Positions 1 through 34,979 are shown, numbered from the stretch's first letter. The stretch: 34,979 nt of DNA from Octopus bimaculoides (GCF_001194135.2 NC_068982.1:15666302-15701280), one strand, 5' to 3'. Numbers and translations are program-made. Notes: generated by a model not told the origin, from the sequence alone.

Positions 1-39
1 ATGATCATCAATGTTCCATCTGTGATCATCTCATCTATT

Positions 40-385
40 TTTGTTCCCAAGTGCCGCCTGACTGGCTCCCGTGCCGGTGGCATGTAAAAAGCACCATTTA
101 AGTATCGTCAATGCCAGTGCTACCTAATTGGCTCCCATGATGGTGGCATGTAAAAAGCACCATTTGAGCGTAGTCGATGCCAGTGCTGCCTGACTGGCCC
201 CCATGCCGGTGGCACGTAAAAAGCACCCACTACACTCTTGGAGTGGTTGGCATTAGGAAGGGCATCCAGCTGTAGAAACCTTGCCAGAGCAGACTGGAGC
301 CTGGTGCAGCCTCCTGGCTTGCCAGTCCTCAGTCAAACCGTCCAACCCATGCCAGCACGGAAAGTGGACATTAAAGAATGATGAT
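40..385 (+). mobile_element. RTE-clade LINE 3' end (family B) with three tandem 66-bp UTR units
   Basis: Same body as the ORF-bearing copy at 20245-20640 (GGTTGGCATTAGGAAGGGCATCCAGCTGTAGAAAC...CCATGCCAGCA.GGAAA..GGAC.TTAAA) ending in a GATGAT tail; units start at 51, 117 and 183. Confidence 0.8.
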
Positions 386-469
386 TTTTTTCACCCTCTT
401 TCTGTTTATCAGACCTAGTGTATCTGGGACTGCAAGTATTAGATGTGCATTTATCATATATTTTGTTTT

Positions 470-710
470 TAGTTAGCCTGTGCTGGTGCCACATAAAAAA
501 GCACCCATGTCAGGCCATGTATAAAGCACATCCATGCTGGTGTCGCATAAAAAGCACCCAGTACACTCTGTAAAGTGTTTGGCACTAGGAAGTGCATCCA
601 GCTGTAGAAGCCTTGCCAAGACATACAAATGGAGTCTGGTGCAGGCCTTCTGCTTGCCAATCCTTGTCAAACCGTTCGACTCATGCTGTGATAGATGATG
701 GTGATTAGGG
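470..710 (+). mobile_element. RTE 3' end (family B), diverged copy
   Basis: AAAAAGCACCC..TACACTCTG...GGAAGTGCATCCAGCTGTAGAAG core followed by a GAT/GGT tail. Confidence 0.7.
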
Positions 711-789
711 TGATTGAAGGAGATTTAGCTCTAATTAAAAGGTCAGCTGCCTGCATAGATCTTGTCGATTCATAGACATTTGTAACGTG

Positions 790-1046
790 TGTGTGTGTGT
801 GTGTGTGAGCGGGTGAGTCTTTGTGTCTGCGTTTGTCTCCCACAACTGCTTGATAACTGGTGTTGGTGGGTTTACATCCCTGTTAACTTAATGGTTTGGC
901 AAAAGAGACTGATAGAATAAGTATCAAGCTTAAAAATAAAACAAAAAAATTACTAGGGTCAATTCGTTTGACAAAAAAAAAATTCTTCAAGGTGGGGCCC
1001 CAGCATGGCCATAGACTGAAACGAGTAAAAGATAAGTGATAAAAGA
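790..1046 (+). mobile_element. SINE family A, 3' half
   Basis: Matches the 3' half of the full copy at 21428-21826 (GCTTGA.AAC.G.TG.TGG..GATAGAATAAGTA..CCAGCATGGCC..GACTGAAAC.AGTAAAAGA). Confidence 0.8.
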
Positions 1047-1066
1047 TGTGTGTGCGAGTCTGTTCA

Positions 1067-1136
1067 TATGTATGTATGTATGTTTGCATGTATGCATGTA
1101 TGTATGTATGTATGTATGTATGCATGTATGTATGTA
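1067..1136. repeat. (ATGT)n tetranucleotide microsatellite
   Basis: Read directly. Confidence 0.95.
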
Positions 1137-1139
1137 AGT

Positions 1140-1710
1140 AATTATTTAGTTTTATTTCAAGATTTCTTGCTAATAGAGAAAGAGCTGGTTTCTAACCTAG
1201 ATCCAAGGCTCCTTCTTTGGAATTTCAACATCAACAAAAGGGTATTTTTGTTTGTGTGTATATATGTATGTATGTATGTTTTCTCATGCATATAGTTGCA
1301 TATCTAGACATGCACATATATACTTAAACAATAAACTTCTAGAAAGTTTTACAGATTTCTATAGTTCCAGTGATGGATTGGATCTGTAGTCTTCGAATTA
1401 GCTTTTTCCTTTCTGATTTTGATAAGCCTAATTTCTCAGGATTGGTATTTAGGCGGTGTGTTACATATCTCTGGGCCCCAATAATCACAGTTATAAACCT
1501 GAACTTGTACTCTAGATAGAGTAACCGCAGATTTCTCAATAGTTCAGCATAGGTGTTCTCTTTTTCACTGATCTTCAGTTTTATGTTAACTTCTGCTGGG
1601 CAGCTAATTTCCACAACTGTACACAGTTTCTCTTCTCAATCCCAAGTCATTATATCAGGTCTGTTGTGCTTAAATTTTATTGAGGTCTTCACTGGGACAT
1701 TCCATCAGTA
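1140..1710 (-). mobile_element. 5'-truncated R4/Dong-like non-LTR retrotransposon: RLE C-terminus plus 3' UTR
   Basis: Minus frame reads Y*WNVPVKTSIKFKHNRPDIMTWD*EEKLCTVVEISCPAEVNIKLKISEKENTYAELLRNLRLLY...IIGAQRYV...LQIQSITGTIEICKTF. It has RPD, EISCP, K..EK..Y and IIGALG-like motifs typical of RLE-type elements, with internal stops. Confidence 0.75.
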
Positions 1711-1724
1711 TGTATGTACGTATA

Positions 1725-2075
1725 TCTTTTACATGTTTCAGTCATTTGACTGCGGCCATGCTGGTGCACCAACTTTAGCCAAAGAAATTGACCCCAGAAC
1801 TTATTCTTTGTAAGCCTAGTACTTATTCTATCAGGGTCTTTTGCCGAACCACTAGGTTACGGGGATGTAAACACACCAGCATCAGTTATCAAGTGATGGT
1901 GGGAGAGACAAGCACAGACACACAGACATATACATATATATATGACGAGCTTCTTTTAGTTTCCATCTACCATCTTCACTCACAAGGCTTTGGGTGGCTT
2001 CAGGCTAAAGCAGAAGACACTTGCCCAAGGTGCCACGCAGTGGGACTGAACCCGGAACCATGTTGCTGGGAAGCA
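1725..2075 (-). mobile_element. SINE family A, near full length
   Basis: Reverse complement has the head (GGTTCAGTCCCACTGCGTGGCACCTTGGGCAAGTG), a TA/CA hinge and the tail. Confidence 0.85.
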
Positions 2076-2327
2076 AGTCTATGTACGTATGCAAGCGTGT
2101 GTGTGTGTGTGTGCACATGTGCATGCATGTGTGTGTACGTGTGTGTGCATGTACATGCTTGAGTGTTGGTTTGTTGGATTTATTTGCAAACCAGTAAAAT
2201 CGTGAATACCTGCATGTAAAAGATGACGATGTAAATGTTTGTAACAAGAGAGGTATCTGGCTGTGAAATACTGCCTCCATAAGTCTTGTTCAGTGCATGC
2301 CAGCATGGAAAAATGAGACATAAAAAT

Positions 2328-2432
2328 AATGATGATGATGATGACGATGATGATGATGATGACAATGATGTTGATGACGATTGCCGCTATCATCGATGAT
2401 GCCAGCGGTGGCAGCGATAATGACGACGACAG
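2328..2432. repeat. (GAT)n trinucleotide tract following a family F tail
   Basis: Read directly; preceded by CATGCCAGCATGGAAAAATGAGAC, which resembles the RTE tail. Confidence 0.9.
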
Positions 2433-2592
2433 TGAAAACATTGCAAACAAAAAAAAGGCATCAGTAAGACTTGAAGAAATCAGATTTTATAGAATTTTCT
2501 GCAATAAGCCATTGTTTACCATTTTCTCTTCATAAGAAACCTTTAATGATTATGATAACGAGCCAATATTTTCTTTTTCTTTTTCCTTCCAG

Positions 2593-2645
2593 ATATGACA
2601 GCATGGAACCTATACAGTATTAGAAATGGAATATAAATCATTCAA
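2593..2645 (+). other. Exon-like 53-nt cassette (non-coding, start-containing or stop-containing)
   Basis: TTTTCTTTTTCTTTTTCCTTCCAG acceptor and GTAAGT donor in unique sequence; all three frames contain a stop; ATG at 2626 opens MEYKSF up to the donor. Confidence 0.35.
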
Positions 2646-2689
2646 GTAAGTATTTATATATTTCAAATATATTTGTTGTATATTTTTAT

Positions 2690-3410
2690 TCTTTTATTCG
2701 TCTATTCTTTTATTCTTTTATTCGTCTATTCTTTTATTCCTCTATTCTTTTATTTGTTTCAATCATTAGACTGCTGCCATGCAGTGGGGGGGCACCACCT
2801 TGAAGAATTTTAGTTAAACAAGTCGATCCCAAAATGCCTGGTACTCATTCTATCGGCCTCTTTTGGCAAACTGCTATGTTACAGAGATATAAACACACCA
2901 ACACTGGTTGTCAAGCAGCAGTGGGGGAACAAGCACCCACACACACATACACACAAGCTGTATACAAATATATATGTGTGTGTGTGTATGTGTATATATT
3001 CTTTTATTCTTTTATTTGTTTCAGTCATTTGACTGTGGCCATGCTGGAGCACAACATTTAGTCAAACAATTTGACCCTAGTACTTATCCTTTTGAAGCCT
3101 GGTACTTAATCTATTGGTTCCTTTTGACAAACTGCTAAGTTACAGGGGCGTAAACACACCAACATTGGTTGTCAAGTGATGGTGATGAGACAAACATAGA
3201 CACACAAACACACCGCACACACACACGCACACACACACACACATATGCGTCGGGCTTCTTTCAGTTTCCATCTACCAAATCCACTCATAAGACTTTGGTC
3301 AGCTTGAGGCTATAGTAGAAGACACTTGCCTAAGGTGTTATGCAATGGGAGTGAACCCAGAACCATGTGGTTGGTAATCAAGCTTCCTACCACACAGCCA
3401 TGCTGCATCT
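2690..3410 (-). mobile_element. Two consecutive SINE family A copies (tail-only 2690-2990; full 3000-3410)
   Basis: Family A tail and head motifs; the first has an expanded (TTTTATTC)n 3' tail at 2684-2755. Confidence 0.85.
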
Positions 3411-3420
3411 ATATATATAT

Positions 3421-4077
3421 ATATTTTAAATACAACAAAGAATTAAGTAAAATTACTTAGTTATCATTAAGCTAGTGTTAGGAACATAAATTGTGACTAA
3501 GGTTTGGTGGAAGATTTTAATTCAGAACTTTTGAAAACAAGACATTTGTACTACAGAGCCAGAGGTGGTTTCAGCCCGGTTGGTATCAAAAGGGTTAAAT
3601 TCATCATGTGTTAACCCTTTTGTTACTATATTTCTGTTGAGGTGCTCTGTGTTTCTTTTAATTAATTTTAAATATAACAAAGAATTTAGTAAAATAACTT
3701 AGTTATCATTCAGCTAGTGTTAGGAACATAAATTGTGACTAAGGTTTGGTGGAAGATTTTAATTCAAAACTTTTGAAAACAAGACATTTGTATGACAGAG
3801 CCAGTGGTGGTTTCAGACAGGTTGGTATCAAAAGGGTGAAATTAATCATTTGTTAACCCTTTTGTTACTATATTTCTGGTGAGGCACTCTATGTTTCTTT
3901 CAATTAATTTTAAATATAACAAGGAATTTAGTAAAATAAATTAGTTATCATTAAGTTAGTGTTAGGAACATAAATTGTGACTAAGGTTTGGTGGAAGATT
4001 TTAATTCAAAACTTAAGAAAACATTTGTACTACAGAGCCAGAGGCGGTTTCAGTCAGGTTGGTATCAAAAGGGTTAA
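3421..4077 (+). mobile_element. Tandem trimer of a ~220-bp piggyBac-type MITE (first unit 5'-truncated)
   Basis: Units end at 3594, and span 3615-3836 and 3857-4073; TIRs CCCTTTTGTTAC..GGTATCAAAAGGG; TTAA flanks; 12-bp spacers. TTAA target plus CCC..GGG termini is the established piggyBac signature. Confidence 0.8.
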
Positions 4078-4389
4078 GATATTTCTTTGCTGTGGAGAAT
4101 AGGAAAGATATAATGATTCAGACAGAGCCTTTCATGAAATATAGAAAACTATTTCGTTGAGTATTATGAAACAAATGCAAAAAATAAACAGAAGTACCCC
4201 AACTCATGTTAAATGATTTAGAAAGTATAAACTTGCATCCCAGAGCTAAATAACTTTCATAACAGATACATCATACAAAACCAGAGCTGTTGAAGTTGAG
4301 GTTAATAATGACAAAAGAGAAAAAAAATATAATCTCTCCTCTTTATTATTCTTCTTTTACTTATTTCTAATGCAAAAAGAAAAAAAAGA

Positions 4390-4423
<34 letters not shown>

Positions 4424-4899
4424 CCCCCCCCACACTAAAAACCTGCTTTTCCATGCCTCATTCTCTTTTTAAGTATCTTGTACTTTCCTTGGGTGGTTTG
4501 CAAGTGGTGGGTAGATTGCCATATGATTAAACTGTAGTAGTAAACAAAAAAGGAAAAAAAAAGAAAAGAAAAAACATACACACACACACAAATGTATACA
4601 CATATACCCACATGTATGAATACATAAAAATCTTACAAAAGCATATTTTGGTTCTATGATATTTTTCTGGTTCAAGCTTCTGAGACTTGTTCAACTATTC
4701 ATCTGTCATAATCAGGACGGCTTTTTGGTACATTTTACTGAGGAAAGTCAAGAATACGGTCTATTTTTTTTCCTTTCTTTTATTTTATTTATATATATTT
4801 TTTGGTTTGTTTTCTTTTCAGAGGTGGTAATTAATAACAGAAGTTATATTATGTGTACTTCAAATTCTGCTTATTCTATAGTAATTTTTTCATTTCTGT

Positions 4900-4900
4900 A

Positions 4901-4940
<40 letters not shown>

Positions 4941-5315
4941 ATGCATGTGTGTATGCATGTAGGTATGTATGTATGTGTGTGTGTATGTCTGTGTAGGTAT
5001 GTGTATGTATGCATGTATGTATGTACATATGTGTGTATATACATATTTGTATATGCACACACACACATACATACTACATACATATGTATGTATGCATGTA
5101 GGTATGTATGTGTGTGTGTATGTCTGTGTAGGTATGNNNNNNNNNNTATGCATGTAGGTATGTATGTGTGTGTGTATGTCTGTGTAGGTATGTGTACATA
5201 TGTGTTTATATACATATTTGTATATGCACACACACATACATGCATGCACACATACATACCTACATGCATACATACATATGTATGTAGTATGTATGTGTGT
5301 GTGCACATTCACACA
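4900..5315. repeat. Compound (TG)n/(TATG)n/(CA)n microsatellite with internal N-gap
   Basis: Read directly; gap at 5137-5146. Confidence 0.95.
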
Positions 5316-5529
5316 TAATATATTATGTATGATCAAACAATAAGTATTAATATAATTTCCTATGCAAAACCATGTAAACTACAGTAACAGAATTAAATTC
5401 AATATAAGAAGACCTCACAGTGGGTGTAATATGTAAGTAAACATGTTCTTATCATAACTATATTGAGGCTTTCTGATATTAAAATTTCTTATCCCTACAC
5501 AGACCATACACACGTATATTTCTATATAC

Positions 5530-6725
5530 AATATGAGCTTAGATTCTATGACTAGCTCCACTGGATTCCCTGTAATCCTCCTAAATATACGTAGAGAAGC
5601 TGTTTGCAAAGCCACCCCAGATACTTTTTCATGGCTTTCTAGCAAACAGAAAATTTCCAAAAGGTGTAAGTTGAGCAGATGTTAAAAATTATAGGCCTAC
5701 CTCTTTGACTTCATGTATGGAATGAATTAGCAGAAGAAGATTTCTCATGTTTTAAGAAGAAAATGACCAAAATGACTAATACTCAGCATGGCTTTCACCC
5801 TGGAAGAAGCTGCCTTACGAAATTCCTGCAACACTACTACAGAGTGTTGTAACAGCTGTTTCGTCATGGCTATGCATGTTATATATGCTAACTTTGCAAA
5901 GGCCTTCAGTAAAGTTGATCAGGAGATAGTGAGCTTAAAATCTCATCATCTTAGTATAGTCAGAAAATTAAGAGTGGCTCAAATGACATTTTAACCATTT
6001 CGTTACCATATTTCTGTTGAGATGCTCTGTGTTTCTTTTCAGTTAATTTAAATATAACAAAGAATTTAGTAAAATAACTTAGTTGTCATTAAGCTAGTGT
6101 TAGGAACATAAATTGTGACTAAGGTTTGGTGGAAGATTTTAATTCAAAACTTATGAAAACAAGACATTTGTATTCAGAGCCAGAGCCGGTTTCAGCCGGG
6201 TTGGTATCAAAAGGGTTAAATTAATCATTTGTTAACCCTTTTGTTACCATATTTCTGTTGAGATGCTCTGTGTTTCTTTCAATTACTTTCAATATAACAA
6301 AGAATTTAGTAAAATAACTTAGTTATCATTAAGCTAGTGTTAGGAACATAAATTATGACTAAGGTTTGGTGGAAGATTTTAATTCAAAACTTATGAAAAC
6401 AAGACATTTGTACTCAGAGTCAGAGCCGGTTTCAGCCAGGTTGGTAATGAAAGGGTTAAGTAACAGAAATCAGGAAGTTACTGCTTATTGTTCTCTGTCA
6501 AGGGAAATGTAAGTTCTAAGACAAGTCCCACAGGGAGACGTCTTTGGGCTGTTGCTGTTTGTAGTGGCACTATCAGATGTGCTTTCAGTTATGCAAACAG
6601 ACATTCTTACTAGCTGTACTTGATGGTACAAATGTATCTCGGGCCAAAACGAAACCCTCTGATGCTGAAATCCTAAACTAAAACCTTTATGCAATTTAGA
6701 AGTAGATTGAAGGAAATGACTATCC
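5530..6725 (+). mobile_element. Degenerate CR1/L2-type LINE reverse transcriptase fragment, split by a MITE dimer
   Basis: Ordered RT motifs across frameshifts: GFPVILL (5563), KNYRPTSLTS (5684), QHGFHPGRSCLT (5784), VIYANFAKAFSKVD (~5878), EWLK then ILSNRNQEV across the insertion, VPQGDVFGLLLF (6525), decayed YADD-equivalent (~6612-6630). Confidence 0.85.
5995..6455 (+). mobile_element. Dimer of the piggyBac-type MITE
   Basis: Units 5995-6215 and 6236-6455; TTAA at 5991-5994 and 6456-6459; internal TTAA-ATTAATCATTTG-TTAA junction. Confidence 0.85.
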
Positions 6726-6859
6726 GAGATTCCAGATGAACCATTGTTACACACCGAATGATTGTTGGGGTGTACCAGTTGCATACGCAGTGCTACGGGA
6801 TGGCCACAACCTTCAGGCTGGAAGTGATATACATATATATATACACACACACATTCATA

Positions 6860-7050
6860 TATCATCATCATCATCATCATCATCATGTTTACCTTTTCCA
6901 TGCTTGCGTAGGTCAGATAGAATTCTTTTAGTCAGATTTCTTATGGCTTGACATGTTTGCATTGAAGTCTGAAAACGAACAAGATTGCTTGCATTGAAAT
7001 GGCACTCGTTTACAACTATAAAACAAGGTCAACACAAGTGCACACACACA
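6860..7050 (-). mobile_element. Family F element (RTE-like GAT tail, different body)
   Basis: Similar to 12035-12310 and 27300-27560. Confidence 0.6.
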
Positions 7051-7084
7051 AGCACATACTCACACATGCATGCACACACACACA

Positions 7085-7232
7085 CGTATGTGTGTAAGTG
7101 TTTGTGTGTGTATGTGTATACATATATAAATATATATATATCTACACACACATTCACATAAATACGTATATATATGTATGTATGCATATTTATATATACG
7201 TATGTATATGTATTATGTATATATATATGTAA

Positions 7233-7296
<64 letters not shown>

Positions 7297-7400
7297 GTTA
7301 ACACACACATATACAAATATGTACATATACATGTGTTTGCATATAAATGTTGTATGTATATATATACATGTGTGTGTGTGCATATATATATATGTATATA
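7085..7400. repeat. (TA)n/(TG)n microsatellite block
   Basis: Pure (TA)n at about 7224-7290. Confidence 0.95.
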
Positions 7401-7864
7401 TTGTTTTTATTATTTTCACTTTTGTCTCCACCATGTATCCCTAATGATTTAGTTGTTTTTCTTTCTTTGTTCAACTTGGTGCATACTTCTCTTTTCTTAT
7501 TTCTCGTACAGATATCTTTGTTTTTTATTGTTTTGTTTTTTTACTATTATCTAAAGTACATCTTATTACAAATTCTTTTTAAAACTTTCAGCTTTATTCA
7601 TGGATTTCTGTATTTTATTTTTACAGTTTTGGCCTATTTTGCTCATATATGTATATATTTTTGGAGGGGCTTTTTTTATATTTCTTGTTTGAATATTATG
7701 ATCATATTTTGTTTTTGGTGCTTCAAGAAATATTTATGGAATTCATGTTTGTTGATCTTACCAAAAGCAACAACAGAGATTATTTATTGATGTCAACATT
7801 AAGATCCAAAGTTCACAGGAAATAATTGAAACAGAAAGAAGAATATAGTTATTATGATACTCTG

Positions 7865-8610
7865 TAGCTCTTTTACTGGTTTCAGTCATTTGACTGTGGC
7901 CATGCTGGAGCACCACCTTTTGTCGAACAAATCGACCCCAAGACTTGTTCTTTATAAGCCTAGCACTTATATTATCGGTCTGTTTTGCCAAACCGCTAAA
8001 GTACAGGGATGTAAGCACACCAGCATTGGTTGTGAAGCAATGGTAGAGGGGCAGACACACATACACACACACACAAATATATATATATAACCACACAACT
8101 ATAATGGACCCCAATATCTGACTGGTACTTTATTACATAGACCCTGGGAAGATGAATGATGAAGCTGATCTTGGCAATATTTGAACTAGAAACAAAATTC
8201 TAAGTAGTTCTGTGGTAAGAAGTTTACTTCCCAACCACATGGTTCCGGGTTCAGTCCCACAGTGTAGCACCTTGGGCAAGTGTCTTCTACTATAGCCTCA
8301 AGTTGACCAAACTCTTGTGAATGGATTTGGTAGATAGAAACTGAAAGAAGCCTGTTTTATGTATATCAATGTGTGTGGTGTGTCTTTGGGTCCATGTTTG
8401 TTCCCCCACCACCACCACTTGACAACCAGTGCTGGTGTGTTTACATTCTTGTAACTTAGTACTTTGGCACCAAAGAGACCAACAGAATAAGCATCAGACA
8501 TTACTAAAAAGTAAGCACTGGGGTCAATTTGTTCAACTAAGATTCTTCAAGGCAGTGCCCCAGCATGGCCACAGTCTTCTAATGACTGAAATGAATAAGA
8601 TAAATGATAT
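7865..8610. mobile_element. SINE A tail (-) 7865-8090, SINE E fragment (-) ~8110-8190, SINE A full copy (+) 8200-8610
   Basis: Motif matches to the reference copies in this window. Confidence 0.8.
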
Positions 8611-8765
8611 AAACTGCATGACATTTTGTCTGGCATTTACCATCTCATATCATAATTTACCATCTTACATCCAAATAGTTATTTTCTCTTTCTACTTAAA
8701 ACTGAATATTTCAACAAGCAATGTAGCTAATTCCAAAATTTCTACAAGAGTTACAAGACTGAAAA

Positions 8766-9130
8766 GTAATGTATGTTGCCATTTCAACATGGCTGTTCCA
8801 TATGGAGTCATGCTACTACCATTTTTTAAATCCCAGGAGGGCATCTCCTCTAGCTGGTTAACAACATAGCAAGTGTCTGATATACTGTGAGCAGAGGAGT
8901 GAATGGGGACAGGACCTGTATACTAGTCTAGTTTCAGGGAATGCCCTGAAACCAGACTGGTATACTGGTCTTGTCACCGCTAGATGGTAGAGGTTTGCTT
9001 CCCTGCTTGCAATATATCGGACATGGCTGGAGTTAACCAGCTGGAGGAGATGTCCTCCTGGGGTCTAAAAAAAATGGTAGTGACATAGTTTCGTACAGAA
9101 CAGCCATGTCGAGGTGGCAACAACCATTAC
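8766..9130. mobile_element. 365-bp foldback (palindromic) MITE-like element
   Basis: Arms centred on GTTTCAGGG-AATG-CCCTGAAAC (loop 8940-8943); e.g. CCCAGGAGGGCATCTCCTCTAGCTGGTTAAC pairs with GTTAACCAGCTGGAGGAGATGTCCTCCTGGG; TA at 8767-8768 and 9128-9129 could be a TSD. Confidence 0.8.
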
Positions 9131-9152
9131 ATAATATTTCCTCTTGCGTATA

Positions 9153-9385
9153 AGGTGGTGAACTAGAAGAAGCATTAGCAATGTTGGCCAAAGTGCTTAG
9201 TGGCATGTTATCTGTCTCTACATTCAGAGTTCAAATTCCACCAAGGTTGACTTTGCCTTTCATCCTTTCGGGGTCAATGAAAAAAATGTACCAGTTGAGC
9301 ACTGGGGTTGATGTAAAATGTAACTGACTTTGCCCCTCCCCCCAAAAAAAATTGCAGGCCTTGTGCCAAAATTTGAAACCAATAT
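9153..9385 (+). mobile_element. SINE family E
   Basis: GAGTTCAAATTCC B-box-like motif and CTTTGCCTTTCATCCTTTCGGGGTC central domain; homologous to 34415-34637; decayed ~18-bp direct repeat flanks (AATATT.C.TCTT.C.TA). Confidence 0.75.
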
Positions 9386-10099
9386 TCCATCTTACATAAT
9401 TTCAATGTGACTTCATCCTCGCTCTTCTCTTTTTGATATAATACACTCTATTTCATAGAACTTGCTGTTTGTACCCCACTCTCTACTCAAGCCAACTAAC
9501 AACAATTGTGTACCCTCAAATTCCTCTTATCACCTATGTTCTGTCAGATATAACACAAGGTCTTTCATCCCTATAAAATTATTTCCATTTGCTTATGTTC
9601 AACAATGCTACAAAAAACCTCCAATTTTCAACATTGCAGCATAATGAAACCAAAGTTAGTCACCCATTCCATATCTCTGATCAACGAAGGCCCGTATAGC
9701 AGTTAGCGCCTGGCCTTCTCAGAAGATATAACAAAGCCAAACCTTGCAAATTTTTCTATACATCAACCAGTTTAGCTGCTAAGTAGATATCCTGTTTATG
9801 GATGATTGGGTCTCGTTTCAAAGAGTTATCTATTTAGCTGTAAGATTAAAATGCAACAGGCCATTAGGGGACTCATCTATTATGGTTGTGCAGCTTGTTA
9901 GAAAGAGCAACTAAATCTTCCTCAAATCATACTTTACATTTTTTTCTGTTTTGAAAAAATGTCGCATTGGATAATGTAAGCCTTCATACACTACACTTAA
10001 AAAGAAATGAGATACACATAGACAAAGTGCCTTTGATCATGGTCTCCAGCAGGACTGACCTGGGGCTAAACATCATCATCATCATCATCATCATCTTCT

Positions 10100-10810
10100 G
10101 ACTTTTACTTGTTTCAGTCATTAGACTGTGGCCATGCTGGGGCAACACATTGAAGAATTTTTTTAGACACATGAATTGACCCCAGGACTTATTCTTTTTA
10201 AGCCTGGTATTTCTTTTCTCAGTCTCTTTGCTGAACTGTGAAGTTACAGGGATATAAACAAACCAACACTGGTTGTCAAGCAGTTGTTGGGGACAAATGC
10301 AGACACATACACACACATCAATATATATATATATATATATATAGGTGTGGAAGTAGCTTGCTTACCAGCCACATGATTCCGAGTTCAGTCCCACTGCGTG
10401 GCACTTTGGGCAAGTGTCTTATACTATAGCCTCGGGCCGACCAAAGCCTTGTGAGTGGATTTGGTAGACAGAAACTGAAAGAAAGCCGTCGTATATATAT
10501 ATATATATATATGTTTGTATGTCTGTGTTTGTCCCCCCAACATTGCTTGACAACCGATGCTGGTGTGTTTACGTCCCCATAACTTAGTGGTTTGGCCTAA
10601 GAGACCAATAGAATAAGTACTAGACTTACAAAAAATAAGTCTTGGGGTCGATNNNNNNNNNNTATATATATATATATGATAGGCTTCTTTCAGTTTCTGT
10701 CTACCAAATCCGTTCACAAAGCTTTGGTTGGATCGAGGCTATAATAAAAGATACAATGTGACATGCAATGGGACTGAACCGGGAACCGTATGGTCGTAAA
10801 GCAAACTTCT
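10100..10810. mobile_element. Cluster of SINE A pieces: tail (-) 10100-10310, head+tail (+) 10343-10652, head (-) 10675-10810
   Basis: Motif matches; N-gap at 10653-10662. Confidence 0.8.
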
Positions 10811-12034
10811 CGTCATTGTTATTGTCCTCCAGCCTCCTCCTCCTCACTATCATCATCATCGCCATTGTCATGTAAATTGCTATGGGTAGCCTGCTATTCA
10901 GATATTGACTAGAGCCCCCCAAGATATTGACTAGAGCTAGAAAATTGCATGTGAAAAAGGGAGGATATGGAATGGCTGAAGCTCATGAGTCAAAGAGTCA
11001 CTCAACTCAATGGAAATTACCATTACGTCTTTACACCACCTACACAGTTATAAAACACCTGATTGATTTCTACCCCACCACACTTCACCATTATTAATTC
11101 ATACAAATATCTAAATTTGCTGAACCATCAAGTTGATGCTGCAATACCATAAAACCAGATTTAGAACTACAAAAACAAACAAAAGAAAAAGCATGAAATA
11201 GAAGAAAAATATATGGTTAAAAATAATAAAATCGGAGTGCATGTGGTATGGTTGACTAACCATTAATATCTGCTTTGGGGTTGCTGGGGGGAAAGATTCC
11301 TGTTTGGACACAATAAACCTATTCAATGAGAAACATTTAGATTCGAAACATTTTTAGTATTGTTCACTAAGTGAATGATTTTTAATACAGAAGATGGTTC
11401 CTGCTGCAATCTGGCATTTGAGAACAAAAACCGAGCACAACTATTTCTGAAAGATTGAAAAGTGATGTTCCCATCAAATCAACCAGCATTATGTTATTAA
11501 AGGCTAAAACGAAATAATTTTGTATAAACAAGAAAAAATAACACAAACATTCAATAGGAAAACAGAGAAACTAACATCCATAAGTTAGCTGTTGATCTGC
11601 CAGCTTTATTTGACAGAAAATGTTTCTGGCTTCTGATTGTCATTTTTGACTAATATTCTCTTCCGTCATGTTTAGTGTTCCTGTCACTTTAGTTTCTTCC
11701 AAACACCTCTCAATTCTGTTCTGATCCTCTCTTCATCTTAATACACTCTCTGATTCTCTGTTTTATCCTTTACCAATCTTTTACTTTGGTATCACGACTG
11801 TGATTTTTTTTATTCTTTATGTTTTTTTAAAATTCTTTATTTAAACTGATTTCTTCTCTTTTTCTTTTAAAAAGCTTTCTCTTCGCCCTTCATTTTTTAG
11901 TTCGATATCCCATATGTCGTATAGTCGTATATTCTAACATTGTGCTTCAGCAAGTTCGCTGTGCTTCTCGATGGCTTATCCTTATCTTTATTCTTCCATG
12001 TTACTGTTGTTAAGTGGTAAACATCAACATCACA

Positions 12035-12549
12035 ATCATCATCATGACCGTCATTATCATCATTGCCATTCTAACATCCACTTCTCCGAGCTCGCATTAG
12101 TCAGACAGAATTTGTTGATGATTGGTGGATTTTCTACGGCTGGATGCCCTTCCTGTCACCAACCATCACCTGTTTCCAAAGAAAGGCAATATTTCTCCAT
12201 GACCAGACATGTTTTCATGGAGGATTGTCAACGAAAGACACTGTTTGCATGACAGGGGCACTTGTTTACAACTGTCATGCAATATCGTAGAAAGGGAGCA
12301 ATAACACACATACACACACACAAATGTACACATATATATATATTTATATATATATATATATATATATATAACACATACACACACACAAATGTACATATAT
12401 CATCATCATCATCATCGTTTAACGTCCGCCTTCCATGCTAGCATGGGTTGGACGACTTGACTGAGGACTGGTGAAACCGGATGGCAACACCAGGCTCCAA
12501 TCTAAATTTGGCAGAGTTTCTACAGCTGGATGCCCTTCCTAACGCCAAC

Positions 12550-12550
<1 letters not shown>
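12035..12550 (-). mobile_element. Family F copy (12035-12310) and RTE 3' end family B (12400-12550)
   Basis: Both carry GCTGGATGCCCTTCCT and a (CAT)n tail on the plus strand. Confidence 0.75.
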
Positions 12551-12581
<31 letters not shown>

Positions 12582-12591
12582 NNNNNNNNNN

Positions 12592-12657
<66 letters not shown>

Positions 12658-12775
12658 CATACAAACATATGTATAAGTATATAGACAATAGGTGAGAGTT
12701 AGATATGCTCAGTATAGAAAACATGGAGTAGTGCTCAAACAAATTTGAACTTAAAACTCTGAATTCTTCATGCAG

Positions 12776-12803
12776 GATTAGGTCTGCAGCATCAAGAATG
12801 GCT
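12776..12803 (+). CDS. Candidate small exon of an unidentified gene (xLGLQHQEWL)
   Basis: TTCTTCATGCAG acceptor, GTAAGT donor; phase-compatible with 13312-13384. Confidence 0.25.
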
Positions 12804-12819
12804 GTAAGTAAAATCCAGT

Positions 12820-12881
12820 ATATCTATCTATCTATCTATCTGTCTGTCTGACTGTCTGTCTATCTGACTTTCTATCTATCA

Positions 12882-12938
<57 letters not shown>

Positions 12939-13190
12939 TCTATCTGTCTGTCCATCTGACTGTCTATCAATCTGTCTATCTGTCTGTCTGTCTGTCTGTG
13001 TATCTAGCTATCTATCTGTCTGTCTGTCTGCCTGTCTGTCTGCCTGCCTGCCTATCTGTCTGTGTGTCTGTCTATTTATCTATCTCTCTGTCTGCCTGTC
13101 TGTCTATCTATCTATCTAATATATATATATATATGTATATATATATGTCTCTCTATCAATCTGTCTATCTACCTGTCTGTCTTTCTATAT
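12820..13190. repeat. (TCTA)n/(TCTG)n compound microsatellite
   Basis: Read directly. Confidence 0.95.
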
Positions 13191-13311
13191 CCACCCAACC
13201 ATCCAAACATACATACATGTACCCCCCCCCACACACACACATACACACATGTCAATCTATATATCTCATTCCGTCTATGCTGTTACATGTTAATAGCCTA
13301 GTTTTATTCAG

Positions 13312-13384
13312 GAAACAAATAAAAGAAAATGTTGGCTTAGGTTGTTATATTTTCTCTTTGTCATTAACCTTACCATCTGATATT
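13312..13384 (+). CDS. Candidate exon (KQIKENVGLGCYIFSLSLTLPSDI)
   Basis: GTTTTATTCAG acceptor, GTAAGT donor, open frame; no family recognised. Confidence 0.25.
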
Positions 13385-14087
13385 GTAAGTCAGTCTGACG
13401 ATTGTTTAGCAGCAGAGTGAATGTTGCTTTTAACTCATTTACCATCAGCTTTTACTATGACACAATAAGTTCTCTCCCTAAATGGTTAGTAACATCTAAA
13501 TAAATTCTTTTACCTTAACCACTGCAGTATCTTGATTTCGTTGAGTCAATGTAACTATCAGAGTAATATGAATTGCCCACATGCCAATATTTCACCTATT
13601 AGACAAACTCTGAGGTTTTGATGATATAATCTGATGTTAAGGTATATCCATGCACAAAGGAACTATTTACCAATGAAATATGTGTAGAGATCTAATGAAT
13701 AAATACACAAACATCTGCACTATTATTTGTTTTATATCTCCTCTGTGTTCTGAATATTGATAGAGAATAGCATGAAGAAATTTTTTTTAAATGATTTGAT
13801 TTTCTTTTATACTCACATCTTTGATACAATAAGGCAACACATGGGGTTCTAAACATTGGTTATACGCACTGTACAAATGTTAAATATATAAATATAGATA
13901 TATGTAAAGCTGCCTGCCTGCATGTCTGTATGTATGTAAATTAACGTAAGTATACACACTCACACACACACACAAACACACACAATCGAAGAAGAGAGAA
14001 AAAAGTTATAACATCACCTGCAGGATTTGAACACACTATCTATTATACAGTGTATAATTGTGTATGACTGTGCAATATATATGTGTG

Positions 14088-14142
<55 letters not shown>

Positions 14143-14544
14143 NNNNNNNNNNNNNNNNNNNNNNNNNNNNNNNNNNNNNNNNNNNNNNNNNNNNNNNNNN
14201 NNNNNNNNNNNNNNNNNNNNNNNNNNNNNNNNNNNNNNNNNNNNNNNNNNNNNNNNNNNNNNNNNNNNNNNNNNNNNNNNNNNNNNNNNNNNNNNNNNNN
14301 NNNNNNNNNNNNNNNNNNNNNNNNNNNNNNNNNNNNNNNNNNNNNNNNNNNNNNNNNNNNNNNNNNNNNNNNNNNNNNNNNNNNNNNNNNNNNNNNNNNN
14401 NNNNNNNNNNNNNNNNNNNNNNNNNNNNNNNNNNNNNNNNNNNNNNNNNNNNNNNNNNNNNNNNNNNNNNNNNNNNNNNNNNNNNNNNNNNNNNNNNNNN
14501 NNNNNNNNNNNNNNNNNNNNNNNNNNNNNNNNNNNNNNNNNNNN
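14143..14544. other. Largest assembly gap (others: 5137-5146, 10653-10662, 12582-12591, 15583-15802, 18430-18444, 20139-20165, 24257-24273, 25039-25108, 28746-28862)
   Basis: N runs, mostly flanked by (TA)n or (CA)n. Confidence 0.98.
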
Positions 14545-15339
14545 ATATATATATATATATACATACACACACACATACACATATGCATGTGTGTCTGTGT
14601 GTGTGTGTGAATTTCCGTTGAATTCTATGCTGTTTTTTTCATTTTTGCTAATTATTCAAAGGGAGGAGTAGTACTCGTGACCTTTGAAGGTCCCCCTTGG
14701 CAGTTTGTACTAGATGTAGAGAGCTATCATAATACACATAAATACACACACATATACATATATATGTCTGCATGCATGTGTGTGTGTACATATATACACA
14801 TGCATGTGTGTGCATGTATATATATCTATATATATGTATGTATATGTATGTACATATATATATGTATATATATATATATATGTATATATATGTATGTATA
14901 TATATGTATATATATCTCTGTGTTAATATTATATGAAGGGCTGTCATCTGGTTATTAGAAGCTAACCACACTTTGCTTGCCAAATTTCTCTCCTTAACCA
15001 TTAAATAATATCCTTCTTTTAAGATTGATTTCACTCAAATTTCTGGCAGCTGCTAAAAGGAAGTGTAATACTTCTGTTGAAAAAATAACATATTCGCACA
15101 TGCAAGCACACACATTATGCATACTGAGGCACAGAGATGCAGGAACAAACAAACACACACACGCAACACTTTTGTAATATGAATGTGCACGTACGTGAAC
15201 TTCTGTATATGCATACAGTAATATTTACAATCATATTCACACTGGCATGCAGGTCTGACATATGTAGCATGCATTCAATAATACTTATACACCAACCGCC
15301 ACATATATAATATGTAAGAATAATATGTAATATATATAG

Positions 15340-15512
15340 GCACAGGTGTGGCTGCGTGGTAAGAAGCTTGCTTCCCAACCACATGGTTCTGAGTTCAGTC
15401 CCACTGAGTAGTACCTTGTACAAGTGTCTTCTACTATAGCCTCGGGCCGACCAAAACCTTGTGAGTGGACTTGGTAGACGGAAACTGAAAGAAGTCCGTT
15501 GTAAATATATAT

Positions 15513-15566
<54 letters not shown>

Positions 15567-16110
15567 TATATATGTGTATATANNNNNNNNNNNNNNNNNN
15601 NNNNNNNNNNNNNNNNNNNNNNNNNNNNNNNNNNNNNNNNNNNNNNNNNNNNNNNNNNNNNNNNNNNNNNNNNNNNNNNNNNNNNNNNNNNNNNNNNNNN
15701 NNNNNNNNNNNNNNNNNNNNNNNNNNNNNNNNNNNNNNNNNNNNNNNNNNNNNNNNNNNNNNNNNNNNNNNNNNNNNNNNNNNNNNNNNNNNNNNNNNNN
15801 NNAGCGAGGTCGTTGCCAGTGCCTCTGGACTGGCTCCTGTGCAGGTGGCACATAAAATACACCATTTGAGCATGGCCGTTGCCAGTACCGCCAGACTGGC
15901 CCTCGTGCCAGTGGCACGTAAAAGCACCCACTACACTCTCGGAGTGGTTGGCATTAGGAAAGGCATCCAGCTGTAGAAACTCTGCCAGATCAGATTGGAG
16001 CCTGGTGCAGCCATCTGGTTCGCCAGTCCTCAGTCAAATCGTCCAACCCATGCCAGCATGGAAAGCGGATGTTAAACGATGATGATGATGATGATGATGA
16101 TGAGGATGAT
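15340..16110 (+). mobile_element. SINE A head (15340-15500), (TA)n, gap, then RTE 3' end with two UTR units (15803-16110)
   Basis: Motif matches; the link across the gap is not seen. Confidence 0.75.
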
Positions 16111-17094
16111 GATTGCAATGTCATCGTTTCCGTTCCCGGGTCAGGGTCTGTGTTGGGTTCTTGAGCAAAACACTTCATTTCATGTTTCTCTGTGATAGCT
16201 TCGACATCTGTCATGTGGTACGTAGTGCACCTGCAGAAGTAATGTTGACCAGATGGATTCTGTTAATGCACAGTACAAATATTTAAGCACTATTAACCAA
16301 TCATCTGTGCTGGTTGTTTTGCTACAAATTGCAGAAACCTTATGTATCTCCTATGACAGGAGAGTCCATGTGTTTTCACTACGCACTATGCATACACATA
16401 CACATGGCATTAAAAAAAAAAATCCAGTCATATCCATTGGATATGACAGCTAGTGTTTCAGTTGATCCAATCAGTGGAACAGCCTGCTCATAAAATTAAC
16501 ATCCGAGTGGCTGAGTACTTCACAGACATCTGTGTGGTAATAAATACTGATATTATTACAATGAAAACAAGGCTTAGAAATGGTATTTAAACATGGCTGT
16601 CTGCTGACCAGCTAGGTTGGTGATTAAAGCTACTACTGACAGCTACTGTACTCTCGTTCTTAGAAGAGTAGAGCGTATTTTCGGTCAATCTTTACTGCCT
16701 CCTGTATTAGCAAAATTGAGAATTGCTGCACTACTACAATGGCTGTAGTTTAATGACTGAAACGAGTAAGAAAAAAAAAAAAAATAGATAGACGATAATA
16801 AGTTTCTATATTTTTTTCACTACTTCCTCCATATGCTGTCACTGTTGTAGATTGCTTTCCAAAGAGAGAAGGGTTCGCAGATGAGTTGGGGATCTGAGAC
16901 TTGAAACATGCAAAAACAATAAGAAAATCTGGGAGAAAAATACTAAATCTTTTCAGCCTCCAGTATTAACAAAATTCTAACTAGCAGAAGTGATTCTTCA
17001 TTTATACTTAAATATATACATAAGAATGAGAAGAAGAAGAAGAAGAAGAAGAAAGGAGAAACAAGACACAAAAAAAAAAATACAATTCACCACC

Positions 17095-17346
17095 TTAAGT
17101 TGAAAATTTTGGGGTGCTGGGAAACCTCTCCAAGGACTTTTGAGGCACGCAAGTGATGGAGAGGCTGATGCGCTGCAATAAATAAGCGCCCTCATGAGCT
17201 TCACTGGTTACCTCTGCTTGGTGAGCTGCCACTGAAGACAGGAATCTTTCAGTTAGTGGTCTGACCCCACCAAACGCCTTGAACACCACAGGATAGAAAA
17301 TGTAGTTGGCCGACAGATTGTGGTGCCGCAGAAACTGCAGTTCTCA
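17095..17346 (-). mobile_element. 3' fragment of a CRE-clade-like RLE non-LTR retrotransposon ORF
   Basis: ELQFLRHHNLSANYIFYPVVFKAFGGVRPLTERFLSSVAAHQAEVTSEAHEGAYLLQRISLSI resembles the CRE C-terminal pattern Y.F.PVAFET.G..G.....FL..L....VTG..RE...L.QR.S.AI (recalled pattern, not searched). Confidence 0.6.
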
Positions 17347-17399
17347 CCCGAAGGTGGTGAGTTGTTTGTTGTTTTTTTTTTTTCTTCTTCTTACTCATA

Positions 17400-17612
17400 G
17401 ATCTGGTCTCTTACACATACCCTATAATGTCACTGTGGAAATAAGAACCTCTTCTTCAAAACTTTAAGCTGTGAGATAATACATGGTAAATTCAAAACAA
17501 AGTGGAACAACAAGCATTACATTTAGCAGAGTAATTTGAATACTAGAGAATTAAACAGGAAGCTTTTATCAGAGAACCATAGGTGGTCTCAGGCGGATTG
17601 GCATCAAAAAGG
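17400..17612. mobile_element. Divergent relative of the piggyBac-type MITE
   Basis: End GGTGGTCTCAGGCGGATTGGCATCAAAAAGG resembles the MITE right end GGTTTCAGCCGGGTTGGTATCAAAAGGG; interior differs. Confidence 0.45.
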
Positions 17613-17752
17613 TTGTAAATGGACAGGCACATTAGCTAATGTAAATAAGTAGATCAAAATCCACCATGTTCTGGTAAAAAAAACCCCAGAAAGAACAAAA
17701 AAACAGGAAAGTCTCAGCTGGTTTATCTTTGATCATAGTTCTGCTTGATCAG

Positions 17753-17829
17753 TGTTTGAACTGGGGTTAAACTATAATGACCCACCATGTGTTATAATTT
17801 GGTCTGTAGCTGCTGCTAACTTTCGTCTG
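17753..17829 (+). CDS. Candidate exon (xFELGLNYNDPPCVIIWSVAAANFRL)
   Basis: AG at 17751-17752, GTATAA donor, open frame, phase 0 exit compatible with 19740; splice sites only moderate. Confidence 0.25.
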
Positions 17830-18001
17830 GTATAAATATGTCTTCCTTTCTTTTATGGATATATAAGGTAGTGAATTGGCAGCATCGGTAAACTGTGGTT
17901 CTCATCCATTTTTTTTTTTTTTGCCTTTGAACCACTTTGATTCCTGTTTTACTCAATTGGTCCCCCATAGACATTTGATGCTAAATAAAACCCTATTATA
18001 G

Positions 18002-18386
18002 ATGTCATCATCATCATCATCATCGTTTACCGTCTGCCTTCCATGCTGGCATGGGTGGGATGGTTTGACAGAGCCTGCCAGGTAGAAGCCTGGACTGGAC
18101 TTCTGTAACAGTTTTCGCAGGATTTTTACAGCTGGATGCCCTTCCTAACACTAACCACTCAGCAGAGTGGAATTAGTGTTTTATATATGGCCCAAGCACA
18201 GGTGAGGTCAGTTTTGGCAAGGTTTTTACAACTGGGTGCCCTTTTGAATACCAACCACTTTACAGTGTGGACTGGGTGCTTTTAAGTGGCACCTGCACTG
18301 ACAGGGTCACCAAATACCTCGCAAGACAAAAAAAAAATACCAAAAAATCTCTTTTGAGAGGGGCAGGGGTATTGGAGGAGGTGGAG

Positions 18387-18429
<43 letters not shown>

Positions 18430-18444
18430 NNNNNNNNNNNNNNN

Positions 18445-18485
<41 letters not shown>

Positions 18486-18815
18486 CATCATCATCATGAT
18501 CATCATCACTTAAGTCCATTGTCCATGCTGGCATGGGTTGGACAGTTTGACCAGGACTGGCAAGCTGGAAGGCTGCACCAGGCTCCAGTCTGATTTGGCA
18601 TGGTTTTCTATGGATGGATGCCCTTCCTAATGCCAACCACTCCGAGAGTGTAATGGGTGCTTTTATGTGCCACTGGCATGGGTGCCATTTACGTCACACT
18701 AGTATCTTCCACAACTGCTTTTGGCTTTATGGGCCTTCTTCTCAAGCATGGCATAATGCCAAACATCTCGGTCATTCGTCATTGCCTCTGTGAGGCCCAA
18801 CACTCAAAATGTGTG
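18002..18815 (-). mobile_element. Two RTE 3' ends (18002-18390; 18483-18815, the latter with ORF tail VLGLTEAMTNDRDVWHYAMLEK)
   Basis: Translated RTE C-terminal motif plus family B UTR. Confidence 0.8.
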
Positions 18816-18844
18816 TATGTGAATATATGAATAATCCACATTGC

Positions 18845-19068
18845 TCTGTAACGAGTATAGGCCCAGTTCCTCTGGCACTTATGCGACACCCTGGATAGGA
18901 TGCCAGTCTGTCACAGGGTTACTCATTTTTACCAACTGACTCGACTGGAGCAACATGAAATAAAGTGTTTTACTCAAGAACACAATGCATATCCCGGTCC
19001 AGGAATTGAAACCACAATGTTATGAGCTTGAGTCTAACACCCTAACCACTAAGCCATGTGCCTCCTCA
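18845..19068 (-). mobile_element. SINE family C variant
   Basis: Minus strand begins GGCACATGGCTTAGTGGTTAGGG (A box) ... GGTTTCAATTCC (B box). Confidence 0.75.
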
Positions 19069-19159
19069 ATTATTTCTTACATTGCAATAATTTGAAGAGG
19101 CAATGGTTAGTAGCAGTAGTGATGGTAGTGGTTGGTGGTTTTCTTTTGCACTCTTTTAA

Positions 19160-19456
19160 AGCTTAGCCAGGCTCATGGGCCCAGTTTCCCGGTTTCTATG
19201 GAGTATGTGTCTCCCCTCCCCCAGCTGGACGGGACGCCAGTCCATCGCAGCGTTACTCAAGAAACAGGAAGAAAGAGTGAGAGAAAGTTGGGGTGAAAGA
19301 GTACAACAGGGGTCACCACCACCTCCTGCCGGAGCCTCGTGGAGCTTTAAGGTGCTTTCGCTCAATAAGCACACACAATGCCCGGTCTGGGAATCGAAAC
19401 CGCGATCGTCCGACTGCGTGTCCGTTGCCCTAACCACTGGGCCATTGCGCCGCCAC
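19160..19456 (-). mobile_element. SINE family C variant, CpG-intact (young)
   Basis: Minus strand GGCGCAATGGCCCAGTGGTTAGGG...GGTTTCGATTCCC tRNA-like head; body shared with 28863-29060. Confidence 0.8.
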
Positions 19457-19739
19457 ATGGATGGTGGTTTAGGCATTTATAATTATTTAGACTGTCTCCT
19501 GTACAGTTCCTGTCTGTGGAATTTCTTCATGAGACACTGGTCAGCTTTAAACTGCATTATAAATGACTTGCCCATATTACTACTCAGTACAACTAAATGT
19601 GACGCCACACAGTTGCAAACCAAACTACTTAACCATGTAGCTACTCTTGTACCTACATTTCAATATATGACTATAACCATCAATAGAAATTCTGCGATGA
19701 ATTGAATGCATGTTCGCTGAGTGTTCCTGTCTATCATAG

Positions 19740-19830
19740 TTAACGACTGAATACTTCATATTCACATTTCAACTTGAAGATCTGCCAAGACATGGATCAG
19801 GAGCCATGTTTTGGCAGAACTTCACAAGGG
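19740..19830 (+). CDS. Best candidate coding exon (LTTEYFIFTFQLEDLPRHGSGAMFWQNFTR)
   Basis: TTCCTGTCTATCATAG acceptor, GG/GTAATG donor, only one open frame, unique non-repetitive sequence; product not recognised. Confidence 0.4.
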
Positions 19831-19975
19831 GTAATGTGAATACATATTATTTGACTAATAATTAATATGTGTTTAGATATATACACACACACACATACAT
19901 ACATACGTACACACACAAACACAGACATGTACGTATTTACATATATATATATGGATATATGCACATGCATATAAG

Positions 19976-20006
<31 letters not shown>

Positions 20007-20244
20007 AATAAATTTCAGGGTTAGATGTCCTATTATGGACATCTCTCTTATGTGTTTAAATGTACACTGTATGTATATATATGTAAATACGTATATGTGT
20101 GCATATATACATATACATACATACATACATTATATATANNNNNNNNNNNNNNNNNNNNNNNNNNNTATATATATATATATATATATATATATGATATAGT
20201 ATGTACCTTATTTTTGGCAGGAGGTTTAAACTGATAAGATCTAA

Positions 20245-20640
20245 TCACCATTATCATCATCATTTAATGTCTGTTTTCCATGTTGGAATGAGTTAGACTG
20301 TTTGACTGGAACTGGTAAATCGGAGGGTCACACCAGGTTCCAGTCTCATTTAGCATGGTGTCTACGGCTGGACGCCCTTCCTAATGCCAACCACTCTGAG
20401 AGTGTAATGAGTTCTTTTTACGTGCCACCGAAATGGGTGCCATTTATATGACAGCGGCTACGGCCATGACTATGGTTTTGCTTGGCTTGAGAAGTCTTCT
20501 CAAGCACTGCATACCGCCAAAGGTCCCGGTCCCTCATCATTACCCCTGTTAGGCCCCACATTTGAAGATCATGCTCCACCACCTCATCGCATGTCTTCCT
20601 GGGTTTGCCTCTTCCACAGGTTCCCTTCATAGTTAGAGAT
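20245..20640 (-). mobile_element. 5'-truncated RTE LINE with ORF C-terminus
   Basis: MKGTCGRGKPRKTCDEVVEHDLQMWGLTGVMMRDRDLWRYAVLEKT matches the established RTE end motif RGRP.KTW...V..DL...GL......DR..WR; followed by family B UTR and GAT tail. Confidence 0.85.
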
Positions 20641-20797
20641 CGGTATGGCTGTTTAGTAAGAAGCTTGCTTCCCTACCACATGATTCAGGGTTCAGTCCCA
20701 CTGAGTGGCACCTTGGGCAAGTATCTTCTACTATAGCCTCAGGCCGACCAAAGCCTTGTGAGTGGATTTGGTAGACAGAAACTGAAAGAATCCCATC

Positions 20798-20846
<49 letters not shown>

Positions 20847-21232
20847 TGTATGTATTTATGTATGTGTCTTTGTGTCTTTGTTTGCTGTGCAAAAGCACCC
20901 AGTACTCTCTGTAAAGGGGTTAGCATTAGGAAGGACATCCAACTGTAGAAACCCTGCCAAAACTGTTGACTGGAGCCTGTGCACCTGTCTGGTTGGCCAG
21001 TTCCTGTCAAACCGTCCAACCACTAGTGTAGGTGGGGGGACAGTAAGGGTGGCCCGCCCCAGGCAGCACTCTTAAATGGGCAGCACTCTTAAATGGGCAG
21101 CACTTTTGGGTCTACCGTAGGCAATGTGTGTTTTTTGTGGGGTCCAGTGGGGGTGGTGGGCACACAGTCTACTTATGCTAGTACGTCCAACCCATACCAG
21201 CATGGAAAACAGATGTTAAATGATGATGATAA
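20641..21232 (+). mobile_element. SINE A head + (TA)n + RTE tail, interrupted by a hAT-type MITE
   Basis: Head 20641-20800, RTE tail 20885-21020 and 21184-21232. Confidence 0.75.
21021..21183. mobile_element. 163-bp hAT-type MITE
   Basis: Exact 8-bp TSD CGTCCAAC (21013-21020, 21184-21191); imperfect 13-bp TIR CACTAGTGTAGGT / ACTTATGCTAGTA; an 8-bp TSD is typical of hAT but also of P and Merlin. Confidence 0.75.
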
Positions 21233-21427
21233 ATTCGTTCAAAATATTTTGATTAGTCAAAGCTTGTAGAAGAAAATGAGGTGCTGTGGAATGGGACTGA
21301 ACCAGAAACAAAGTTGGTGTGAAGAGAATTCCTGTACTGTGTGTATACACACACACACTCACACATGCGTGCGCACATACATATTTTATATCTATCTATC
21401 TATCTTATATATATATCTATATATATA

Positions 21428-33792: not shown

Positions 33793-34414
33793 AAGGAGGA
33801 AGTTTTTTTTTCAGAGGAAAAAAAAAATAGACAATTGTATAGAACTAAGAGGTTAAAAAAAAAGGTGAGAAAAATAGATACGAGAACTAAACAAATAAAA
33901 CGAAATAAGAAAAACACAAATGCAACAAAATTTTGTTTTAAAATGGCTGCTGTAAAATATCAGATTTGTTAAGAAAAAAAACCTGCTGCCAAAAAAACAA
34001 AAAACAAAAAAACAAAGCAAAAAGAATACCAAAATAAAAAAGAAGGAAAAATCTCAGTATGTGAATCTAGCATAGGCATTACTACGAAAAGGTTAAGGAA
34101 ACGGTTGACTGAAATAAAGGTGGAATAACAGCAACAGCAGCAGCAGCAGAAGAAATAACAACAGCAGCGACTGCTGCAGTGATATAAGTGTAATGCATCT
34201 GTTGAGTTAGAAGTGCATACATATTGAGTATTGCTTCAGTAAAGGATTAATGGTTATAGATCTTGTTTCACCATAAATACAAGCTGCAGGATTTTAAGGG
34301 ATGGAAATGTAATAATAATAATGATAATAATCCTTTATACTAAAGGCACAGGGCCTGGGAGTTTGGGGGAGGGAGCTTGTCAATATCAATACTCACTTGA
34401 TGCTCAATGATAAT

Positions 34415-34637
34415 AATAATGGGTTTGAATTTTGCCACAAGGGCAGCAGTTTTGTGGGGGAAGGGAAGAGTCGATTACATCGACCCCCAGTGTTTCATTG
34501 GTACTTATTTAATTGACCTCGAAAGGATGAAAGGCAAAGTTGACCTCGGTGGAATTTGAACTCAGAACGTAGCGGTAGACGAAATACTGCTAAGCATTTT
34601 GTCCGGCGTGCTAACGTTTCTGCCAGCTCGCCGCCTT
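34415..34637 (-). mobile_element. SINE family E, CpG-intact copy
   Basis: Minus strand AGGCGGCGAGCTGGCAGAAACGTTAG...GAGTTCAAATTCC...GCCTTTCATCCTTTCGAGGTC. Confidence 0.85.
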
Positions 34638-34729
34638 AAGACCCTAATATTTCTAGTTAGATGGAAACTACGGGACCACATGGAGCAGAGCCCTGTGACT
34701 CCTATAGTATGTGTAACTGAAATCCATGG

Positions 34730-34818
34730 AAAAGTTGTTTGCCAAACTACTAAGTTACGGGGACGTAAACATACCAACATTGGTTACCAAGCGATGGTGG
34801 GGGAACAAACACAGACAC

Positions 34819-34856
<38 letters not shown>

Positions 34857-34979
34857 CGGGCTTCTTTCAGTTTCCAATTCTATCTACCAAGTCTACTCTC
34901 AAAGCTTTGGTTGGTTCGAGGTTTGCCCAAGGTGCCACGCAGTAGGACTGAACCAGGAACCATATGGTTGGGAAACAAG
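34730..34979 (-). mobile_element. SINE family A, cut by window end
   Basis: Tail, (TA)n hinge and head motifs. Confidence 0.8.

What the first reader, a model, noticed from the sequence alone, without database searches (positions are those of the whole stretch)
5991..6459. The MITE dimer appears to have transposed as one composite element into a single TTAA
Seen: removing 5995-6459 restores GAGTGGCTCAAATGACATTTTAAGTAACAGAAATCAGGAAGTT, colinear CR1-type RT sequence between the AFSKVD and VPQG motifs. The 12-bp spacer is therefore not host sequence but cargo carried between two units. Inference: outer-end mobilisation of a captured-spacer dimer, which also dates the MITE as younger than the LINE.
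Basis: partly seen in the sequence, partly recalled or inferred. Interest (0 to 1): 0.7.

Follow-up and report, generated by a model that had tools for sequence, protein, structure and literature searches.

The report
Two-unit piggyBac MITE array insertion
Two head-to-tail copies of a small non-coding cut-and-paste transposon, joined by a fixed 12-base linker, sit inside an old LINE fragment of an octopus genome; the same linker at a second site shows that such blocks move as one piece, which is a well-documented case of known transposon behaviour.

Summary
Positions 5991-6459 read TTAA, unit 1 (221 nt), TTAA, ATTAATCATTTG, TTAA, unit 2 (220 nt), TTAA. The units are 93% identical and carry CCC...GGG terminal inverted repeats, as in piggyBac-type MITEs. 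Removing 5995-6459 restores one TTAA and a continuous LINE reverse-transcriptase reading (...F/I-L-S-N-R-N-Q...VPQG).

It has 2.7 units in the same orientation, a different right flank, and the same 12-nt linker at both junctions (one identical, one 10/12). The linker therefore belongs to a ~241-nt repeating unit and is not LINE sequence. It cannot have arisen locally.

The best reading is that a multi-unit block inserted through its outer ends, and that copy number can change by unequal exchange. Capture of the linker from host DNA is inferred only.

The window is Octopus DNA. Coral CMITE dimers fetched from metagenomes show the same architecture (TTAA, 12 nt, TTAA) at nine or more loci, five of them checked and showing unrelated flanks.

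This is a new member of a known kind and of modest interest. A genome-wide census in octopus could not be run.

The parts
5991..5994 (+). Left TTAA target-site copy. It spans the Leu codon (TTA) and the first base of the Ser codon of the LINE reverse transcriptase.
5995..6215 (+). MITE unit 1 (221 nt). The left inverted repeat is CCATTTCGTTACCA (2 changes from consensus); the right is TGGTATCAAAAGGG.
6216..6235 (+). Inter-unit junction: TTAA, 12-nt linker ATTAATCATTTG (6220-6231), TTAA. With the adjoining inverted repeats it forms an 18-nt inverted repeat around a 12-nt loop.
6236..6455 (+). MITE unit 2 (220 nt). The left inverted repeat is CCCTTTTGTTACCA; the right is TGGTAATGAAAGGG.
6456..6459 (+). 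Right TTAA target-site copy.
5590..5990 (+). Decayed LINE reverse-transcriptase fragment, left of the insertion. Motifs: NYRPTSLTS 5687-5713, QHGFHPGRSC 5784-5813, AFSKVD 5902-5919. The 5' limit is approximate.
6460..6790 (+). The same LINE fragment, right of the insertion. Motifs: SNRNQEV from 6460, VPQGD 6525-6539, LDGTN 6619-6633, FQMNHC 6730-6747. The 3' limit is approximate.
3422..4077 (+). Second array of the same family, 2.7 units in the same orientation. Unit A is 5'-truncated at a (TA)n run (3422-3594). Then TTAA 3595-3598, linker ATTCATCATGTG 3599-3610, TTAA 3611-3614, unit B 3615-3836, TGAA 3837-3840, linker ATTAATCATTTG 3841-3852, TTAA 3853-3856, unit C 3857-4073, TTAA 4074-4077. 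The right flank is unrelated (GATATTTCTTTG...).
17573..17614 (+). Diverged (79% identity) fragment resembling the 3' end of the unit. It is a remnant of an older relative and not part of the arrays.

Best explanation
The feature is a non-autonomous piggyBac-type transposon (MITE) of an Octopus genome. In this family the unit that moves is often a short head-to-tail array rather than a single unit: unit, TTAA, fixed 12-nt linker, TTAA, unit.

Shown here:
- The block at 5995-6455 lies in a single TTAA inside a decayed LINE reverse-transcriptase gene.
- Its linker also occurs in an independent array 1.9 kb upstream, so the linker is a heritable part of a ~241-nt repeat period and not local DNA.

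Inferred:
- A transposase supplied in trans paired the left end of the first unit with the right end of the last unit. It then cut and pasted the whole block, as in macrotransposition.
- The linker is a remnant of the ancestral site where the first dimer formed. That could have happened by two insertions into TTAAs 12 nt apart, or by a TTAA-mediated tandem duplication of one unit plus 16 nt of flank.
- Arrays with more than two units arise by unequal exchange between units.
For: Anatomy. The units have TTAA at all boundaries, CCC...GGG inverted repeats of 14-18 nt, and no ORF longer than 52 aa.

Empty site. Pfam RVT_1 aligns in one stretch across the junction, at 26.7-28.0 bits against 16.9 for the left flank alone. 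The distance from AF.K to QG is 170 nt (57 codons minus 1 nt). That equals the 57 residues in human L1 ORF2p, whose sequence was verified against PDB 8c8j. Only 3 of 20000 shuffles reach the gapless score.

Linker as a family feature. Three junctions at two loci read GGGT[TG]AA-ATT[AC]ATCAT[TG]TG-TTAACCC. The junction motif GGGTTAA-N12-TTAACCC, searched with up to two mismatches, is expected 0.13 times by chance. The chance of a 12/12 identity is about 1e-7. The right flank of the second array is unrelated, and that array has 2.7 units with period 242.

Both units at the finding share four substitutions and one indel not seen in units B and C of the upstream array. This argues against a recent copy from that array.

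Analogy. CMITE-type dimers with a conserved 12-nt linker lie at nine or more contigs; in the five compared, the outer flanks are unrelated to one another, and two of them (L116, L013) show outer TTAA on both sides.

Organism. SINE-derived peptides from the window hit only Octopus bimaculoides and O. vulgaris proteins.
Against: Only two loci of the family could be examined, and the left end of the second is truncated. No second complete block with two unrelated TTAA flanks was seen in octopus.

No natural LINE homologue could be retrieved to show the empty site directly. Pfam hardly penalises a 5-residue insertion at this point (28.0 against 26.8 bits). Exact colinearity therefore rests on motif spacing and on the second array.

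No family copy was found in 100 kb of other octopus DNA. Abundance and the monomer-to-array ratio are unknown, and the two neighbouring arrays may share a local history.

Within-array similarity exceeds between-array similarity (6.6-7.6% against 7.9-10.3% divergence). Local homogenisation or local duplication would also give that pattern.

No transposase partner was identified.
Confidence: 0.7

Rival explanations
1. A single unit inserted at the LINE TTAA and was later turned into a dimer. The mechanism would be ectopic gene conversion or unequal recombination with the same-orientation array 1.9 kb upstream, which supplied the linker and a second unit.
For: The two arrays are 1.9 kb apart and co-oriented. 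The linker at the finding is identical to the upstream B-C linker. Two sites group unit 1 with B and unit 2 with C. The family is absent from 100 kb of other octopus DNA, so the neighbours may be historically linked.
Against: Both units of the finding share four substitutions and one indel that units B and C of the upstream array lack. A converted unit should carry the donor's variants. Divergence between the arrays (7.9-10.3%) is higher than within them. Conversion that inserts a 241-nt loop is less parsimonious than one insertion.
Confidence: 0.1
2. A multi-unit block did insert as one piece, but not as a dimer. A longer or different array inserted and then contracted or expanded in place by unequal sister-chromatid exchange.
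For: Copy number varies between the two arrays, 2 against at least 2.7. Array-specific shared variants suggest homogenisation within arrays. CMITE blocks of two and three units exist.
Against: Nothing in the window argues against it directly. It is a variant of the best explanation and keeps composite insertion.
Confidence: 0.12
3. A monomer inserted and then duplicated in place by replication slippage. This is the mechanism proposed for coral CMITE arrays.
For: Wang et al. 2010 (PMC2872659) favoured slippage for tandem CMITE arrays. The two units are each other's closest relatives.
Against: A local duplication can use only local sequence at its junction. The 12-mer ATTAATCATTTG is absent from both flanks (5/12 and 4/12 matches), yet it is identical to the linker of another array (about 1e-7 by chance).
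Confidence: 0.03
4. Two independent single-unit insertions landed in two TTAA sites 12 nt apart in the LINE, so the spacer is LINE sequence.
For: If the 16 extra nt are kept, AFSKVD and VPQG fall in one frame at 62 codons. Pfam loses only about 1 bit.
Against: The same spacer separates units at two junctions of an array with a different right flank. Keeping it would place a stop codon and five residues inside the F-L-S-N-R motif, and would give 62 rather than the canonical 57 residues between AF.K and QG.
Confidence: 0.02
5. Assembly artefact: two haplotypes, or a collapsed repeat, written in tandem.
For: The window contains 897 N in gaps, so it is a scaffolded assembly.
Against: There are no N within or next to either array. 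The units differ by 6.6%, far more than alleles would. The linker structure recurs at three junctions and in an unrelated family from other datasets.
Confidence: 0.02

Closest known systems
CMITE tandem arrays of Acropora corals (Wang, Zhang, Meyer, Matz 2010, PMC2872659)
   Same: Both are piggyBac-type MITEs with TTAA duplications. [quoted passage not shown] In contigs fetched here the CMITE-type junction is TTAA, 12 nt, TTAA, which is the octopus architecture.
   Different: There is no sequence relationship beyond the TTAACCCTTT terminus. The units are about 93-100 nt rather than 221 nt, and the linker sequence differs. The authors attributed arrays to replication slippage, not to movement of the array. 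The octopus case adds an insertion whose empty site can be reconstructed.
Ac/Ds macrotransposons of maize (Huang and Dooner 2008, cited in PMC9910405)
   Same: The outer ends of two closely linked elements in direct orientation are used together, so that the elements and the DNA between them excise and reinsert as one transposon.
   Different: That system belongs to the hAT superfamily with 8-bp duplications, carries kilobases of cargo, and was shown experimentally. Here the superfamily is piggyBac-type, the cargo is 12 nt plus two TTAAs, and the event is inferred from sequence only.
Tandem TE dimers from double insertion, as seeds of satellites (McGurk and Barbash 2018, PMC5932611)
   Same: Head-to-tail dimers of DNA transposons keep target-site sequence in the junction and can then expand by unequal exchange.
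   Different: In Drosophila the dimers are formed anew at each locus, with only the duplication in the junction. Here one junction sequence is inherited across loci, which implies that the dimer itself transposes.
Tandem-repeat-containing MITEs of molluscs, e.g. DTC84 of Donax trunculus (PMC3879986)
   Same: A mollusc genome, and a short mobile element associated with a short tandem array of variable copy number (abstract).
   Different: In DTC84 the repeats are internal and sit between one pair of terminal sequences. Here every repeat is a complete element with its own inverted repeats and TTAAs.
Bacterial composite transposons and IS tandem dimers
   Same: Two copies of an element bracket intervening DNA and are mobilised through the outer ends (established knowledge).
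   Different: These are prokaryotic, use different transposase families, and carry functional cargo.

Membership tests
piggyBac-superfamily non-autonomous element (MITE) | Insertion at TTAA with duplication of TTAA | tested here: met
   TTAA lies at all four unit boundaries of the finding and at five of the six sequenced boundaries of the second array (the sixth reads TGAA). The reconstructed empty site has a single TTAA.
piggyBac-superfamily non-autonomous element (MITE) | Terminal inverted repeats beginning 5'-CCC and ending GGG-3' | tested here: met
   CCCTTTTGTTACCA and TGGTA[TA]CAAAAGGG, with 14-18 nt arms that are 89-94% complementary.
piggyBac-superfamily non-autonomous element (MITE) | Small, with no coding capacity | tested here: met
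   Units are 220-221 nt. The longest ORF over any unit is 52 aa. No Rfam family matches.
piggyBac-superfamily non-autonomous element (MITE) | Several copies with unrelated flanks | tested here: inconclusive
   There are two loci in the window with different right flanks. A related 137-nt monomer with the same termini lies in O. bimaculoides L004 16483-16626. No further copy of this exact family was found in 100 kb of octopus DNA.
piggyBac-superfamily non-autonomous element (MITE) | Autonomous partner with a DDE transposase and matching ends | not testable with these tools
   No octopus genome could be searched at the DNA level, and no transposase ORF is evident in the window.
Composite (macro)transposon moved by outer ends | Two complete elements in direct orientation bracket the carried DNA | tested here: met
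Composite (macro)transposon moved by outer ends | One target site for the whole block, with colinear flanks once the block is removed | tested here: met
   This rests on reverse-transcriptase motif order and spacing, not on a sequenced empty allele.
Composite (macro)transposon moved by outer ends | The same carried DNA at other loci with unrelated flanks | tested here: met
   The identical linker occurs at 3841-3852 and a 10/12 variant at 3599-3610, in an array with a different right flank. Its left flank is lost by truncation.
Composite (macro)transposon moved by outer ends | Observed excision, or presence/absence polymorphism, of the whole block | not testable with these tools
   No population data or orthologous octopus sequence was accessible.
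CMITE family of Acropora | Sequence homology to the conserved CMITE internal region | tested here: not met
   blastn of the octopus consensus against the nine CMITE-type loci gave no hit. The architecture is alike, but the element is not a member.
Satellite DNA | Long homogeneous arrays of tens to thousands of monomers | tested here: not met
   The arrays have 2.0 and 2.7 copies.
Helitron/Helentron-borne tandem repeats of molluscs | No inverted repeats, no target duplication, and repeats internal to the element | tested here: not met
   Each unit has its own inverted repeats and TTAAs.

The most novel reading that the evidence does not exclude
The TTAA, 12 nt, TTAA junction may not be an accident of capture. 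It may be a recurrent and perhaps mechanistically favoured architecture of piggyBac-type MITE multimers. It is seen with unrelated linker sequences in octopus and in coral CMITEs, and in CMITEs it is shared across variants with different inverted repeats. If so, head-to-tail multimers would be regular transposition substrates, and transposition itself would create and disperse proto-satellite arrays. The published slippage explanation for CMITE arrays would then be incomplete.
Probability: 0.15. Interest if true: 0.6.

Novelty: new member of a known kind. Interest (0 to 1): 0.33.

Why it matters
The case shows how a cut-and-paste element can spread tandem copies of itself, which is one proposed first step from transposon to satellite DNA. 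It shows this in a cephalopod genome, where DNA-transposon biology is little described.

It also suggests that the tandem 'gapped' arrays reported in corals were dispersed by transposition rather than made afresh at each locus.

For annotation, the ~241-nt period (unit plus TTAA, linker, TTAA) should be modelled as one family. Otherwise repeat-masking pipelines will split it into a MITE and a tandem repeat.

The mechanism itself, use of the outer ends of linked elements, is already established in other superfamilies, so the general significance is modest.

Tried and rejected
Searches that led nowhere:
1. Natural LINE homologues to show the empty site. These were tried with:
   - a protein search using the stitched reverse transcriptase (none);
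   - PDB sequence searches (only a spurious hit);
   - BLASTP against verified L1 ORF2p (uninformative);
   - no paralogue in the window or in four octopus loci.
2. More copies of the MITE. A 25-mer core gave 0 hits in metagenome, prokaryote-genome and viral contigs. A six-frame ORF bait gave no hit. Exact look-up of ten window ORFs found none on record. Four octopus loci (100 kb), reached through a SINE-peptide bait, held only diverged relatives.
3. Literature searches for the sequence and for FLSNR gave nothing useful. Rfam gave no match.
4. Pfam scoring with and without the spacer does not discriminate, at 28.0 against 26.8 bits.

Readings considered and rejected:
- two independent insertions;
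- in-place slippage;
- assembly artefact;
- Helitron-borne repeats;
- satellite DNA;
- the spacer as a remnant of an internally deleted third unit (no similarity to either unit end).

Flank similarities judged to be chance:
- The left LINE flank resembles the linker at 5/12 positions.
- The upstream array's right flank resembles it at 7/12.

Full report
**What is there**

Positions 5991-6459 consist of two head-to-tail copies of a 220-221-nt sequence. The order is:
- TTAA (5991-5994);
- unit 1 (5995-6215);
- TTAA (6216-6219);
- ATTAATCATTTG (6220-6231);
- TTAA (6232-6235);
- unit 2 (6236-6455);
- TTAA (6456-6459).

The units match at 213 of 228 aligned positions. Each unit begins CCCTTTTGTTACCA and ends TGGTA[TA]CAAAAGGG. 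These are 14-18-nt inverted repeats of the CCC...GGG type, flanked by TTAA. From established knowledge, that is the signature of the piggyBac superfamily.

No ORF over any unit exceeds 52 aa, and Rfam finds nothing. Each unit is therefore a non-autonomous element, a MITE. TTAA occurs at 0.0055 per position in the window, so four boundary TTAAs are not chance.

**The empty site**

The flanks belong to one decayed LINE reverse-transcriptase gene:
- NYRPTSLTS (5687-5713), QHGFHPGRSC (5784-5813) and AFSKVD (5902-5919) lie on the left.
- SNRNQEV (from 6460), VPQGD (6525-6539), LDGTN (6619-6633) and FQMNHC (6730-6747) lie on the right.

Pfam RVT_1 aligns across the junction in a single stretch. It scores 26.7-28.0 bits with the flanks joined and 16.9 bits for the left flank alone.

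The TTAA spans the Leu codon and the first base of the Ser codon of the sequence L-S-N-R. From AF.K to QG there are 170 nt, which is 57 codons minus one base. Human L1 ORF2p has 57 residues over the same interval; my recalled fragment was checked as identical to PDB 8c8j residues 362-474. With both anchors in register, only 3 of 20000 shuffles reach the gapless score. From memory, chicken CR1 and Drosophila jockey also have 57; that is a lead, not a test.

The missing base lies in the T-run at the site. The best reading is ...RVAQMTF-L-SNRNQEV.

Keeping TTAA plus the spacer would give 62 codons, with a stop and five residues inside the motif. Pfam alone cannot exclude that, because the score drops only from 28.0 to 26.8 bits. 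No natural homologue of this LINE could be retrieved.

**The decisive observation: a second array**

The same family occurs again at 3422-4077, in the same orientation. This array holds 2.7 units with a period of 242 nt.
- Unit A is truncated at a (TA)n run.
- Units B and C are complete.
- The array ends ...AAAAGGG-TTAA, followed by unrelated sequence (GATATTTCTTTG...).

Its two internal junctions carry ATTCATCATGTG (3599-3610) and ATTAATCATTTG (3841-3852). The second is identical to the spacer in the finding. The motif GGGTTAA-N12-TTAACCC occurs three times in the window against 0.13 expected. A 12/12 identity has a chance of about 1e-7.

The spacer therefore travels with the units. It is neither LINE sequence nor filler made at this site. 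It also changes the picture: the element is a ~241-nt repeat (unit, TTAA, linker, TTAA) of variable copy number, not a unique dimer.

**Relations among the units**

Divergence is 6.6% within the finding, 6.8-7.6% within the upstream array, and 7.9-10.3% between the two arrays.

Four substitutions and one indel are shared by both units of the finding and absent from units B and C. Two T/C sites, and the identical linker, pair unit 1 with B and unit 2 with C. No site supports the third grouping.

The signal is mixed. It fits inheritance of a two-unit block with some homogenisation inside arrays. It argues against a recent copy of one unit from the neighbouring array.

**Where the window comes from, and what else could be sampled**

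The window holds 12 copies of a roughly 150-nt SINE. Peptides translated from its consensus hit only Octopus bimaculoides and O. vulgaris proteins among 5.8 billion, so the window is Octopus DNA.

Four loci fetched through those proteins gave 100 kb from O. bimaculoides GCA_001194135.2 and O. vulgaris GCA_951406725.2. They contain no copy of this family at 80% identity or more. They contain only diverged relatives:
- a solitary 137-nt monomer with the same termini and a related core, at L004 16483-16626;
- interrupted copies at L001 14860-15200 and L004 4828-4920.

At the window's density (2 loci in 35 kb), about 5.7 loci would be expected in 100 kb. The two arrays therefore look clustered. 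That is compatible with local transposition, but the species of the window is unknown, so this is weak evidence. A genome-wide census was not possible with these tools.

**An independent parallel**

I scanned metagenome contigs for AAAGGGTTAA-N12-TTAACCCTTT. Most hits look like unrelated hairpins. The scan also returned nine loci of a different MITE: L006, L012, L013, L023, L068, L091, L099, L108 and L116.
- Its units are about 93 nt.
- The ends in L108 match the published CMITE family II consensus of Acropora corals.
- The units form dimers and trimers joined by TTAA-AAACTATCTCC[CT]-TTAA (L099 carries a diverged AAAACTATCTAT).
- In the five loci compared (L116, L068, L013, L023, L091) the flanks are unrelated to one another.
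- L116 and L013 show complete dimers with outer TTAAs on both sides.

L068 begins TTAA-linker-TTAA-unit. That is what precise excision of the first unit of a trimer would leave.

Wang et al. 2010 described such arrays, 'including one with gaps', and proposed replication slippage. A single linker at many unlinked loci instead implies that the blocks were dispersed as blocks.

This is the multi-locus evidence that I could not obtain for octopus, and it shows the mechanism is plausible for piggyBac-type MITEs. Because my pattern fixed the spacer at 12 nt, the coincidence of length cannot be evaluated.

**Mechanism**

Shown:
- one block of two units plus the linker occupies one TTAA;
- the linker is inherited across loci;
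- copy number varies.

Inferred:
- A piggyBac-type transposase supplied in trans paired the outermost left and right ends and moved the block. Maize Ac macrotransposons behave this way, as do bacterial composite transposons.
- The linker is a relic of the site where the first dimer arose. The dimer could have formed by double insertion into neighbouring TTAAs (compare McGurk and Barbash 2018). It could also have formed by a TTAA-mediated tandem duplication.
- Unequal exchange changes copy number.

Folding of the block pairs the outer ends and forms an 18-bp hairpin at the inner junction. This follows from the layout and is not evidence of function.

**Rivals**

- Conversion of a monomer by the upstream array (0.10) is disfavoured by the variants shared within the finding.
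- Insertion of a block of another size followed by a local change of copy number (0.12) is a variant of the main reading.
- In-place slippage (0.03), two independent insertions (0.02) and assembly artefact (0.02) are contradicted by the shared linker, the motif spacing, the 6.6% divergence between units, and the absence of gaps in or beside the arrays.

**Verdict**

This is a new member of a known kind: tandem-array-forming piggyBac-type MITEs and composite mobilisation. Interest is modest.

The most novel reading not excluded is that the TTAA, 12 nt, TTAA multimer is a recurrent and favoured architecture. An unbiased census of spacer lengths would test it.

Noticed in passing
window 3246-3410, 30137-30283, 8211-8352, 15349-15498, 20645-20794, 28557-28709, 21434-21586, 10345-10491, 1946-2077 and others: There are twelve copies of a roughly 150-nt SINE (consensus GGGCTTCTTTCAGTTTCCGTCTACCAAATCC...). 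Peptides translated from it match only Octopus bimaculoides and O. vulgaris annotated proteins, so some octopus gene models contain SINE-derived exons. This identifies the window as Octopus DNA.
   Followed up: partly
L006, L012, L013, L023, L068, L091, L099, L108, L116 (metagenome contigs): Coral CMITE-type MITEs (about 93-nt units) occur as dimers or trimers. They are joined by a conserved 12-nt linker AAACTATCTCC[CT] between TTAAs at nine or more loci; the five compared have unrelated flanks. Variants with different inverted repeats share the linker. This implies dispersal of whole blocks, not slippage at each locus as published.
   Followed up: partly
L068 1503-1518: The array starts TTAA-linker-TTAA and then the first unit, as if the first unit of a trimer had been excised precisely, leaving its linker behind.
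   Followed up: no
L072 2340-2760: An AT-rich contig (24% GC, long intron-less ORFs, possibly a giant virus or a protist) has a roughly 190-nt tandem pair with the junction GGGTTAA-CTTTTTAATCAT-TTAACCC. Its 12-mer shares the 8-mer TTAATCAT with the octopus linker (P about 0.001-0.005, post hoc). It may be an intergenic hairpin rather than a MITE.
   Followed up: partly
window 5988-5994: The LINE reading frame slips by one base in the T-run at the insertion site. The best reverse-transcriptase reading needs TTTTTAAGT, but the window has TTTTAA|GT. The loss may be ordinary decay; a link to the insertion cannot be assessed.
   Followed up: partly
L004 16483-16626 (O. bimaculoides): A solitary 137-nt MITE has the same termini (CCCTTTTGTTACC...GCAAAAGGG) and a related core, flanked by TTTA and TTAA and by host DNA. 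It is a shorter monomeric relative of the window's family.
   Followed up: partly
L001 14860-15200 (O. bimaculoides): A diverged relative of the unit is interrupted at an internal TTAA by a different piggyBac-type MITE (TTAACCCTTTAAGCACTC...TTAAAGGGTTAA). This is nested insertion between MITE families.
   Followed up: no
L002 11072-11652 (O. vulgaris): Two roughly 80% identical copies of another piggyBac-type MITE lie in the same orientation, separated by about 110 nt. They are a tandem pair with a long spacer.
   Followed up: no
window 17573-17614: A 42-nt fragment is 79% identical to the 3' end of the unit (…GGCGGATTGGCATCAAAAAGGTTGT). It is a remnant of an older related element.
   Followed up: no
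window 3410-3425: The upstream array is cut within unit A exactly at a (TA)n run that follows a SINE. The first 53 nt of the unit are nowhere else in the window, so a deletion or microsatellite-associated loss removed the array's left end.
   Followed up: partly
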